Shown here in pieces: positions 1 through 64,000 of a stretch of DNA of 64,000 nucleotides. The DNA comes from Spirochaetia bacterium. Lineage in GTDB: Bacteria; Spirochaetota; Spirochaetia; SZUA-6; Bin103. The notes beneath the pieces are model-generated. The model ran no database searches. It saw only the letters and a list, made by a program, of their open reading frames with translations, and had not been told where the DNA came from. The position numbers and the translations under genes are program-made. The stretch's first letter is position 1. The number at the start of each line of letters is the position of its first letter. The stretch is taken from assembly GCA_965198005.1 (NCBI GenBank), contig CBDAOI010000002.1, positions 192,001-256,000 of the forward strand, in the 5' to 3' direction.

Positions 1-188
1 AGCGGCTGCTGGCCGTCAGGTCCGGCAGGGTCAGGTGGGAGCAGGTGGACGAGTGGCGGATGGAGCTGGTCGCTGATTTCAACGCCGCGTTGGCGCGCAC
101 CTCCCTGCCGGCGCAGCCCGACTACGAACGCGCCGACCGGTTTCTGATCCGCGCCCGCCGGCGCGCGGTTGAGGATCGACTGCCATGA
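1..188 (+). CDS. 3' end of RlaP/YcgL-like (Pol-beta superfamily) nucleotidyltransferase, runs off window start
   Basis: Frame 3 reads RLLAVRSGRVRWEQVDEWRMELVADFNAALARTSLPAQPDYERADRFLIRARRR, the typical C-terminal 'SLPxxPD' helix; its TGA overlaps the next ATG (ATGA at 185-188). Confidence 0.65.
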   Translation, partial: RLLAVRSGRVRWEQVDEWRMELVADFNAALARTSLPAQPDYERADRFLIRARRRAVEDRLP

Positions 189-1006
189 GCCCGCTCGCCC
201 CGGGCGCGCAGCTCACCGGCGACGCGGGCTTGCAGCGGCTGGTGGACCGGCATCCCCATCCACTGCTGTTCGTCACGATCAGCGGCGCGCATCTGTACGG
301 GTTTCCGTCCCCCGATTCCGACTGCGATCTGCGCGGCGTCCACCTGTTGTCGCTGGAGCGGGTGATCGGCCTCGACCGCGGCGGCGACACCGTGGAGACG
401 TCGCACCAGCTCGCCGGGATGGAGATCGACCTGGTGACGCACGACGCGCGCAAGTTCTTCGGTCTGCTGCTCAAGCCGAACGGGTACGTGCTGGAGCAGG
501 TGCGCTCGCCGCTGATCGTGCGCACCACGCCCGCGCACGAGGAGTTGAAGGCGATCGCCGCCGAGTGCGTGACCCGCCGTCACGAGCGTCACTACCGCGG
601 GTTCGCCGCCGGGCAATGGAAGCTGTTCGAGCGCGAGCAGCCACCCCGGATCAAGCCGTTGTTGTACGTGTATCGCGTGCTCCTGACCGGCATTCACCTG
701 ATGCGGACGGGCGTAGTCGAGGCCAACCTGAGCACCCTCAACGACAGCGCCAAGCTGCCCTACCTCGACGAACTGATCGCGCGCAAGGTCGCCGGCCCGG
801 AACAGGACCACCTGCCGCCGACCGATCTGCGACTCCATGCGGCGGAGTACGAGCGCTTGGTCGGCGTCCTGCGCGCGGCGGCGGATGCCTCCCACCTGCC
901 GGAGCAGCCGCGCGCCAAGCCGGCCCTGCACGACCTGCTGCTACGGCTGCGATTGCACGGACTCGACCGCGTACGCGATCCAGCACTTGGTCACCAGCGG
1001 ATCTGA
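185..1006 (+). CDS. RlaP/YcgL-like predicted nucleotidyltransferase (RNA repair Pol-beta family)
   Basis: SGAHLYGFPSPDSDCDLRGVH motif, KPNGYVLE, KPLLYVYRVLLTGIHLM. Confidence 0.85.
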   Translation: MSPLAPGAQLTGDAGLQRLVDRHPHPLLFVTISGAHLYGFPSPDSDCDLRGVHLLSLERVIGLDRGGDTVETSHQLAGMEIDLVTHDARKFFGLLLKPNGYVLEQVRSPLIVRTTPAHEELKAIAAECVTRRHERHYRGFAAGQWKLFEREQPPRIKPLLYVYRVLLTGIHLMRTGVVEANLSTLNDSAKLPYLDELIARKVAGPEQDHLPPTDLRLHAAEYERLVGVLRAAADASHLPEQPRAKPALHDLLLRLRLHGLDRVRDPALGHQRI

Positions 1007-1233
1007 GGTAGATATCTCTTGAGGCAGTCCCAGATCTGGAAGAACCTCGCTAACTTGCGGACGTGACCCGTCTGTATTTCGGGGTCCGAGGCCCCGTGCC
1101 TTCCTTTGGGGAAGAAACGATAAAGCAGGCCATTGAACTCGAACCAAATGTGGTGAGTCTTTGGATGCATCCTATACCCAGGCGCACACTCGTCCATGGC
1201 GACGGTTACAGCTGACAACCGAATCTGGGACAT
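991..1233 (-). CDS. small basic protein, HicA-like toxin candidate
   Basis: 80 aa; KTHHIWF...FPKGRHG..PEIQTGHVRKLAR resembles the HicA dsRBD pattern; directly follows a HicB-like gene. Confidence 0.45.
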   Translation of the reverse strand: MSQIRLSAVTVAMDECAPGYRMHPKTHHIWFEFNGLLYRFFPKGRHGASDPEIQTGHVRKLARFFQIWDCLKRYLPQIRW

Positions 1234-1236
1234 TGC

Positions 1237-1824
1237 TCAGACGAAAAAAAACATTATCGTGGGGACGAAGCGAGCTTCTGACTCCCGCACCAAAACCGAC
1301 GGACCGGGCTCTCCAGGATGCTGCGCAATCCGTATAGACAGCTCGAAAATAGCCCTACGACTCGCCTCGGGTGCGATTGAGGCCCACTCACGTTCCGAAT
1401 CCGGATCCGTCGCACTCAGGAACTCGGAAGCAGCCTCCCGGTATGTCTCAATGCTGGTGTATTCACCTGCCAAATCGCGGAACATGCCGGTAAGGTTGCG
1501 GCGCAAGTCCTCTTTGGCGCTATCGAAATCGAGACCCGTAGCCGCAATTGCTCCAGGGTGAACTCCATATATCCACCATCGTTGCCGCCCGTCGCCGTCT
1601 CGATGCGATTGCAGGGTCGCCGTGCCGACTAGTTCGATGAGAGTGTTGACGCCATGAACTTCCACCGATATGCTATACTTGAAAACCAGCCGGGCATGAA
1701 CGGACCAAACTTGAGCTTGGTTCACAAGTATATAACGTTGCATGGCCTCCAATAACGTGGGGGCCTGATCTGATCGGTTGGCTGGGGCGGGAACCGTTAT
1801 CGTTAGAGACAGGGATTCGTTCAT
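1237..1824 (-). CDS. hypothetical protein with HicB-like segment
   Basis: WWIYGVHPGAIAATGLDFDSAKEDLRRNL resembles the HicB N-terminal 'G.t.eeA..nl' fold; ATGA overlap with upstream gene. Confidence 0.45.
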   Translation of the reverse strand: MNESLSLTITVPAPANRSDQAPTLLEAMQRYILVNQAQVWSVHARLVFKYSISVEVHGVNTLIELVGTATLQSHRDGDGRQRWWIYGVHPGAIAATGLDFDSAKEDLRRNLTGMFRDLAGEYTSIETYREAASEFLSATDPDSEREWASIAPEASRRAIFELSIRIAQHPGEPGPSVLVRESEARFVPTIMFFFV

Positions 1825-2180
1825 GATGGCGACTCCGCCAATAGGCCTTCGTACGCGAACGCAAAACCCGCTGCTTCCAGAGCCTCGGCGGTTTGCTCTT
1901 TATCAGCGTCCGGCAGGAAGTATTCAGACGGACCGGGGCTGAGGATCGATACACATCCGATGTTCTCCAAACCGGCCCGTATCAGCGTCAACGGAGGGAC
2001 CTGTAGTAGGCTTACCCTCACGGAGGATAGTGGAAACCCCGTGTAGGGACGGAACCCCATGTCCTTTAACGCTTGATGTATCTGCCTCGGAGACCAATCG
2101 GGCGGAGCGTCATAAGAGCTGTGGCTGAGAGTGTCGTCCCATTCCAGGCAAGCAGTGTATCTCACTCCTTCGTGCCCCAT
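1821..2180 (-). CDS. hypothetical protein, first gene of a lower-GC three-gene operon
   Basis: GGAGG SD before ATG at 2180; coupled to the next ORF. Confidence 0.55.
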   Translation of the reverse strand: MGHEGVRYTACLEWDDTLSHSSYDAPPDWSPRQIHQALKDMGFRPYTGFPLSSVRVSLLQVPPLTLIRAGLENIGCVSILSPGPSEYFLPDADKEQTAEALEAAGFAFAYEGLLAESPS

Positions 2181-2296
2181 GATCTACCTCCGCCACCGTA
2201 ACGGCAGCCGGACAGTAAGTCAACCTTGCAGAGTTCGTTCAGAGCGCAAGTAACGTGTACCTTGACGGCTACCCGAACTCACTTCGTTGCAGGCGG

Positions 2297-3183
2297 TCAG
2301 TGGATGGAGGCGTGCTCCTCGAAGATCGGCTGCATGGACTGGTCGACGAGCATGGCGGCCATCTCGGCGTCGGAGGGGCGCGGAGCCGGGGCCTCGGCAG
2401 CGGCCAGGACCAGCGGCAGGCGGTCGAGGTCGCCCACGGTGTTGATGAAGGCGGGGGCAAAGCTCAAGGCGCAGGACACGGCGCGGGCGATGTTGTCGGG
2501 TGAATCGAGCGGCTCGTACCAGGGGCCGCGGCCGCGCGGGCGGCCGGCCCAGGGACGTCGCGCCACCGACTTGATGAGCTGCACCGCGACGTCGCGCTCG
2601 ACGCACAGCGCCTTGAGGCGCATGAAGTCGCCGTAGTAGTGCGGGTCGGTGGCCAGCACGTAGTTCATCGGCAGCAGCACGGCGTCGAACGGAAAGCGCC
2701 GCAGGCCGCGCAGGTGCATGCGCGCCGCGGCCAGGCCGTGGCCGGTCACGCCGATGAAGCGCACGCTGCCCTGCTCGCGCGCCGCGATCAACTCCTCCAG
2801 TGCGCCGGCAGGACCCAGCGCGGTTTCCCATCCCGCGTCGTCCGTGAGGTTGTGCAACTGGATCAGGTCGATGGTGTCGGGACCGCAGCCGGCGCCGCGA
2901 CATTTCCAACTGGGCGCGCGCCCCTTCCGCTCGTGCGCTGGTCGGTCTTGGTGGCCAGGAAGAAGCGGTCGCGGTGCCGTTCCATCCAAGCGCCGATCAA
3001 CACTTCGGAGTTGCCGCCCCCGTAGCTGTGCGCGGTATCAACGTGATTGACGCCGTAGTGCAGCAGCAGGTCGAGCACGCGGTCGGCCGCGGCCCTGGTC
3101 GACTCCGGACTGAAGGCGGCACCGCCGAACAGGGCCAGCGTGCTGTGGTGGCCGGTAGCGCCGAACGGTTGGGTCGGAACCAT
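2297..3183 (-). pseudogene. aldo/keto reductase with two +1 frameshifts near 2880-2935 (possibly sequencing indels)
   Basis: N-part [17 protein letters not shown]...FLATKT, bridging frame [18 protein letters not shown]-part DTIDLIQLH...RFIGVTGHG. Confidence 0.85.
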
Positions 3184-3342
3184 GGTCCCGCCATGATTTC
3201 AGCGAATCTGGTGCGCGTCGAGCCAGGAGCGGACGCAACGGTCGGGACGGACGGGCGTGGTCAAGGCCAACGATGCAGCACCTCGGAAACGGCGCTATCC
3301 TCGACCTGTACGCTGATGAGATCGAGCGAGCTGGATTTCTCA

Positions 3343-3702
3343 GTCCCGGCCAACGACGACGTTGCGGCGATCAGGAATCGGTTGGCTGCACTTCGCGCTG
3401 AGCAGACGGCTCTGGAGGCGAGGCTCGCCGAGCTCGACACGGATGATCCTGGCGCTCAAACCGGCCGTTACGTCGGCGAAGGTTTCGATGACGCCAGGCT
3501 CGACACGCTGTTCCTCACGATGCCCATCGCTTGGCGGGGGACGCTCGCCCAGTATGCCGGGCGCCTGCACCGCATTCATCCCAACAAGCGCGAGGTGATC
3601 GTATATGACTATGTCGACGGCGAAGTTCCGGTGCTGGCCCGCATGAGCCTCAAGCGGATCACGGGCTTCAAGAGCCTGGGCTACTCGATCGCCGCTCCAT
3701 AG
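3343..3702 (+). pseudogene. internally deleted SF2 (DEAD/DEAH) helicase: N-terminal coiled coil fused to extreme C-terminus
   Basis: AAIRNRLAALRAEQTALEARLAEL joined at ~3460 to TGRYVGEGFDDARLDTLFLTMPIAWRGTLAQYAGRLHR (motifs V/VI). Confidence 0.7.
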
Positions 3703-3729
3703 GCAGGCACGTGCGCCGCCTGCCGAACT

Positions 3730-4071
3730 CTACGCGTGATCCCGCCGGGAACTCTCGCCGATCTCTACGAGTCGGCCTCGGCTGACCTTGGAAAGTGTAT
3801 CGACAACGGCAGGCATGAGTGGTACGAGTGCTGCGATGTCCTTGCTCTTGGACCTCAACACCATGACGGCAATCTCGAACGACGGAACATCTTGTTGATA
3901 CCCGATGCTACTGTCCACCGTAAGGAATACGTCGAAATGAGCGGCAGCCAAGCTCAATAGCTCGCCATTCTGAACGCCCGCCCAGCCCATCTCCGGTACC
4001 GTCCTGACGTCATGACCCTTGAGCTCTGCTCTGAGGCGACGCAGTAGACACTCATCAAGCAGGATGCGCCT
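3730..4071 (-). CDS. DUF5615 PIN-like (VapC45-type) toxin; expected start codon reads AGG
   Basis: RILLDECLLRRLRAELKGHDVRTVPEMGWAGVQNGELL...FDVFLTVD; overlaps DUF433 3' end. Confidence 0.8.
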   Translation of the reverse strand, partial: RRILLDECLLRRLRAELKGHDVRTVPEMGWAGVQNGELLSLAAAHFDVFLTVDSSIGYQQDVPSFEIAVMVLRSKSKDIAALVPLMPAVVDTLSKVSRGRLVEIGESSRRDHA

Positions 4072-4276
4072 CAGACGTCAGAGCTTCTTTCGCTTGTTCC
4101 AGCACTGCTATCGCCTGGTTGTGGGTGACGGTCGGGAAATCATCCAGGAATTCTGCCAGTGGGCGACCAGCCTCCAGGTAGTCGAGCAAGGCTTGGACGG
4201 GGACGCGGGTGCCGACGAAGACCGTGGTACCGCCGAGAATGCCAGGATCGCTGTGAATGACTCTCCGTTTCCGCAT
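4055..4276 (-). CDS. DUF433 antitoxin (VapB45-type)
   Basis: IHSDPGILGGTTVFVGTRVPVQALLDYLEAG...FLDDFPTV; GGAGG SD before ATG 4276. Confidence 0.9.
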   Translation of the reverse strand: MRKRRVIHSDPGILGGTTVFVGTRVPVQALLDYLEAGRPLAEFLDDFPTVTHNQAIAVLEQAKEALTSEAHPA

Positions 4277-4353
4277 AACGGAGCACCTCCAGGGCTCTTT
4301 GTCTACCATTGTCTACCATAAACCGTAACCAACAACCATAACCATAACCCTGT

Positions 4354-5292
4354 CTACGGACGTTGGGCGTCGAGGAACGCGCGCACGCGCTCGGGCACCA
4401 GCAGGTCGGGCTGGGCCAGCAAGGCCGCCAGCCGCTGCGGGTCGGCGAAGCCGTTTTGCAGCGCCGTCTGCAGCGCCTTGAGCCCCGCGTACGGGGCCTC
4501 CACCTCGGTGAGCAGAATGACCGCGCGCTCGAATTCGACCTCGGCGTAGAGGTCCCGGCGCTCGGGACTGCCGCCGCCGCCGCGCGCCCCGAGCGCTACG
4601 AGCGCAAGCTCGTAGGCGCGCAGGGCCGCCACGTAGCTCTCCCGCCGGGTCTCGACCCGGGCCAGCGCGACCAGGGCGTCCACGTCGTGGGGATGCACCT
4701 CGAGGTACCGGGACAGCACGGGGGCGGCCGCGTCCGGCAGCCCCGAGTCCGCCAGCAGCACGCCGAGCTGATAGCGCGCCTGGTGGTCGCCGGGCTCCTG
4801 ATCGAGCAGCACGCGCAACTCGTCCGCGGCGGCCGCGCGGTCGCCCTGTTCCCAGAGCAGCATCGCGGCGTTGTAGCGGGCGGTGACGTGCGCCGGCTGC
4901 AGGTGCAGCAACTTCCGGTACACCGCCAGCGCGGCCGCGAATCGGCCCTGCCCCTGCAGCGCAGCCGCCCGCAACTCCAGCACGCGCACATTGTCGGGCG
5001 TGGCCGCGGCCAGCAGGTCCAGGTGGGGCATGGCGGCGGCCGGGTGGCCGGCCCGGATCAGGGCGGTCGCCAGGTGGAACCGTGCCCCGGGAGCGTCCGG
5101 CCGCAGCTCCAGGGCGCGCTCGAGATACGCGATCGCCCGCTCCGGCTGGTCCAGCCGCAGATAGCCGCTCCCCAGGGCCACGTACTCGTCCGCCAGCTCG
5201 GCACGGCTGAGATCCGTGGCGCAGCCCGCCAGGATCACCACGGCCAGCACCACGGCCGCCGCGGCCGCGCTCCCTGTACGCCATGCGCCCAT
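4354..5292 (-). CDS. TPR-repeat lipoprotein, copy 1
   Basis: Lipobox LAGC, TPR helices; near-identical to 11543-12487. Confidence 0.85.
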   Translation of the reverse strand: MGAWRTGSAAAAAVVLAVVILAGCATDLSRAELADEYVALGSGYLRLDQPERAIAYLERALELRPDAPGARFHLATALIRAGHPAAAMPHLDLLAAATPDNVRVLELRAAALQGQGRFAAALAVYRKLLHLQPAHVTARYNAAMLLWEQGDRAAAADELRVLLDQEPGDHQARYQLGVLLADSGLPDAAAPVLSRYLEVHPHDVDALVALARVETRRESYVAALRAYELALVALGARGGGGSPERRDLYAEVEFERAVILLTEVEAPYAGLKALQTALQNGFADPQRLAALLAQPDLLVPERVRAFLDAQRP

Positions 5293-5351
5293 CCGCACGC
5301 CGCAGTGTGCGCGATTCGCCGGAGCCGGGCCAAGTGCCCCAAGTGCCCGTG

Positions 5352-5717
5352 CTAGCGTAAGTTGCGCACTTTCAAGGACGATGTAGCGAGATTTGCCGGT
5401 CGCACAGATGAACGGAGGCCCCTGAGGGCGAGAGATTCTACCGGGGGACGAGTTTTTCCCCATGTAGTGATAAAGAGCATGGTAAGCAGTTTCTTGGTGC
5501 AGAAATATCTTGACCGCTCTCGCCCCCGTTGCTATCTTGTGCGTGCGTGTTCATCGGTCAGCTCAAAGTCTCCCGCAACGGCCGCTCCTACACCTACCAC
5601 CGCCTCCTGCAGTCGGTACGCACCGATAACGGCCCCCGGCAGCGACTCATCCTGAGCCTCGGCACCCTCACGCTCCCCAAGTCCGAGTGGCCGCGCTTGG
5701 CCGAACGCATCCACGAC
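5352..5717 (+). mobile_element. IS1634-family element, left end and 5' transposase fragment
   Basis: Starts CTAGCGTAAGTTG, matching the TIR of the full copy at 47110; near-identical to 47110-47476. Confidence 0.85.
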
Positions 5718-5770
5718 AATGTCAACGTCACAAGCCCCGGGACCAAGCTCCTAAATCGGGTTTCTTACAT
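5718..5770 (-). mobile_element. IS110 remnant C: left-end IR fused to part of the bridge-RNA-like region
   Basis: 5718-5753 is identical to 7693-7728; ends in the left-end motif ATGTAAGAAAC. Confidence 0.6.
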
Positions 5771-5801
5771 GACCACGCCGGGCCCCGCCCGGTGGGAAGC
5801 T
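5760..5801. repeat. 42-bp direct repeat, copy 1 (copy 2 at 7482-7523), at IS110 junctions
   Basis: gtttcttacatgaccacgccgggccccgcccggtgggaagct occurs twice, exactly. Confidence 0.9.
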
Positions 5802-5829
5802 CCTAAGAAACAACAGTCAGGCACGACAG

Positions 5830-7245
5830 TCAGGCAGCCTCCGGGACAAGCACATAACCGAGGGCCCGAGCTTGGTTGCGGACGCGGCGTTCGAGGCGTC
5901 GCAGGTCTTGGCGTTCCTGGGCGGCGAGGATGCTGTCGTCGTACGCAACGCGATGGGTAACGAGATGGTAGATGATGCGCGCCAGTTTGTGGGCAGTCGC
6001 CGTGATCGCCTCGGGAGTACCCAGGCGCGCGCGCATCCGGCGGAAGTACTGGCCGAGGGACGAGGGGCTGCGGTACAAGCACTGGGTAGCCCAGCGTAGC
6101 GCCTGAGCAGCGCGATTGGTGCCGGGTCCGGTGTGTGCGCTGATGATCCTGCCGCCGGTGATCTGGTTGTTGGGACACAGGTTCAGCCAGGATGCGAATT
6201 GCCCCGCAGTCGGGAAGCGTGACAGGTCGGGGCCAAACTCGGTGAACAGGATCAGTGCAGTGCTTTCGCCGATGCCGGGAATGAGCGTCAGGTCGGTGCC
6301 GAACAGGCGCGCAAGGTGCGCCTTCAGGTTGAACGGCTTGGGCGGTGACTCGGTTGGCGTCGGCGGCGCATCGGCGGTCTCCTCCGCAGGGTCCTCCGCA
6401 GGGTCCTCCGCAGGGTCCTCCGCAGGGTCCTCCGCCGGCGCGCTCGGCGGCTCGTTCGTGGATTCGAACGAGCGGATGCGAGCTTCGATTTCCTGATCAC
6501 ACTCCGCGATGAGCTGTTGGTAGTGGGCATAGGTGGCACGCGCGTGACGCAGTGTAAACAGATGCTCGGAGCGCCAGTCACCTTCCAGCGCTGCAATCAG
6601 GGTGGCGCGGCTGGCTTTGATCCGCCGGTCGGCCAGATCGGCCAAGCGTGCTGGATCCCGCTCTCCGTTCAGGATGGCCTCGGTGATAGCCATCCCCGTG
6701 ACCCCGGTCAGGTCAGAGATGGCGTGGTGCAGATGGACGTTCATCTGGTCGTACGCCTTCTGCATGTGCAACACGCTCCGTGAGGCGGTCTTGATCAAGT
6801 TGTCGCGATGGCGCAGCAGGGCGCGCATCGCACAGACTTCGTCAGCGGGCCGGAACGAACCGCGCAGCAGGCCCACGGAGTGCAGGTAGCGCAGCCACTC
6901 GCAGTCGGCCACGTCGGACTTGCGTCCGGGGACCGAGTGCACGTGACGCGCGTTGACCAGCACCACGTCGAAGCCATGCGCCTCCAGGATCTGGTGCACC
7001 GGGATCCAGTAGACCCCGGTCGACTCCATCGCCACAGTGGTTACCTGGCATTCCTTGAGCCAGTTGGCCAAAGCGTGCAGGTCGCCAGTAAAGGTGGGAA
7101 AGTTCCGGATCGGGTCCGGGTCGCGATCAGGGCGCACCGCCGCGTACACCGCCGTGGCGCCCACGTCCAAGCCCGCGGCGTCGGGATGGACGGTATTCGG
7201 TTGCGCTGAACGACTGCCTTTGCCTTTACGGCTGCGTCGTGCCAT
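5830..7245 (-). CDS. IS110-family DEDD transposase/recombinase
   Basis: AAGLDVG, VAMESTGVYW, GRKSDVADCEW, LIPGIG, ITGG, AITATAHKLARIIY; GGAGG SD. Confidence 0.95.
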   Translation of the reverse strand: MARRSRKGKGSRSAQPNTVHPDAAGLDVGATAVYAAVRPDRDPDPIRNFPTFTGDLHALANWLKECQVTTVAMESTGVYWIPVHQILEAHGFDVVLVNARHVHSVPGRKSDVADCEWLRYLHSVGLLRGSFRPADEVCAMRALLRHRDNLIKTASRSVLHMQKAYDQMNVHLHHAISDLTGVTGMAITEAILNGERDPARLADLADRRIKASRATLIAALEGDWRSEHLFTLRHARATYAHYQQLIAECDQEIEARIRSFESTNEPPSAPAEDPAEDPAEDPAEDPAEETADAPPTPTESPPKPFNLKAHLARLFGTDLTLIPGIGESTALILFTEFGPDLSRFPTAGQFASWLNLCPNNQITGGRIISAHTGPGTNRAAQALRWATQCLYRSPSSLGQYFRRMRARLGTPEAITATAHKLARIIYHLVTHRVAYDDSILAAQERQDLRRLERRVRNQARALGYVLVPEAA

Positions 7246-7279
7246 GAGAATCCTCCGCTATGGACTGAGTGGGGCGGCC

Positions 7280-7460
7280 AAGGCGTGAGTAGCAGGTATT
7301 CTCCTAAACGGGATGATCGCCACCCAGCAGCGCCAAGCGAAGACCTCACCAATGACTACGCCACCCGCCCTGGGACCAAGCTCCTGAACGGGTTCGCCCC
7401 GCAGGGCGTAACACCAATGACGCGACGGCCTACTTTCGCGCCCCTACCCAGAGATTTGCA
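7280..7460 (-). ncRNA. putative bridge RNA of IS110 element A
   Basis: Downstream of TATTAT -10 in left end; two similarly built loops (CATTGGTG...CCCG-guide); scaffold conserved with 7626-7761 while short internal segments vary. Confidence 0.65.
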
Positions 7461-7521
7461 CCCATAATAGCGCTCGCCACAGTTTCTTACATGACCACGC
7501 CGGGCCCCGCCCGGTGGGAAG

Positions 7522-7761
7522 CTTCTGAGAAACAAACAAGTCAGGAATGAGCGTTCAAGGAACTGAATGGCTGTCTGGTGGCGCCCTGCTGTCCTCCTGC
7601 GTGATGGGTGGATGGCGCGGCGGGGCGTGAACGACAGGTATTCTTCTGAACGGGATGATCGCGACCGGACGATGCCAGTCCGCGATCTCACCAATGTCAA
7701 CGTCACAAGCCCCGGGACCAAGCTCCTAGTCGGGTTCGCGCCCAGCAGGGCGTCACACCAA
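7522..7761 (-). mobile_element. IS110 remnant B: bridge-RNA-like region, SD and right end, with no recombinase
   Basis: Noncoding region homologous to element A; right end GTTTCTCAGAAG. Confidence 0.7.
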
Positions 7762-8339
7762 CGGAGTTGGCAGCGCGCGAGCGGGAGCTGTTCACGCTGC
7801 AAGAAACCATCATCCTGTACGACTTGAGTTCGACTTACTTCGAAGGCCTCGCGGCCAACAACGAGAAGGCGGCGCGGGGGTACTCGCGGGATCATCGACC
7901 GGACCGCAAGCAAGTAGTGGTCGGTCTGGTGCTGGATGGCGAGGGCTTTCCCAAGGCGCACGAGGTGTTCAAGGGCAACACCAAAGACGAGACCACCATG
8001 GCGCGGATGCTCGACAGCCTGGACCGCCGGATCAGTGTTCGGAGCGGGGCGGGGCGACGGTGGTAATGGACCGTGGCTTGGCGACGGACGAGAACCTGGC
8101 AGTGCTGCGCAAGCGCGGTCAGCACTATATCGTGACCACTGAACAGAGCCAGCGGCGTGAGCTGTTTCCCGAGATTGACAGTTCCGGATACGTGCCGGTG
8201 AAAGTGAACAGGAAGGGGAAAATCGTCGTCTCAGGCCAACTGCGGCGGCATCAGGGTGAGCTGTACGTGTTGTGTTACAGTGAGGCGCGGGCGGCCAAGG
8301 ATCGTGCGATACGGGAACGGTTCGCACACCTATTCGAAC
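7762..8339 (+). pseudogene. IS1634 transposase middle fragment (frameshifted, truncated)
   Basis: Near-identical to 47921-48499; LYDLSSTYFEG, GYSRDHRPD, VMDRG. Confidence 0.9.
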
Positions 8340-8752
8340 GGGAGTATTGTGGCTGGTATTGAGCGGTCCGTCAAATGTGGTAAAATGCGAACGCCCCCTG
8401 TGCGGGGGCGTCCACACTCTACCTGCCGCTGAGCAGGAGCCGGAGGCAGTGATTGTCTCCGGCTGCTTCGTCAACGGCGAAGGAGTCTTCTGTGGGGCAA
8501 CGCAAGCCTACCCTTCTCGACTATTTCCGCCCGAATCCTGCCGCGTGCATCTGTGGAGCGGAGTTTGATCGGCAATGCCCGGTCAACGTCACTCTCATGG
8601 ATCGCTACAGAGGTCCGGTGCAGGGCCTATTCTCGGTGGCTCAGAAGCATGGGATCACGACAGAGGAAGTGCGGGAGCACCTAACCCGCCTTCCACCTGC
8701 CCGCGTCAACTACGAGGCTTAACGCCTACGGGGCGCCTGCCCCTCCCAACCT

Positions 8753-9430
8753 TCAGATCCGCTTACGCTCCATCCCCTGGACCACCATCCGCATCTGGAC
8801 CTCGGTGTTGTCGTAGGGACGCTGGTTGTGGCGGCCGGCGAACTCGTTCACGTAGCGTTGCAGGTGGGCCGGGCTCATCCGGTGGTAGGTGCCATAGTAG
8901 CCCCGCTTCATCATGGTCCAGAACGATTCCAGACCGTTGGTGTGCGCCTGCCCTTCACGTACTCGCCCAGCCCGTGGTTGACCGATGTGTGGTTCGGCAG
9001 CCCCTTGTACGACGCACTCTAATCGGTGTACACGTCCGCCTCCTGGCACCACGGCTGCGCTGATCTGGCGGGAAGCGTGGTCGCGCGCGCCCGCCACGGT
9101 GGACTTGCCGGCGGTGCCGCGGCCGCGGTTCGTCCGCTTGGAGACGTGCTTGTTCTTCTCCTTGCCGCCGCAGTAGGACTCGTCCAGCTCGACCGGCCCC
9201 CTCACAGGACTGGTCGCCCGCCTGATAGTCCCAAGCCTCACGGATGCGGTGCGCGAGATGCCAAGCGGTTTTCTGGGTCACGCCGAGATCGCGATGCAGC
9301 TTCATGCTGGAGGTGCCCTTGATCCCGGTGGTCAGCAGATAGACGCCCAACGCCCAGGTCTGCATCCCAAGGTTGGGCCTCCTGCATGACGCTCCCGTTC
9401 TTGACCGAGCAGTCGTTGCGACAGGAGCGA
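8753..9430 (-). pseudogene. degenerate IS1595-family transposase
   Basis: CRSCRNDCSV, SSMKLHRDLGVTQKTAW, VELDESYCGG, HTNGLESFW..KRGYYGTYHRMS spread over several frames. Confidence 0.85.
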
Positions 9431-9564
9431 CAGACACGGCGGATCAAATGGCCGGAGTTGCACGTAGTATGGAAGGTAGGAGACTACGATACAAGGATCT
9501 TACCGCCGGTGGCCGTCCTTATCCCAAGCGAGTGAATATCAGGGGATTGAAGGAGGTGAGGTAA
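9431..9564 (+). pseudogene. C-terminal tip of a second, oppositely oriented IS1595 transposase
   Basis: DTADQMAGVARSMEGRRLRYKDLTA. Confidence 0.65.
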
Positions 9565-9578
9565 GTGAACGACCGATG

Positions 9579-10463
9579 TTATTCGTCATCGTCAAGTTCA
9601 TCTTCGACTTCTGTCTGGTCGCCGTCAGTGGGGAATGTTCGATGAGCTAACCAAATCGGGAACGGCCCTTTGTGTTCGTCGTGAACGGCAAACTCAGGGA
9701 TCCATTCATACTTGGACAGCCCAGTTGTTGCGTCCGACGTGCGTGCGCCCAAGATTGAAAACACGTCATTCCGAAAACCGCCGCCTCTGGCGAAGTATCG
9801 GACGATATGATAGTCAGGAGTGCAACCGCTAATTCTGATTGCGGTATTATCGTCGTGTTCAGGTTGATTTACGACGCGCGCGATTTGTTCAATTGTAGAA
9901 ATTGTGTTGAAATCGAATGAAGTCGAGAAAGCCGATGGCCATATCTGATCTTCCAATTCAATCCATTTTTCTCTTAGCCTATCGACTTCGGTCGATACGA
10001 GCTTCATCAATTTGGAATAGTCTGGATAGTTGTAATCGTAGCTTTCTTCGTCTTCGTCGTCAAAATCATAGTCTACCGGGTGGTTGATAATGTCTTTGAC
10101 AACCATCGGAGTATCATCCAGAAACCACTCAACGGAGCTTGGATTTAAGATGATACGGACCGATTCTGGACCTTCTTTTTTTTGGAGATCAGATAACAGT
10201 GTTCGCGGAATTTTCAGTGCAGCATGTTCAAAAGGCATTTTCCCCGTGGTAGGCGCTGTGGGATTGCTTCCAGCATTCGTTGATGAATCAAAAGCGGCAG
10301 TCATCATATTACCTGTCGACCCAATAGCAATTCGACCGTTGATAAATATCGACTCGAATGTTGGAACTTCGATTGCTGCCATTACTAAGCCTTCTACCAT
10401 TTCCCGACGTGTTAGAGCACATGCGGCGAGTAAGCGCCGGTTGAAAGTGTATGTTGCTGTCAT
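9579..10463 (-). CDS. low-GC acidic hypothetical protein, possible divergent beta-clamp-like fold
   Basis: Long ORF in AT-rich DNA; IFINGRIAIGSTGNMM, YPDYSKLM, FDFNTI, VFSILGAR echo clamp motifs (weak). Confidence 0.6.
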   Translation of the reverse strand: MTATYTFNRRLLAACALTRREMVEGLVMAAIEVPTFESIFINGRIAIGSTGNMMTAAFDSSTNAGSNPTAPTTGKMPFEHAALKIPRTLLSDLQKKEGPESVRIILNPSSVEWFLDDTPMVVKDIINHPVDYDFDDEDEESYDYNYPDYSKLMKLVSTEVDRLREKWIELEDQIWPSAFSTSFDFNTISTIEQIARVVNQPEHDDNTAIRISGCTPDYHIVRYFARGGGFRNDVFSILGARTSDATTGLSKYEWIPEFAVHDEHKGPFPIWLAHRTFPTDGDQTEVEDELDDDE

Positions 10464-10502
10464 TTTGTGGATAGTTTTTCCTTCGACGCTGGTAGAACAG
10501 CG

Positions 10503-10919
10503 TCATGTTGTACGGTAGCCCACACCCCATATGCGCAGGAAATCACGGGCTCCTTGTTCGAAAGTACCGCCAAAATCGACCATCTGAAATCCGGATAGCG
10601 TCCAGGAAAGTTTCTCCTCATACTCACACTTCTGGTACAGAATGGGGATTATTCTGTTTGCTAAGCGCTTCTGCTGGAGAGCGAACAGCAACTCTCTCTT
10701 TACCCAGATAGACTCGACAGCGCTCGGCGATAGAACGAGCACAAACCAGTCACACCGGCGAAGTGCCGATCCTATTTCGTCATGCCACTGCTGAGATCCA
10801 AGAATGTCGGTTCTGCTGTACCACACCGGAAGCCCATGACGGCGCATCATGGCCGCCAACCTCTCGGCGAAATCTCGATCACGATCTGAGTGGGAGAGGA
10901 ATACCTCTTGTGGCAACAC
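10503..10919 (-). CDS. stand-alone TIR domain protein
   Basis: VFLSHSDRDRDFAERLA, LVLSPSAVESIWVKREL (catalytic E). Confidence 0.92.
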   Translation of the reverse strand: MLPQEVFLSHSDRDRDFAERLAAMMRRHGLPVWYSRTDILGSQQWHDEIGSALRRCDWFVLVLSPSAVESIWVKRELLFALQQKRLANRIIPILYQKCEYEEKLSWTLSGFQMVDFGGTFEQGARDFLRIWGVGYRTT

Positions 10920-10955
10920 GATTTGTTGTGACCGGTTGATGTTAACGTACGATCG

Positions 10956-11366
10956 TCAGGCGACCTGCTGGAGGGTCCGAGCGATTTCTCTGATGCCCTC
11001 CTCCTCGTTGGCGTGTTCTGCCAGCTTTATGGTCTTCAGGTTCCAGAGGATCCATGGCACGTCTTCATTCTTCAGATCGTCCGGATTTCCCACCACGACA
11101 GGTATCAGACGTTTCCGAAAACGCACCTCGCCAAGGGCATATTCGATTTCGGAGCGTACCCAATTCGAACGCATGGCGTTCGGCGTAAGCAGAACGACCA
11201 TCGCTTGTGACTCCTGCAGTGCCTGACTCACCAGGGCGGCCCAGTTGTCTCCGGGCATAATCTCACGGGTACCATCCCAGACATCCAGACCAGCTTCCTG
11301 CAGGATGTCGGCGACCCTCCGAGCGATCGCTTCATCGGTATGTGCGTAACTCACAAAGACTTTCAT
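10956..11366 (-). CDS. stand-alone TIR domain protein
   Basis: KVFVSYAHTD, IMPGDNW, VLLTPNAMRSNWVRSEI (catalytic E). Confidence 0.92.
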   Translation of the reverse strand: MKVFVSYAHTDEAIARRVADILQEAGLDVWDGTREIMPGDNWAALVSQALQESQAMVVLLTPNAMRSNWVRSEIEYALGEVRFRKRLIPVVVGNPDDLKNEDVPWILWNLKTIKLAEHANEEEGIREIARTLQQVA

Positions 11367-11542
11367 CGCATACGTCCTTTCGCGCTGTCATGCTGCCTGT
11401 CCGAGATGAAGCTTACAGTACCACGGTGCTTCCCGCAACATTCGGAACCCTCGGGACCCGCGGTGCGAGGCGCCCGCAGCCGCAGATGAGGGATGCACTG
11501 GCGGTATAGTACGGGCCGGCCTGCGGAACCGGTCGATTCTCA

Positions 11543-12487
11543 CTACGGACGTTGGGCGTCGAGGAACGCGCGCACGCGCTCGGGCACCAGCAGGTCGGGC
11601 TCGGCCAGCAAGGCCGCCAGCCGCTGCGGGTCGGCGAAGCCGTTTTGCAGCGCCGTCCGCAGCGCCTTGAGCCCCGCGTACGGGGCCTCCACCTCGGTGA
11701 GCAGAATGACCGCGCGCTCGAATTCGACCTCGGCGTAGAGGTCCCGGCGCTCGGGACTGCCGCTGCTGCCGCCGCCGCGCGCCCCGAGCGCTACGAGCGC
11801 AAGCTCGTAGGCGCGCAGGGCCGCCACGTAGCTCTCCCGCCGGGTCTCGACCCGGGCCAGCGCGACCAGGGCGTCCAGGTCGTCGGGATGCACCTCGAGG
11901 TACCGGGACAGCACGGGGGCGGCCGCGTCCGGCAGCCCCGAGTCCGCCAGCAGCACGCCGAGCTGATAGCGCGCCTGGTGGTCGCCGGGCTCCTGATCGA
12001 GCAGCACGCGCAACTCGTCCGCGGCGGCCGCGCGGTCGCCCTGTTCCCAGAGCAGCATCGCGGCGTTGTAGCGGGCGGTGACGTGCGCCGGCTGCAGGTG
12101 CAGCAACTTCCGGTACACCGCCAGCGCGGCCGCGAATCGGCCCTGCCCCTGCAGCGCAGCCGCCCGCAACTCCAGCACGCGCACATTGTCGGGCGTGGCC
12201 GCGGCCAGCAGGTCCAGGTGGGGCATGGCGGCGGCCGGGTGGCCGGCCCGGATCAGGGCGGTCGCCAGGTGGAACCGTGCCCCGGGAGCGTCCGGCCGCA
12301 GCTCCAGGGCGCGCTCGAGATACGCGATCGCCCGCTCCGGCTGGTCCAGCCGCAGATAGCCGCTCCCCAGGGCCACGTACTCGTCCGCCAGCTCGGCACG
12401 GCTGAGATCCGTGGCGCAGCCCGCCAGGATCACCACGGCCAGCACCACGGCCGCCGCGGCCGCGCTCCATGTACGCCATGCGCCCAT
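11543..12487 (-). CDS. TPR-repeat lipoprotein, copy 2
   Basis: Lipobox LAGC, TPRs; adjacent to core genes. Confidence 0.85.
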   Translation of the reverse strand: MGAWRTWSAAAAAVVLAVVILAGCATDLSRAELADEYVALGSGYLRLDQPERAIAYLERALELRPDAPGARFHLATALIRAGHPAAAMPHLDLLAAATPDNVRVLELRAAALQGQGRFAAALAVYRKLLHLQPAHVTARYNAAMLLWEQGDRAAAADELRVLLDQEPGDHQARYQLGVLLADSGLPDAAAPVLSRYLEVHPDDLDALVALARVETRRESYVAALRAYELALVALGARGGGSSGSPERRDLYAEVEFERAVILLTEVEAPYAGLKALRTALQNGFADPQRLAALLAEPDLLVPERVRAFLDAQRP

Positions 12488-12748
12488 CCGCACGCCGCAG
12501 TGTGCGCGATTCGCCGGAGCCGGGCCAAGTGCCCGTGCTCGTGGAGGACCGGATCGACCACCTGCTGGACAACCACGACCGCCGGATCGAGACGGCGCTG
12601 GCCGAATGGGGCTATATTCAGCCGCAATGGTTGAGCGACCGGAAGCGGCTGCTGCGCGCGCGGATCGAGGTGACCGGACCGGATGGAATGGCGGCGCCGG
12701 TGCGCCGGTGCCCCGGGTCGCCGCCTGAGCACGGTTGCGCACTGACCC

Positions 12749-13516
12749 ATGGGCGCCGCCGCGGCCGTCGTCTATCTGATCATCATCTTCCTGTACAACG
12801 AGTTGCGGTTGGGACTGGTGCTCCGCTGGAGCCGGCCGCGGCGGCCGGCGGTGGAGCGGTTCATGGTGCGGCAGGCGCAGCGCCTGCTGAGCACCGTCAA
12901 CCGGCTGGCCGGACTGCGCTACTCGTTCGACACCACCGCAGCCGGGACGCTGCCGGAGCGGTTCCTGCTGCTGACCAACCACCAGAGTCTGACCGACATT
13001 CCGATGCTGTTGGCGGCCTTTCGTCACCACCCGCTGAAGTTCGTGGCCAAGGACTCGTTGCGGCGCGGCATCCCGACCGTGTCCAAGTGCCTGCGCTACA
13101 GCGAGCATGCCTTCATCGACCGCCGCGGGCCGTTTCGCCGCACCCAGCGCACGCTGCGGCGCCTGGCGCGACTGGACCGCGACCCCGCGGCCGCGACCGG
13201 GTTCCCGCCGTGCAGCTTCGCCGTGTTCCCGGAAGGGACCCGCTCGCGCGACGGCCGGGTCGGTCCGTTCCACCGCGCCGGGCTGCGCGTCCTGGCCGAC
13301 CTGACCGGACTGCCGGTGGTGAGCGCCGCGCTGGACGGCGGCACCACCATCGCGCGCCTGCGCACCCTGCGCAACCTGGCCGGAGTCCACTACCGCGTGC
13401 GCGTGCTGTCGGTCTATCCGCCGCCGGCGGACAAGCGCGCGGTGGCGGAGGTGATGGACCGGTCGCGGGCCGAGATCATCGACCAGGTGGCCGCCTGGCG
13501 CAGCGGCCGCACCTGA
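12749..13516 (+). CDS. lysophospholipid acyltransferase (PlsC-like)
   Basis: NHQSLTD, FVAK, FPEGTRS motifs. Confidence 0.9.
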   Translation: MGAAAAVVYLIIIFLYNELRLGLVLRWSRPRRPAVERFMVRQAQRLLSTVNRLAGLRYSFDTTAAGTLPERFLLLTNHQSLTDIPMLLAAFRHHPLKFVAKDSLRRGIPTVSKCLRYSEHAFIDRRGPFRRTQRTLRRLARLDRDPAAATGFPPCSFAVFPEGTRSRDGRVGPFHRAGLRVLADLTGLPVVSAALDGGTTIARLRTLRNLAGVHYRVRVLSVYPPPADKRAVAEVMDRSRAEIIDQVAAWRSGRT

Positions 13517-13576
13517 CGCACTGGATGCACCTGACGCCCCGCCCGCGCCTCCGGCCCGCCCCGCCCGCGCCGCGGC

Positions 13577-14578
13577 TCAGCGGCCGGCGAGCGCGCCGTA
13601 ACCGCTTTTCATGATGGTCAGGAACTGACGCGGGTTGACGACCTGTTCCGCGATCCGGACCTCGTAGTGGAGGTGCGGCCCGGTGGACAGCCCGGTGCTG
13701 CCCATGTAGCCGATCACTTCGCCCCGTTCCACCTGCTGCCCGGGCTTCACTACCGGTACCCCGTTCATGTGCCCGTACCAGGTCACGAACCCGTACTTGT
13801 GCTTGATCACGGCAAAGTGGCCCAGGTTGTGCGGGTCGTAGCCCACCCGCTGCACCTTGCCATTGGCGGTGGCCACGATCTCGGTACCGCGCAGCCAGGC
13901 GATGTCGATCCCCTTGTGGATGTACCACCGGCCGTTGAACGGATGGATTGAAGGACCGAAGTCCGCCGTGATGTAGCCCTTGCCCGCGCTCACCGGCCAC
14001 AGCGTCGGGATATCCACCAGCAGCCCCTTCTGCGTCAGCAGTGCCTGCTCGATCTCGGTGAGCGGACCCACCGAGCTTTCCAGATAGGAGCGCAGGCTGC
14101 GCAGCTCGGTCAGGCTGCGCACCTCCTCGGCGATCACCAGCGACTCGCTCACGAACGAGGCCAGGTCGCCGCCTACCCCGCCGGCCAGATAGCCGCGCGC
14201 GTCGTCGGTGCCGACCACGTTCAGCACGCTCTCCAGCGACCGCCGGAACTCGGTGGCTACGCGCTGCAGCTCCTTGACCTCGTCGCTCAACTCCTCGACC
14301 GTGGTTTCGCTCGCGCTCAGCGAGCGGCTGGCGGCCATGAACTGCTCATTGCTGCGCGTAAAGCCGGTGGAGAGGGTCAGGAAGCCGAGCACGAGACCCG
14401 CCAGCATCGCCCCGAGCAGCGTGAGCATGAACAACGACACGCTGAAGTTGAACACCCGCCGCTCCGAATGGGGGATGAACATCACCGTTGCGCGCCGGTT
14501 GCCGACCCGTATCACCGTGCTCACCCAACCGGAGATCAGGTGCCCGATTGCGGCCGCGTGCTGCCGGAGCACGCCCAC
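13577..14578 (-). CDS. M23 family metallopeptidase (start uncertain)
   Basis: HKGIDIA, YGHM, GSTGLSTGPHLHYEV; N-terminal MFIPHSE, TM and coiled coil. Confidence 0.9.
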   Translation of the reverse strand: MGVLRQHAAAIGHLISGWVSTVIRVGNRRATVMFIPHSERRVFNFSVSLFMLTLLGAMLAGLVLGFLTLSTGFTRSNEQFMAASRSLSASETTVEELSDEVKELQRVATEFRRSLESVLNVVGTDDARGYLAGGVGGDLASFVSESLVIAEEVRSLTELRSLRSYLESSVGPLTEIEQALLTQKGLLVDIPTLWPVSAGKGYITADFGPSIHPFNGRWYIHKGIDIAWLRGTEIVATANGKVQRVGYDPHNLGHFAVIKHKYGFVTWYGHMNGVPVVKPGQQVERGEVIGYMGSTGLSTGPHLHYEVRIAEQVVNPRQFLTIMKSGYGALAGR

Positions 14579-14713
14579 GGCGCGTACTTCGGCGGCCTTG
14601 TACCATTCGCTGCTTACCGGTTGGATACCGCGCGCGCCGCGTTGACGCCGGCGATGCCCACGCGCTACGTTTGAATACGAGTCTTCGGGGCGCGCCCGGG
14701 TCCAGTCACGACT

Positions 14714-15484
14714 ATGCGATTCTTCGACACTCACGCCCACATCGGTCTCATCGACAACGACCCGATAGAGCAACTTATCATCTGCGAGCAGGCGAAACAA
14801 GCGGGCGTGCTCGGCATTCTGAGCATCTCCAGCAACCTGCGCGACTTCACTGCGGTCCATCACAACCTGCGCGGAGCGAGCCACGTCTACTACTGCGTGG
14901 GAATTGCGCCGTCCGAGGTAGTCGCCCCGGGCGACGACTGGGAAGCCACCCTGATGGACTGCGCGGCGCTCGAGCGGGTGGTTGCGATCGGCGAGATCGG
15001 ACTGGACTACTTCCGCAAGTACGGGGATCGCGACTCTCAGGTGGAGCTGTTCGTGCGCCAGTTGGAGGTGGCGCAGCGGCTGCGGCTTCCGGTGGTCGTG
15101 CACAACCGCGACGCCGGGGGGGATACACTCAAGATCCTGCGCGACAAGCTGCCGTCGCACGGCGGCGTGCTGCACTGCTTCTCGGAGACCAGCGACTTTG
15201 CGCGCCGGGCGCTGGATCTCGACCTCTACATTTCGTTTGCCGGCAACGTGACGTACCGCAACGCCCGCAACCTGCATGACACGTCGAAGCAGATCCCGGT
15301 CGAGCGCATGCTGATCGAGACCGAGTCGCCGTTCATGGTGCCGGCCACCCATCGCGGCCAACGCAACCGGCCAGCCTACATTGCGGATACCCTGGACTTC
15401 ATCGCGGAGCAGCGGCACATGCAATCCGCCGAGCTGGCCGAAATCCTGTACCAGAACAGCCTGCGCTTTCTGGCGCTCGACTGA
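14714..15484 (+). CDS. tatD: TatD family hydrolase
   Basis: FDTHAH, AIGEIGLDY, VHNRDA, GVLHCFS, LIETESP. Confidence 0.92.
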   Translation: MRFFDTHAHIGLIDNDPIEQLIICEQAKQAGVLGILSISSNLRDFTAVHHNLRGASHVYYCVGIAPSEVVAPGDDWEATLMDCAALERVVAIGEIGLDYFRKYGDRDSQVELFVRQLEVAQRLRLPVVVHNRDAGGDTLKILRDKLPSHGGVLHCFSETSDFARRALDLDLYISFAGNVTYRNARNLHDTSKQIPVERMLIETESPFMVPATHRGQRNRPAYIADTLDFIAEQRHMQSAELAEILYQNSLRFLALD

Positions 15485-15498
15485 CTGCCGGAGACCAC

Positions 15499-16764
15499 GT
15501 GCGAGTTCTGGTGGCAGGCAGCGGCGGCCGTGAGCACGCGCTCGCCTGGAAGCTCGCGGCCAGCCCCCGGGTAGCGGCGGTGTTGACCGCGCCCGGCAAC
15601 GCCGGTACCGCCGCCGTAGGCCGCAACCTGCCCGCCGTAGCCCCCACCGATCCGGCCGCCATGGTTGCCGCGGCGCGGCGCGAGCGGATCGACTTGGTGG
15701 TGATCGGCCCCGAGGACGCGCTCGCCGCCGGCGCCGCCGACCGGTTGCGTGCGGCCGGCGTTCCAACGGTAGGACCGTCCGCCGCCTGCGCCCGGCTGGA
15801 GTCCAGCAAGGCATTCTGCAAGGCGTTTCTGCAGCGGCACGCCATTCCCACCGCCGCGGCGCGCGCGTTGCGCACTGCCGCCGACCTCGACGACTACCTG
15901 CGCGCCCACCGCCACGCGGCCGCCGTGGTGCTGAAGATGGACGGTCTGGCTCAGGGCAAGGGGGTCTTGGTGGCGGCGGACCGCGCCCGGCTGGCGGGCT
16001 TCGGCCGGGCCGCCCTGGCGCGCGGCCCGGTGCTGGCGGAGGAACACCTGGAAGGCCACGAGGTCTCGCAGTTCGTGCTGCTGGACGAGAGCGGCGCGGT
16101 GCCGTTGCCGCCGTGTGCGGACTACAAGCGGGCCGGTGACGGAGACACCGGTCCCAACACCGGCGGCATGGGATCGGTGTGTCCGGCGCCGCGGGTGGAC
16201 GCGGCGCTGGCGCGGCGGATCGAAGGAGAGATCATCCGGCCGACCGTGCGCGGCCTCCGGCAGGACGGGCTGGCGTACCGGGGCGTGCTGTACATCGGCC
16301 TGATGGTGACCGCGAACGGGCCGCGGGTGCTGGAGTTCAACGTGCGCTTGGGCGATCCGGAGACGCAGGTGCTGCTGCCGTTGCTCGACTGCGATCTGGC
16401 GGAGCTGCTGGAAGCGCTGGCCGCGGGCCGCCTGCAGCGGGTGGCGCCGCCGCCGCGCCGGCCCGCCCGGTCCGGGGTGACGGTGATCGCAGCCGCGCGC
16501 GGCTATCCCGGCGCCTACGAGACCGGCCTGGCGGTGGCGTCCTTGCCCTTCCCCGGTCCCGCGGGCGCGGTGTTCCATGCCGGCACCTACCGCCGCGGCG
16601 GCGTGCTCAGGACCGGCGGCGGCCGCTGTTTCGCCGTGACCGGCCTGGGCGGCGATGCGGCGGCGGCGCGCGCCACCGCCTACCGCCTGGTGCAGCAGGT
16701 GCGCTTCCCGGGCGCCTGGTGGCGCACCGACATCGGGGCTCAGCCGACGCCGCCGGGCGGCTGA
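15499..16764 (+). CDS. purD: phosphoribosylamine--glycine ligase
   Basis: GSGGREHALAW, LESSKAF, DGLAQGKGV, GDTGPNTGGMG, EFNVRLGDPETQ. Confidence 0.97.
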   Translation: MRVLVAGSGGREHALAWKLAASPRVAAVLTAPGNAGTAAVGRNLPAVAPTDPAAMVAAARRERIDLVVIGPEDALAAGAADRLRAAGVPTVGPSAACARLESSKAFCKAFLQRHAIPTAAARALRTAADLDDYLRAHRHAAAVVLKMDGLAQGKGVLVAADRARLAGFGRAALARGPVLAEEHLEGHEVSQFVLLDESGAVPLPPCADYKRAGDGDTGPNTGGMGSVCPAPRVDAALARRIEGEIIRPTVRGLRQDGLAYRGVLYIGLMVTANGPRVLEFNVRLGDPETQVLLPLLDCDLAELLEALAAGRLQRVAPPPRRPARSGVTVIAAARGYPGAYETGLAVASLPFPGPAGAVFHAGTYRRGGVLRTGGGRCFAVTGLGGDAAAARATAYRLVQQVRFPGAWWRTDIGAQPTPPGG

Positions 16765-17615
16765 CGCGCGTCGGCGGCGCGCTGCTGGCGCCGTACCTCG
16801 TACATCAGGATACCCCCGGCGACGCCGACGTTGAGGGAATCGACGGTGCCGGCGGTCGGGATGCGCACCCGCTGATCGCACCGCCGCACCACCAGGGGGT
16901 GCATCCCGCCGCCCTCGGATCCCACCACCAGCGCCACGCGGTCGGGAAACTGCACCCGGTCGAGCGGCTCGCCCTCCAGGTCGGCGCCGTAGATCCAGAA
17001 GCCGGCCGCCTTGAGCTGCTCCAGCGCACGCGCCAGGTTGGGCACCGCCAGCGTCGCCACGTGGGCGGCGGCGCCGGCGGACGCCTGCATCACGGCGGCG
17101 GTGACCGGCGCCGCGCGGCGGCGCGGCACGAGCAGCAGGTCGACCGCGAACTGATCCGCACAGCGGGCAATGGTACCCAGGTTCACCGGGTCGGTGACCC
17201 CGTCGGCGACCACCACCAGCCCGCCGGCCGGCCGCTCCAGCACCGCCAGATGATCGGCCAGCGTAGCCGCCGGGGCGGCGCGTGCCGAGCGGCGGTCGCG
17301 CGCGGAGCGGCCCCGGGCGGGGCGGCGCCGCGACCGCGGCCGCTCCAGCCCCACGCCGCGATGGGCGCCGGTGCCGCAGCGGGCGGTAAGCTCCGCCACG
17401 CCCACCCGCCGTACCGCGATCCCGAGCCGCCGTGCCTGTTCCTGCAGCCGCCGCACGGCGGCGTTGTCGCGCGCCACCAGCAGCGTCAGCCTGTCCGCTT
17501 CGGTGCCCGCCGCCGACCCGGCCAGGCGGCGCAGCTCCTCCGCCACCGGATGCACGCCGTACAGCGCCGTCACAAGCGGCGCCCCGGTCGGTTCGGTGGG
17601 ATGGGCACTACCCAT
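16740..17615 (-). CDS. rlmB: 23S rRNA 2'-O-methyltransferase (TrmH/RlmB family)
   Basis: DGVTDPVNLGTIAR, GSEGGG, VDSLNVGVA. Confidence 0.88.
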   Translation of the reverse strand: MGSAHPTEPTGAPLVTALYGVHPVAEELRRLAGSAAGTEADRLTLLVARDNAAVRRLQEQARRLGIAVRRVGVAELTARCGTGAHRGVGLERPRSRRRPARGRSARDRRSARAAPAATLADHLAVLERPAGGLVVVADGVTDPVNLGTIARCADQFAVDLLLVPRRRAAPVTAAVMQASAGAAAHVATLAVPNLARALEQLKAAGFWIYGADLEGEPLDRVQFPDRVALVVGSEGGGMHPLVVRRCDQRVRIPTAGTVDSLNVGVAGGILMYEVRRQQRAADARQPPGGVG

Positions 17616-18492
17616 TCCGGAACACCAGCAGGTTCTGATGAATCATGGACGGGATGTAGCGGTACCGGTAGCCGTAGATGTGGAGCTTGCGCGCCACGTC
17701 ATACCAGATCAGGTTCGCCTGCCACACCAGCGGTTCGATCTGCCGCAGCGCCCCCGCCAGCTCGGCCGACAGGCAGTGGTAGACGCCGCCGCTGTACATG
17801 TCGCCGATGAACGACAGCAGGTAGCCGCCCGGCTTGAGCCGCGCGACCGCCAGCCGGAACACCCGCTCCATCGCCCGCAACCAGTCGCCCTGGTCCCGGT
17901 AGCCGGACCCCGCGCCGAACTCGCGCAGCCGCGGCGGGGCCAGCGGCCGGGCCGCTTCGCCCACCCGCTTGAAGACGCCGGGCGAGCGCGGCGCCACGTC
18001 CATGTTCCAGTAGGGCACGTCCGTGAATACCAGGTCGTACGGGCCATCGTACGGGTCCCCCATCCGTTCCAGCACCTCGGCCGCGGCGCCGGCATGGGCC
18101 GGCATCGGTTCCAGCTCCTCGCGCCGGCACACCTCGCGGTAGACGTCGATCCAGCGCGGGTTGATCTCGATCCCCTCGGCACGCCGTCCCGCCAGCGCCG
18201 CGCCCAGGAGTACGCCGCCCACGCCCATGAACGGGTCCAGCACCCGCTGCCCCTGCTTGGTGAACACCCGGATCAGGTCGGCGCACAGCTCCGGGGGTTT
18301 CTGCCCACCGTGCACGCGCCGCAGGCGGTACTGGCAGTTGGGCGGGTAGGGACGGTTGATCACCGAGCGGGTCCAGTAGAGCCATTCGCGCCCGGTGAGA
18401 TCGTTCAGGCGATTGCCACTCGAGTAGAATCCGCGGCTCCGGCCCTGGTCGTCGAACAGCTCCCGTTGCACAGGCCCCTGCCGCCGGCTCAC
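17608..18492 (-). CDS. orphan N4/N6 DNA methyltransferase
   Basis: NRLNDLTGREW, HGGQKPPEL, VLDPFMGVGG, DLVFTDVPYW; GTG start overlaps kinase stop. Confidence 0.85.
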   Translation of the reverse strand: MSRRQGPVQRELFDDQGRSRGFYSSGNRLNDLTGREWLYWTRSVINRPYPPNCQYRLRRVHGGQKPPELCADLIRVFTKQGQRVLDPFMGVGGVLLGAALAGRRAEGIEINPRWIDVYREVCRREELEPMPAHAGAAAEVLERMGDPYDGPYDLVFTDVPYWNMDVAPRSPGVFKRVGEAARPLAPPRLREFGAGSGYRDQGDWLRAMERVFRLAVARLKPGGYLLSFIGDMYSGGVYHCLSAELAGALRQIEPLVWQANLIWYDVARKLHIYGYRYRYIPSMIHQNLLVFRNG

Positions 18493-19835
18493 GTGTCGGC
18501 GCCCGCCAGCTCGATCCGGAAGCAACTGCCCCCGGCAATGGCCCGATAGGACAGCCGGCCGCCGTTGCGCTCGATCAATCGCCGCGCCAGATGCAGCCCC
18601 AGGCCGGTGCCGGCGCCGGTCGAGTAGCCCCAGTCGAACAGGTGTGCGGCCACCTCCGGTTCCATCCCTCCCGCCAGGTCGGTGACTTCGAGCACGCACC
18701 GTCCGCCGCCGGCGCTTCCCTGCACCGTAACCACGCCTCCGTGCGGGCGGCGCTCGGCGGTGATCTGCGCGGCGTTCTGGACCAGATTGAGCAGCGCCAG
18801 CATCAGTTCCCGTTTGCGCGTCACCGCCGCGAGCTCGGCCGGAATGCGCAGTTCCACGCGCACCCCCACGGCCCGCAGCGACGGCACCAACACCGCCAGC
18901 ACCGGCTCCAACTCGGCCAGGATCCGCACCTCGCCGGGGGTCTCCGGACCGCCGCGCAGCACCGTATCCAGCATCTCGTTGACCCCGCCGACGCCGATGC
19001 CGACATGATGCAGAATGAGCTGCAACGCGCGCCGCCGCTGGTCCGGCGAGTCGGCCTGCAGGCCGTACTCGGCAGTGGTCTTGATATGGCCGAGCAGATT
19101 CTTCACTTCGTGCGCGACGCCGGCGGCCAGGTAACCGACGGTCTCCAGCCGGTTTTGCAGGAGCAGGTTCTCCTCGGCCGCGTGTACCCGGCGCCGCAGC
19201 CGCGCCAGACGCCGCGCCGGAGGGCCCGCGCCGGCCGCCCCGGCGGCGCCCTGCAGATAGCCGAGCTGGGTCAGAAAGTAGCCCGACCCCAGCGCCAGCA
19301 GGCCGACGCCGACCGCCGCCAGTGCCGGTGCCGGCCGGCCGGCCAGTGGAACCACCTGGTCGGCTACCGCCCCCGTCACCGGCAGCAACCCGGCGAAGCA
19401 CAGGTAGCGATCGGGCGTCCCCTTGCGCAGATGGCGCCTTCCGCACAGCCGGCGCCGCGGATACACCACCTGCGCCAGCACCACCGCGAGCGGTATGCAC
19501 CAGCGATAGTCCCGCCACCAGCCGAGCAGTGCGCACACCAGCACCACGAGTGCCACTCCGGCCGCAGAGACGTGCCACGCTGCCGGTGGCCGCTCGCCGT
19601 CGCGGGCGGTAAGGTAGGCGCCCGCCACCCACAGCAGCAGCGACAACGCCAGCAGGCCGCCCGGTGCCGTGCGGGTGGTCAGCGCCAGACCGAGCAAACC
19701 GCCGAGAAACGCGATGAACCAAGCACCCTCCGCGCGCCGCGGCGCGTGCGGCAGGCGCCACGCGGCGACCGCCATCTGGGCCACCAGCAGCGCCGCGACC
19801 GCGGCCTGGGTTGCCATTGCCGCGGGCGCCAACAT
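18489..19835 (-). CDS. membrane sensor histidine kinase (no adjacent regulator)
   Basis: AHEVKNLL H-box, NLVQNA, DLAGGM, GTGLGL; multiple TM segments. Confidence 0.88.
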   Translation of the reverse strand: MLAPAAMATQAAVAALLVAQMAVAAWRLPHAPRRAEGAWFIAFLGGLLGLALTTRTAPGGLLALSLLLWVAGAYLTARDGERPPAAWHVSAAGVALVVLVCALLGWWRDYRWCIPLAVVLAQVVYPRRRLCGRRHLRKGTPDRYLCFAGLLPVTGAVADQVVPLAGRPAPALAAVGVGLLALGSGYFLTQLGYLQGAAGAAGAGPPARRLARLRRRVHAAEENLLLQNRLETVGYLAAGVAHEVKNLLGHIKTTAEYGLQADSPDQRRRALQLILHHVGIGVGGVNEMLDTVLRGGPETPGEVRILAELEPVLAVLVPSLRAVGVRVELRIPAELAAVTRKRELMLALLNLVQNAAQITAERRPHGGVVTVQGSAGGGRCVLEVTDLAGGMEPEVAAHLFDWGYSTGAGTGLGLHLARRLIERNGGRLSYRAIAGGSCFRIELAGADT

Positions 19836-19860
19836 CCGCGTACCGAAACGTCCTGCCGGA

Positions 19861-20982
19861 CTACTCGAGCTCGGTCAGGGGAACCCGCTGGGGCGCGTTG
19901 TTGTCCCCCACGACCTGGGAATACTCCTCCAGCAGCCGGCGCGCCCGCGCCGGCACCTTGTCCGGCACGTGGACCAGCACCTTGATGTAGAGGTTGCCCC
20001 GCCGGTGGCGCTCGCCGGGGTACGGTACCCCCTCGTTGCGCAACCGCAGCATCTTCCCGTTCTGGGTTCCGGGCGGCACCCGCACCTTTACGCGGTGCTG
20101 ATCGAGGGTCGGCACCACGACCTCCGCGCCCAGCGCCGCCTGCACCATGCCCACCCGGATCACACAGTAGAGATCGGTTCCGTGCCGCTCGAAGAACTCG
20201 TGCGGGCGCACGTGAACGTAGACGTAGAGATCGCCCGGCGGCCGGCCGCCGCCGCCGCCATCTCCCTGCCCGGGAATCCGTATGCGCTTGCCCGCCTCGA
20301 TCCCGGCCGGGATGGTGATCTTCAGCCGCCGGTTGCGCCGCTGGCGGCCGCTGCCGCGGCAGGCGTTGCACGGACGATCGACGATGTCGCCCTCGCCCCG
20401 GCACTGCGGGCAGCTCGAGGCGATCGAGAAGAACCCCGAGTTGCGCCGTACCTGCCCGGTGCCACCGCAGCTCGGACAGATCTGGCGCCGCGCGCCGCCC
20501 TCCATCCCGCTGCCGTTACATGCGTCGCAGCCCTCGTGGCGGGCGAACGAGACTTCGGTCTCGGTCCCGAACACGGCGTCCTCGAACGGCACCTCGAGGT
20601 CGTAGCGCAGGTCGTCGCCGCGCGCCGCTGCCCGTCCGCCCGGAGCGCGGCGCCGGCCACCGCCGAACAGCCCTTCGAACAGGCCGCCGAAGTCGCCGAA
20701 GATATCTTCGAAGTCGCGAAAGACGTGTGAGAAGTCCTGCGTGCCGGTGCGCATGCCGTCGACGCCGGCGAACCCGAACTGATCATAGGTCTGCCGCTTG
20801 GTCGAGTCGGATAGCACGTCGTACGCTTCGGTGGCTTCCTTGAAGTATTCCTCCGCGGTCTGGTCGCCGGGATTCTTGTCGGGGTGATAGCGAATCGCGA
20901 GCTTGCGGTACGCCTTCTTGATGTCGTCCAGGCTCGCGCTCTTGTCGACCCCGAGTACGTCGTAGTAATCCCGCTTTGCCAT
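19861..20982 (-). CDS. dnaJ: chaperone DnaJ
   Basis: HPD motif, four CxxCxGxG repeats. Confidence 0.98.
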   Translation of the reverse strand: MAKRDYYDVLGVDKSASLDDIKKAYRKLAIRYHPDKNPGDQTAEEYFKEATEAYDVLSDSTKRQTYDQFGFAGVDGMRTGTQDFSHVFRDFEDIFGDFGGLFEGLFGGGRRRAPGGRAAARGDDLRYDLEVPFEDAVFGTETEVSFARHEGCDACNGSGMEGGARRQICPSCGGTGQVRRNSGFFSIASSCPQCRGEGDIVDRPCNACRGSGRQRRNRRLKITIPAGIEAGKRIRIPGQGDGGGGGRPPGDLYVYVHVRPHEFFERHGTDLYCVIRVGMVQAALGAEVVVPTLDQHRVKVRVPPGTQNGKMLRLRNEGVPYPGERHRRGNLYIKVLVHVPDKVPARARRLLEEYSQVVGDNNAPQRVPLTELE

Positions 20983-20997
20983 GCCGCGGACGGTACG

Positions 20998-22995
<1,998 letters not shown>

Positions 22996-22996
22996 G

Positions 22997-23725
22997 TTAC
23001 TCTCCTTGGTCCGAGTCTCCGGGGTCCGCGGCGCCGGCGGGATCCGCCGTGCTGCGGGCGGCCGGCGTGGCTACGCGGACGCGCGCAGCGCGTACCACGC
23101 GGCCGTGCAGGGCATACCCCTTCTGATAGTCCTCCAGTACGGTCGCCTGGGTATGCCCGGCCGACTCCTCGGTGGCGAGCGCTTCGTGACGCTCGGGATC
23201 GAACGGCGCGCCGGCCGACTCGAACCTCACCAAGCCCCACTTGCGCTCCAGGGTCTGCAGGAATTGCTTTTCGATCAACTCGATGCCGCTGTGCAGCGTC
23301 GCGAAATCCTGCGCCTGGGCACCCGCCGTGATGGCACGGTCGAAGTCGTCGATTACGGCCGTGAGGTCGAGCAGCAGACTGGTGTTCGCGAACCGGATCG
23401 CATCTTCCTTGTCGCGGTTCACGCGCTTGCGGAAGTTCTCGAAGTCCGCCTGCTTGCGCAGCAGGTCGCCCTGCAACTCGGCCACCTGCGCCTTGAGTTG
23501 CTCGGTCTCGGCTGCGAGCTGATCGGCTCGGGCGGCGGGGTCCGACTCCGCGGCCGACCCGATGCCGTCTACCTCGACCCGCTCCGCCGTGACGCCGTGG
23601 ACGGGATCATCCGGGTCCGATTCGGAGGGCCGTTCGAGAAGCTCTCCCTGATCGGTATCCGCGCCCTGTTTGACGGCTGCGCGGCGGCGTCTCTCCTCTC
23701 CGGTTGCCTGTTTCGCCATAACCAT
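22997..23725 (-). CDS. grpE: nucleotide exchange factor GrpE
   Basis: [31 protein letters not shown]. Confidence 0.96.
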
Positions 23726-23862
23726 GGATCGCGCTGATCAAGGAAGGATCCTGACCGCCCTCACGGACCGGCAAATCCGGACGCGGGCGGGGGCTGCGCG
23801 GACGAAACTTAATAAGGGGGTTTTGCTGCGGTCAAGGCATTTCCCACGCCCTGAACGCGCCC

Positions 23863-24864
23863 TTACGCGCCCCCGCCGCGGTAGAACAGCATCACCGTCG
23901 AGGCCAGATAGACGGCGTATACGGCGATCAGGACGATCCCCTTCCACCGGGTCAGGCGGTAGCGCAGACGGCAGAGCAGCAGCATGCCGCCCACCACCAG
24001 CAGCATCCACGGGAACGAGAACAGGACGACCCGCTGCTCGACCCGGATCGGGTTGGCCAGCGCCGCCGTGCCGATGATCCAGAGGATATTGAGGATGTCG
24101 GCCCCCAGGATGTTGCCGAGCGCCAGGTCGCCGTGCCCGCGTCGGCCGGCTGTGATGTTGGTGGCGATTTCCGGCAGCGAGGTGCCGATGGCGATGATGG
24201 TCAGGCCGATGATCGCCTCCGACACCCCGCTGCGGCGCGCGATGAAGGTCGCCGACTCCACCAGCACCTCGCTGGAGATGATCACCACGGCTACGCCGCC
24301 GGCCAGACGCAGGAGCTGCGCCACCAGGCCGCCCGGCTTGACGTACTCCTCCAACTCCTTGTCCGCCAGCACCGCCCCGGAGCGGCGCCGGCGGCGCTCC
24401 GCGATCAGCACCGCGATCAGGTAGCCGACGTAGACCAGGACCAGGGCGAGTCCCTCCAGCCGGCTCACCATGCCGTTCGCGGCCAGGATGAACGAGAGGA
24501 CCGCGACCGCGAGCAGGAACAGCCCGGTCGTCCTGAGCACGCGCGAGTCGACCCGGACCGCCACCGGCGCCACGATCACTCCCAGGGCCAGCGCCACGGC
24601 GTCGTCGACGATCACCGACCCCACGGCATTGCCGAGCGCCAGCTCCGGCAGCCCGCGCAGCGCCGCCAGCAGCGAGACCGTGAGCTCGGGCGCGGTGGTG
24701 GCGAAGCCCACCAGCACGATCCCGATGAGGATCTTGGGCACGCGCAGCCGGAACGCAATGCCGACACTGCCGTCGACCAGAAACTTCGCGCCGTAGCTCA
24801 GCGCCGCGAACGCGAGCACGATGGCGATCAGGCTGGCGGGCAAGGTGTCAGGGACCAGATGCAT
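23863..24864 (-). CDS. calcium/sodium antiporter (YrbG-like)
   Basis: ATTAPEL/GTSLPE repeats, GNAVGS. Confidence 0.92.
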   Translation of the reverse strand: MHLVPDTLPASLIAIVLAFAALSYGAKFLVDGSVGIAFRLRVPKILIGIVLVGFATTAPELTVSLLAALRGLPELALGNAVGSVIVDDAVALALGVIVAPVAVRVDSRVLRTTGLFLLAVAVLSFILAANGMVSRLEGLALVLVYVGYLIAVLIAERRRRRSGAVLADKELEEYVKPGGLVAQLLRLAGGVAVVIISSEVLVESATFIARRSGVSEAIIGLTIIAIGTSLPEIATNITAGRRGHGDLALGNILGADILNILWIIGTAALANPIRVEQRVVLFSFPWMLLVVGGMLLLCRLRYRLTRWKGIVLIAVYAVYLASTVMLFYRGGGA

Positions 24865-24904
24865 GCTGTCGACGTCGATGGCGCCGTCGGCCGCCTGCCG
24901 CGCG

Positions 24905-25996
24905 TCAGGAGGCGGTGCTGGCGCTCACCTCCAGGATCAGCTCCACTTCTCCGCGGCTGAGCCGGGTGGCGCGCGCAATCTCCGGCACCGACCACCCCTG
25001 CCGGGCCAGCTTGTCCACGCTCTCGCGCTTGCCCAGGGGCGGGCCGGCCGCCGCGGAACCGCCGTCCTCCTCGTTCCTGAGCAGCGTACCGAGCAGGCGC
25101 ACCTGCTCCTGCGCGCCGCGGTTGATCTGCTCCAGCCGCGACTCGGTGTCGGCCAGCCAGGTGCGCGCCCGTTGCAGCCGCTGCGCCCGCTGCTCCAGCT
25201 CGGTCATGGTCGTGTCCAGCCGGGCCAGGGCGGCCAGCGCCTGCTCGCTCCGGTCCGTCCCCCGAATCAAGGTCTGCACCCGCTCCTGCAACGTCGCGAC
25301 CGTGTCCTGCATCGCCTGAACCCGCGGCTGCAACCCTTCCAGGGTCTGCCCGAGACGGCGAGAATCGCCGGCAACCTGAGCAATCCGATCGCGTTCGGCG
25401 TGCAGCGTGCCGAGTTGCGCGGAAACCTGCTCCGCCACCGCGCCGACCCGCGCCAGCTCCTGGTCCAGCGCCCCGGTGGCGTGTTCCTGCGCCAGCAGGC
25501 GGCTGCCGTTCTCCTCGGCGGCCGCCACCGACCGAACCAACCCCGCGACCCGTTCATCGAGCGTGGTGGCCACGGCCTGCGCCCGGCCGTGCGCCGCCGC
25601 CAGCCGATCCGCGTCCGCGCGCAGGCGCGCCAGCTCCTGCTCGACGCCGGCGCTGGTCCGCCCGAGCTCCCCCAGCGTGGCGTCGTATTCGTGCAGGCGC
25701 TGATCCAGACGCTCCGCGCGGTCCGCGCCCCCGCTCAACTCCTGCTGGACCGCACGCACCCGCTTCAGCACCTCCTGACCGGCCTTGAGATTGACCTGCA
25801 CCTCGATGGAGAGATCCTTGACCGCCGCCATCTTCTGGTCGATCAGGCGCTCCATGCGCGCGGACACACGGTCGGCGTAACGTCTGACCTTGTCGATCGA
25901 GCGGCTGTTGAGATCGATTCGCCGGTACACGAGCAACACCGCCACCACGACCAGGAGCGTGACCAGGTGCGCGACCGGGTTGCCAATTGAGAACAT
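24905..25996 (-). CDS. short SpiroCoCo-like coiled-coil protein with C-terminal HTH
   Basis: TM, then YRRIDLNSRSIDKVRRYAD; C-terminal LARQGWSVPEIARATRLSRGEVELILE. Confidence 0.75.
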   Translation of the reverse strand: MFSIGNPVAHLVTLLVVVAVLLVYRRIDLNSRSIDKVRRYADRVSARMERLIDQKMAAVKDLSIEVQVNLKAGQEVLKRVRAVQQELSGGADRAERLDQRLHEYDATLGELGRTSAGVEQELARLRADADRLAAAHGRAQAVATTLDERVAGLVRSVAAAEENGSRLLAQEHATGALDQELARVGAVAEQVSAQLGTLHAERDRIAQVAGDSRRLGQTLEGLQPRVQAMQDTVATLQERVQTLIRGTDRSEQALAALARLDTTMTELEQRAQRLQRARTWLADTESRLEQINRGAQEQVRLLGTLLRNEEDGGSAAAGPPLGKRESVDKLARQGWSVPEIARATRLSRGEVELILEVSASTAS

Positions 25997-26084
25997 GGTC
26001 TTCCCCTCCCAGGGCGGCGCCGCCACGAGACCACCAGCGAAGCGAACTGCCGGATGCAATGGTAGCGGCCGCCGGCCGGGCTTG

Positions 26085-26798
26085 TCAAATTGGGAATACG
26101 CGGTAGTGGGCGAAACTGAAGGTGGCGACCCCCGCGGCCGCCGGCCGGCGGGTAAAGTGGGCGGTCAGCATTCCCACCCGATGGGCGCCGAGGACGTCGT
26201 AGTGGTAGCTGTTGCCCACGAACAACACCTCCGGCGGGGCGACGTTCAGCAGGCGCGCGACGCGCAGAAACGGTTCGGGGTTGGGCTTGAGCGCGCCCGC
26301 CTCGTCGGCGGTCACGATCCCGTCCCACCAGCCGGCAAGCCCGAGGCCGGCCAGCTTCTCGCGCGTAAAGGGTGAATCGGACACCGCGCCGAGCAGGAAT
26401 CCGCGCCCGCGAAGCCGGCGCAGGGTCTCGGCCACGTACGGATACGGCCGCAGCCGCCGGAACACCTGCGGCCAGCGCTGGTAGACGATACGCTCCACCA
26501 GGTCGGCCGCGCGCGCCCGGTCGGTACCGAGATAGAGTGCCACCAGCTCGGCCTGCCGCCGCCGCAACTCCGGGCCGGGGCGCTCGTTGCGCAGTGCCCG
26601 GCGCGCCAGACCGAAGGCGCGAAATACGCGTCCATTGCGGCAGATCAGCGGCAACGAACGAAGCATCGCGCGCCGAAACGGATACAGGGTGCCGTCCACG
26701 TCGAAGGCCACGGCCCGCACGGCTCGCTCGGGACCCGGCGACCGGCGCGCGGCGTGCGCCCGGACGGTTCCTGAGTCGGCACGGTCACTCCGTGACAC
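26085..26798 (-). CDS. HAD family hydrolase
   Basis: FDVDGTLY, KPNPEPF, FVGNSYHYDVLGA. Confidence 0.9.
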   Translation of the reverse strand: MSRSDRADSGTVRAHAARRSPGPERAVRAVAFDVDGTLYPFRRAMLRSLPLICRNGRVFRAFGLARRALRNERPGPELRRRQAELVALYLGTDRARAADLVERIVYQRWPQVFRRLRPYPYVAETLRRLRGRGFLLGAVSDSPFTREKLAGLGLAGWWDGIVTADEAGALKPNPEPFLRVARLLNVAPPEVLFVGNSYHYDVLGAHRVGMLTAHFTRRPAAAGVATFSFAHYRVFPI

Positions 26799-26897
26799 GG
26801 AAGACCATGCAAACGGCGCACGGGGCAGTGCCCGGTGGCCGCCAAGTTGCGGACCGGTCGGCGCCCGGCCCGAGCCCGGTTCGGGTCAGGCGGCCGG

Positions 26898-27866
26898 TCA
26901 CGCGGCCGGCGGCGTCACCCGGAACGGGATCTTCCCGCGCGCCCCGCGCGTGCAGTTGGTGAAGCTGAGTTGCCGCGCCGCCTCCAGCACGGCGCCGTCC
27001 AGCGCGCTGATGCCGCTGCCCTTGATGATCTCCGACAGCATGACGCGGCCGTCCAGGTTGACGCGGAACCGGACCACGATGTGGTAGGTAGTGCCGTCAC
27101 CGGTGACGCTGTCGGGCAGCTTGGGCTCGGGCAGCGCCCGCAGGTCGCAGCCGAAGCCCTCTTCGTCCCACTGGACTCGAGACGAGCCGGTGCCGTTGCG
27201 GCCCACGGAGGCGCCGATGCCATTGCCGGAGCCGCCGCCGGGCGCGGACGAGGCCGCGGGCACGCCGTGCTCGGCCACGGTGTTGTCGAACTCGGCCAGG
27301 GCCGCCTGGGTCGAGGAGCTGTCGCGGTCGGTGGACGCCGAGCGCTGCGCCAGCGACTTGACCAGGGCCGGCGCCTCCTCCTGTGCGCGCGGGTCCACCG
27401 GCGCGGTCGGCGAGCCGACCATGGCCGGCGTTCGGCCGACGTCCGGCGTCGGCGCCAGCGGTTTGAGCGCGGCCGCGGCGGCCTTGCGCGCGGCCGCCGC
27501 CGCGTCGTTCCGCGACATCGTCTTCGGCGGCGGCGGGGTGACCACCCTCGGCGACGGCTGCGGCGTCCTGGCCGGCTTGGCGGCCGGCTGCGGCGCCGGG
27601 GCGGGCATGGGCGCCGCAGCCGGTTTGGCCGCGGGCGCGGCCGCGGGCGTCGACTTGGGCGCCTGGCGGACGGACTTCGGCGGCGCCGGCGGCTTCGGCT
27701 TGCGCTCCGGCTGCGGCGCGAGCTGCACCGTCAGCGGCTTGAACTCCCGTTCCGGCTCCTGCAGCGCGCGCCACTGCACCCAGGCCAACACCGCGGCGTG
27801 GAGGATGAGCGCCAACAACAGCGCGTACCCCAGCCGTCCCTTCAGGTGCCGCGTGAGCGCAGTCAT
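26898..27866 (-). CDS. tonB: TonB family energy transducer
   Basis: N-terminal TM with His, Pro/Ala linker, C-terminal SGISALDGAV; follows exbBD. Confidence 0.8.
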   Translation of the reverse strand: MTALTRHLKGRLGYALLLALILHAAVLAWVQWRALQEPEREFKPLTVQLAPQPERKPKPPAPPKSVRQAPKSTPAAAPAAKPAAAPMPAPAPQPAAKPARTPQPSPRVVTPPPPKTMSRNDAAAAARKAAAAALKPLAPTPDVGRTPAMVGSPTAPVDPRAQEEAPALVKSLAQRSASTDRDSSSTQAALAEFDNTVAEHGVPAASSAPGGGSGNGIGASVGRNGTGSSRVQWDEEGFGCDLRALPEPKLPDSVTGDGTTYHIVVRFRVNLDGRVMLSEIIKGSGISALDGAVLEAARQLSFTNCTRGARGKIPFRVTPPAA

Positions 27867-27874
27867 CCTCCCCT

Positions 27875-28303
27875 CTAAGTGTCCCGCGTGCGGAGACTGG
27901 CGGCCTCTATCCCCAGGATGCGCAACACGTCGAGCACGTCGATCAGCAGGTCATACGGCACCGCCGAATCCCCCTCCACCACGATCGGGTGCGGGCCGTT
28001 GACGGGCAACCGGCCATCCGCGCTGGTCCGACTCGCGATGGTTTCGCGCAGCGCCCCCTCCAGTTCGCCCAGCCCGACCTCGCGTTCGTTCACGTAGATC
28101 TCGTCCCGGTCGCCGATCGTGAGCACCACCGGCGTCAGCATTACGGTCTCGGCCGTGGCCGAATGGGGCAGCTCCAGCTCGATGCCCGGCACCACCTTGA
28201 AGGTGGTCGAGACCATGAAGAAGATCACGAGCTGAAACACCACGTCGATCATCGGGACCAGGTTGGCACTGGTCTTGGGGGGGAGCTTGCGGCGCGCTCT
28301 CAC
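27875..28303 (-). CDS. exbD: ExbD/TolR
   Basis: NLVPMIDVVFQLVIFFMV. Confidence 0.92.
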   Translation of the reverse strand: MRARRKLPPKTSANLVPMIDVVFQLVIFFMVSTTFKVVPGIELELPHSATAETVMLTPVVLTIGDRDEIYVNEREVGLGELEGALRETIASRTSADGRLPVNGPHPIVVEGDSAVPYDLLIDVLDVLRILGIEAASLRTRDT

Positions 28304-29010
28304 GATGCCTCGGCGCGCGCCACTTCATGCGGCGACACCGCCTGCTCCGCCGCCACCAGCATGGCCACCAGCTCACTCACCCGGTGCTCGAGCCGGATCA
28401 TGCGGTGGTTCACCTTGTTGACCAGGAAGTTGTAGAAGATGATCGCCGGAATCGACACCACGATGCCGGCCGCGGTGGTGAGCAGCGCTTCCGAGATGCC
28501 GCGCGACAGCAGTGACGCGTCGGCGATCGCGAGGTCGCCCAACACGCCGAACGCCCGGATGTTGCCGGTGACGGTGCCCAGCAGACCGAGCAGCGGCGCG
28601 ATGTGCGCGATCGTGCCCAACGCCGACAGGAACCGCTCCTCCTTGGGAATCTCCATGTTGGCGGCGTCGAGGATCATCTCCCGCAGCTCGTTGGGCGAGC
28701 GGTGCCGATTGTCGATGCCCACCTGCATCAGCGTGGCCAGCGACGAGGGATGGTGCTCGCAGATCGAGAGCGCTTCCTCGTAGTGGCCCTTGCGCAGGGT
28801 GGTGGTGAGCCGCTGCAGCAGCTTCTGCTCGTCGGCGCGCCGGCTGCGAAAGTAGAGCAGCCGTTCGAACACGATCACGGCAGCGACCACCGACAGCGCG
28901 ATGATCATCATCATCACGACGCCGCCCTTCTCGATCAGGTACAACTGGACGAACTCCATCACAGCCCCCCCCATCATTCCAGTTACTTCGGTAACTTCAG
29001 CTTCTTCCAA
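28300..29010 (-). CDS. exbB: ExbB/TolQ/MotA proton channel
   Basis: APLLGLLGTVTG, GISEALLTTAAG. Confidence 0.92.
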   Translation of the reverse strand: MEEAEVTEVTGMMGGAVMEFVQLYLIEKGGVVMMMIIALSVVAAVIVFERLLYFRSRRADEQKLLQRLTTTLRKGHYEEALSICEHHPSSLATLMQVGIDNRHRSPNELREMILDAANMEIPKEERFLSALGTIAHIAPLLGLLGTVTGNIRAFGVLGDLAIADASLLSRGISEALLTTAAGIVVSIPAIIFYNFLVNKVNHRMIRLEHRVSELVAMLVAAEQAVSPHEVARAEAS

Positions 29011-29021
29011 TTTTCGGCTCC

Positions 29022-30825
29022 TTATAGCGAAACATGAACGGTAACCGCGGCCCCGAGTCCCGGCCGCAGGTACGGATGCCAGTCTCTGCGCGGCTGACTC
29101 ACGAACGGCTCCAGCACGTCGGTGAAGCTCAAGGTCACGGTGGTGGCGCCCTGCTGCCAGAACCCGGCGATGTCCACCTCGGGCCTCACCTGGATCCCGC
29201 CCGCTTCGTTCGTGATGTCCGGGATCGTCTCCAGCACGGCGTTCAGCCGCATGCCCAATACGTCATCCGGGGTGCGCGCCTCCAGGCCCAGCGCCGTCTG
29301 CCACTCCGGCGCGAAGTTGAGGCGCCGCTTTTCCGGCGCCACCTCGCGGCTGACGTCGAGCCGCACCCGCAGCGTTTCCCCCGCGCCCACTTCGACGCCC
29401 AGGCCGGGCCGGATGCTCATGCGCGGCATGGTTTCGTTGTCTTGGGTCATTGTCGGCGAGATGATAGAGCATGGTCTCGCCGTCCGGTTTCGGTTTCGGA
29501 TTGAGCGGCCGCTCGTAGGTGGCGAAGTTGGCGCTGGCCACCAGCGTCAGGTCGCCCGCGTCGAGCAGCTCGCCCAGGCCGAACTGGCCGCGCGCGCTGG
29601 CGAACCAGCCCACGTCGTCGTGCACCCGTTGCGGTGCGAGGTAGGGCGAACGCGCGGCCAGCGAGCTCAGGCCGTGCTCGCGCACCTCGCGGCCGGCGGC
29701 CAGGCGGTAGCTCAGCCAGGACACCGGGGTGCCGCTGACCACCGCCTGGAACGGCACGTCGTGGCGTACGGACTCGCCGGGAAAGCTGCCCAATGACCAC
29801 CCGAGCGCCAGCTCCAGACCGTTCAGACCGCCCAGGTCGACGTGGGCCGCGGCGCCGACGCCGAACCGGTGGCGCAACACGCTGGAACCAGCGTCGGGCG
29901 CCTGGTAGTTGCGCACCAGGTAGCGGGCGCTGAACTGCAGGTCCAGCCCGAGGTCGGGAACTACGTCCCAGTCCAGCAGCAGCCCCGGCGCGGCCCACAG
30001 CTCGGTGTGCACCTTGGCCTTCCGGTCGCTGGTGTTCTCGTTGCTGGTCAGGGTGGCGGCCTCGGCGCGCAGATCCACGCCGAGCGTGAGGCTGGCGTCG
30101 TCGGCCACCGGCGTGGTGTAGCTGATGGCGCCGGTGACCTGCTGCGACTCGATCGCGTTGAACGTGCTCTTTCCCTGCAGCCCCTGCTCGGCCGTGACCA
30201 CGCCCGCCTCGGTGTCCAGCTCGCCGCCGCCGACCGGCAGCCGCAACGATCCGGCCAGCTCGTGGCGCTGGGTCTTGGCGCCCTCGCCGGGTCCGATATG
30301 GGCCCGGACGCCGTCGCGCGAGCTATGGTCGAACACCAGCGAGAAGTCGGTGGCGGGGCCGGTGCCGAGCACCGACACCCCGCTGGCGAACAGGGCCAGC
30401 GGCAGGCCGGTGGTGGACGACGGCAACGTGCCGGCGCTCAGGTACGCCTCGGCCACCAGCGTATGGCCCGGATCGGATCCGAGCGGCGCCGGCTCGATCG
30501 CCGGTGCCGCCACCGCGGTCATCAGGTCGATGTCGTCCAGGGCGCCGGGATCGGGCAACGGCGGCCAGCGCTCCGGCTCCAGAATCCGGATGTCCAGCGA
30601 CAGACCCGCCTCGACCTCGCCGGCGGTCGGTCCCTCGAGTTCCAGCACCACGGTGTCGAGCAGGATCTCGGTCTCGGCGGGGTCGTCGTCGGGACGGCCG
30701 CCAACCCCCTGCTGCGACACCACCCAGGTGGAGGGAGCCACCACCAGCAGTATCCAGGCCAGATAGCCGGCGATGATCCGGCGCGCGCGGCGTGCCCGGT
30801 GCCCGGTCCGTCCCGTCGGCAGCAT
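29022..30825 (-). CDS. probable outer-membrane beta-barrel protein, split by one frameshift near 29445
   Basis: Signal peptide, amphipathic strands, C-terminal VTVHVSL; two overlapping ORFs join if one C is removed from GACCCAAGAC. Confidence 0.6.
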
Positions 30826-33800
30826 CACAGTCTCCCTGCGCGCAACAGCGCGGCGCCGCGTTCCGCCCACTCGGTGCCGGGGAACGCATCCTGCAGGCGG
30901 GTGACCACCTCGGTCGCGTCGGACACGCGGCCGGCCTGAATCATCACCTCGGTCGCCCGCACCAGGGCACCGGCCATGAGGTCGCGATTGGTCCGGGCCA
31001 GAGAGGCCGCGTCCAGGTAGAGGTCGGCGGCCACGGCCAGGTCGCCGTTCCGGCGGTGGTACTCGCCGGCCAGGTACTGCGCCTCGGCCGCGGTCTCGGT
31101 GTCGCTCCGGTAGTTCGCCACCTCTTCCAGCAGCGGCAGCGCCAACGCGCGCGGCCGGTCCGCCTCGAACACGTAGATCCGTGCCAACTCCAGGCGCGCC
31201 TCCCGCCCGGTGCGGGTCTCGGCACCGCCGGCGCTGATCGCGGCCACCAGCGGCGCCTCCTGCTCATCCACGCCCAGGGCCAGCAGCCGCACCTCCTCCA
31301 GCCGCGCGGCCGCCTCCTGACCGAGCTGATCGTCGGCATAGCGGCTCGCGAGCTCGTTCAGGTAGGTCAGCGCGCGCTGATAGTCGGCCTGTTCGATGTA
31401 GCCTTCGGCCGCTTCCTTCAGGGCATTGCGGCGGAACTGGCTGTCCGGCAGCTCGTCGATCAGCAGCTCCCACAGCAGAATGGCGCGCAGCGGCTCGCCC
31501 GCCTGCCGGCTGGCGACACCGCCCCAGTACAGGGCGCCGTCCAGCGATTGGCCGTTCGGGTAGTCGCTGCGGTAGGTCGCGAACGCATCGCGCGCGGCCG
31601 CCGCCTCGCCCTCTTCGTACAGCAACTCGGCCCGGCGGTAGCTCGCGTTCTCCGCTACCTCACTGTCCGGGTAGCTGCGCACCACGTCGGCGTAGGCGCG
31701 AATCGCGTCCCGCGAGCGCCCGGCGAGCGCCATCACGCCGGCCAGCTCGTAGGTGGCGTCGCCGCCCTCCTCGGTGCCCGGATAGCGCGTGGCGACCGCC
31801 CGGAACTGGCGTTCGGCCAGCACCAGATCGCCACTGTTGGCGTAGCTTCGTCCGGCAAACAGACCGGCGCGGGGAGCGTCATCCGAATCGCTGTTGGCGA
31901 CGCGGATGAACGCCAGCGCGGCGGCCCCGTAGTCCTCGATGCTGAAGGCGGCCTGGCCGGCGAGGAAGCCGGCGCGGTGCTCCAGCTCGTGGCCCGGGAA
32001 CTCGCCGCCGAAGCCGGCCATGAGCTGCTGCGCGGTGCGGTAGTCGCCGGTGCGGTACAGGGCGCTGGCGCGGTAGTAGTGCATGTAAGGTATGACGTGG
32101 CCAAGTCCGTGCCGATTGGCGAAGCTGGCCGAAACGCGTCCCAGGGTGGTCGCGGCCGCGCCATGCTCGCCCTGGGCGAAGTGCGCCAGACCCACCAGAT
32201 AGCTGCCGAGGATGAACGCCTGCGGTGCCCGCGCACGCAGTTCCGGAGCGCGTTCCGTCAGCACGGCCGCCTGTTCGAGCAGCCGGGGCCACGCCTCGAG
32301 CTGATACAGGAGGCGCAGATGATCAACGCGGGCGGCAATCTCATCCGGAAACCGGTTCACGTAGCCGGCCGCCTTCTGCTCGGCTGCCGTCACCTCGCCG
32401 GTGCGCCAGAGCAGGACCGTCTCCAACCGCAGGAGCTGGCCGAGCTGGGTTTCGGTGAGCGCCGCCGCCGGCGCCCGCATGGCGGTGCGCAACTCCAGCA
32501 GCGCCGCGTGGTAGTCGCCGTCGCGGTACAACGCATGCGCCAGCAGGTAGCGTGCGTTGGTCAGCTCGGCGATCGAGGCCGAGGGATCGTTTTCGTGGGC
32601 GGCGACGTAGCGCGCGTACTGCTCCGCGGCCCGCCGGTAGTCCCCCTGCCGCTGCAGCACGTCTCCGAGCCGGAGCACCAGCGGCCATGGATCGGGGCCG
32701 CCCACCGCACGCGTGGTCAGCAGCCGCTCGGCCTCCTGCAGGCTCACGACGCCATCCTCCTCGGCTTCCTCGATGTAGGTCTCGGCCAGGTAGAGCGCGG
32801 CCGCGTTGCCTATCCCGCTGGTGGGATCCAGATCGATGGCACGGTTCAGCGCCGGCCGCGCGCGATCATAGCTCCCGCGGCGCACGTTCTCGACCCCGAG
32901 GTGGAGCCAGAACGCGGCGCGCTGCCGCGAATCCTGGAAACGCCGCTCGGCAGTAAGCGTTACCTTGTCCAGGGCGTCCCGATCGCCGCGCCGTTCGGCG
33001 GCGATGAACAACCGGCGCAGCGCGACCGAAACAATGTCGTCCGGCACCTCTTCGGCGGCGACGATGGCGTTGTAGTCGGACTCGGCCGCTTCGTATTGCT
33101 CAAGCTGCCAGTATGCCTCGGCGCGGTATACCAGAAACTGCGAGCGCCAGCGCTCATCGACGCTGGCAGGATCCCGTTCGTCGGTGAGCAGCAGGAGCTG
33201 CCGGTAGCGCCCTTGCAGCGCGTACACGTACGCCAGCACGATCTCGCCGAATTCCGCCGCGGGTGGCGGCCCCGGGAGCTCCAGCAGGCGCTGCAGCGCG
33301 CTCACGGCCCCGTCCAGTGCCTGGCGGCCGACGTCGCTCTCGGAACCGACCTCCGCGGCCAGGCCGACGTCAGCCAGTCCCCGGTAGAGCAACGCCTGTG
33401 GAATGAGGTCCTGGTCGGTCGCGCTGTCGAGCGTCGCGGAGTCGAGAAACGCGGTCAGACTGGCGGAAGCCCGGTCGTGTTCCTGCAACTCGTACAGCGA
33501 GATCCCGGCCCAGAAGTTGACGAAGCGCAGGTACCTGGTGTTGCGATGGCGAACCTGCACCTGCTCGAACGAGGCGACCGCGTCGTTGTGGCGGCCGAGC
33601 TGAGCCTGTGCCACGCCCACCCGATAGGCGGCGTCGCCGGCCAACTCGGACAGCGGATAGCGCTCGATAAAGTCCTGGTAGGCCTCGAGGGCGAATGCGT
33701 AGTTGCCACCGCGGAAGCGGCGTTCAGCCTCGGCGAACAGGTCGCGCTCGGCGCTGGACGCCGCCGCCTGCACCGCCACCAGCACGCAGGCCGCGACCAA

Positions 33801-33872
33801 CCCGCGGCGCATCCACCGGAGCCACCGCCGGCCCGACTGCGCGCGCCGCGGGCTGACCGCGGCCGTGGCCAC
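30825..33872 (-). CDS. large secreted TPR-repeat protein (start uncertain, 33872 or 33812)
   Basis: Repeated 'YP.S' TPR hairpins; TGATG coupling to next gene. Confidence 0.85.
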   Translation of the reverse strand: MATAAVSPRRAQSGRRWLRWMRRGLVAACVLVAVQAAASSAERDLFAEAERRFRGGNYAFALEAYQDFIERYPLSELAGDAAYRVGVAQAQLGRHNDAVASFEQVQVRHRNTRYLRFVNFWAGISLYELQEHDRASASLTAFLDSATLDSATDQDLIPQALLYRGLADVGLAAEVGSESDVGRQALDGAVSALQRLLELPGPPPAAEFGEIVLAYVYALQGRYRQLLLLTDERDPASVDERWRSQFLVYRAEAYWQLEQYEAAESDYNAIVAAEEVPDDIVSVALRRLFIAAERRGDRDALDKVTLTAERRFQDSRQRAAFWLHLGVENVRRGSYDRARPALNRAIDLDPTSGIGNAAALYLAETYIEEAEEDGVVSLQEAERLLTTRAVGGPDPWPLVLRLGDVLQRQGDYRRAAEQYARYVAAHENDPSASIAELTNARYLLAHALYRDGDYHAALLELRTAMRAPAAALTETQLGQLLRLETVLLWRTGEVTAAEQKAAGYVNRFPDEIAARVDHLRLLYQLEAWPRLLEQAAVLTERAPELRARAPQAFILGSYLVGLAHFAQGEHGAAATTLGRVSASFANRHGLGHVIPYMHYYRASALYRTGDYRTAQQLMAGFGGEFPGHELEHRAGFLAGQAAFSIEDYGAAALAFIRVANSDSDDAPRAGLFAGRSYANSGDLVLAERQFRAVATRYPGTEEGGDATYELAGVMALAGRSRDAIRAYADVVRSYPDSEVAENASYRRAELLYEEGEAAAARDAFATYRSDYPNGQSLDGALYWGGVASRQAGEPLRAILLWELLIDELPDSQFRRNALKEAAEGYIEQADYQRALTYLNELASRYADDQLGQEAAARLEEVRLLALGVDEQEAPLVAAISAGGAETRTGREARLELARIYVFEADRPRALALPLLEEVANYRSDTETAAEAQYLAGEYHRRNGDLAVAADLYLDAASLARTNRDLMAGALVRATEVMIQAGRVSDATEVVTRLQDAFPGTEWAERGAALLRAGRL

Positions 33873-34147
33873 ATCTGTAAAGTGTTTTCGATTCGGCAGC
33901 GGCGCGCGAGCGCTGGCTGCCGTGTCCGCGGGGGCGAGCACCGCACGTTCCTCCAATGTCCCACCTGACCGGGGAGCCGGACGGCGCAACTCACCGCGCG
34001 GGCGGGGAGCGGACGCCGATTGCCGGTCCAGCAAGGTATGGTCTCCAATCTTAGTAACGGCACCTCCAAGCCGCTGCTGAAGGGCGCTTACGCTGGCGGC
34101 GTAAAGCGGCGTCGAAGACGGAGGCCGTTCGCCGGTTCGGTGGGACG

Positions 34148-35482
34148 CTACTCGCGGAACTCCACCGTGACCGGTACTTCGGAGAATCCCAGCTCGCCGC
34201 GGATGCGGTTCTCGAGAAACCGGCGGTAGGCGGCGCCGGCGCCGCGCGCACGGTTGACGAAGCATACGAACCGTACCGGGTTGGCGCCGGTCTGGGTGGC
34301 GTACTTGACGCGCACTTCGCGCCCGCGCACCGTGGGCACGTATTCTCGCGCCCAGCGCGCCAGCGCCTGGTTGAGCTTCGGCGTGGGGACCGTATGGGTG
34401 AGCTGCCGGTGCAACTCCACCACCTTGCCCAGCATGCGCTCGAGCCCGTGACCGGTTCGGCCGGACAGGGCCAGGACAGGAGCGAAGCCGAGCACCGGAA
34501 ACTGGAACCGGATCCGGTCGACCATCGCCTCCAGCAGGTTGGGCTGCGCGGCTACCAGATCCCACTTGCTCAGCGCCACCAGCACCGCCACCCCGCGGCG
34601 GATGGCCAAGGCGGCGATCCGCTTGTCCTGCTCCGCCAATCCCTGCTGCGCGTCCACCAGGAGGAGCGCGACGTCCACCTCTCCCAGCAGCGCCGCCGCG
34701 CGGTTGACCGCGTAGTACTCCACGTCGGTCGCCACCTTCGAGCGGCGGCGCATGCCGGCGGTATCCACCACCTCGAGCGGCGTGTCGCGGAACACGAGCC
34801 GGCCGATCACCGGGTCGCGGGTCGTGCCGGGCAAGCCGCTGACCAGCGCGCGCTCCTCGCCCAGCAGGCGGTTGAGGAGGGTCGACTTGCCGGTATTGGG
34901 CCTGCCGGCGATCGCCAGCCGGACCGCGCCGTCCACGCCGCCGCCGGTGCGTCCGGGTGCGCGCGCGGCCGCAGGATCGGGCGGCCGCGCCGGCAGTCGG
35001 GCCGCCAGCTCCTCCAGCAATGCCGAGATGTTGCGTCCGTGGGCGGCGGACACCGGCACCACCGTACGGTAACCGAGACGATGAAACTCCCAGGCGGCGT
35101 CCTGGCGCGCCGCGTGGTCGACCTTGTTCACCACTACCACGACCCGGTCGCTCGCCGGCCGCAGTTGCCGAGCCAGCTCCTCGTCTTCCGGCATCAGGCC
35201 GGTCACGTCGACCACGAACAACACCACGGCGGCCCCGGCGACCCGACCGAGCGCGCGTACGCCGACCGCCTCGCCGAGCGCATCCACCGGCGCGCCGATG
35301 CCGCCGGTATCCACCAGCCGCACGTTCCTGCCGGCCAGCTCACAATGTTCCTCCACCGTGTCGCGGGTTACCCCCGGGGTGGCGGCGGTAATGGCGCGCC
35401 GGCGCGCCAGCAGCCGATTGAACAGGGTCGACTTCCCGACGTTCGGGCGGCCCACGATCGCTACCAGCTCCAACCTTTCCAT
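34148..35482 (-). CDS. der: ribosome biogenesis GTPase Der/EngA
   Basis: Two GRPNxGKSTL GTPase domains and KH-like tail. Confidence 0.97.
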   Translation of the reverse strand: MERLELVAIVGRPNVGKSTLFNRLLARRRAITAATPGVTRDTVEEHCELAGRNVRLVDTGGIGAPVDALGEAVGVRALGRVAGAAVVLFVVDVTGLMPEDEELARQLRPASDRVVVVVNKVDHAARQDAAWEFHRLGYRTVVPVSAAHGRNISALLEELAARLPARPPDPAAARAPGRTGGGVDGAVRLAIAGRPNTGKSTLLNRLLGEERALVSGLPGTTRDPVIGRLVFRDTPLEVVDTAGMRRRSKVATDVEYYAVNRAAALLGEVDVALLLVDAQQGLAEQDKRIAALAIRRGVAVLVALSKWDLVAAQPNLLEAMVDRIRFQFPVLGFAPVLALSGRTGHGLERMLGKVVELHRQLTHTVPTPKLNQALARWAREYVPTVRGREVRVKYATQTGANPVRFVCFVNRARGAGAAYRRFLENRIRGELGFSEVPVTVEFRE

Positions 35483-35610
35483 CGTGCCTCACCCCAACAT
35501 GGAGTCGGCGCCCGCGTCAAACCGGTTGCCGGTCCGCCACTGCCCGCCCGCCCGGAGTGCCCGGTTCAACCTGGCGCGGGCGCATGCCGATTGTCTAGAC
35601 GAGACCCGGC

Positions 35611-36501
35611 ATGGCGAGAACACGGAGCAGGCCCCAGCCGAAGCAGCAGAAGAAGGCATCGCTCGGGATGCTGTTCTGGACCGCGTTCATGCTGCTCACT
35701 TTCGTGGTCTTCCTGTCGAATCGGACCACCATCTACGACGTGCTGGAGCGCACCGACCTGGTAGCCGTGCTGCAGCGCTCGTTCCAGCGTTCGGTGGAGG
35801 GCACGCTGGGGCGCGGAGACCCGCCGGCGGCCGCGGATGACCATCTGCTCCACCGGCCGGAGTCGCCATCGGCGGCGCAGCCGTCCCGGCCTCCGAACGA
35901 GCAGCCGGCGCCGCGCCGCGTGCCGGAGCCGGACCGGGGGTCCGCAACGCCTCAGCCAACCGCGCCGGAGCGGACACTCCCGCCGGATCGGGCACCCGCA
36001 CCCGAGCGCGCACCCGCGCCGGAGCCGGCCGCGGCGGCCCCGGCTGCGGGCGAGCCGGAATCCCGGCCGGCGCTGGTGCAGTCCAGCCGGCGCATCTTCT
36101 TCGTGAACGTCACCGAAGCGGGGAGGGTCGCCGTGCGCGGCGTCAACCGCACCATCGCCGACTCGGGCGCGCCGCTGTCCGCCACCCTGGCCACGCTGTT
36201 CGCCGGTCCGGACACCCTGGAGATGAGCCAGGGATTGATCACCCTGATCCCGCGCGACGTGACCCTCAACCGGGTCTACGTCACCGAACGGATCGCCTAC
36301 GTCGACGTCGACGAGAGCTTTCGCTTCAACCCCCTCGGCCGGGACGGGCTCAACGCCCAGCTCCAACAGGTGGTGTTCTCGGCAACCGAGTTTCCCACCG
36401 TCCAGTTGGTCCAGATCCTGATCGACGGCCGCCGCGTGAACTACCTGGGACCGGAAGGAATCTTCATCGGCGAGCCGATCGGCCGCGAAGCGTTCCAGTA
36501 G
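35611..36501 (+). CDS. GerMN domain protein
   Basis: TM, Pro-rich linker, LFAGP...LITLIP...AYVD...QVVFSATEFPTVQLVQILIDG. Confidence 0.85.
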   Translation: MARTRSRPQPKQQKKASLGMLFWTAFMLLTFVVFLSNRTTIYDVLERTDLVAVLQRSFQRSVEGTLGRGDPPAAADDHLLHRPESPSAAQPSRPPNEQPAPRRVPEPDRGSATPQPTAPERTLPPDRAPAPERAPAPEPAAAAPAAGEPESRPALVQSSRRIFFVNVTEAGRVAVRGVNRTIADSGAPLSATLATLFAGPDTLEMSQGLITLIPRDVTLNRVYVTERIAYVDVDESFRFNPLGRDGLNAQLQQVVFSATEFPTVQLVQILIDGRRVNYLGPEGIFIGEPIGREAFQ

Positions 36502-37444
36502 CGCCCCAAGACCGCCGCCTGTCGGCATCGTTCGCACTCAGACGACCCCCACCACCCCTCAGCCGTGGGTCGAGCAGATCCCGCACCGCGTCGCCGAACA
36601 TGTTGAGGCAGTACACGACAATCGTCAGGCAAAGACCCGGCCAGAGAGCCAGGCGTGGCGCCATCTCCATGTATTCACGCCCTTCCCGGCTGAGCATACC
36701 TCCCCAGTCAGGAATCCCGGAAGGCAGACCGAATCCGAGGAAGCTCAGAGAAGCCGCAGAGATAATCACCCCACCGACGTTGATGCTGAAGACGATGATG
36801 ATCGGTGCCATGATATTAGGCAGGACATGGCGAGTCAGGATTTGACCCGTGGGCGTGCCCACGGCCCGGGCGGCCTGAAAATAGTCATTCTCTTTGAGGC
36901 CGATCACCGCGCCTCGCATGATTCGAGAACCGCCGATGCCTCCTGATATCCCCAGGACCAGTATTATCTGTAACAACCCCTGACCCACTAGACTCATTAT
37001 GGTCAACAACAGGAGCAGTCCCGGGAAAGATATCCAGGCATCGACAAATCTCTGCACAACCAGGTCCAATTTGCCACCAAGGAATCCTGAAATGCCGCCT
37101 ATCAGGGTACTGACCATAACATTGAGAGTGGTCGCCGCCAGACCGACCAGTAAGGAAAGACGAGCACCCTGGATAAGGCGGCTCAAGAGGTCTCGCCCCG
37201 CCTGGTCGGTACCCAGCAGATACCGGGCTGATGAGCCCTGCAGCCTGTCTACGAGGTGTATCTCGTCATATGGATAAGGAGCCAGAACATCGGCAAAGAT
37301 CCCCACCAGGATCAAGAGCAAGACGACCATCCCGCAGGCAGTACCCAGAGGCTTCTCCGTCCACAACCTGATGAAGAAATCGGCCAGCCCTGCACGTCTC
37401 TTTTGCTCGCTTACTGCCGATGCTATCCCTGTGGCGTCGCCCAT
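36464..37444 (-). CDS. peptide/nickel ABC permease (DppC/OppC-like), operon 1
   Basis: LLGTDQAGRDLLSR, RHVLPN, GDAVRDLLDPR. Confidence 0.93.
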   Translation of the reverse strand: MGDATGIASAVSEQKRRAGLADFFIRLWTEKPLGTACGMVVLLLILVGIFADVLAPYPYDEIHLVDRLQGSSARYLLGTDQAGRDLLSRLIQGARLSLLVGLAATTLNVMVSTLIGGISGFLGGKLDLVVQRFVDAWISFPGLLLLLTIMSLVGQGLLQIILVLGISGGIGGSRIMRGAVIGLKENDYFQAARAVGTPTGQILTRHVLPNIMAPIIIVFSINVGGVIISAASLSFLGFGLPSGIPDWGGMLSREGREYMEMAPRLALWPGLCLTIVVYCLNMFGDAVRDLLDPRLRGGGGRLSANDADRRRSWGATGTLRGRSARR

Positions 37445-37462
37445 ATTCCCGGTTCCCCCCCC

Positions 37463-38464
37463 TTATCTATAACGGACCCTGGGGTCTAAATAAGGATAAA
37501 TCAGGTCGGTAAGTAGAATGCTAAGCATAACTACGGTGCCGAAAAACAGGTTTACTCCGGAGACCACCAGGTAGTCTCTTCTATCGAGGGCATCCAGAAA
37601 TAAACGACCTAGCCCCGGCAGGTTGAATATGTTCTCTATGATAACGGAGCCACCTACCAGGATCGGCAACTGCAGGCCGATCAGCGACACCACCGGGATG
37701 AGGGCATTTTTGATGGCGTGTCTGATAATAACTACCCTCTCCTTGAGACCCTTGGCCCAGGCGGTCCTGATATAGTCCTGCCGGAGCACCTCCAGCATCA
37801 TGGTGCGTGTCATCCGCATGGTGCTTGCAGCACCGGCCGTCCCCAGGATCAGGCTGGGAATGATGAGCACCGCGAGATTCCCCAGGGGATCTTCCGTGAA
37901 AGGAACCCACGTCGTCGGTGGCGCCCAGCCCCACCAGATGGCCGGGAAGATCATGACCATGAGGGCCAGCCAGAAGTTAGGCGTTGCCAGGCCGATGACG
38001 GCGATAGAGCGCCCCGCGTAGTCGGCGACCGTATCCTGGCGAATCGCCGAGTAGATGCCGACCGGCAGGGCTATCGCTAGCCCGATTACGATTGACAACA
38101 AACCAAGCTCAATGGTTACCGGCAATCTACCTAATATCTCCTCCTCTATCGGCAAAGGGCTGCCCCACATTGATTCGCCAAGGGTGCCCTGGAGGATACC
38201 GTTGAAGTGGGACTCCTTGGTAATCGGGTCAGGGGTTGGCAACGCTCCTATCCAGCGTCCATACTGCACGTAGACAGGCACGTCTAATCCAAGCATACGC
38301 TCAAAAGCTTCACGGTCAACCTCCCCGTAGTAGTGTTCCATCTGACCCACCATCACGTCTATTATATCGCCGGGGATGAAGCGGACCGCGAGAAAGACCA
38401 GGATGGTCAATATAAACAGGGTGGGGATTATCAGCAATAACCGCCTGATGATATAGGCTCTCAG
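37463..38464 (-). CDS. peptide/nickel ABC permease (DppB/OppB-like), operon 1; apparent CTG start
   Basis: (L)RAYIIRRLL, QDYIRTAWAKGL, LDPRVRY; AAGGAGGAG SD 7 nt before CTG. Confidence 0.92.
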   Translation of the reverse strand: MRAYIIRRLLLIIPTLFILTILVFLAVRFIPGDIIDVMVGQMEHYYGEVDREAFERMLGLDVPVYVQYGRWIGALPTPDPITKESHFNGILQGTLGESMWGSPLPIEEEILGRLPVTIELGLLSIVIGLAIALPVGIYSAIRQDTVADYAGRSIAVIGLATPNFWLALMVMIFPAIWWGWAPPTTWVPFTEDPLGNLAVLIIPSLILGTAGAASTMRMTRTMMLEVLRQDYIRTAWAKGLKERVVIIRHAIKNALIPVVSLIGLQLPILVGGSVIIENIFNLPGLGRLFLDALDRRDYLVVSGVNLFFGTVVMLSILLTDLIYPYLDPRVRYR

Positions 38465-38498
38465 CTCACACTCCTCCTTGTCATTGCCAACCCTCTTT

Positions 38499-38980
38499 TG
38501 TCATTGCGGTATATATCCCAACCCCGTATCAGGTACGGGGCAGGCTCCCGTCATTCCCGCGAAAGCGGGAATCCACCTTCCCCCGTCATTGCGGTGAAAA
38601 CCGCAATCCAGTCCCATCTCCATCCCCTTGCCCGGCTGGCGCGGCACTCTCTAAGGTGCGAACGACCCCTGCCAAGAAACTCGCCTCTCACCGTTTTGGG
38701 GAGTCCAGAGGGGTGAAACCCCTCTGAAACGGGGGTTCAAGGGGGTGTCCCCCTTGATTCCCCTGTCCAGGGTTCAAGGATCACTCGATAGAACACCTGT
38801 AGCCCATCGTTGGTGAAGGCCCCATCCCCCTGTATCCCCCTTTCCCGTCATTCCCAGCCTTGTCCTGAACGAAGTTGAAGGGCGAAAGCGGGAATCCAGA
38901 GTAATTTCAAATGGTTGCGTTTTCTGGATTCCGGGTCTTCGCCCGGAATGACAGTAAGAAGGCGCGCCTCGCAATGACAT
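38499..38980. repeat. cluster of REP-like palindromes (GTCATTCCCGCGAAAGCGGGAATCC type and variants)
   Basis: Several GTCATT...AATCC hairpins and AGAGGGGTGAAACCCCTCT between SBP and permease genes. Confidence 0.75.
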
Positions 38981-39055
38981 GGTGTATGGGAGCCGGGAGG
39001 CTTGAGCCTCCCAGCTCCCTTTTTCCCTAAGGTCAGCCACAAGGGGATGAAACCC

Positions 39056-40852
39056 CTAATGACCCATTGCTTTCTTTAGCTCACTATCAATCCAGAGGCG
39101 GGCGAAGAAGTTATCTTGGTGACCGGTTCCCAACCAGACTTCACCGTTATAACCCATGACCCACGGCTGGGTTACGTTCCACTGTGAGATTTCGCCACCC
39201 CATATGGTCCAGTGCCTCTCTATCCCTAACATAGCTGCCTCTCTAGTCAGCCTCTGCGCCTCCTCAAGGGTGTCAGCTTTCTGAAACGCTTCGTACATGG
39301 CGTCATAATCCGGGTCGTTCACTGCGGAAGAGTTCCATGACATCGTCGACACGTACTGCCTTGGAAAGCCACCACTAGGCTTGTACCTGTTGGCTGCTGA
39401 CGTAGACCTCATTTCAAAAAGTCGGCTCGTTCCTTTAGCGGCCCACTCAGGTATTGGCGGTACCTGAACCTCGACATCAACGCCAATCTCACCCCAGTAT
39501 GCAGCGCACAACCCTGCAAAGGTCTCATCGTACCGCGAGAAGTGGCTCAACACGGTCTTGAAGCGAATGCCGTCCGCGCCGCGAGGATACCCAGCCGCAT
39601 CAAGCAACGCTTCTGCACCTGCCGGGTCATAGGTATAGAATTTCTTGACCTCTTCGGGCCACTCTTCAAATGGGGTGCTCCACCCTTTCATATCATCGGC
39701 AATCTGCCCCTGAGGTCTGGTAGATCCATAACCCTTATAGTAGGTAGCGTAAATTGTCTCAAGGTCGAGTGCCATCTGCATTGCCTGGCGCACCCTGATG
39801 TCGTCAAAGGGCGGATTATTCACGTTCATACCAAAAGAATTATTCGACCGAAAAAGATACTTCCACAACACGATTTCGGGGTTGGTCCGCTGGAGACTCT
39901 CTAGCTGGTCGATAGACCTTATTGGAACGTCGCCGTTTTGACCCATGTAATCAAGCTTACCCGTGCGCAGTGCCGCCAGGCGTGTCGCTGGCACTGGCAT
40001 AACCAGGCCCACTAACTTGTCAATATAGGGCAAGCGGTTCTCCGGGTATTTTTCGTCGTAGGCCCAGTAGTCAGGGTTCTTGGTATAGGTGGTAGAGGTG
40101 TCCTCGACCACGTTAGTCAGCTCATAGGGCCCAGTGCCGACCAGGTTCCGCCAGTCCTTAGCGTCTCCGTGTTCCTTGATTACCTCGGGGGGATATATCC
40201 AAACAGCCCATTGGTCGATGATATTGTCTATCGCAAAGAGGGATGGCTCATTCAGCTTAAACTCAACCGTCCATTTGTCGGTGGCCGTTACCGATTCGAC
40301 TATTGATGTGTCCCAGTAACGGTTGGGGGACGGTTCGGTAAAGCCACTGCCCAGACCATAATAACGGTGATAGTTCCATTCAACGTCATAGGCATCGAAC
40401 TCCCGACCGTTCATCGGCGCCTTATCGTGCCAGTGAACGCCCTGGCGGATTTTGAAGACATAAGTCAGCGGGTCGGGTTGCTCCCAGCTTTCCGCCAGAG
40501 CCCCTTTTAGGGCCCATGGAGGAGAGCTCTGATCATTCCAGGCATATTCTTCTCTATCTATTCCCCAGTCGCCGATGCTTAGCTTCTCTAGAACGGGGGT
40601 GATAAAGGAAGTGGTCACACTGCCACCGTGGAACCAAATGTCAGTACTCTCAGCCATGGTCAACTCGGCATGGGTGAGTGTCCCGCCATACTCTGGCGCG
40701 GTGAACACCCTGCCGCTGGTGGGGTCGGTGACATACCTCTTGTCGGCAGCGGCTGCCGGCTCCTCATCTGCGCCAGCGGCCCAGAGGCCGGTCGCGCTCA
40801 TTACGAGGACCAACGCAAACGCGAAGGTCATTCTAATTCTTACAATATTCAT
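39056..40852 (-). CDS. family 5 ABC substrate-binding protein, operon 1
   Basis: Signal peptide, PEYGGTL, LAESWE, GTGPY, DIRVRQAM. Confidence 0.93.
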   Translation of the reverse strand: MNIVRIRMTFAFALVLVMSATGLWAAGADEEPAAAADKRYVTDPTSGRVFTAPEYGGTLTHAELTMAESTDIWFHGGSVTTSFITPVLEKLSIGDWGIDREEYAWNDQSSPPWALKGALAESWEQPDPLTYVFKIRQGVHWHDKAPMNGREFDAYDVEWNYHRYYGLGSGFTEPSPNRYWDTSIVESVTATDKWTVEFKLNEPSLFAIDNIIDQWAVWIYPPEVIKEHGDAKDWRNLVGTGPYELTNVVEDTSTTYTKNPDYWAYDEKYPENRLPYIDKLVGLVMPVPATRLAALRTGKLDYMGQNGDVPIRSIDQLESLQRTNPEIVLWKYLFRSNNSFGMNVNNPPFDDIRVRQAMQMALDLETIYATYYKGYGSTRPQGQIADDMKGWSTPFEEWPEEVKKFYTYDPAGAEALLDAAGYPRGADGIRFKTVLSHFSRYDETFAGLCAAYWGEIGVDVEVQVPPIPEWAAKGTSRLFEMRSTSAANRYKPSGGFPRQYVSTMSWNSSAVNDPDYDAMYEAFQKADTLEEAQRLTREAAMLGIERHWTIWGGEISQWNVTQPWVMGYNGEVWLGTGHQDNFFARLWIDSELKKAMGH

Positions 40853-40942
40853 ACGTTTCTCCGTATGTAGATTTTTCGAGAGTATTGCGGAGCGGCCGGC
40901 CGCTCCCTGGCTACTCTCACGCGCGCAACGCTTGCTGCCAGT

Positions 40943-41043
40943 CTGAGTCAATACTGAAAGCGCGCGGCGTGTGACTCAGCGGGTTCACCCCGGCTCACGC
41001 CGCGCGCGCGTGCGGTTCTTTCAGTATCATCTTCACCTCCTTC
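40943..41043 (-). promoter_or_regulatory. 11-codon uORF with strong SD and alternative hairpins upstream of SBP1
   Basis: AAGGAGGTGA-AG-ATG (41030), MILKEPHARAA*; long stem 40951-41027; competing stem 40943-40979. Confidence 0.45.
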
Positions 41044-41400
41044 TTGGGGCACAGGGTGCCCTGCCAGACGGCTGACGTAAGATGGGATCCGCGTGCGCGC
41101 CCCATCATGCAAGCACCGACCGCTCCGCGGACCCACACTGGGTGGTGGTCGGCGCAGCAGCGAATCTGAATGGCCGGCAACGCCGGGGGTGAGTTTGCCG
41201 GCAGTCAGTCGCGGGCGGGGATCCGGGACGGTTGCGGTCGCCGGGAAGGGCGCGGGCGGCCCGCATGCCGGTTCGGCGATGGACCAAGCCGGCGCCACCG
41301 ATAGCTACGGCGGTGGTGAAGGCGACGGCGTGCGCGGGGGCACGTACGGGGCGATCAGCCGGAGCGGTTAGATGTTTCTCGGTTCGACAAAGTGGTGGTT

Positions 41401-41640
41401 GGGGGGGGGACTCCTCACCATTAAGCAAGCCCGCCGCGAGCTGATTTTCAGCAAATCTCGGCGAGCGGCTGTCAGGGGAACAGAGTGTCATAAGCGTTGA
41501 CGTGTTATAGGTCACTCAAGCCCTCCGCAGGTGAGGCACAGCTATACCCAGACCCAGAGTAGTCGCGATGTCGCGATTGACTGCATCCCACCCTATCATA
41601 ACCTCCGCTCCGGTGGACGCCAACCACGAATCGGCCCAGC
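41401..41640 (-). promoter_or_regulatory. conserved promoter/leader module with G9 tract, copy 1
   Basis: TTGGCG-17-TATGAT; closely similar to 56476-56715. Confidence 0.75.
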
Positions 41641-42494
41641 AATTCTCGGTGAACGGCAGTCGATGGCCTGAAGAGACAGTCTGGAGGGGGCCCCACCATT
41701 TGCCAACCCCCGCCGCGAAAGGATTTCCGGGGAGGGGGGGTAGGCGAGGATAGGACGCGCTGGTTGCGTTGCCCCTAACCGGTGGCAGCGCTGAGTAGTG
41801 TTTTCAGCCATCTTTTGCATCCGTTCAAACCTGAGACTTTCAGTATGCCACCCCTGCGGCAACGAATCAACAGGAAAAACTGGCGAATTGAAGGTTTCTT
41901 GAGATTTCTTTCGGGCAGCCGCGGCAGCCGAGAGCCCCTCGCGGCGCCGACTCGGGCGCATCGCCCCTCCGGAGCCGTCATTCGCCGGCGATGTGGCCGT
42001 CCGCAGGCCGTTCACCGTCCACGTCGGCCTCACAGCGGCCCGCTGAGGGCCTTCCAGCCCCTCGGGGGTAGCCTGGGGGTACCCCCTGCAACACCCGTCA
42101 ACGCCGCTTCCCGGCACCGCTGGCTCCGTATTGACCGCGCCGCCACCGCCCGCAGCCCAGCCTGGTCGGGTCGCAGCCACCTCCAGGACCAGCTACTAGC
42201 GACGGCAGACCTCCTCGAGCGTCAAGCCGCCGCTCCGTCAGTCGCCGCGCGCGGGGGGAATGGGCCGTTGCTGCGGCCGTCGCGGCGCTCCGGAGGTGCA
42301 ACCGCGAGCCGCTCGTCGGTTGAGTTCGAGGCTGCTCGGACAGGAGCGGCAGCACGAGCGCCGCCGCGGCGACGATCTCGGCACTCGGACCCGTTCAGGG
42401 CCGGCATTCACCGCCGATTGGCCGGCAGCGGGCCGCTCGGCGTCCGAGTCGGCCTCATAGCGGCCCCCTGACGGCCTTCCAAACCCAGGGAGGG

Positions 42495-42587
42495 CGCGGT
42501 AGGAACGCCGGTTACCCGGCACGATTCATCCGCTTCCGAATTGGCTTCCGCCCCAGCCCGAAGCGTCCTTTCCTGTCCTTCGCGCAG
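42495..42587 (-). mobile_element. group II intron remnant: RT/X-domain fragment and domain VI
   Basis: CAKDRKGRFGLGRKPIRKRMNR followed by GTGCCGGGTAACCGGCGTTCCTACCGCG. Confidence 0.65.
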
Positions 42588-44361
42588 GCGTGGCGCAGGG
42601 CGGGTGGCGTGATGGCCTTGCCCGCGATCGAAGGTACTGCGCGTGCCGCGGCCTTGGCGTGCAAGGCGAGTCTCTTGGCGAAGCCGCGTCGCGTCAGGCC
42701 GGTTCCGAAGGCGTTCAGGAACAGATGCCGGTCGGGGCTGTCCGGCCGGACACCGAGCCAGGTGCGCAGCGCGCCGCGGGTTTCCTTCCACAGCGGCAGG
42801 ACGCGCCCGCGGCGGCCCTTGCCCAGGATCCGGATGCGGTCGAGTCCCGGTGCCTGGAGGTCGTCCAGGGCCAGGCCGACCAGTTCCGAGATGCGCAGGC
42901 CGGCATTGTAGGCCAGGCACAACATGGCGCGATCCCGCAGGCCGGTGACCGTGTGGGTGGCGGCGGCCCTGCGAGCTCAGTCATCGTGCCCCCTCCCCGC
43001 ATGCAGTCTTTCGGTGGCTGCGGACACTTGATTCGGCACGACCGGGGTTGCCTCGAGGTACCAGTAGGTATCAGTGGCGTTGGCATGGCCGAGAGCCGCA
43101 GGCCCGTGGCTTCCGCGCGGCGCAGGCCGGTCGCCGCGACCAGCCCGATCAGGTAATGGAAGGTCACGGGGGTGATGGAGCCGGCGGGAGGCAGATCCAG
43201 CGCCGCATCCATGACTTGGCAGATCTGCTCCAGCGACAGGAGCCGCGGCGGCGGGCGGTGATACCTCTGGCGACCGAGTGCATCGCGGTGGGGCACCTCG
43301 TGGCGCTCGTCCTCGGCATGCAAGTAGGCTGCCAGCCCGCAGACGAGGTGCAGCCGCTGTTGTTTTTTATGCGGTGACGCAGACTGCGACGCCCAGTCGA
43401 GACAAGTCTCGACGCGCACGCTTCGCTCGCCCCGCGCTTCGGCGTGCCGGGCGAAGCTGGCCAGCAGCCGCTCCTGTTCCCGGAAGGCCAGGCCGGTGGC
43501 GCGCTTGAACGCGGCATAGGTCAGAACGTGGTCGGCCAGCGTCATCGGGGTTCCCCCGGCCAGGGCTGCGCCACAGCGAGCAGCATCGGAGCATCCACGC
43601 GAGCGTAGAGTGCGGTCGTCTTCACCGACTGGTGGCGCAGGAGGGCGCCGACGGCCTCCGGCGCAGCTCCGCTGCGCAGCAGATGGGTGGCTCTCGAGTG
43701 ACGGAACACGTAGGCGGCCGGGAGGCCCTCGCCGTCGATCCCGGCCCGCTGCATGGCCCGGCGCACGATTGCGCTGACCGCGGAGGCGGACAGGCAGCCG
43801 TGCGGAGCACGGAATCGCGGAAGCACCGTCGGGCAGGCGGTGCGCGGTCGCGCTCGCAGGATGTAGTCCTTGAGGGTGTCCCCGGTCTCCTGCGGCAACG
43901 GCAGCGCTGCGCTGCGGCGCGACTTCCCGCTGACCGCGACCAACGCCTGCTCCCAGTCGATGTCGTCGAGCCTCAAGGCGGCAACTTCTCCGGGGCGCAG
44001 AGCGAGCCGTGCCAGCAGCAGCAGCAGCAGGACGGCCCGATCCCGTAATCCGATGGAAGTGGCGGTGTCGCAGCTCGCGATCAGGGCCTCGATGTCTTCC
44101 TGCTCGACATACCGGGGCAACTGCGAGGCGGTCCGACGCGGGATCGAACGCAATCATGTGGCGGGCTGTGGCTGTCGACCGGTGGAAGAGGCCGGGTGAA
44201 CAGCCCTGATCGTTCAAATGCGCTTCGTAGGCCGGAAGGGTAGGACCATGATTCATCTCCTTCGTGGTAAGAAACCACCGGGAGATGACAGCACGTTATG
44301 GGAACCTGCTCAGCCCCTAACCGATTGCCGCGCAACGGCTCATGGCGCCCAGGTTCCCATA
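42588..44361 (-). mobile_element. degenerate RIT element (three coupled tyrosine recombinases, each internally deleted)
   Basis: ritA LPRY...RDRAVLLL...FRHSRATHLL...LLRHQS..TTALY; ritB TGLRRAEA and LGHANATDTYWY; ritC NAGLRISEL...LRH; ATGA overlap; end IR TATGGGAACCTG at 44297/44350. Confidence 0.85.
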
Positions 44362-44362
44362 T

Positions 44363-44416
44363 TATCAGCCGCAGCACCCGCCGATCTCCAATCCGATGCT
44401 CCAGGAATCTGATCAA
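44363..44416 (-). pseudogene. group II intron RT fragment
   Basis: LIRFLEHRIGDRRVLRLI. Confidence 0.65.
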
Positions 44417-44493
44417 CCGTCATATGCCAGTTAGCCTGGCGCTCATACCCCAGGGGGCACCCCCCGGAATCCCGCAAAGTGCCCGTCAAAGCC

Positions 44494-44585
44494 GCCCGCG
44501 CGCTCGTAGCGCCGCATACCGCTCCCGACTCGCCGGATCGTGCTGGATCGCCACCCGCGCCCAGTGATACATCGCGTTGCTCAGC
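44494..44585 (-). pseudogene. IS110 transposase C-terminal sliver
   Basis: LSNAMYHWARVAIQHDPASRERYAALRARG. Confidence 0.6.
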
Positions 44586-44603
44586 CGCGACGCGGAAACG
44601 ACT

Positions 44604-45360
44604 ATGGCGAATCACTACACGCGACAGATTCCAGATCTGTCGGAGGCTCAGCGGCAAGAACTGCAGCGCTGGGTGAGACGGTCCAAGACTGCTCAAGCGC
44701 TGGTCTTGCGGGCGCGGATCGTGCTGGAGACGGCCGCCGGCAAGAGCGACCTGAAGGTAGCCGGCGAACTGGGCACGACCCGCGGTACCGTCGGCAAGTG
44801 GCGGCGGCGTTTTCTGCGCGCCGGCTGCGATGGCTTACTGGACGAGCCGCGACCGGGAGCGCCGCGCACGATTGGGGACGACGATGTGGAGCGGGTGGTG
44901 GTGCAAACCTTGGAGACGATCCCGGCAGGTGCTACGCATTGGAGCACGCGCTCGATGGCCAAGGCGTGTGGGCTGAGCGGTGGAGTTCCGCAGGTTTCTC
45001 GACGACATCGCCAAAGCCGTCCCGGAGGATCTCGACATTCATCTGGTGCTGGACAACTACGGCACTCACAAGACGGCGATGATTCACGATTGGCTGGTTG
45101 GCCAGCCGCGCTTCCACCTGCACTTCACACCCACGAGCGCATCGTGGATCAACCAGGTCGAACGGTGGTTCGCGGCGATCACCGAACGGCAGATCCGGCG
45201 CGGCACGCACCGCAGCACCACGGAGCTGGAACAGGCGATAGAGGAGTACCTGAGGGTCCACAACGAGAACTCAAAGCCGTTCATCTGGACCAAGAGCGCC
45301 GACCATATCCTCGAATCACTCAAGATTTACTGCAAACTGACTTCTGAGACAGGACACTAG
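44604..45360 (+). pseudogene. IS630 transposase with internal deletion near 44980
   Basis: HTH part ...[15 protein letters not shown] joined out of frame to EFRRFL...[10 protein letters not shown]...[10 protein letters not shown]; ends ACACTAG. Confidence 0.88.
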
Positions 45361-45597
45361 CTTCGATAGACCTCGCGCTTCTGTGCCTTGCTGCCGCCGT
45401 ACCACTTTGCCTCCCAGGAGTGTGGCTTGTGCACGTCCTCGAAGGGATAGACGTCGACGACCGGCGTATAGGCACGCGGGTGCTGCGTGACGGCGGGCGC
45501 CAGCCTGCGCCGAGCCCAGCAACAGCGCCTGGATGATGCTGTCTCTTTGCCTCAGTCTTGACAAATTGTCGGTTTAATATGAAATTATTGAATAAGC

Positions 45598-46827
45598 ATG
45601 TGGATAACTCGGATCATGGAGGACCGGCTGCGGCGGTTGGCGGCCGCGTTCCCGGCGCTGATTCTCACCGGCGCGCGACAGACCGGCAAGACCGCGCTCC
45701 TCAAGCGGCTGTTCCCCGATCATCATTACGTCAGCCTGGATTTGCAATTGCTGGCGGAGCAGGCCGAAGAGGCCCCCGCCAGCTTCCTGCAGGATCATCC
45801 AGCTCCGCTGGTGATCGATGAAGTGCAGTATGCACCCGGACTGTTTCGGCACTTGAAGGTGGCCGTCGACGGCGCGCGCTCCCGCAGGGGCCAGTTCATC
45901 CTCACCGGGTCGCAGAAGTTTCCCTTGATGCGCGGGGTGAGCGACAGTCTGGCGGGGCGCTGCGCCGTGGTGGAACTGCCCGGGTTGTGCGTGGACGAGA
46001 TGCGCCATGCGGGCTGGCGCCAGGAGCCGGCTGCCACCGGCGAGATGCTGGTCCGGGGCAGTTTTCCGGAACTGTGGGCGGACCGGACCGTTCCGGCGCG
46101 CGAGTTCTACCATAGCTACGTAAGCACCTATCTGGAACGTGACCTGCGCCAGATCGTGAATGTGGGCAGTCTGCGCGATTTCGAGCGCTTTCTGCGGGCA
46201 TGCGCGGTTCGCGCCGGACAACTCCTCAACAAGTCAGGCATTGCGCGCGACGTCGGCATTTCCCAGACTACCGTGGGTCAGTGGCTGTCGGCCCTCGAGG
46301 CGGGCAACCAGGTGACGCTCCTGGAGCCGTTTTTCGCCAATGTCGGCAAGCGGCTGGTGAAGTCGCCAAAGCTCTACTTCAACGACACCGGACTGCTTTG
46401 TTTCCTGTTGGGCATTGGCGCCGATGATCTGGGCAGGTCGCCCCTCACCGGTCCGATCTGGGAGAACTTCGTGTGCGCCGAATTGCGGACCCGGCTCCAA
46501 CTCACGCGCCCCGATTGGTCGCTGTGGTTTTATCGAGACCAGCAGAACCGTGAGGCCGACTTCCTCATTCAAGGGCCGTATGAGCGGATTCGGCTGCTCG
46601 ACGCCAAGTGGGCAGAGACGGCGCGCAGCGGTGCGTTCGCGGCGCTGGATGCCGTCGCGGCCGTGTTGCGCAACGCATCCGGCATCGTCCACGTGGAGGT
46701 CGGCCTGGTAGGGCGTATGGCGGCGACACGACGGCTGGGCGCCAGCCGCACCGCCGTGTCCGGTTTCCGGGTCGCCGATTTTCTGCCTGCGGCGGGGCTG
46801 CCAACTGCCCGGGCCGCCTGGAAGTAG
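45598..46827 (+). CDS. AAA_14 + DUF4143 ATP-binding protein
   Basis: GARQTGKT, IDEVQ, ILTGS, KSPKLYFNDTGL, EADF. Confidence 0.9.
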   Translation: MWITRIMEDRLRRLAAAFPALILTGARQTGKTALLKRLFPDHHYVSLDLQLLAEQAEEAPASFLQDHPAPLVIDEVQYAPGLFRHLKVAVDGARSRRGQFILTGSQKFPLMRGVSDSLAGRCAVVELPGLCVDEMRHAGWRQEPAATGEMLVRGSFPELWADRTVPAREFYHSYVSTYLERDLRQIVNVGSLRDFERFLRACAVRAGQLLNKSGIARDVGISQTTVGQWLSALEAGNQVTLLEPFFANVGKRLVKSPKLYFNDTGLLCFLLGIGADDLGRSPLTGPIWENFVCAELRTRLQLTRPDWSLWFYRDQQNREADFLIQGPYERIRLLDAKWAETARSGAFAALDAVAAVLRNASGIVHVEVGLVGRMAATRRLGASRTAVSGFRVADFLPAAGLPTARAAWK

Positions 46828-46922
46828 TCGTTCTCCGGCTCGACATCGCCAAGGCGGTGTTCGACATCACGACCACCCGGGCGCCCCTCTACCGCCGTCG
46901 AATCGCGCGAGCCCGGTGCCGC

Positions 46923-47109
46923 TCACTTCTTCGGCGCTCCGTAGCGACCGCTACCGCCGCGCAGCCGCGGGGCGAGCAGGTCCCTCAGTGCGTCGCCGAA
47001 CATGTTGATGCCATACACGACGATCGTCAGGCACACACCCGGCCAGAGCGCCAGGCGCGGCGCGATGCTCATGTACTGGCGTCCCTCGCGGCTGAGCATG
47101 CCGCCCCAG
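46923..47109 (-). pseudogene. DppC-like permease 3' fragment cut by IS1634
   Basis: WGGMLSREGRQYMSIAPRLALWPG...GDALRDLLAPRLRGG. Confidence 0.85.
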
Positions 47110-49190
47110 CTAGCGTAAGTTGAGCACTTTCGAGGACGATGTAGCGAGATTTGCCGGTCGCACAGATGAACGGAGGCCTCTGAGGGCGAGAGATTCCTAT
47201 CGGAGGACGAGTTTTTCGCCATGTAGTGATAAACCGCATGGTAGGCAGTTTTTGGTGCAGAAATATCTTGACCGCTCTCGCCCCCGTTGCTATCTTGTGC
47301 GTGCGTGTTCATCGGTCAGCTCAAAGTCACCCGCAACGGCCGCTCCTACACCTACCACCGCCTCCTGCAGTCGGTACGCACCGATAACGGCCCCCGGCAG
47401 CGACTCATCCTGAGCCTCGGCACCCTCACGCTCCCCAAGTCCGAGTGGCCGCGCTTGGCCGAACGCATCCACGACCTTCTCAATCACCAGGAAGTCATTC
47501 CGTTCGGCGCCTCTGATCTGGACCAGTTGGCCGCGCCCTTCGCCGAACGCATCCGCCACAAACTACAGCGCCAACAGGCGCAGCAGGGCGATCCCGGGCC
47601 GGCCAAGGAAGTCTATCCCAAGCGCAGCAGCAGTGAGCACCTGCGCGAGCTTGGCCCCGAATACGTTGCTCAGGTGTTCTGGGAGCAACTCCACTGCGAT
47701 CGGATGCTGCAGCGCCAGGGCTTTTCGGAACGGCAGTGCCGGCTGGCCGAGATCCAGGTGGTCGGCCGCTTGGTGGCGCCGCGCAGTGAGCGCGGCACCG
47801 TCGGCTGGTTCGCCCGCACGGCGCTCGCTGAGCTGATGCCCGGCAGCATGCACACCGTCAACAAAGACCGGCTGTACCGCATCTCGGACAAGCTCTACGA
47901 GCACCGAGTTGCCATCGAGGCGGAGTTGGCAGCGCGCGAGCGGGGGCTGTTCACGCTGCAAGAAACCATCATCCTGTACGACTTGAGTTCCACTTACTTC
48001 GAAGGCCTCGCGGCCAACAACGAGAAGGCGGCGCGGGGGTACTCGCGGGATCATCGACCGGACTGCAAGCAGGTAGTGGTCGGTCTGGTGCTGGATGGCG
48101 AGGGCTTTCCCAAGGCGCACGAGGTGTTCAAGGGCAACACCAAAGACGAGACCACCATGGCGCAGATGCTCGACAGCCTGGACCGCCGGATCAGTGTTCC
48201 GAGCGGGGGCGGGGCGACGGTGGTAATGAACCGTGGCTTGGCGACGGACGAGAACTTGGCAGTGCTGCGCAAGCGCGGTCAGCACTATATCGTGACCACT
48301 GAACAGAGCCAGCGGCGTGAGCTGTTTCCCGAGATTGACAGTTCCGGATACGTGCCGGTGAAAGTGAACAGGAAGGGGAAAATCGTCGTCTCAGGCCAAC
48401 TGCGGCGGCATCAGGGTGAGCTGTACGTGTTGTGTTACAGTGAGGCGCGGGCGGCCAAGGATCGTGCGATACGGGAACGGTTCGCACACCTGTTCGAACA
48501 GGATGCCAAGAAACTGAGAGCGCGGGTGGCGGCCGGCAGGTTGAAGAAACCGGAGAAGATCGACCAGGCGATCGGGCGCCTGCTGGGGCGCTATCCGCGC
48601 CTGGCGCGCTACTACACGGTGCAACTGCACACGGCTGAGGGCCAAGCGGAAGTCCGCTGGGGCCGGAAGGAGGAAGCGCAGGTGGTAGCCGAGGAACTCG
48701 ATGGGACCTACCTGCTGCGCACCGATCGCACTGACTTGGCGGAAGCCGAGGTCTGGAAGCTGTACGTACTGCTGGCGCGCATCGAACGGTCGTTTCGCTA
48801 CCTGAAGAGCACCTTGGGGCTGCGCCCGGTGTTCCATCAGCGTAGCGCACGGGTGGACGCGCACATTTTCATCTCGTTGCTGGCCTACCACCTGCTGCAT
48901 GCCATCGAACGGCGTCTGCAGGAGAGTGGCGACCACCGCTCGTGGCCGACGATCCGGGACCTGCTGACGACCCATCAGATGGTGACCATCGTCCACCAGT
49001 GCACCGATGGCACGGTGTTTCGATTGCGGTGTCCGTCGCAGCCGGAGTTGGCGGCGCGCGAGATCTACCGGGCGCTACGGATACCGGCGACCCCGCCGAC
49101 CCGAGGGAGGAGTCGATTGTAGTGACAAACAAAAATCGTAAATTACGGTACAGCAACAACTTGCGTCTGAGAATGCTCAACTTACGCTAG
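47110..49190 (+). mobile_element. IS1634-family element, full length, 17-bp TIRs, no target duplication seen
   Basis: CTAGCGTAAGTTGAGCA ... TGCTCAACTTACGCTAG. Confidence 0.92.
47305..49122 (+). CDS. IS1634 transposase (second catalytic D reads N)
   Basis: LYDLSSTYFEG, VMNRG, IERSFRYLKS.LGLRPVFHQ. Confidence 0.9.
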   Translation: MFIGQLKVTRNGRSYTYHRLLQSVRTDNGPRQRLILSLGTLTLPKSEWPRLAERIHDLLNHQEVIPFGASDLDQLAAPFAERIRHKLQRQQAQQGDPGPAKEVYPKRSSSEHLRELGPEYVAQVFWEQLHCDRMLQRQGFSERQCRLAEIQVVGRLVAPRSERGTVGWFARTALAELMPGSMHTVNKDRLYRISDKLYEHRVAIEAELAARERGLFTLQETIILYDLSSTYFEGLAANNEKAARGYSRDHRPDCKQVVVGLVLDGEGFPKAHEVFKGNTKDETTMAQMLDSLDRRISVPSGGGATVVMNRGLATDENLAVLRKRGQHYIVTTEQSQRRELFPEIDSSGYVPVKVNRKGKIVVSGQLRRHQGELYVLCYSEARAAKDRAIRERFAHLFEQDAKKLRARVAAGRLKKPEKIDQAIGRLLGRYPRLARYYTVQLHTAEGQAEVRWGRKEEAQVVAEELDGTYLLRTDRTDLAEAEVWKLYVLLARIERSFRYLKSTLGLRPVFHQRSARVDAHIFISLLAYHLLHAIERRLQESGDHRSWPTIRDLLTTHQMVTIVHQCTDGTVFRLRCPSQPELAAREIYRALRIPATPPTRGRSRL

Positions 49191-49344
49191 GCGCGTGTCG
49201 GCTTCGCCGACGAGGTCCGAGCGGATCGGCGGAATGGGCCAAAAGCGGCGCCTCGGGCGTCGGTTTTGGGGCGCTAACCGCTTAATGAACCCTGAGCGGT
49301 CAGGTGGTGTGGTAAGGAGCGCGCGCGGGGGGTAGGATGAGCCG

Positions 49345-50499
49345 ATGGCACGTAAGCGGCGGCTGCCCCTCGGCATCCGGACCTTTCGCGAGATCCGGGA
49401 AGAGGACTACTACTACGTGGACAAGACCGCCTATATCTGGCGGCTGCACGAAGCGGGTAAGCACTACTTCCTGTCACGGCCGCGGCGGTTCGGCAAGAGC
49501 CTGCTGGTAGACACCCTGAAGGAGCTGTTCGCGGGCAGCGAGGAGTTGTTTCAGGGGCTGTACATCCATGACCGCTGGGAGTGGTCGGTGCGCCATCCGG
49601 TGGTGCGGCTGGACTTCGCCGGTGGCAGCTTTGCAGAGCCCGGCGCGCTACACCAGGAGGTCATGGCGCTGTTGGACGGCATCGAGCGGGAGCTGGGCGT
49701 GACCGGCCGCTACGACACCGCGCCGGCGCGCTTCCGTCACCTGCTGGCCGCCCTGCACCGGGAGAGTGGGCAGCGGGTGGCGGTGCTGGTGGACGAGTAC
49801 GACAAGCCGATCCTGGACGTGCTGGAGGAGCCGGAAGTGGCGCGCGCCAACCGCGGCTTCCTGCGCGGCCTGTACGGGGTGATCAAGTCCAGCGACGCGC
49901 ACGTGCGGTTCACCTTCGTGACCGGGGTGAGCAAGTTTCCCAAGGTGAGCTTGTTCTCGGACCTGAACAACCTCACCGACATCACCCTCGATGCGCCCTT
50001 TTCGTCGATTTGCGGGTACACGGACGAGGACCTGGATACGGTGTTCGCGGTTGAGTTGCCCGGTCTGGATCGCGAACAGATTCGCCACTGGTACAACGGC
50101 TATAGCTGGCTGGGCACGGAGAAGATGTACAACCCGTACGACGTGCTGCAGCTGTTTCGCAGCCGCAAGTTCGCCGCGTACTGGTTCGAGACCGGCACCC
50201 CGCGCTTCCTGGTGGAGACCCTGTACCGGCGCCGGGTCAGCTCGGTGACCCTGGGCGAGATGGTGAGCACCGCCGAGCTGCTGGGGGCGTTCGACGTCGG
50301 CGGCCGCACCGCCGCAGAGCACATCGGCACCGAGGCGCTGCTGTTCCAGACCGGCTACCTGACCATCGAGGGCGAGGAGGACCTGGGCGGCAACGTCCTG
50401 TATCGGCTGGGCTACCCCAACCGCGAGGTGCGCCAGAGCCTGAACAACCAGCTCCTGGGCCAGTTGGTGCAGGACACCACCGGCCAGACCATCGGGTAG
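49345..50499 (+). pseudogene. AAA-ATPase-like protein truncated before its usual PD-(D/E)XK nuclease domain
   Basis: YYYVDKT, SRPRRFGKSL, LVDEYDKP, YWFETGTP; ends at junction with permease fragment. Confidence 0.85.
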
Positions 50500-51011
50500 T
50501 CTCTGTTATTGAGGGCAATCAGCAAGAGACGACCGAGCCCCGGCAGGTTGAATATGTTCTCCATGATCACGGCACCGCCGACCAGAATCGGCAACTGCAG
50601 GCCGACCAGGGACACCACCGGGATGAGGGCATTCTTGAGGGCGTGTCGGATCACCACGGCCCGTTCCTTGAGGCCCTCGGCGGCGTCCAGCCCCACCAGA
50701 TGGCCGGGTAGATCATGACCATGATGCCGAGCCAGAAGTTTGGCGTGGCCAGGCCGATGACGGCGACCGAGCGCCCCAGGTAGTCGGCGGCGCTATCCTG
50801 GCGAATCGCCGAGTAGACGCCGACCGGCAGCGCGATCACCAGCCCGATGACGATTGCCATGACGCCGAGCTGGATGGTTACCGGCAGTCTACCCAGTATC
50901 TGCTCCTCCACCGCCCCACGGCCAAGCAGTGATTGGCCGTGGCTGCCGTGCAGGAAAATGTCTCCCAACCAGCGTCCATACTGCACCCAGACCGGCACGT
51001 CCAATCCGAGC
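50484..51011 (-). pseudogene. DppB-like permease remnant (both ends lost, internal deletion near 50680)
   Basis: LGLDVPVWVQYGRW...IYPAIWWGW and GLKERAVVIRHALKNALIP...RDYPMV. Confidence 0.85.
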
Positions 51012-51107
51012 CGACGCCCGAACGGTCGCACCACGGCGATGTCCGGTTCCGACTCGTCCGTGAAGCATCGGCGACCGCGCGCAGTTATCGGTAGTACGGC
51101 AACGCCG

Positions 51108-52115
51108 ATGCTGTACGACGAGAACTACAAACGCCTGTTCGGCTCCAAGCTCATGGTCGAGCACCTGCTGCGCGCCTGCCTCCCCGCTGATCTGCTGGCC
51201 GCGGCCGACTTCTCCGAATTGAGCGAGCTTGCCACCGAGTACGTCAGCGACGAGCTGCTCAAGCGCCACGGCGACACCGTCTGGCGCCTGCGGCTGGGCC
51301 AGCGCTGGGTGTATCTGCTGGTGCTGCTGGAGTTCCAGTCCGAGGACGACCGCTGGATGGCGCTCCGCATCCATACCTACACCGGCCTGCTGTACCAGGA
51401 ACTGGTGCGCAACGAGGCGCCGGAGGTGGCCGCCGGGCGACTGCCGCCGGTGCTGCCGATCGTGCTCTACAACGGGCCCAGGCTGTGGCTCTCGACGCAG
51501 GAGATGGGTGAGTTGATCGCGCCGGCGGGTGCGTGGCTGGCCCGGTTTCAGCCGTCCCAGCGCTACTACCTGCTTGACCTGCGGCGCCTGGTGCGGGACG
51601 ATCTACCGCGCCGCAACCTGCTGCGGGCGGTGGCCGGGCTGGAGCAGAGCCAGTCGCTGGCGGACCTGCTGCGGGTGTGGGAGGCGCTGCAGCCGTGGTT
51701 GCGGGAGCCGCGGGCGGCGGAGTTGCAACGCGCGTTCGTGGATTGGATACGGCAGATGGCGGAGCGGCTGGCGCCGGCGGGCATGGCGCTGCCGCCGGTG
51801 CGGACGCTGGAGGAGGTCAGGATGACGTTGGTGGAACGGGTAGCCGAGTGGCCCAAGCAGTGGCTCCGCGAGGGCCGCGAGCAGGGTCTTGCGGAAGGCC
51901 GAGAACAGGGTCGCGAGCAGGGTCTGGACCAGCAACGGGCGCTCTTGTGCCGGCAGGCGGCGGCGCGCTTCGGGGCCGACACCGCCGCCCGCTTGGCCGC
52001 CGTGTTGGCGCCGATCGCCGACCCGGAACGGATGGGCGAGATCGGTGACTGGCTGGTGCGCTGCGACACCGCCGCAGAGTTCCTCGCCTGCCTCGATCCC
52101 GCCTCGCCATCCTGA
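51108..52115 (+). CDS. Rpn family (YhgA-like) PD-(D/E)XK nuclease
   Basis: DENYKRLF, HGDTVWRL, LLEFQS, LPPVLPIVLYNG, C-terminal EGREQG repeats. Confidence 0.9.
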   Translation: MLYDENYKRLFGSKLMVEHLLRACLPADLLAAADFSELSELATEYVSDELLKRHGDTVWRLRLGQRWVYLLVLLEFQSEDDRWMALRIHTYTGLLYQELVRNEAPEVAAGRLPPVLPIVLYNGPRLWLSTQEMGELIAPAGAWLARFQPSQRYYLLDLRRLVRDDLPRRNLLRAVAGLEQSQSLADLLRVWEALQPWLREPRAAELQRAFVDWIRQMAERLAPAGMALPPVRTLEEVRMTLVERVAEWPKQWLREGREQGLAEGREQGREQGLDQQRALLCRQAAARFGADTAARLAAVLAPIADPERMGEIGDWLVRCDTAAEFLACLDPASPS

Positions 52116-52215
52116 CGTGCGGAGTGGCTGATCCAAGTCACCGTGGGATGGGCTGGGCGGTGATCAACTCTTCCTGGTACGCTTGCGGCCGGTCTCATGC
52201 ACGGGCTCGGCCATC

Positions 52216-52359
52216 AGAAACCCGCCCGCGACGTTGGTCAGCACGTCCACGGCGCCGAGCCGGGCGACGCCCCTGCGCGGACTGGGCGGGCGCATAGCGA
52301 AGGTCGAGGCGGCACGCCCGTGAATACGCAGGCTGCCGCAACGCGAGCGATGGGTTTCT
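52216..52359. repeat. imperfect inverted-repeat (MITE/REP-like) element between convergent genes
   Basis: AGAAACCC...CGTTG and CAACG...GGGTTTCT arms. Confidence 0.3.
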
Positions 52360-52403
52360 TGTTCAGCTCTCGGACGTTCGTTGTGTGTAGCAACCGCCGC
52401 CGC

Positions 52404-53435
52404 TTAACGAGCGACGGGACGCCTGCGGCGCGGCGTGCGGCGGGGGTCGGAGAAGCGGCCGGCGCCGCCGCGGAGGCGGGGGTCGAGCAGGTCGCGCACA
52501 GCGTCGCCGAACATGTTGAAGCCGTACACCACAATGGTCAGGAAGATCCCCGGCCACATCGCCAGCCAGGGCGCCACCTGCATGTAGCGGCGCCCCTCGC
52601 GGCTCAGCAGGCCGCCCCAGCTCGGTACGCTCAGCGGCAACCCGAAGCCGAGGAAGCTCAGGGAAGCCTCGGTGATGATCACCGTGCCGATGGTGATGCT
52701 GAAGATGATGATGATCGGCGGCATCACGTTGGGCAGCACGTGGCGCAGCACGGTGCGCCACACCGGGCTGCCGACGGCCTGCGCGGCCTGAAAGTAGGCG
52801 TTCTCCTTGACGCCGATCACCGCACCCCGGACCACGCGCGAGCTGCCGATGCCGTACACCAGCCCCAGCACCACGATGACCTGCAGCGCACCGGTGCCCA
52901 GGATCGACATGACGGTCATCAGCAGCAGCAGTCCCGGGAACGCCATCCAGGCGTCGACGAATCTCTGCAGCACCAAGTCGAGCCGGCCGCCCACGAACCC
53001 CGACAGGCCGCCGACGGTGGTGGCCACCACCACGGCCACCGCGGTCGCCGCGAAGCCGACCAGCAGCGACAGGCGCGCGCCGTAGATGTTGCGGCTCAGG
53101 AAGTCACGCCCGGTGTGATCGGTTCCCAGCAGATGCTGGGCGGATGGGGCTTGCAGGCTCCGGGTCACGTCCTGGCGCTGCTCGGGGTCGGGCGCCAGCA
53201 GGTCGGCGAACACGCTCACCAGCACGAACAGCACGATGATCACCGCGCCGAGCAGCCCGAGCGGCTTTTCCCGCACCAGCCGGCGCGCGAACTCGGTCCA
53301 GGGGCTGCGCTGGCCCCGGCGAGATTGCCCCCGGTCCGCGCGGCGCGCACGGCTTCGGCTACGACCCCGTGCTCCTGCGGCGGCGGACTCGATCGTCGTG
53401 GTGCCGCTGCCCGTCGTTCTTGCGGGGTCCGTCAC
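52404..53435 (-). CDS. peptide/nickel ABC permease (DppC/OppC-like), operon 2
   Basis: LLGTDHTGRDFLSR, RHVLPN, GDAVRDLLDPR. Confidence 0.93.
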   Translation of the reverse strand: MTDPARTTGSGTTTIESAAAGARGRSRSRARRADRGQSRRGQRSPWTEFARRLVREKPLGLLGAVIIVLFVLVSVFADLLAPDPEQRQDVTRSLQAPSAQHLLGTDHTGRDFLSRNIYGARLSLLVGFAATAVAVVVATTVGGLSGFVGGRLDLVLQRFVDAWMAFPGLLLLMTVMSILGTGALQVIVVLGLVYGIGSSRVVRGAVIGVKENAYFQAAQAVGSPVWRTVLRHVLPNVMPPIIIIFSITIGTVIITEASLSFLGFGLPLSVPSWGGLLSREGRRYMQVAPWLAMWPGIFLTIVVYGFNMFGDAVRDLLDPRLRGGAGRFSDPRRTPRRRRPVAR

Positions 53436-54391
53436 CGGTACCGGATCCTCGGGTCGAGGTAGGCGTACAGCAGGTCGATCAGCAGGTTGTTGAACAGGAT
53501 GAAGGTGGCAAAGAACAGGTTGATGCCCGAGACCATCGGGTAGTTACGGTTCGCCAGCGACTGGACGAGCAGCGACCCCAGGCCGGGCAGGTTGAACAGC
53601 GTCTCGATGATGACCGAACCCCCCACCAGGATCGGGAGTTGCAGCCCGATGAGCGTCACCACCGGAATCAGCGCGTTCTTCAGCGCGTGGCGGACGACGA
53701 CCATTCGCTCGCGCAGGCCCTTGGCCCAGGCCGTGCGCACGTAGTCCTGGCGCAGCACCTCCAGCATCATGGTGCGCGTCATCCGCATCGTGGCGGCAGA
53801 TAGGCCGGTGCCCAGGATCAGTCCGGGTACGACAAACATGCCGATGTGGGCCAGCGGATCCTCGCTGAAGGGATACAGCCGCAGCGGCGGCACCCAGCCC
53901 CACCAGATGCCGGGAAAGATCAGCACCATCAGGCCCAGCCAGAAGTTGGGGGTGGCGAGCCCGAAGATGGCGACGCTGCGCCCGACGTAATCGCCCAGGG
54001 TGTCCTGGCGCACCGCGGAGAAGATGCCGACCGGCAGCGCGATCACCAGGCCGATGAGCAGCGCCGCCGCCCCCAGCTCCAGGGTGACGGGCACTCTGGC
54101 GAGGATCTTCGCCTCCACGGGCGCCAGGTCCCGTTGCAGGGACTGACCGAGCGTACCGCGCAACAGGATCCCCGACACCCAGCGCACGTACGCGACGTGG
54201 GTTGGGACGTTCAGCCCCAGCATCTCGCTCAGCCGCTCCCGGTCGACCCCGGTCCCGACGAACTGAGGGTCGCTCAGCAGGATGTCGATGTAGTCGCCGG
54301 GGAGCAGGCGCACCGAGAAGAACACCAGCATGCTCAGGATGAACAGCGTCGGAATGAACAGCAGCAACCGCCGGATGACGTAGGTACGCAC
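53432..54391 (-). CDS. peptide/nickel ABC permease (DppB/OppB-like), operon 2
   Basis: RTYVIRRLL, QDYVRTAWAKGL, LDPRIRY. Confidence 0.93.
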   Translation of the reverse strand: MRTYVIRRLLLFIPTLFILSMLVFFSVRLLPGDYIDILLSDPQFVGTGVDRERLSEMLGLNVPTHVAYVRWVSGILLRGTLGQSLQRDLAPVEAKILARVPVTLELGAAALLIGLVIALPVGIFSAVRQDTLGDYVGRSVAIFGLATPNFWLGLMVLIFPGIWWGWVPPLRLYPFSEDPLAHIGMFVVPGLILGTGLSAATMRMTRTMMLEVLRQDYVRTAWAKGLRERMVVVRHALKNALIPVVTLIGLQLPILVGGSVIIETLFNLPGLGSLLVQSLANRNYPMVSGINLFFATFILFNNLLIDLLYAYLDPRIRYR

Positions 54392-54450
54392 AGAATAGGA
54401 GAGCCTGGGGGCCGCACAGGCGGGCCCCAGGCCCCAAAAGCCAAAACGAG

Positions 54451-56247
54451 CTAGTTCAACTCGGCCTTGAGCTGACTATCGATCCACATGCGCGCGTACG
54501 GCCCGTTCCAGGCGCAGTTGCCGATCGCCATCTCGCCGTTGTAGCCGACGATCCACGGCTGCGCAACGTTGAACGTTGCAACCCGCGGACCATAGATGTA
54601 GGGGTGCTGCTCGATGACGTACATGTCGAGCGCCTTCGCCAGCCGTCGGTGCTCCTCTGCGTCACCAATTGGCACAGCCTGTAACTCCTCCCACCTGGCC
54701 TCGAACACCGAATCGCTGAAGGCGCCGGGCCTGTAGTTGCTGGCGGCGCTAAACGTGCCGAGAGTCTGGTTGAGGGCCACGAAGTCGCTGCCGACGGTCC
54801 AGAAGTCGACGAATCCGTCGAAATCTAACGACTGGCGCCGTCCAGCATACGTGGCGTTGTCCGGCGTTTCGATGTCGGCCTGCACGCCGATCTCCTTCCA
54901 GTAGCCGGCGACCAGCTCCATGTAGCCCACGTCGCCCCGGTCGCCGTTGGTCATGATCGAGGTCTCGAAGCGGACGCCGTCCGCGCCGCGTGGGTATCCG
55001 GCCTCGTCGAGGAGTCGCTCGGCACCCGCCGGGTTGTAGGACCAGAACTTCTTGAGCTCCTCGGGCCAAGTATCGAAGGGGTTGTTGTAGCCGGTCACCG
55101 CCGGCCCGATGACCCCCGTCGGCTGCCAATCGCCGAAGCCCAAGAAATAGTTGTCCCTGACGGTCTTTAGGTCGAGCGCCATCTGCAGCGCGTGGCGCAC
55201 CCTGATGTCGTTAAGGGGAGGTTTATCCATTCTCATCGCCAACGACGTCTCGGATTTGATCGCGATCGGGAAGAGCTGTATGCCCGGAACATCTTTCTTG
55301 AGCTGCACCGCGTTGGCGATCGACTTGATCCGCGAGACGCCCGTCTCCCCGGTGATATCGATCTGGCCCGACCGCAGTGCCGCAATCCTGGTCGCCTCGT
55401 CGCTCATCATCAGCATCACGAGCTTGTCGGCGTAGGGCAGGCGGTTCCCCGGGAACTTCTCGTCGTCCTTCCAGTAGTTGGGGTTCCTGTCGAACGTTAC
55501 CGAAGTGCCGCTGACGTAGTCGTTCACGATGAAGGGCCCGGTGCCGATCAGGTTGTTGACGTTGCCGAGCCTGTCGAAGATCTCGGGTGGGTATGCCCGG
55601 ATGTGGCAGTCGTCGAACAGCTGTCGATACGTGTCCGCGTGCGGCTGCGAAAGCTTGATCTCGAACGTCAGCTCGTCGGTAGCCGTTACCGACTCGATGG
55701 GGATCGACTTGGTTCCCCAGGTGTGCGGCGCGGGCTCCTGTCCGGCAAACCTGCCGATGCCAAACAGGCGCTCGTAGTTGGCGGCCATGTCGTCGGCGGT
55801 CAGCTGGCGACCGTTCACCGGCGGCTTGTCGTGAAAGAAGACGTTGTCGCGGATCTTGTAGATGTAGGTCAACGGATCCGGGTTCTCCCAGCTCTCGGCC
55901 AGGTGGCCGGTCACGACGCTCGGGGGATAGTAGGTCACCAACTTGTTGACGCTGCGGTCGACTGCCCAGTCGGCCTGGCCCAACTTGTCCAGCGCCGGTC
56001 CCCCGAACAACCCGCCGGCGTGGCTGACCCACGTGTCGGCGTGGTCAAACGGAAGGGTTAGCAGCGCAGCGGTAATGGTCCCGCCGTACGCCGGCTTCAG
56101 CACCTGCTTGCCGGTGGACGGATCGGTCACGTACTCCTTCTCGGCGGCCATCGCCGCCTCGTCGTCTTCGCCGGCGGGGCCGGCGAACGTAACGGTAGCC
56201 ACCAGCGCGAACGCCAGTGCCATGAACAAAAGAAATCGAAGAGCCAT
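54451..56247 (-). CDS. family 5 ABC substrate-binding protein, operon 2
   Basis: AAGGAGGAG SD, signal peptide, PAYGGT, LAESWE, GTGPF. Confidence 0.93.
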   Translation of the reverse strand: MALRFLLFMALAFALVATVTFAGPAGEDDEAAMAAEKEYVTDPSTGKQVLKPAYGGTITAALLTLPFDHADTWVSHAGGLFGGPALDKLGQADWAVDRSVNKLVTYYPPSVVTGHLAESWENPDPLTYIYKIRDNVFFHDKPPVNGRQLTADDMAANYERLFGIGRFAGQEPAPHTWGTKSIPIESVTATDELTFEIKLSQPHADTYRQLFDDCHIRAYPPEIFDRLGNVNNLIGTGPFIVNDYVSGTSVTFDRNPNYWKDDEKFPGNRLPYADKLVMLMMSDEATRIAALRSGQIDITGETGVSRIKSIANAVQLKKDVPGIQLFPIAIKSETSLAMRMDKPPLNDIRVRHALQMALDLKTVRDNYFLGFGDWQPTGVIGPAVTGYNNPFDTWPEELKKFWSYNPAGAERLLDEAGYPRGADGVRFETSIMTNGDRGDVGYMELVAGYWKEIGVQADIETPDNATYAGRRQSLDFDGFVDFWTVGSDFVALNQTLGTFSAASNYRPGAFSDSVFEARWEELQAVPIGDAEEHRRLAKALDMYVIEQHPYIYGPRVATFNVAQPWIVGYNGEMAIGNCAWNGPYARMWIDSQLKAELN

Positions 56248-56475
56248 AGTGCTCCTCCTTGTTTCGGGATCGCGGGTCTGCGACCCGTTGCCCGGGTTTT
56301 TTGTTTTCGCCGGTAACACCGGCTTTCTTGCATGATGGTGGTGGTGTCGCTCCACGGCGTGCGGCGGACGGCGCCGAGCCACCGCGCTGTCGGCGTGGGC
56401 GGCGGCGAAGGAATCGAGGACGCGGCCAAGTGCGCCGTCAGGGCTTTCTAGTAGGCTATGCTGCTGTGTGAACTT

Positions 56476-56715
56476 GGGGGGGGGGGGGGGGGGGGGCGAC
56501 TCCTCACCATTAAGCAAGCGCGCCGCGAGCTGATTTTCAGCAATTCTCGGCGAGCGGCTGTCAGGGGAACAGAGCGTCATAAGCGTTGACGTGTTATAAG
56601 TCACTCAAGCCCTCCGCAGGTGAGGCACAGCCATACCCAGATGTAGCGGCGATTGACTGCATCCACCCCATAATAACCTCCACTCCCGTGAACGTCAACC
56701 ACGAATCGGCCCAGC
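56476..56715 (-). promoter_or_regulatory. conserved promoter/leader module with G21 tract, copy 2
   Basis: TTGACG-17-TATTAT; closely similar to 41401-41640. Confidence 0.75.
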
Positions 56716-56923
56716 CGGCCCAACTGCCGAGGTCCTCTCGAGGCGGCGCCGACGCTTGGCCGAGCACCGCACGCAGAGCGGCCTCGAGATCGTCGACCAT
56801 GGCGAATTCCCGCTCGATCGGGCGAATCACCTCCGCGCGCATCCACAGACCGCGGGTGGCACACAGCAGCTTGAAGCGGCGATGCAGGGGGTCGGGGAGA
56901 GCGCGTACGGAGAGGGTTGCCAT
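56716..56923 (-). pseudogene. FitA/Arc-like ribbon-helix-helix antitoxin fragment running into the leader module
   Basis: MATLSVRALPDPLHRRFKLLCATRGLWMRAEVIR. Confidence 0.55.
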
Positions 56924-57079
56924 CAGAGCGATACCAACATGGCTAACGTAGCGAACGCAATGAGCCGAATGAGCCGCCCAGGCCGCCAGCAGGGGCGAAT
57001 GGCCGCTCCGAGGGCCAGCTTTCGGCGTGACTCGCAGGAAACCGACCAACGACCCCTGGCGAGAACTCCCCAGTCACCC

Positions 57080-57868
57080 GGCGTCGATTCTGGCAATTGG
57101 CGCCTCGGCGCCGCCAACCGCCTGTTCCGCCTGCCCGCCGGATTCTATGGCCTGACCACCATCCTGCTGTTCGTCGCCTGCATGACCCTGGCCCGAGTAC
57201 GCACCCCCGAGAGCCTGCGCTACCAGGCGCCTGGCGAGTGGGGTGCGATCCTCGGCCTCGACCGCGGCCCCGAGACCAAGACCCTCCGCCGCAAGCTCAA
57301 GCTGCTCACCAGCGCCGAGCACACCGTGCGCGATTGGCAATCGGCACTGGCTCGTACCTGGGCCACCGAGCACCAGGACGACTGGGCGACGCTGGCCGTC
57401 GACGGCCACGTGAAGGTGAAGGTATACGCCGGGCGCAACGGTCGGCTGCCGAAACACTTCGTCGCGCGCCAGAAACTGTGTTTGCCGGCGTCCGTGAGCT
57501 ACTGGATCAACGCCCTCGGTGGCACGCCCCTGCTGTGCCTGCACCAGGCGCTCGAACAGGACGTGGCGCCGCACCTGCTGCAACTGGGGGTGGTGCCGGA
57601 AGCCGGCGCGCCGGCGCTCACCCTGGTGTTCGACCGCGCGGGCTGGAGCCCGGACCTGTTCAAGCGGCTGGCCCGGCGCGGCATCGCCTGCATCACCTGG
57701 CACAAGAACTTCAAGGGCGAGGACTGGCCGGAGGAGGACTTCCACCCGCTTGAGGTACCGATCCATGGGCCCGCTGGAACCAGTGCCACCACCGTTGACC
57801 TCGCCGAGCAACCGATGGTACTGCGCAACGGGCTCACCGTCCGCCAGATCCGGCGCCGGCTCGCCGGT
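57080..57868 (+). pseudogene. DDE transposase fragment
   Basis: PGEWGAILGLDRGPETKTLRRKL, AVDGHVK, LVFDRAGWSPDLF. Confidence 0.75.
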
Positions 57869-57933
57869 GGGATGTGGTAGTGATCCGCAGCCACTACGGG
57901 CCCCTCCGTGTTGAACGTGCGCACGGTCACCAT
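57866..57933 (-). pseudogene. N-terminal sliver of an AAA ATPase
   Basis: RTFNTEGPVVAADHYHIPP. Confidence 0.6.
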
Positions 57934-57969
57934 AGGCGCATTGTCGCGGCAGTTGCCAAAACCGTGCGC

Positions 57970-58632
57970 TTACGTACAAGCACACCGGCTGCGCACCGCG
58001 GCCAGGTTGAGCACCTGCATCGCCTCGTCTCCCATCGCCAGGGCATAGATCCCACGCCGGGTCAGATACGTCACGATATTCTCCGGAATACTCAGTGACG
58101 AGAACGCCGGCACGATCGGCAGCTCCGCGTACTGCGGAAAGTAGAGCGCGAACTGGTTGCTGCGCAGGAACTCCTCGAACTCGCGCACAACATCAATGCG
58201 GGGTGAGGACTTGGTCTGGTTGAGCAGCGCCGCCCGGGTGCCCACGTAGAGCGCGTCGAACTCGCGCTCACGGGAGGGGTCATCGCTGCGCTTGAGGGTT
58301 ACGCGGGTGCCGACGTACTGCATGTCGCCACAGTTGAACACCTCATGAGCCAGGCGGCGGACACTTGGTGCAACGATGTCCTCGACGACGGTACCCATCT
58401 TGTTGGCCAGCTCGCCCCAGCGCTTGTTCATGGCCCGCCGCTCGTGGGCTGCCGCCTCCCGCTCGCGGGCGCCCTCCTGCTCCATGCGTTCGATGATGCG
58501 CTCAAGGCGCGCGATCGAGCTGTCGGTCCGCGCCATCGAGAGATTGGTCTGCGCCATGAAGCTGGCGAGGATGGTCTCCAGACGGTCGAGTCTCTCCTCG
58601 ACGACCTGCGTTCGTTGGGCGAGCGTAGCCAC
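57970..58632 (-). CDS. coiled-coil + PD-(D/E)XK-like hypothetical protein
   Basis: NKRWGELANKMGTVVEDIVAP, REFDAL, NQTKS; GAAGGAG SD. Confidence 0.75.
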   Translation of the reverse strand: MATLAQRTQVVEERLDRLETILASFMAQTNLSMARTDSSIARLERIIERMEQEGAREREAAAHERRAMNKRWGELANKMGTVVEDIVAPSVRRLAHEVFNCGDMQYVGTRVTLKRSDDPSREREFDALYVGTRAALLNQTKSSPRIDVVREFEEFLRSNQFALYFPQYAELPIVPAFSSLSIPENIVTYLTRRGIYALAMGDEAMQVLNLAAVRSRCACT

Positions 58633-58736
58633 GGTGCTCCTTCCCCTTGCGTACCGGACGATAGCGCCGATGCCGCCGGATTGGAACTGGACTCCCGCCG
58701 CGCCCGCCGCGCAGGAACGGCAACCGCAGGAACACT

Positions 58737-59180
58737 CGGGGCGCCCTGTAGTCTATCGATGACGTGCGGCTCGGCGTGCGGGTAGGGGGCGATGAGGTCG
58801 GAGAAGATCGCCACCACGACCAGGATCACGATGACGGCGGCGCTCGCGGCTCCCAGCGGTTTGGTCTTGACCAGCCTCCGTAGGAAATCGGCAACGCCGG
58901 TGCGCCGTCCGCCCATATCGGTAGCGGATCCTCGGGTCCAGCAGGGCGTAGACCACGTCGATGAACAGGTTGTTCAACAGGACCCCCGTCCCGAACAGCA
59001 GATTCACGCCCGATACCACCGTATAGTCACGATCCTGCAGGGCGAGCAGCATCAGCCGGCCGAGCCCGGGCAGGTTGAAGATGTTCTCCATGATAACCGC
59101 GCCACCGACCAGAATCGGCAGCTGCAGACCGACCAACGTAACGACGGGGATCAGCGCGTTCTTGAGGGCGTGCCTCACTA
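58737..59180 (-). pseudogene. DppB 3' fragment joined to DppC 5' fragment
   Basis: RHALKNALIP...LDPRIRY then KPLGAASAAVIVILVVVAIFSDLIAPY...DRLQGAPS. Confidence 0.85.
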
Positions 59181-59408
59181 CCAAGCCAGTTTCGGCGTCG
59201 CTCCCTCCGGACGCGCCCCAAGCTGTCCTCAGGACAGCCGCACGCTTGCCATCCTTGGCGCGGTGCGCCTGTCGTGGACGCGCGGGGGACCGCGTCAAAT
59301 GCGCGGCGGATTGCGGCGGACGGCCCACGAACGGACCGCCATGGCGCACTGTGACTACGTCGGCCCCTTGATGCTCTTGTCGTGTGGGACTATGTTCAAT
59401 AATGTGTG

Positions 59409-59699
59409 ATGCGGCTGCGCTTCTACGCTGATCCGGAGACGGGCTACCCTCATATCCACAACCATGACGTCGCCGAGCATGAAGTAGAGCAGGTTTTGGC
59501 GTCTCCCGGTGAGGATCGGCCCGGACGGGAGGGCTCGCGTATCGCTATCGGACAAACCGATGAAGGACGCTACGTCCGAGTAATATATGTCCCTGGAGCT
59601 ACAAGAGATCCTCTCTTCGTAGTAACAGCTTACGAACTGCGAGGAAAACCGCTTATCGCGTATCGGCGACGGACGAAAAGCAGAAGGAGAAGGAAATGA
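59409..59699 (+). CDS. DUF4258/BrnT-like toxin candidate
   Basis: PHIHNHDVAEHEVEQVL, IAIGQTDEGRYVRVIY, FVVTAY. Confidence 0.75.
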   Translation: MRLRFYADPETGYPHIHNHDVAEHEVEQVLASPGEDRPGREGSRIAIGQTDEGRYVRVIYVPGATRDPLFVVTAYELRGKPLIAYRRRTKSRRRRK

Positions 59700-59896
59700 A
59701 AGAAGATTTCGGCTTCCCCCGCGGATGGGACGAGGCGCGCGTGCAACGACTGATAGAGCGCTATGAATCCCAAACCGAGGAACAGGCGGTGGCGGAGGAT
59801 GAGGAAGCCTTGGTAGACGACACGCAAACGATGATGGAAATTCCGAACGAGCTTGTTGCGGAGGTCCGTGAGCTATTGTCCAGGCATGCAGGGTGA
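59696..59896 (+). CDS. cognate antitoxin candidate
   Basis: FPRGWDEARVQRLIERYESQTEEQAVAEDE; ATGA overlap. Confidence 0.7.
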   Translation: MKEDFGFPRGWDEARVQRLIERYESQTEEQAVAEDEEALVDDTQTMMEIPNELVAEVRELLSRHAG

Positions 59897-59919
59897 CCCG
59901 CGTCCGCGGGTGAACCGCG

Positions 59920-60693
59920 TCAAGGAGCGTCAGCGCCCGTAAGCGCCCGCCGGCCCTGCAGCAGCGCCAGCACCTCGCGGTTGCCGCGCCGGCCGCGCAG
60001 CGGCGACGGGGTGGACCGCACCAGCGTCACCCCCTCGGCCGCCAAGTCGGCGGCGAGGCGGGCCACGATCGCGGCGACCGCAGCCTCACCCACTACCCGG
60101 CCGTCGAACCCGGGCGGCGGCGGCCGGGAAGCGGCGGCCAGCTCGAACTGCGGCTTGATCAGCGCGATCAACCACCGCTCCCGGGTGAGTGCCAGCAGCC
60201 GCGCCGCCGCCCCGCGCAGCGACCGGAACGACAGGTCGCAGACCGCCCCGTCCGGCGGCGGGCACAGATCCGCCGGCCGCAGCTCCATCACGTTGGTGCG
60301 TTCGTGCACCGTGGTGCGCGGGTCCTGCCGCAGGCGGTGGGCGAGCGCGCCGGCGGCCACGTCCACGCAGTGCACGTGGCGCGCGCCGTGCCGCAGGAGG
60401 CAGTCGGTAAAGCCGCCGGTGGCCGCCCCGCCGTCCAGGATGACGCGCCCCGCGACCGGCACCTGGAACTCGCGCAACGCGTGGCGCAGCTTGTACCCGG
60501 CGCGCGAAGCGAGCGGCGGTTCCGGCCGCAGCGTGACCGCCGCGGCAGCTCCGATCCGGCGGCCGGGCGCCCGGACCCGTTCACCATCGACCATCACCTC
60601 GCCGCACATGATCGCCGCGTACCAGTGCTCGCGCGCGCGCTCGGGGCCCAGCTCACACAGCCGGTCGAGCAGCGTCAGGGGCCGACGGGTCAC
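59920..60693 (-). CDS. tlyA: TlyA family rRNA methyltransferase
   Basis: S4 domain, SRAGYKL, DGGAATGGFTD, DLSFRSL, LIKPQFE. Confidence 0.92.
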   Translation of the reverse strand: MTRRPLTLLDRLCELGPERAREHWYAAIMCGEVMVDGERVRAPGRRIGAAAAVTLRPEPPLASRAGYKLRHALREFQVPVAGRVILDGGAATGGFTDCLLRHGARHVHCVDVAAGALAHRLRQDPRTTVHERTNVMELRPADLCPPPDGAVCDLSFRSLRGAAARLLALTRERWLIALIKPQFELAAASRPPPPGFDGRVVGEAAVAAIVARLAADLAAEGVTLVRSTPSPLRGRRGNREVLALLQGRRALTGADAP

Positions 60694-61499
60694 AGTTCCG
60701 AGCGTTCGCGAATCCGTTCCAGCGAGAGGCCGCGGCCGGTGGCCGGATCGACGGTCAGCAGCGCGCCGCAGATATCGGCCGGCCCTTCCGCCACTTCCAT
60801 CTTCAGCGGCATCTGGGTCAAGGCCCGGCGAATCACGATTCCCGTCTTCATCCCGATGATGCTGTCGCGGGGGCCGGTCATGCCGAGGTCGGTCAGGTAC
60901 GCGGTGCCCTTGGGCAGGATGCGCTCATCCGCCGTCTGCACGTGGGTGTGGGTTCCGACCACGGCCGCGACGGTACCGTCCAGGTGCAGCGCCAGCGCCT
61001 CCTTCTCCGACGGGCTCTCGGCGTGCAGGTCGACCACGATCACCGGCGTCAGCTTGCGCAACCGGGCAACTTCCGCGGTCGCCACCCGGAACGGGCAGCG
61101 CAGGTCGCTCATGCCGACCCGCCCTTCGAGATTCAGCACCCCGACTTTCACCGTACCCACGTCGACCACACACGTCCCCTTTCCCGGTACCGAGGACGGG
61201 TAGTTGTGCGGCCGCAGCAGCCGATCGTCACTCTCCAGCCGCGGCCAGATCTCCCGCTGCTGCCAGATGTGGTTGCCGCTGGTCATCACGTCGACGCCGT
61301 AGCCGGCCAGCTCATCCGCCTGAGCGACGGTCAGGCCGAATCCGGCCGCGGCGTTCTCGACGTTGGCGATCACCAAGCTGCTGCGCAGCCGTTTCCTGAG
61401 CTGAGCCAAGTGCAAAAACAGGGCGCGCATCCCGGACGGGCCCACCACGTCGCCCAGCAGCAGAATGCGCAGCGCTTCCGAAGCAGCCACCGGCGCCAC
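60690..61499 (-). CDS. ymdB: YmdB/TIGR00282 metallophosphoesterase
   Basis: GDVVG, NVENAAAG, TSGNH, DLHAE, GTHTHVQTAD. Confidence 0.93.
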   Translation of the reverse strand: MAPVAASEALRILLLGDVVGPSGMRALFLHLAQLRKRLRSSLVIANVENAAAGFGLTVAQADELAGYGVDVMTSGNHIWQQREIWPRLESDDRLLRPHNYPSSVPGKGTCVVDVGTVKVGVLNLEGRVGMSDLRCPFRVATAEVARLRKLTPVIVVDLHAESPSEKEALALHLDGTVAAVVGTHTHVQTADERILPKGTAYLTDLGMTGPRDSIIGMKTGIVIRRALTQMPLKMEVAEGPADICGALLTVDPATGRGLSLERIRERSEL

Positions 61500-63032
61500 T
61501 CAGCGCGTGTATTCGACCACGCGCGTTTCGCGGATTACGGTGACCTTGATGCGGCCGGGAAAGTGCATCTCCGCCTCGATCTGCTTGGCGATCTGCCGGC
61601 CGAGCTCGCGCGCCCCATCGTCCGACACGGTGTCGTTGCTCACCATCACCCGCAACTCGCGCCCAGCCTGGATGGCGTAGGTGCGGGCGACGCCGGGATA
61701 TGAGCCGGCTATGCGCTCCAGGTTCTCCAGCCGCTTCAGGTAGTGGTCCACGGACTCGCGCCGCGCTCCCGGCCGGGACGCCGAGATGGTGTCCGCGATC
61801 TGCACGATGATCGCCTCCACCCCCATCGGTTCCACGTCGTAGTGGTGGGCGCCGATCGCGTTGCAGACGACGTCGTGCTCGCCGCAGCGTTGCGCAAGCT
61901 GCATGCCGGTAACGGCGTGGCCGAGATCCTCGTCGGTCTCGATCGCCTTGCCGATGTCGTGCAGCAGCGACGCGCGCTTGCTGAATTCGACGTTGCTGCC
62001 GGTTTCGGCGGCGATGATCGCCCCCAGCAGCGCGGTTTCCCTGGCGTGGGCGAGCTGATTCTGGCCGTAGCTGGTGCGATACTTCAAACGCCCCAGGGTA
62101 CGCACCAGATCGCGGTGCAGATTGGGAATCTCCAGCTCGAACAGAACCCGCTCGGCGTCCTCCTCGAGCGACTTGTCCAGGTCGCGATGCACCTTGCGCA
62201 CCATCTCCTCGATCCGCGCCGGATGGATGCGGCCATCCGATACCAGCCGTTCCAGGGCGATGCGGGCCGTCTCCTTGCGCAACGGATCGAAGCACGACAG
62301 CACCACCGCCTCCGGCGTGTCGTCGATGATGATGTCGACCCCGGTGAGGTTCTCAAGCGCGCGTATGTTGCGACCCTCGCGGCCGATGATCCGCCCCTTC
62401 ATCTCGTCGTTCGGCAGACTCACCGACGCCACGCTCACCTCGGAGGTGGTCTCCGAGGCAAGCCGCTGCATGGCGTTGACCACCATCGACCGCGCCTTGC
62501 GTTCGGCCGTCTGGCGCGCTTCCGTCTCGATATTGTTGATCAGGGCCTGGGCGTCGTGTCGTGCCTCTTGCTCGATACTGCTGATCAGAAGCTTCTTCGC
62601 CTCTTCAGTGGTAAGCTGTGATACCCGCTCCAACTCCTTCAGCCACTGCTCGCCCGCGTGCTCGATCTCTGCTTCACGCTCGCGGAGCTTCCGCTCCCGG
62701 GCCATGTACGACTTCTCTTGGCGATCTACCGCCTCCAGCCGCTTTTCTAGGTTCTCTTCCCTCTGGAGCTGCCGCTGCTCGAGGCGCTGAATCTCGCTTC
62801 TCCGCGCCCGCGTTTCCTGCTCCAACTGACTACGCTCATGCAACAGCCTGTCTTGTGTCTCTAAGAGTGCTTCGCGCTTCCTGGCCTCTGCCTCTTGTGT
62901 CGCATCTTTGACTATCCGGTGCGCCTTCTGCTCGGAAGACGCCAGCTCAAGCCTGGCATACAGCCAGCGCACGAGCCAACCTAGTGCAATTCCAGCGGCG
63001 AGAGGAATGATGATCCACAGCACGTGCTGCAT
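61500..63032 (-). CDS. rny: ribonuclease Y
   Basis: TM, coiled coil, KH (KGRIIGREGRNIR), HD (LLHDIGK). Confidence 0.98.
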   Translation of the reverse strand: MQHVLWIIIPLAAGIALGWLVRWLYARLELASSEQKAHRIVKDATQEAEARKREALLETQDRLLHERSQLEQETRARRSEIQRLEQRQLQREENLEKRLEAVDRQEKSYMARERKLREREAEIEHAGEQWLKELERVSQLTTEEAKKLLISSIEQEARHDAQALINNIETEARQTAERKARSMVVNAMQRLASETTSEVSVASVSLPNDEMKGRIIGREGRNIRALENLTGVDIIIDDTPEAVVLSCFDPLRKETARIALERLVSDGRIHPARIEEMVRKVHRDLDKSLEEDAERVLFELEIPNLHRDLVRTLGRLKYRTSYGQNQLAHARETALLGAIIAAETGSNVEFSKRASLLHDIGKAIETDEDLGHAVTGMQLAQRCGEHDVVCNAIGAHHYDVEPMGVEAIIVQIADTISASRPGARRESVDHYLKRLENLERIAGSYPGVARTYAIQAGRELRVMVSNDTVSDDGARELGRQIAKQIEAEMHFPGRIKVTVIRETRVVEYTR

Positions 63033-63089
63033 CTCCTTCCTCCACCCAACAACCGTATTTCAGCAGGGTACCGGCGCGGCGCCTGGTTG

Positions 63090-64000
63090 TCAAGGGCCGG
63101 GCTGCGACGCCGGCTGCAGGTCGAGCCGTGCGATCAGATGCTCCCAGGTCCACGGCTCGGCGGCCGCGGTGGCGCCGGACGCGAACACCAGATACGCAGC
63201 GCGTTCGTCCAGCAGCGCCGGGAGAAAGGCGAACTGGCGGGCAACCGCCGGGGGTTCCGGAAGCGGCGTGATGAGGTACCGCCGCGGCTTGAGATAGTCG
63301 TCGTACAGCGGTTCTCCCGGACCCGCCCGCAGTTCCCCGACCGCAGCCGCCAGCATCCCGCAGCCGACTTCGGGGGCGTAACCGCCGGCGTCCTCCACCA
63401 GCAGCGCGGCGCCCGCCGCGTCCAGCGCTGCGCGCAGCTCTTCCAGCACCCGCAGCCGTGCGGCCGGCGCCGGCGTATCCGGTGCGCCCGCCGCCAACCG
63501 GTCCGGCTCGGTGCCGCGTGCCGTCACCGGGAGGCCGCGCGCCGCAGCCAGCCGCCCGCCCGCCGCCAACTCGTCCAGCCGCTCCTCGGTCATCGCCGAC
63601 TGGGCCAGCCGGCGCAGTGACCGCCGGCGCGCCGCGGCCAGCCGCCCGGGCTGGTCATCGCCGTACAGTTCCTGCTTGATCCGGTAGACGCCGTCCTCCA
63701 GGATTACGCTCCGGCGCGCCTCGACCACGGCCGCCACGAACTCCTGGAGATCGAACACCGGGGCGGCCTCCCCGGGCGCGGGCAGCGGTAGGGCCGCGAG
63801 CGCAACTCGGGCGCGCGGTGACGGCGCGGGAGGTTGCGGCGGTGCGATGGCCCCGGTGGCCGCCGGAGGTCGCTGCGCGGCCGGCGCCAGCGCCGCGTCG
63901 ATCAGCCGTTCGATCGCGGTGCCGTCGAGCGTGACCGCCGGCGCGGCCACGCGCCGGGCCGTGACCTCCACCAGTTGCTGCCAACCGGCCTCGAAGCGCG
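63090..64000 (-). CDS. hypothetical protein, runs off window end
   Basis: Open frame with host-like codon bias; SVILEDGVYRIKQELY. Confidence 0.6.
   Translation of the reverse strand, partial: RFEAGWQQLVEVTARRVAAPAVTLDGTAIERLIDAALAPAAQRPPAATGAIAPPQPPAPSPRARVALAALPLPAPGEAAPVFDLQEFVAAVVEARRSVILEDGVYRIKQELYGDDQPGRLAAARRRSLRRLAQSAMTEERLDELAAGGRLAAARGLPVTARGTEPDRLAAGAPDTPAPAARLRVLEELRAALDAAGAALLVEDAGGYAPEVGCGMLAAAVGELRAGPGEPLYDDYLKPRRYLITPLPEPPAVARQFAFLPALLDERAAYLVFASGATAAAEPWTWEHLIARLDLQPASQPGP

Follow-up and report, generated by a model that had tools for sequence, protein, structure and literature searches.

A head-to-tail array of IS110-family units in a Spirochaetia genome that may have stacked through their bridge-RNA guides

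Bridge recombinases of the IS110 family are under development as programmable genome-writing tools, and natural variation in the way they use their guides is directly informative for that purpose. In IS621 and the IS110 group, according to the portions of PMC11208160 and PMC11208158 consulted, the recombinase combines a DEDD and a Tnp domain, and a structured RNA is encoded upstream of its gene, in the left end. One loop of this RNA carries a guide of 8-9 nt in the sense of the left target plus the core, and the other loop carries one in the sense of the right end plus the core. These elements have no long terminal inverted repeats, generate no target duplication beyond the core, and possess a hypervariable loop-1 guide together with a conserved loop-2 guide; the family described below resembles them in every one of these respects. 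For ISPpu9 of Pseudomonas putida, the available part of PMC12288879 describes an AG crossover and modular, MITE-like companions. Two surveys of tandem IS110 loci (Hu et al. 2026, 10.64898/2026.08.14.744561; Xie et al. 2026, 10.64898/2026.08.31.748434) include, in the parts used here, recombinase-only elements that imply a bridge RNA supplied in trans, which is the converse of the guide-only elements considered in this work.

The locus belongs to a Spirochaetia bacterium and lies in the window, the whole stretch of 64,000 nucleotides that was analysed. At positions 5718-7761, a head-to-tail array of three IS110-family units, all of whose features are on the minus strand in the order B, A, C, takes the place of 445 bp of an IS1634-family transposase gene. 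The left part of the interrupted element (5345-5717, plus strand), which includes the N-terminal transposase coding sequence from 5529, is 96% identical to an intact copy at about 47304-47684 of the window, and its homology to that copy ends at 5717. The right part (7762-8343, plus strand) matches the intact copy from C2:239921 at 98% identity, and the 445 bp found between both parts in that copy are missing here. In a profile search, the ORF of the intact copy matched NF033559 (IS1634 family) with 327 bits against a cutoff of 100. We consider it probable, with some reserve, that the array consists of IS110-family, that is, bridge-recombinase, units inside a dead IS1634 copy and that these elements were stacked by means of their guides. 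The sequence facts that an earlier note had reported for this array hold.

Element A is a complete IS110-family element of 1,722 bp (7521-5800, minus strand). Its gene for an IS110-family RNA-guided recombinase of 471 aa (5830-7245, minus strand) is the only recombinase ORF among A, B and C and the sole full-length copy of the family in the assembly. The protein possesses an N-terminal DEDD RuvC-like domain (PF01548, 1.2e-18, residues 24-168) and a C-terminal Tnp domain (Transposase_20, PF02371, 2e-09, residues 319-385), and it reaches 250 bits, against a cutoff of 140, with NF033542, "IS110 family RNA-guided transposase", over model positions 2-341 of 343. The left end (LE; 7482-7521, minus strand) is a 40-nt GC-rich hairpin whose terminal AGAAAC is an inverted copy of the GTTTCT in the right end (RE; 5800-5815, minus strand). 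Homologous LEs begin every full copy in relatives, with variable flanks before them. The RE, GTTTCTTAGGAG, ends at 5800, its last 7 nt, TTAGGAG (5806-5800), are identical to the loop-2 guide of A, and the same 16 nt close minis of 56 nt at unrelated loci. An element extends from the 40-nt hairpin LE, starting with CT, to an RE closing with GTTTCT-NNNNN-AG. At these boundaries, solo minis and the full copies of relatives have unrelated flanks on both sides, and each of the 17 LE hairpin matches in this genome adjoins element sequence, either a bridge-RNA region or the 16-nt RE. What had been taken for a GC-rich spacer between the units is, on this evidence, the first 40 nt of each element. The inter-unit repeat comprises 54 nt with 96% identity (5760-5813 versus 7482-7535), of which 42 nt are identical.

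The noncoding stretch of A from LE to ATG measures about 275 nt and contains the bridge-RNA region (7246-7440, minus strand), which is supported by an alignment of 22 homologues and by guide covariation. This 5' noncoding region is organised in two pseudo-symmetric modules, in each of which a conserved hairpin (CAYTGGTG ... CCCG) is followed immediately, on its 3' side, by an 8-nt guide. Loop 1 of A consists of CCCG, TTCAGGAG and CTTGGTCCC (7392-7372), with the target guide TTCAGGAG at 7388-7381, and loop 2 carries the donor guide TTTAGGAG at 7308-7301. The helices on the minus strand of A are H2 (7430-7426 with 7378-7374), hairpin P1 (7416-7411 with 7393-7389) and hairpin P1' (7351-7342 with 7318-7309). 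Over the 22 homologues, 92.9% of the cells of four helices are paired, a value that none of 500 shuffles reaches (0 of 500; 84.2% when shuffled); when the helices are slid, at most 53.8% are paired, and eleven pairs have changes on both sides. These helices from the wider alignment replaced a fold obtained with RNAalifold from 10 close sequences, in which the guide regions were paired and there was little covariation. The same RNA scaffold is present in homologues of other phyla with 45-53% protein identity, and the distant Sphingobacteriales copies have, according to the boundary analysis, a different and more complex end structure. An Rfam scan of 5000-8600 at E <= 1 returned a chance miRNA outside the region as its sole match.

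The hexamer TATTAT (7464-7469, minus strand) is -10-like and may be a promoter element of the bridge RNA; its position is conserved in the alignment with relatives, whose hexamers are TATAGT, TATACT and TAGACT. A consensus promoter scan of 5650-7850 found no sigma-70-type site. In RNA-library contigs from public runs, words of the B type have a depth of 33-37 versus 0-11 on the remaining stretch compared, in contigs that are uninformative on strand, ends and level and from libraries of a kind that may contain DNA. RE|LE joints also occur in public-run contigs, in a form indistinguishable from tandem copies or minis. We infer that the bridge RNA would be made and that the recombinase of A would be active.

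The roles of the two loops were analysed in 53 distinct insertions from seven genomes, with 8 loop-1 guide classes. The loop-1 heptamer agrees with the 7 nt to the left of the element without mismatch at 44 of the 53 sites, with one mismatch at 7, two at 1 and three at 1, and among the 40,320 permutations of the 8 classes, only the true pairing gives <=2 summed mismatches. Single-base switches of the loop-1 guide are mirrored in the flank, from TGTCAAG to AGTCAAG (L024), TGTGAAG (L062) and AATCAAG (L063). The loop-2 heptamer is identical to the element's own right end at all 43 of 43 sites, in 4 classes, and still equals the right end TCAGAAG in a diverged B-type remnant from another genus (G014, 74% identity). 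This covariation, with the flank for one loop and with the element's own end for the other, indicates a target and a donor guide. Two points of the earlier note are thereby borne out: its loop-2 segments equal the own right ends not only in A and B but throughout the homologous sites, and loop-1 segments do track the flanks across homologues, contrary to the outcome that it had named as a refutation. As far as sequence comparison can tell, loop 1 is the target guide and loop 2 the donor guide of the bridge RNA, and AG, the dinucleotide at the terminus of left flank and right end alike at every listed site, is the crossover. The same note had considered that AGGAGCTT could be an invariant scaffold. 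This is partly so, since its AG and CT(T) are invariant, but the AG is the crossover and the CT matches the first two bases of the LE. CT as the core was ruled out, because CT follows right ends in few sites only.

The loop-1 guide agrees in sense with the DNA to the left of the insertion point, comprising 5-6 nt, the AG and the first 2 nt of the LE, and would thereby select the target; the loop-2 guide agrees in sense with the right end of its own element and would recognise the donor. The crossover lies at the AG, the terminus that left flank and right end share. Right-half guides were sought in three ways: a k-mer scan for complementarity between the RNA and the donor junction gave no consistent site, cognate and non-cognate duplexes of RNA and left end had similar energies (-23.3 vs -22.5 kcal/mol), and inspection of the strands 5' of each hairpin revealed nothing consistent. 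The right flanks of 56 sites have a weak dinucleotide bias only. A structure-based recognition of the right target was rejected, as the 40 nt to the right of the 56 sites fold no better than controls (mean -10.4 vs -11.7 kcal/mol, p = 0.057, in the opposite direction).

Unlike A, the outer two units of the array are incomplete. Unit B (7522-7761, minus strand) is a 5'-truncated derivative with no recombinase ORF that is 95% identical to C2:26658-26894 and 92% identical to C3:754365-754598. Its loop 1 consists of CCCG, ACTAGGAG and CTTGGTCCC (7734-7714), with the guide ACTAGGAG at 7730-7723; its loop-2 guide, TTCAGAAG, is at 7650-7643, and its right end, GTTTCTCAGAAG, ends at 7522 with the heptamer TCAGAAG at 7528-7522. 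Missing from B are its LE, the -10-like hexamer and, of the closing helix of loop 1, the 5' strand. Unit C is a fragment of 82 bp (5799-5718, minus strand) in which a 40-nt LE (5760-5799), identical to that of A at 7521-7482, is joined to 42 nt of the loop 1 of a B-type bridge RNA (5718-5759), broken off mid-loop at 5718. The stretch 5717-5753 is 100% identical to 7692-7728 in B. Loop 1 of C is composed of CCCG, ATTTAGGAG and CTTGGTCCC (5760-5739), with the guide ATTTAGGAG at 5756-5748, and relative to full elements about 95 nt between LE and loop 1 are absent, a deletion that sits at a GAAAC/GAAC microhomology. B and C represent a second lineage, one that has no recombinase and carries a bridge RNA of its own. 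At the array itself, where one recombinase plus several guide cassettes had been suggested, B and C are truncated and, judging from what is left of them, are probably inert debris rather than working cassettes; intact guide-only elements of the B type are present at other places in the genome.

The truncations on the two outer sides coincide with the 445-bp deletion of the IS1634 gene, and the joints at which the array ends are illegitimate, with microhomology of 1-2 nt. No one-step history could be derived for these ends, and the truncation of B and C prevents a reconstruction of the order in which events took place at the locus. The joint of B with IS1634 at 7761/7762 was bridged by no contig of four public runs, of which contigs only were searched.

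Copies of the B type occur at the array (7761-7522 of the window), at C2:26617-26894 and at C3:754261-754598, with remnants at C3:423858-423922 and in G014. The copy at C3:754261-754598, here called B3, is intact and guide-bearing without a recombinase, and has an LE and about 100 nt of additional 5' sequence relative to B. In the copy on C2, a 24-nt patch from the recombinase gene has replaced the guide (C2:26679-26702). A decayed recombinase gene with the right end TCAGAAG is found at C4:1384072-1384818. Minis, which are composed of the 40-nt LE and the 16-nt RE and measure 56 nt, make up 12 of the 17 LE-like hits in this genome. The B type and the minis are MITE-like in that they have ends like those of the autonomous element, no recombinase gene and several loci. 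A tentative reading, which we hold to be possible although it is the less probable side of the question, is that units of the B type hitch-hike with guides of their own, the recombinase gene having been lost and a complete, structurally maintained bridge RNA kept, so that one recombinase serves guide-bearing parasites and minis parked in "trains". The donor guide of the B type fits TCAGAAG, the end of the B type itself, and not the TTAGGAG of the autonomous element, and its target guide would change fastest, being repeatedly retuned to sibling right ends. If true, this would be a natural multi-guide, trans-acting bridge system with a safe-harbour strategy, and activity of such recombinase-less elements would mean that bridge RNAs act in trans in nature and can be parasitised.

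Seven of the 17 copies in this genome are located directly behind the right end of another copy, with an exact RE|LE joint and with differing types adjoining. All seven internal junctions read exactly RE-AG|CT-LE, and the partners are B/A, A/C, remnant/B3, mini/mini (two junctions), mini/B-type and remnant/mini. The loop-1 guides present in this genome, TCAGGAG, TTAGGAG, CTAGGAG and TAAGAAG, are 0-1 change away from resident right-end variants, which suggests that right ends serve as targets and that the elements stack for this reason. As reported before, the loop-1 segment of C is an exact match to the junction of A and that of A has one mismatch to the junction of B; B3 provides an exact case at a second locus, with TTAAGAAG in loop 1 and GTTTCTAAGAAG at the end of its neighbour. 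A resident right end would be a cognate or near-cognate target, behind which the elements would stack: B is followed by A, A by C, and a decayed copy by B3. We infer that right-end targeting is the cause of stacking.

The statement that these elements are programmed to insert behind each other is upheld by those tandem copies and by B3 and has to be qualified in other respects. The nine non-tandem LE-bearing copies of this genome (8 minis and 1 LE remnant), all of them devoid of a loop-1 guide, lie at ordinary sites, with the left flanks TCAGGAG (7) or TGAGGAG (2), which match the loop-1 guide of A. The heptamers occur 56-613 times in this genome (TCAGGAG 613, TCAGAAG 245, TTAGGAG 79 and TAAGAAG 56), and since right ends are a small share of these sites, a heptamer match alone cannot place seven of 17 copies at right ends. 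The protein or the donor loop would probably also recognise the context of the right end (GTTTCT plus heptamer). Besides the mismatch between the guide of A and the end of B, the relatives also provide evidence against this explanation: in G005, where loop 1 likewise differs from the right end by a single change, tandems account for only 1 of 15 copies, and there are tandems whose loop 1 is unrelated to the right end (L068 in G014; L142).

This right-end preference, greater than the heptamer can account for, would also be expected if stacking were driven by the donor loop, with the resident right end acting as a donor half-site (LD only) at which an incoming circle recombines by half-match, donor to donor, and with the likeness of loop 1 as an incidental feature or a by-product. 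Half-match recombination and LD-only matches at the unit boundaries of tandem IS110 loci are reported in the portions of Xie 2026 and Hu 2026 available to us. Tandems of identical elements fit loop 2 exactly and loop 1 less well (L021 and L057 in G005, 0 versus 1 mismatch), minis behind TTAGGAG ends match loop 2 of A (0 mismatches) better than its loop 1 (1), and L142 is a tandem with an unrelated loop 1. The two junctions of unlike elements at which both guides can be scored favour the incoming loop 1, however, with 1 mismatch versus 2 for A behind B and 0 versus 1 for B3 behind its neighbour. In addition, the B3 guide TAAGAAG equals a right-end variant that occurs once among the family ends here, and B3 sits exactly there; and all four loop-1 guides of this genome are right-end-like, whereas those of G003, G014, G020 and G022 are not. 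We regard a donor-loop origin of the stacks as rather unlikely, although it deserves to be taken seriously, and retain targeting of right ends by loop 1 as the preferred explanation.

That the array formed independently of RNA guides, through unequal crossing-over, replication slippage or segmental duplication among dispersed copies, appears very improbable to us. The illegitimate outer joints with the 445-bp host deletion, the microhomology at the internal deletion of C and the 24-nt patch over the guide on C2 indicate that non-guided rearrangements happen around these elements, but homologous exchange between unlike partners would not put junctions at element tips, and all seven internal junctions are exact. 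Finally, the idea that the 42-bp repeat is a host REP-like palindrome and that each unit inserted independently into one of several adjacent REP copies is rejected as scarcely credible: the repeat is indeed a GC-rich hairpin at >10 places of the genome, and the IS110 relatives IS621 and ISPpu9 target REP sequences (PMC12288879, in the part consulted, and a reference listed in PMC11208160), but the homologous hairpin invariably forms the first 40-45 nt of the element in about 50 full copies of six other genomes, where the bridge-RNA region follows it without a gap and variable flanks precede it, and solo copies always carry the 16-nt RE as well and have a left flank that matches the loop-1 guide of A.

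This family is a clean natural experiment, in which single-base changes of the guides are mirrored in targets and ends. It presents a scaffold with an AG core, common to several phyla, whose left guides come after capped hairpins and which apparently leaves the right half of the target almost unread, and a lineage whose target guides appear to have converged on the right ends of the family, so that elements would stack in one place and spare host genes.

Compared to IS621, as far as the consulted parts of its description extend, the core is AG instead of CT, the right flanks are nearly unconstrained with no right-half guide assigned, and the loop-1 guide extends 2 nt into the left end. A 34-nt hairpin lies between the left tip and the subterminal inverted repeat, which has 6-8 bp. 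In the structure inferred here, the guides would lie 3' of capped hairpins (P1 and P1') and loop 1 would be closed by H2 with upstream sequence, so that the order around the loop looks like a circular permutation of IS621's stem, then LTG, then stem-loop, then RTG. The tandem loci of Hu et al. and Xie et al. share with ours the absence of target immunity and boundaries that retain only the left-donor match. The portions of these surveys that we used ascribe such boundaries to donor half-matches, and they describe neither target-loop guides equal to the right end of a neighbour nor mobile units that have a bridge RNA and lack a recombinase. The system that comes closest to the companions found here is ISPpu9 with MITEPpu9 (ssr9), for which the part of Pares-Guillen et al. 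2025 (PMC12288879) on which we rely describes an AG at the point of recombination, a GC palindrome close to the left end, tandem copies, modular units with one common recombinase, and a recombinase-less companion with parent-like ends that is located directly downstream of the parent's right end and also alone elsewhere. ISPpu9 targets REP sequences, whereas the elements described here are found at short heptamers and sibling right ends. According to the same part of that report, the MITEPpu9 companion carries the small RNA Ssr9, which is not presented there as a bridge RNA and is dispensable for transposition; in contrast, the B-type companion has a complete two-loop bridge RNA, whose donor guide equals its own ends, and these ends differ from those of the autonomous element.

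Positions 7761-5718 of the window (minus strand) hold a 2,044-bp insert that is foreign to its surroundings. Its flanks (5345-5717 and 7762-8343) match, at 96-98% identity, an intact IS1634-family element at 47272-49119 of the window, 40 kb away. The 615-aa ORF of that element encodes an IS1634-family transposase (NF033559 at 327 bits, for a cutoff of 100; PF01609). With this intact copy as the reference, the 445 bp that lie between the two flank sequences are deleted and replaced by the insert. Overlapping ORFs are also present at 8753-9437 (minus), and their translations resemble an IS1595-type transposase, which suggests a cluster of insertion sequences in that part of the window.

The insert consists of three IS110-family units, all on the minus strand and here called, in that order, B (7761-7522), A (7521-5800; 1,722 bp) and C (5799-5718), with bounds drawn from the comparison of left and right ends (LE and RE). 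The earlier note had described a GC-rich spacer separating the units. When the insert was searched with BLAST in the source genome, this "spacer" turned up at more than 10 further sites. It forms part of 56-nt units made of a 40-nt GC-rich hairpin (beginning with CT and finishing with AGAAAC), TGTT and GTTTCTTAGGAG. The final 16 nt of these units recur downstream of the recombinase gene in A, where they again come last. Because both ends recur in the 56-nt units and in A, we assign the hairpin as the LE, GTTTCT-NNNNN-AG as the RE, and the solo units as LE+RE minis. A homologue search gave matches in 13 of 61 genomes, with additional copies fetched afterwards; in every full homologue from six related genomes, the hairpin occupies the first 40-45 nt after a variable flank, and GTTTCT-NNNNN-AG closes the element, with a variable flank next. 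The supposed spacer is thus the element's own LE, and the 42 bp that are identical between units consist of an element's closing AG and the LE that follows it. Minis (40-nt LE, TGTT and 16-nt RE) are found in the source genome, whose contigs are C1 to C4, at C1:33703, C2:26561, C2:177336, C2:177397, C2:364988, C2:733662, C3:151589 (= C4:2390427), C3:707391 (= C4:2010884), C4:852093, C4:1123799 and C4:1426443. They fold as two adjacent hairpins, in the second of which AGAAAC pairs with GTTTCT.

The single recombinase gene of the insert lies in A (7245-5830, minus; 471 aa; PF01548 and PF02371; NF033542 at 250 bits). The linker between its two domains contains four tandem 12-nt units that encode PAED repeats (window 6371-6438; family D2 of the repeat search). 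A search of the whole assembly (four contigs, 90% complete) returned three further fragments of this gene and no other full-length copy.

The non-coding region of every full copy carries two near-repeat modules, each formed by CAYTGGTG, a hairpin, CCCG and 8 variable nt, which correspond to the proposed target guide (loop 1) and donor guide (loop 2) of a bridge RNA. Over all distinct sites, the final 7 nt of each variable block were compared with the DNA at the element's ends, namely the 7 nt preceding the LE for the first block and the final 7 nt of the RE for the second. Loop 1 agrees with the left flank without mismatch at 44 of 53 sites, with one mismatch at 7, two at 1 and three at 1, and loop 2 is identical to the RE in 43 of 43 cases (four classes: TAAGGAG, TCAGGAG, TTAGGAG and TCAGAAG); these site counts overstate independence since the copies are related, and the fair evidence comes from class-level permutation and single-base switches. 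When the eight loop-1 classes (TCAAGAG, TGTCAAG, AGTCAAG, TGTGAAG, AATCAAG, AGTAAAG, TCAGGAG and TAAGAAG) were permuted against their majority flanks (n = 40,320), only the true pairing gave two mismatches or fewer. A's loop 1 is independently supported by eight minis and an LE remnant, the nine non-tandem copies in the source genome that lack a loop-1 guide: they are flanked on the left by TCAGGAG (7) or TGAGGAG (2); the minis with A's guide as their left flank look like the smallest trans-mobilised units. The earlier note had allowed that loop 1 might be invariant scaffold or might not track the flanks; the five bases before AG do follow the flank, and the invariant part is restricted to AG and the next CT(T). 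By its protein domains and both guide relations, the element with A is a member of the IS110 group.

AG closes the left flank and the RE without exception, and CT does not follow the RE (the next two bases are GA in 10 of 33, CG in 5 of 14, TG in 3 of 14, and others), so that the crossover dinucleotide is AG, as reported for ISPpu9 (PMC12288879) and different from the CT core of IS621. Across phyla, the loop-1 guide is followed by two bases that track the first two of the LE: CT in Spirochaetia MAGs, and CA, CG or TC in homologues whose proteins are 45-53% identical. Loop 1 would thus read the occupied left junction and not the empty site alone, which is reminiscent of a preprint's report that the target loop is used with LT-RD junctions (Sun et al. 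2025).

The source genome has 17 LE-bearing copies (15 distinct among 17 LE-like matches, which include two duplicate pairs with identical flanks, plus two others), and 7 of them lie directly behind the RE of another copy, the joint always being exactly RE-AG|CT-LE. These seven joints connect unlike partners: B/A, A/C, a remnant and B3 (a complete recombinase-less unit of the B type at C3:754261-754598), mini/mini twice, a mini and a B-type unit, and a remnant and a mini. All loop-1 guides of this genome (A, TCAGGAG; B, CTAGGAG; C, TTAGGAG; B3, TAAGAAG) are within one change of its RE variants; in four related genomes (G003, G014, G020 and G022) the guides (TGTCAAG and variants) are unrelated to their own RE (TAAGGAG). 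The guide of C equals the RE of A, that of B3 equals the RE of the decayed copy ahead, a variant found once among the family's ends in the source genome, and that of A differs from the RE of B by one change. At the two unlike-element junctions that can be scored for both guides, loop 1 has fewer mismatches than loop 2 (1 vs 2 and 0 vs 1). The likeness of guides and REs, the exact joints and the better fit of loop 1 support sibling REs as programmed targets, and we consider it fairly probable that the chained units are explained by target-loop stacking, in which loop 1 of the incoming element would select a sibling's RE as its insertion site.

The proposal of the earlier note, that the elements are programmed to insert behind their siblings, is supported by the fit of the guides, but part of the evidence runs against it. 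The alternative is donor-loop stacking, in which recognition of the donor half-site (LD-only) joins the units, as proposed for tandem IS110 modules in preprints (Hu et al. 2026; Xie et al. 2026). The guide heptamers occur 56-613 times in the source genome, and heptamer identity alone cannot give 7 of 17 insertions at a few REs; tandems also exist in elements whose loop 1 bears no relation to their RE (L068 of G014, and L142); and in G005, another related genome, the guide is one change from the RE, yet only 1 of 15 copies is in tandem. We regard donor-loop stacking as possible but less probable than target-loop stacking. It may also act together with target-loop stacking, because the RE context (GTTTCT plus heptamer) is the binding site of the donor machinery anyway. 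At loci L142 and L136 the RE is followed by an LE again; L136 could represent either a tandem or a circular contig.

The DNA that encodes the guide perfectly reproduces the target half-site, so a sibling's bridge-RNA gene could also serve as a target, and in two genomes elements appear to have inserted there. At L074 (G020:C3:2561030-2565536) and L067 (G014:C2:2411471-2415991), the RE of a full element is fused directly to CTTGGTCCC, the DNA immediately 3' of the sibling's loop-1 guide, and the sibling lacks its left end as far as the guide.

B is 92-95% identical to two recombinase-less units (C2:26617-26894 and B3). The latter is complete, with an LE, a -10-like hexamer, both modules, a short tail and the RE TCAGAAG; the position of the hexamer is conserved, which points to a putative promoter element, and a consensus scan found no sigma-70 promoter. 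B and B3 differ at 20 positions: the 8-nt loop-1 guide accounts for 4, and the loop-2 guide and the RE are unchanged. In another genus (G014), a diverged B-type remnant (74%) has TCAGAAG as both loop 2 and RE, an RE shared by a decayed recombinase gene at C4:1384072-1384818 (about 68% identical to A's enzyme, one stop) that is likely the autonomous parent lineage of the B type. In the B-type copy on C2, the loop-1 guide and its 5' neighbors are replaced, at C2:26679-26702, by 24 nt identical to window 6979-7002, inside A's recombinase gene, and the RE is cut after GTTTCT.

At the window locus, B is without its LE, hexamer and H2 5' strand. C joins a 40-nt LE to 42 nt from loop 1, having lost about 95 nt between them at a GAAAC/GAAC microhomology; it carries a third loop-1 variant and is otherwise 100% identical to B over the stretch. 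Both are truncated at the IS1634 sequence, with joints of 1-2 nt microhomology, so the locus is not the "one recombinase plus several guide cassettes" of the earlier note, an arrangement that the genome as a whole may offer. Among the assembled contigs of public runs, those over the B-type sequence in two RNA libraries from one study have a word depth of 33-37, against 0-11 on the rest of the stretch compared, a weak hint of expression given that the libraries may contain DNA and the contigs carry neither strand nor ends. The RNA contig runs on into the flank of a B-type copy elsewhere and not into the window context, and two other runs, whose library kind is not on record and is probably DNA, reach their greatest depth outside the B region.

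Four helices of the bridge-RNA region were evaluated on an alignment of 22 sequences (A2), including homologues from Desulfobacterota, Betaproteobacteria and Chloroflexi. H2 (columns 48-52 with 103-107) is 100% paired with one-sided changes only; P1 (62-67 with 88-92) is 100% paired, with U-A replaced by C-G in 7 sequences; and P1' (131-140 with 167-176) and H3 (108-114 with 204-210) are 94.9% and 79.7% paired, each with two-sided changes in 5 pairs. Overall, 92.9% of cells are paired, compared with 84.2% in shuffles (0 of 500 reached the observed value) and at most 53.8% with slid partners. In the B type, the helices differ from those of A by compensatory changes that preserve pairing (GAUC/GAUC replacing GGUC/GAUC in P1'; CGGGGC/GCCCCG in H3). 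These helices place each left guide directly 3' of a capped hairpin, with loop 1 closed by H2. The order differs from that of IS621 (stem, left target guide, stem-loop, right target guide; PMC11208158, PMC11208160), of which, judging from the helices, it looks like a circular permutation. No Rfam family matches the region. Together with the AG crossover, the scaffold GRCCG ... CAWTGGTG hairpin CCCG guide ... CATTGGTGA hairpin ATCCCG guide is common to L130-L145 and L191 (45-53% protein identity; Desulfobacterota, Betaproteobacteria and Chloroflexi MAGs). As for the right-half guides, which the earlier note could not match, a complementarity scan found none, the duplex energies of cognate and non-cognate pairs (-23.3 vs -22.5 kcal/mol) gave no signal, and the right flanks of 56 non-tandem sites showed no hairpin enrichment, with lineage-specific dinucleotide leanings only. 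Either right-target reading would be very short here, comparable to the natural 4-nt right target guide of IS621, or the guides lie at positions missed.

The article texts surveyed, on bridge RNAs of mobile units that are non-autonomous, orphan, MITE-like or arrayed in tandem, yielded neither target guides tuned to sibling REs nor mobile units with a full bridge RNA and their own donor specificity but no recombinase; supplements could hold such cases. IS110 modules arranged in tandem are described in preprints, among them Hu et al. 2026 (10.64898/2026.08.14.744561), as are half-matches and non-coding repeat units that adjoin the recombinase; the converse case, recombinase-only elements implying a bridge RNA in trans, is mentioned in a preprint survey. 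A's family shares with ISPpu9 and MITEPpu9 (PMC12288879) the AG core and a palindrome close to the left end, and both have MITE-like companions.
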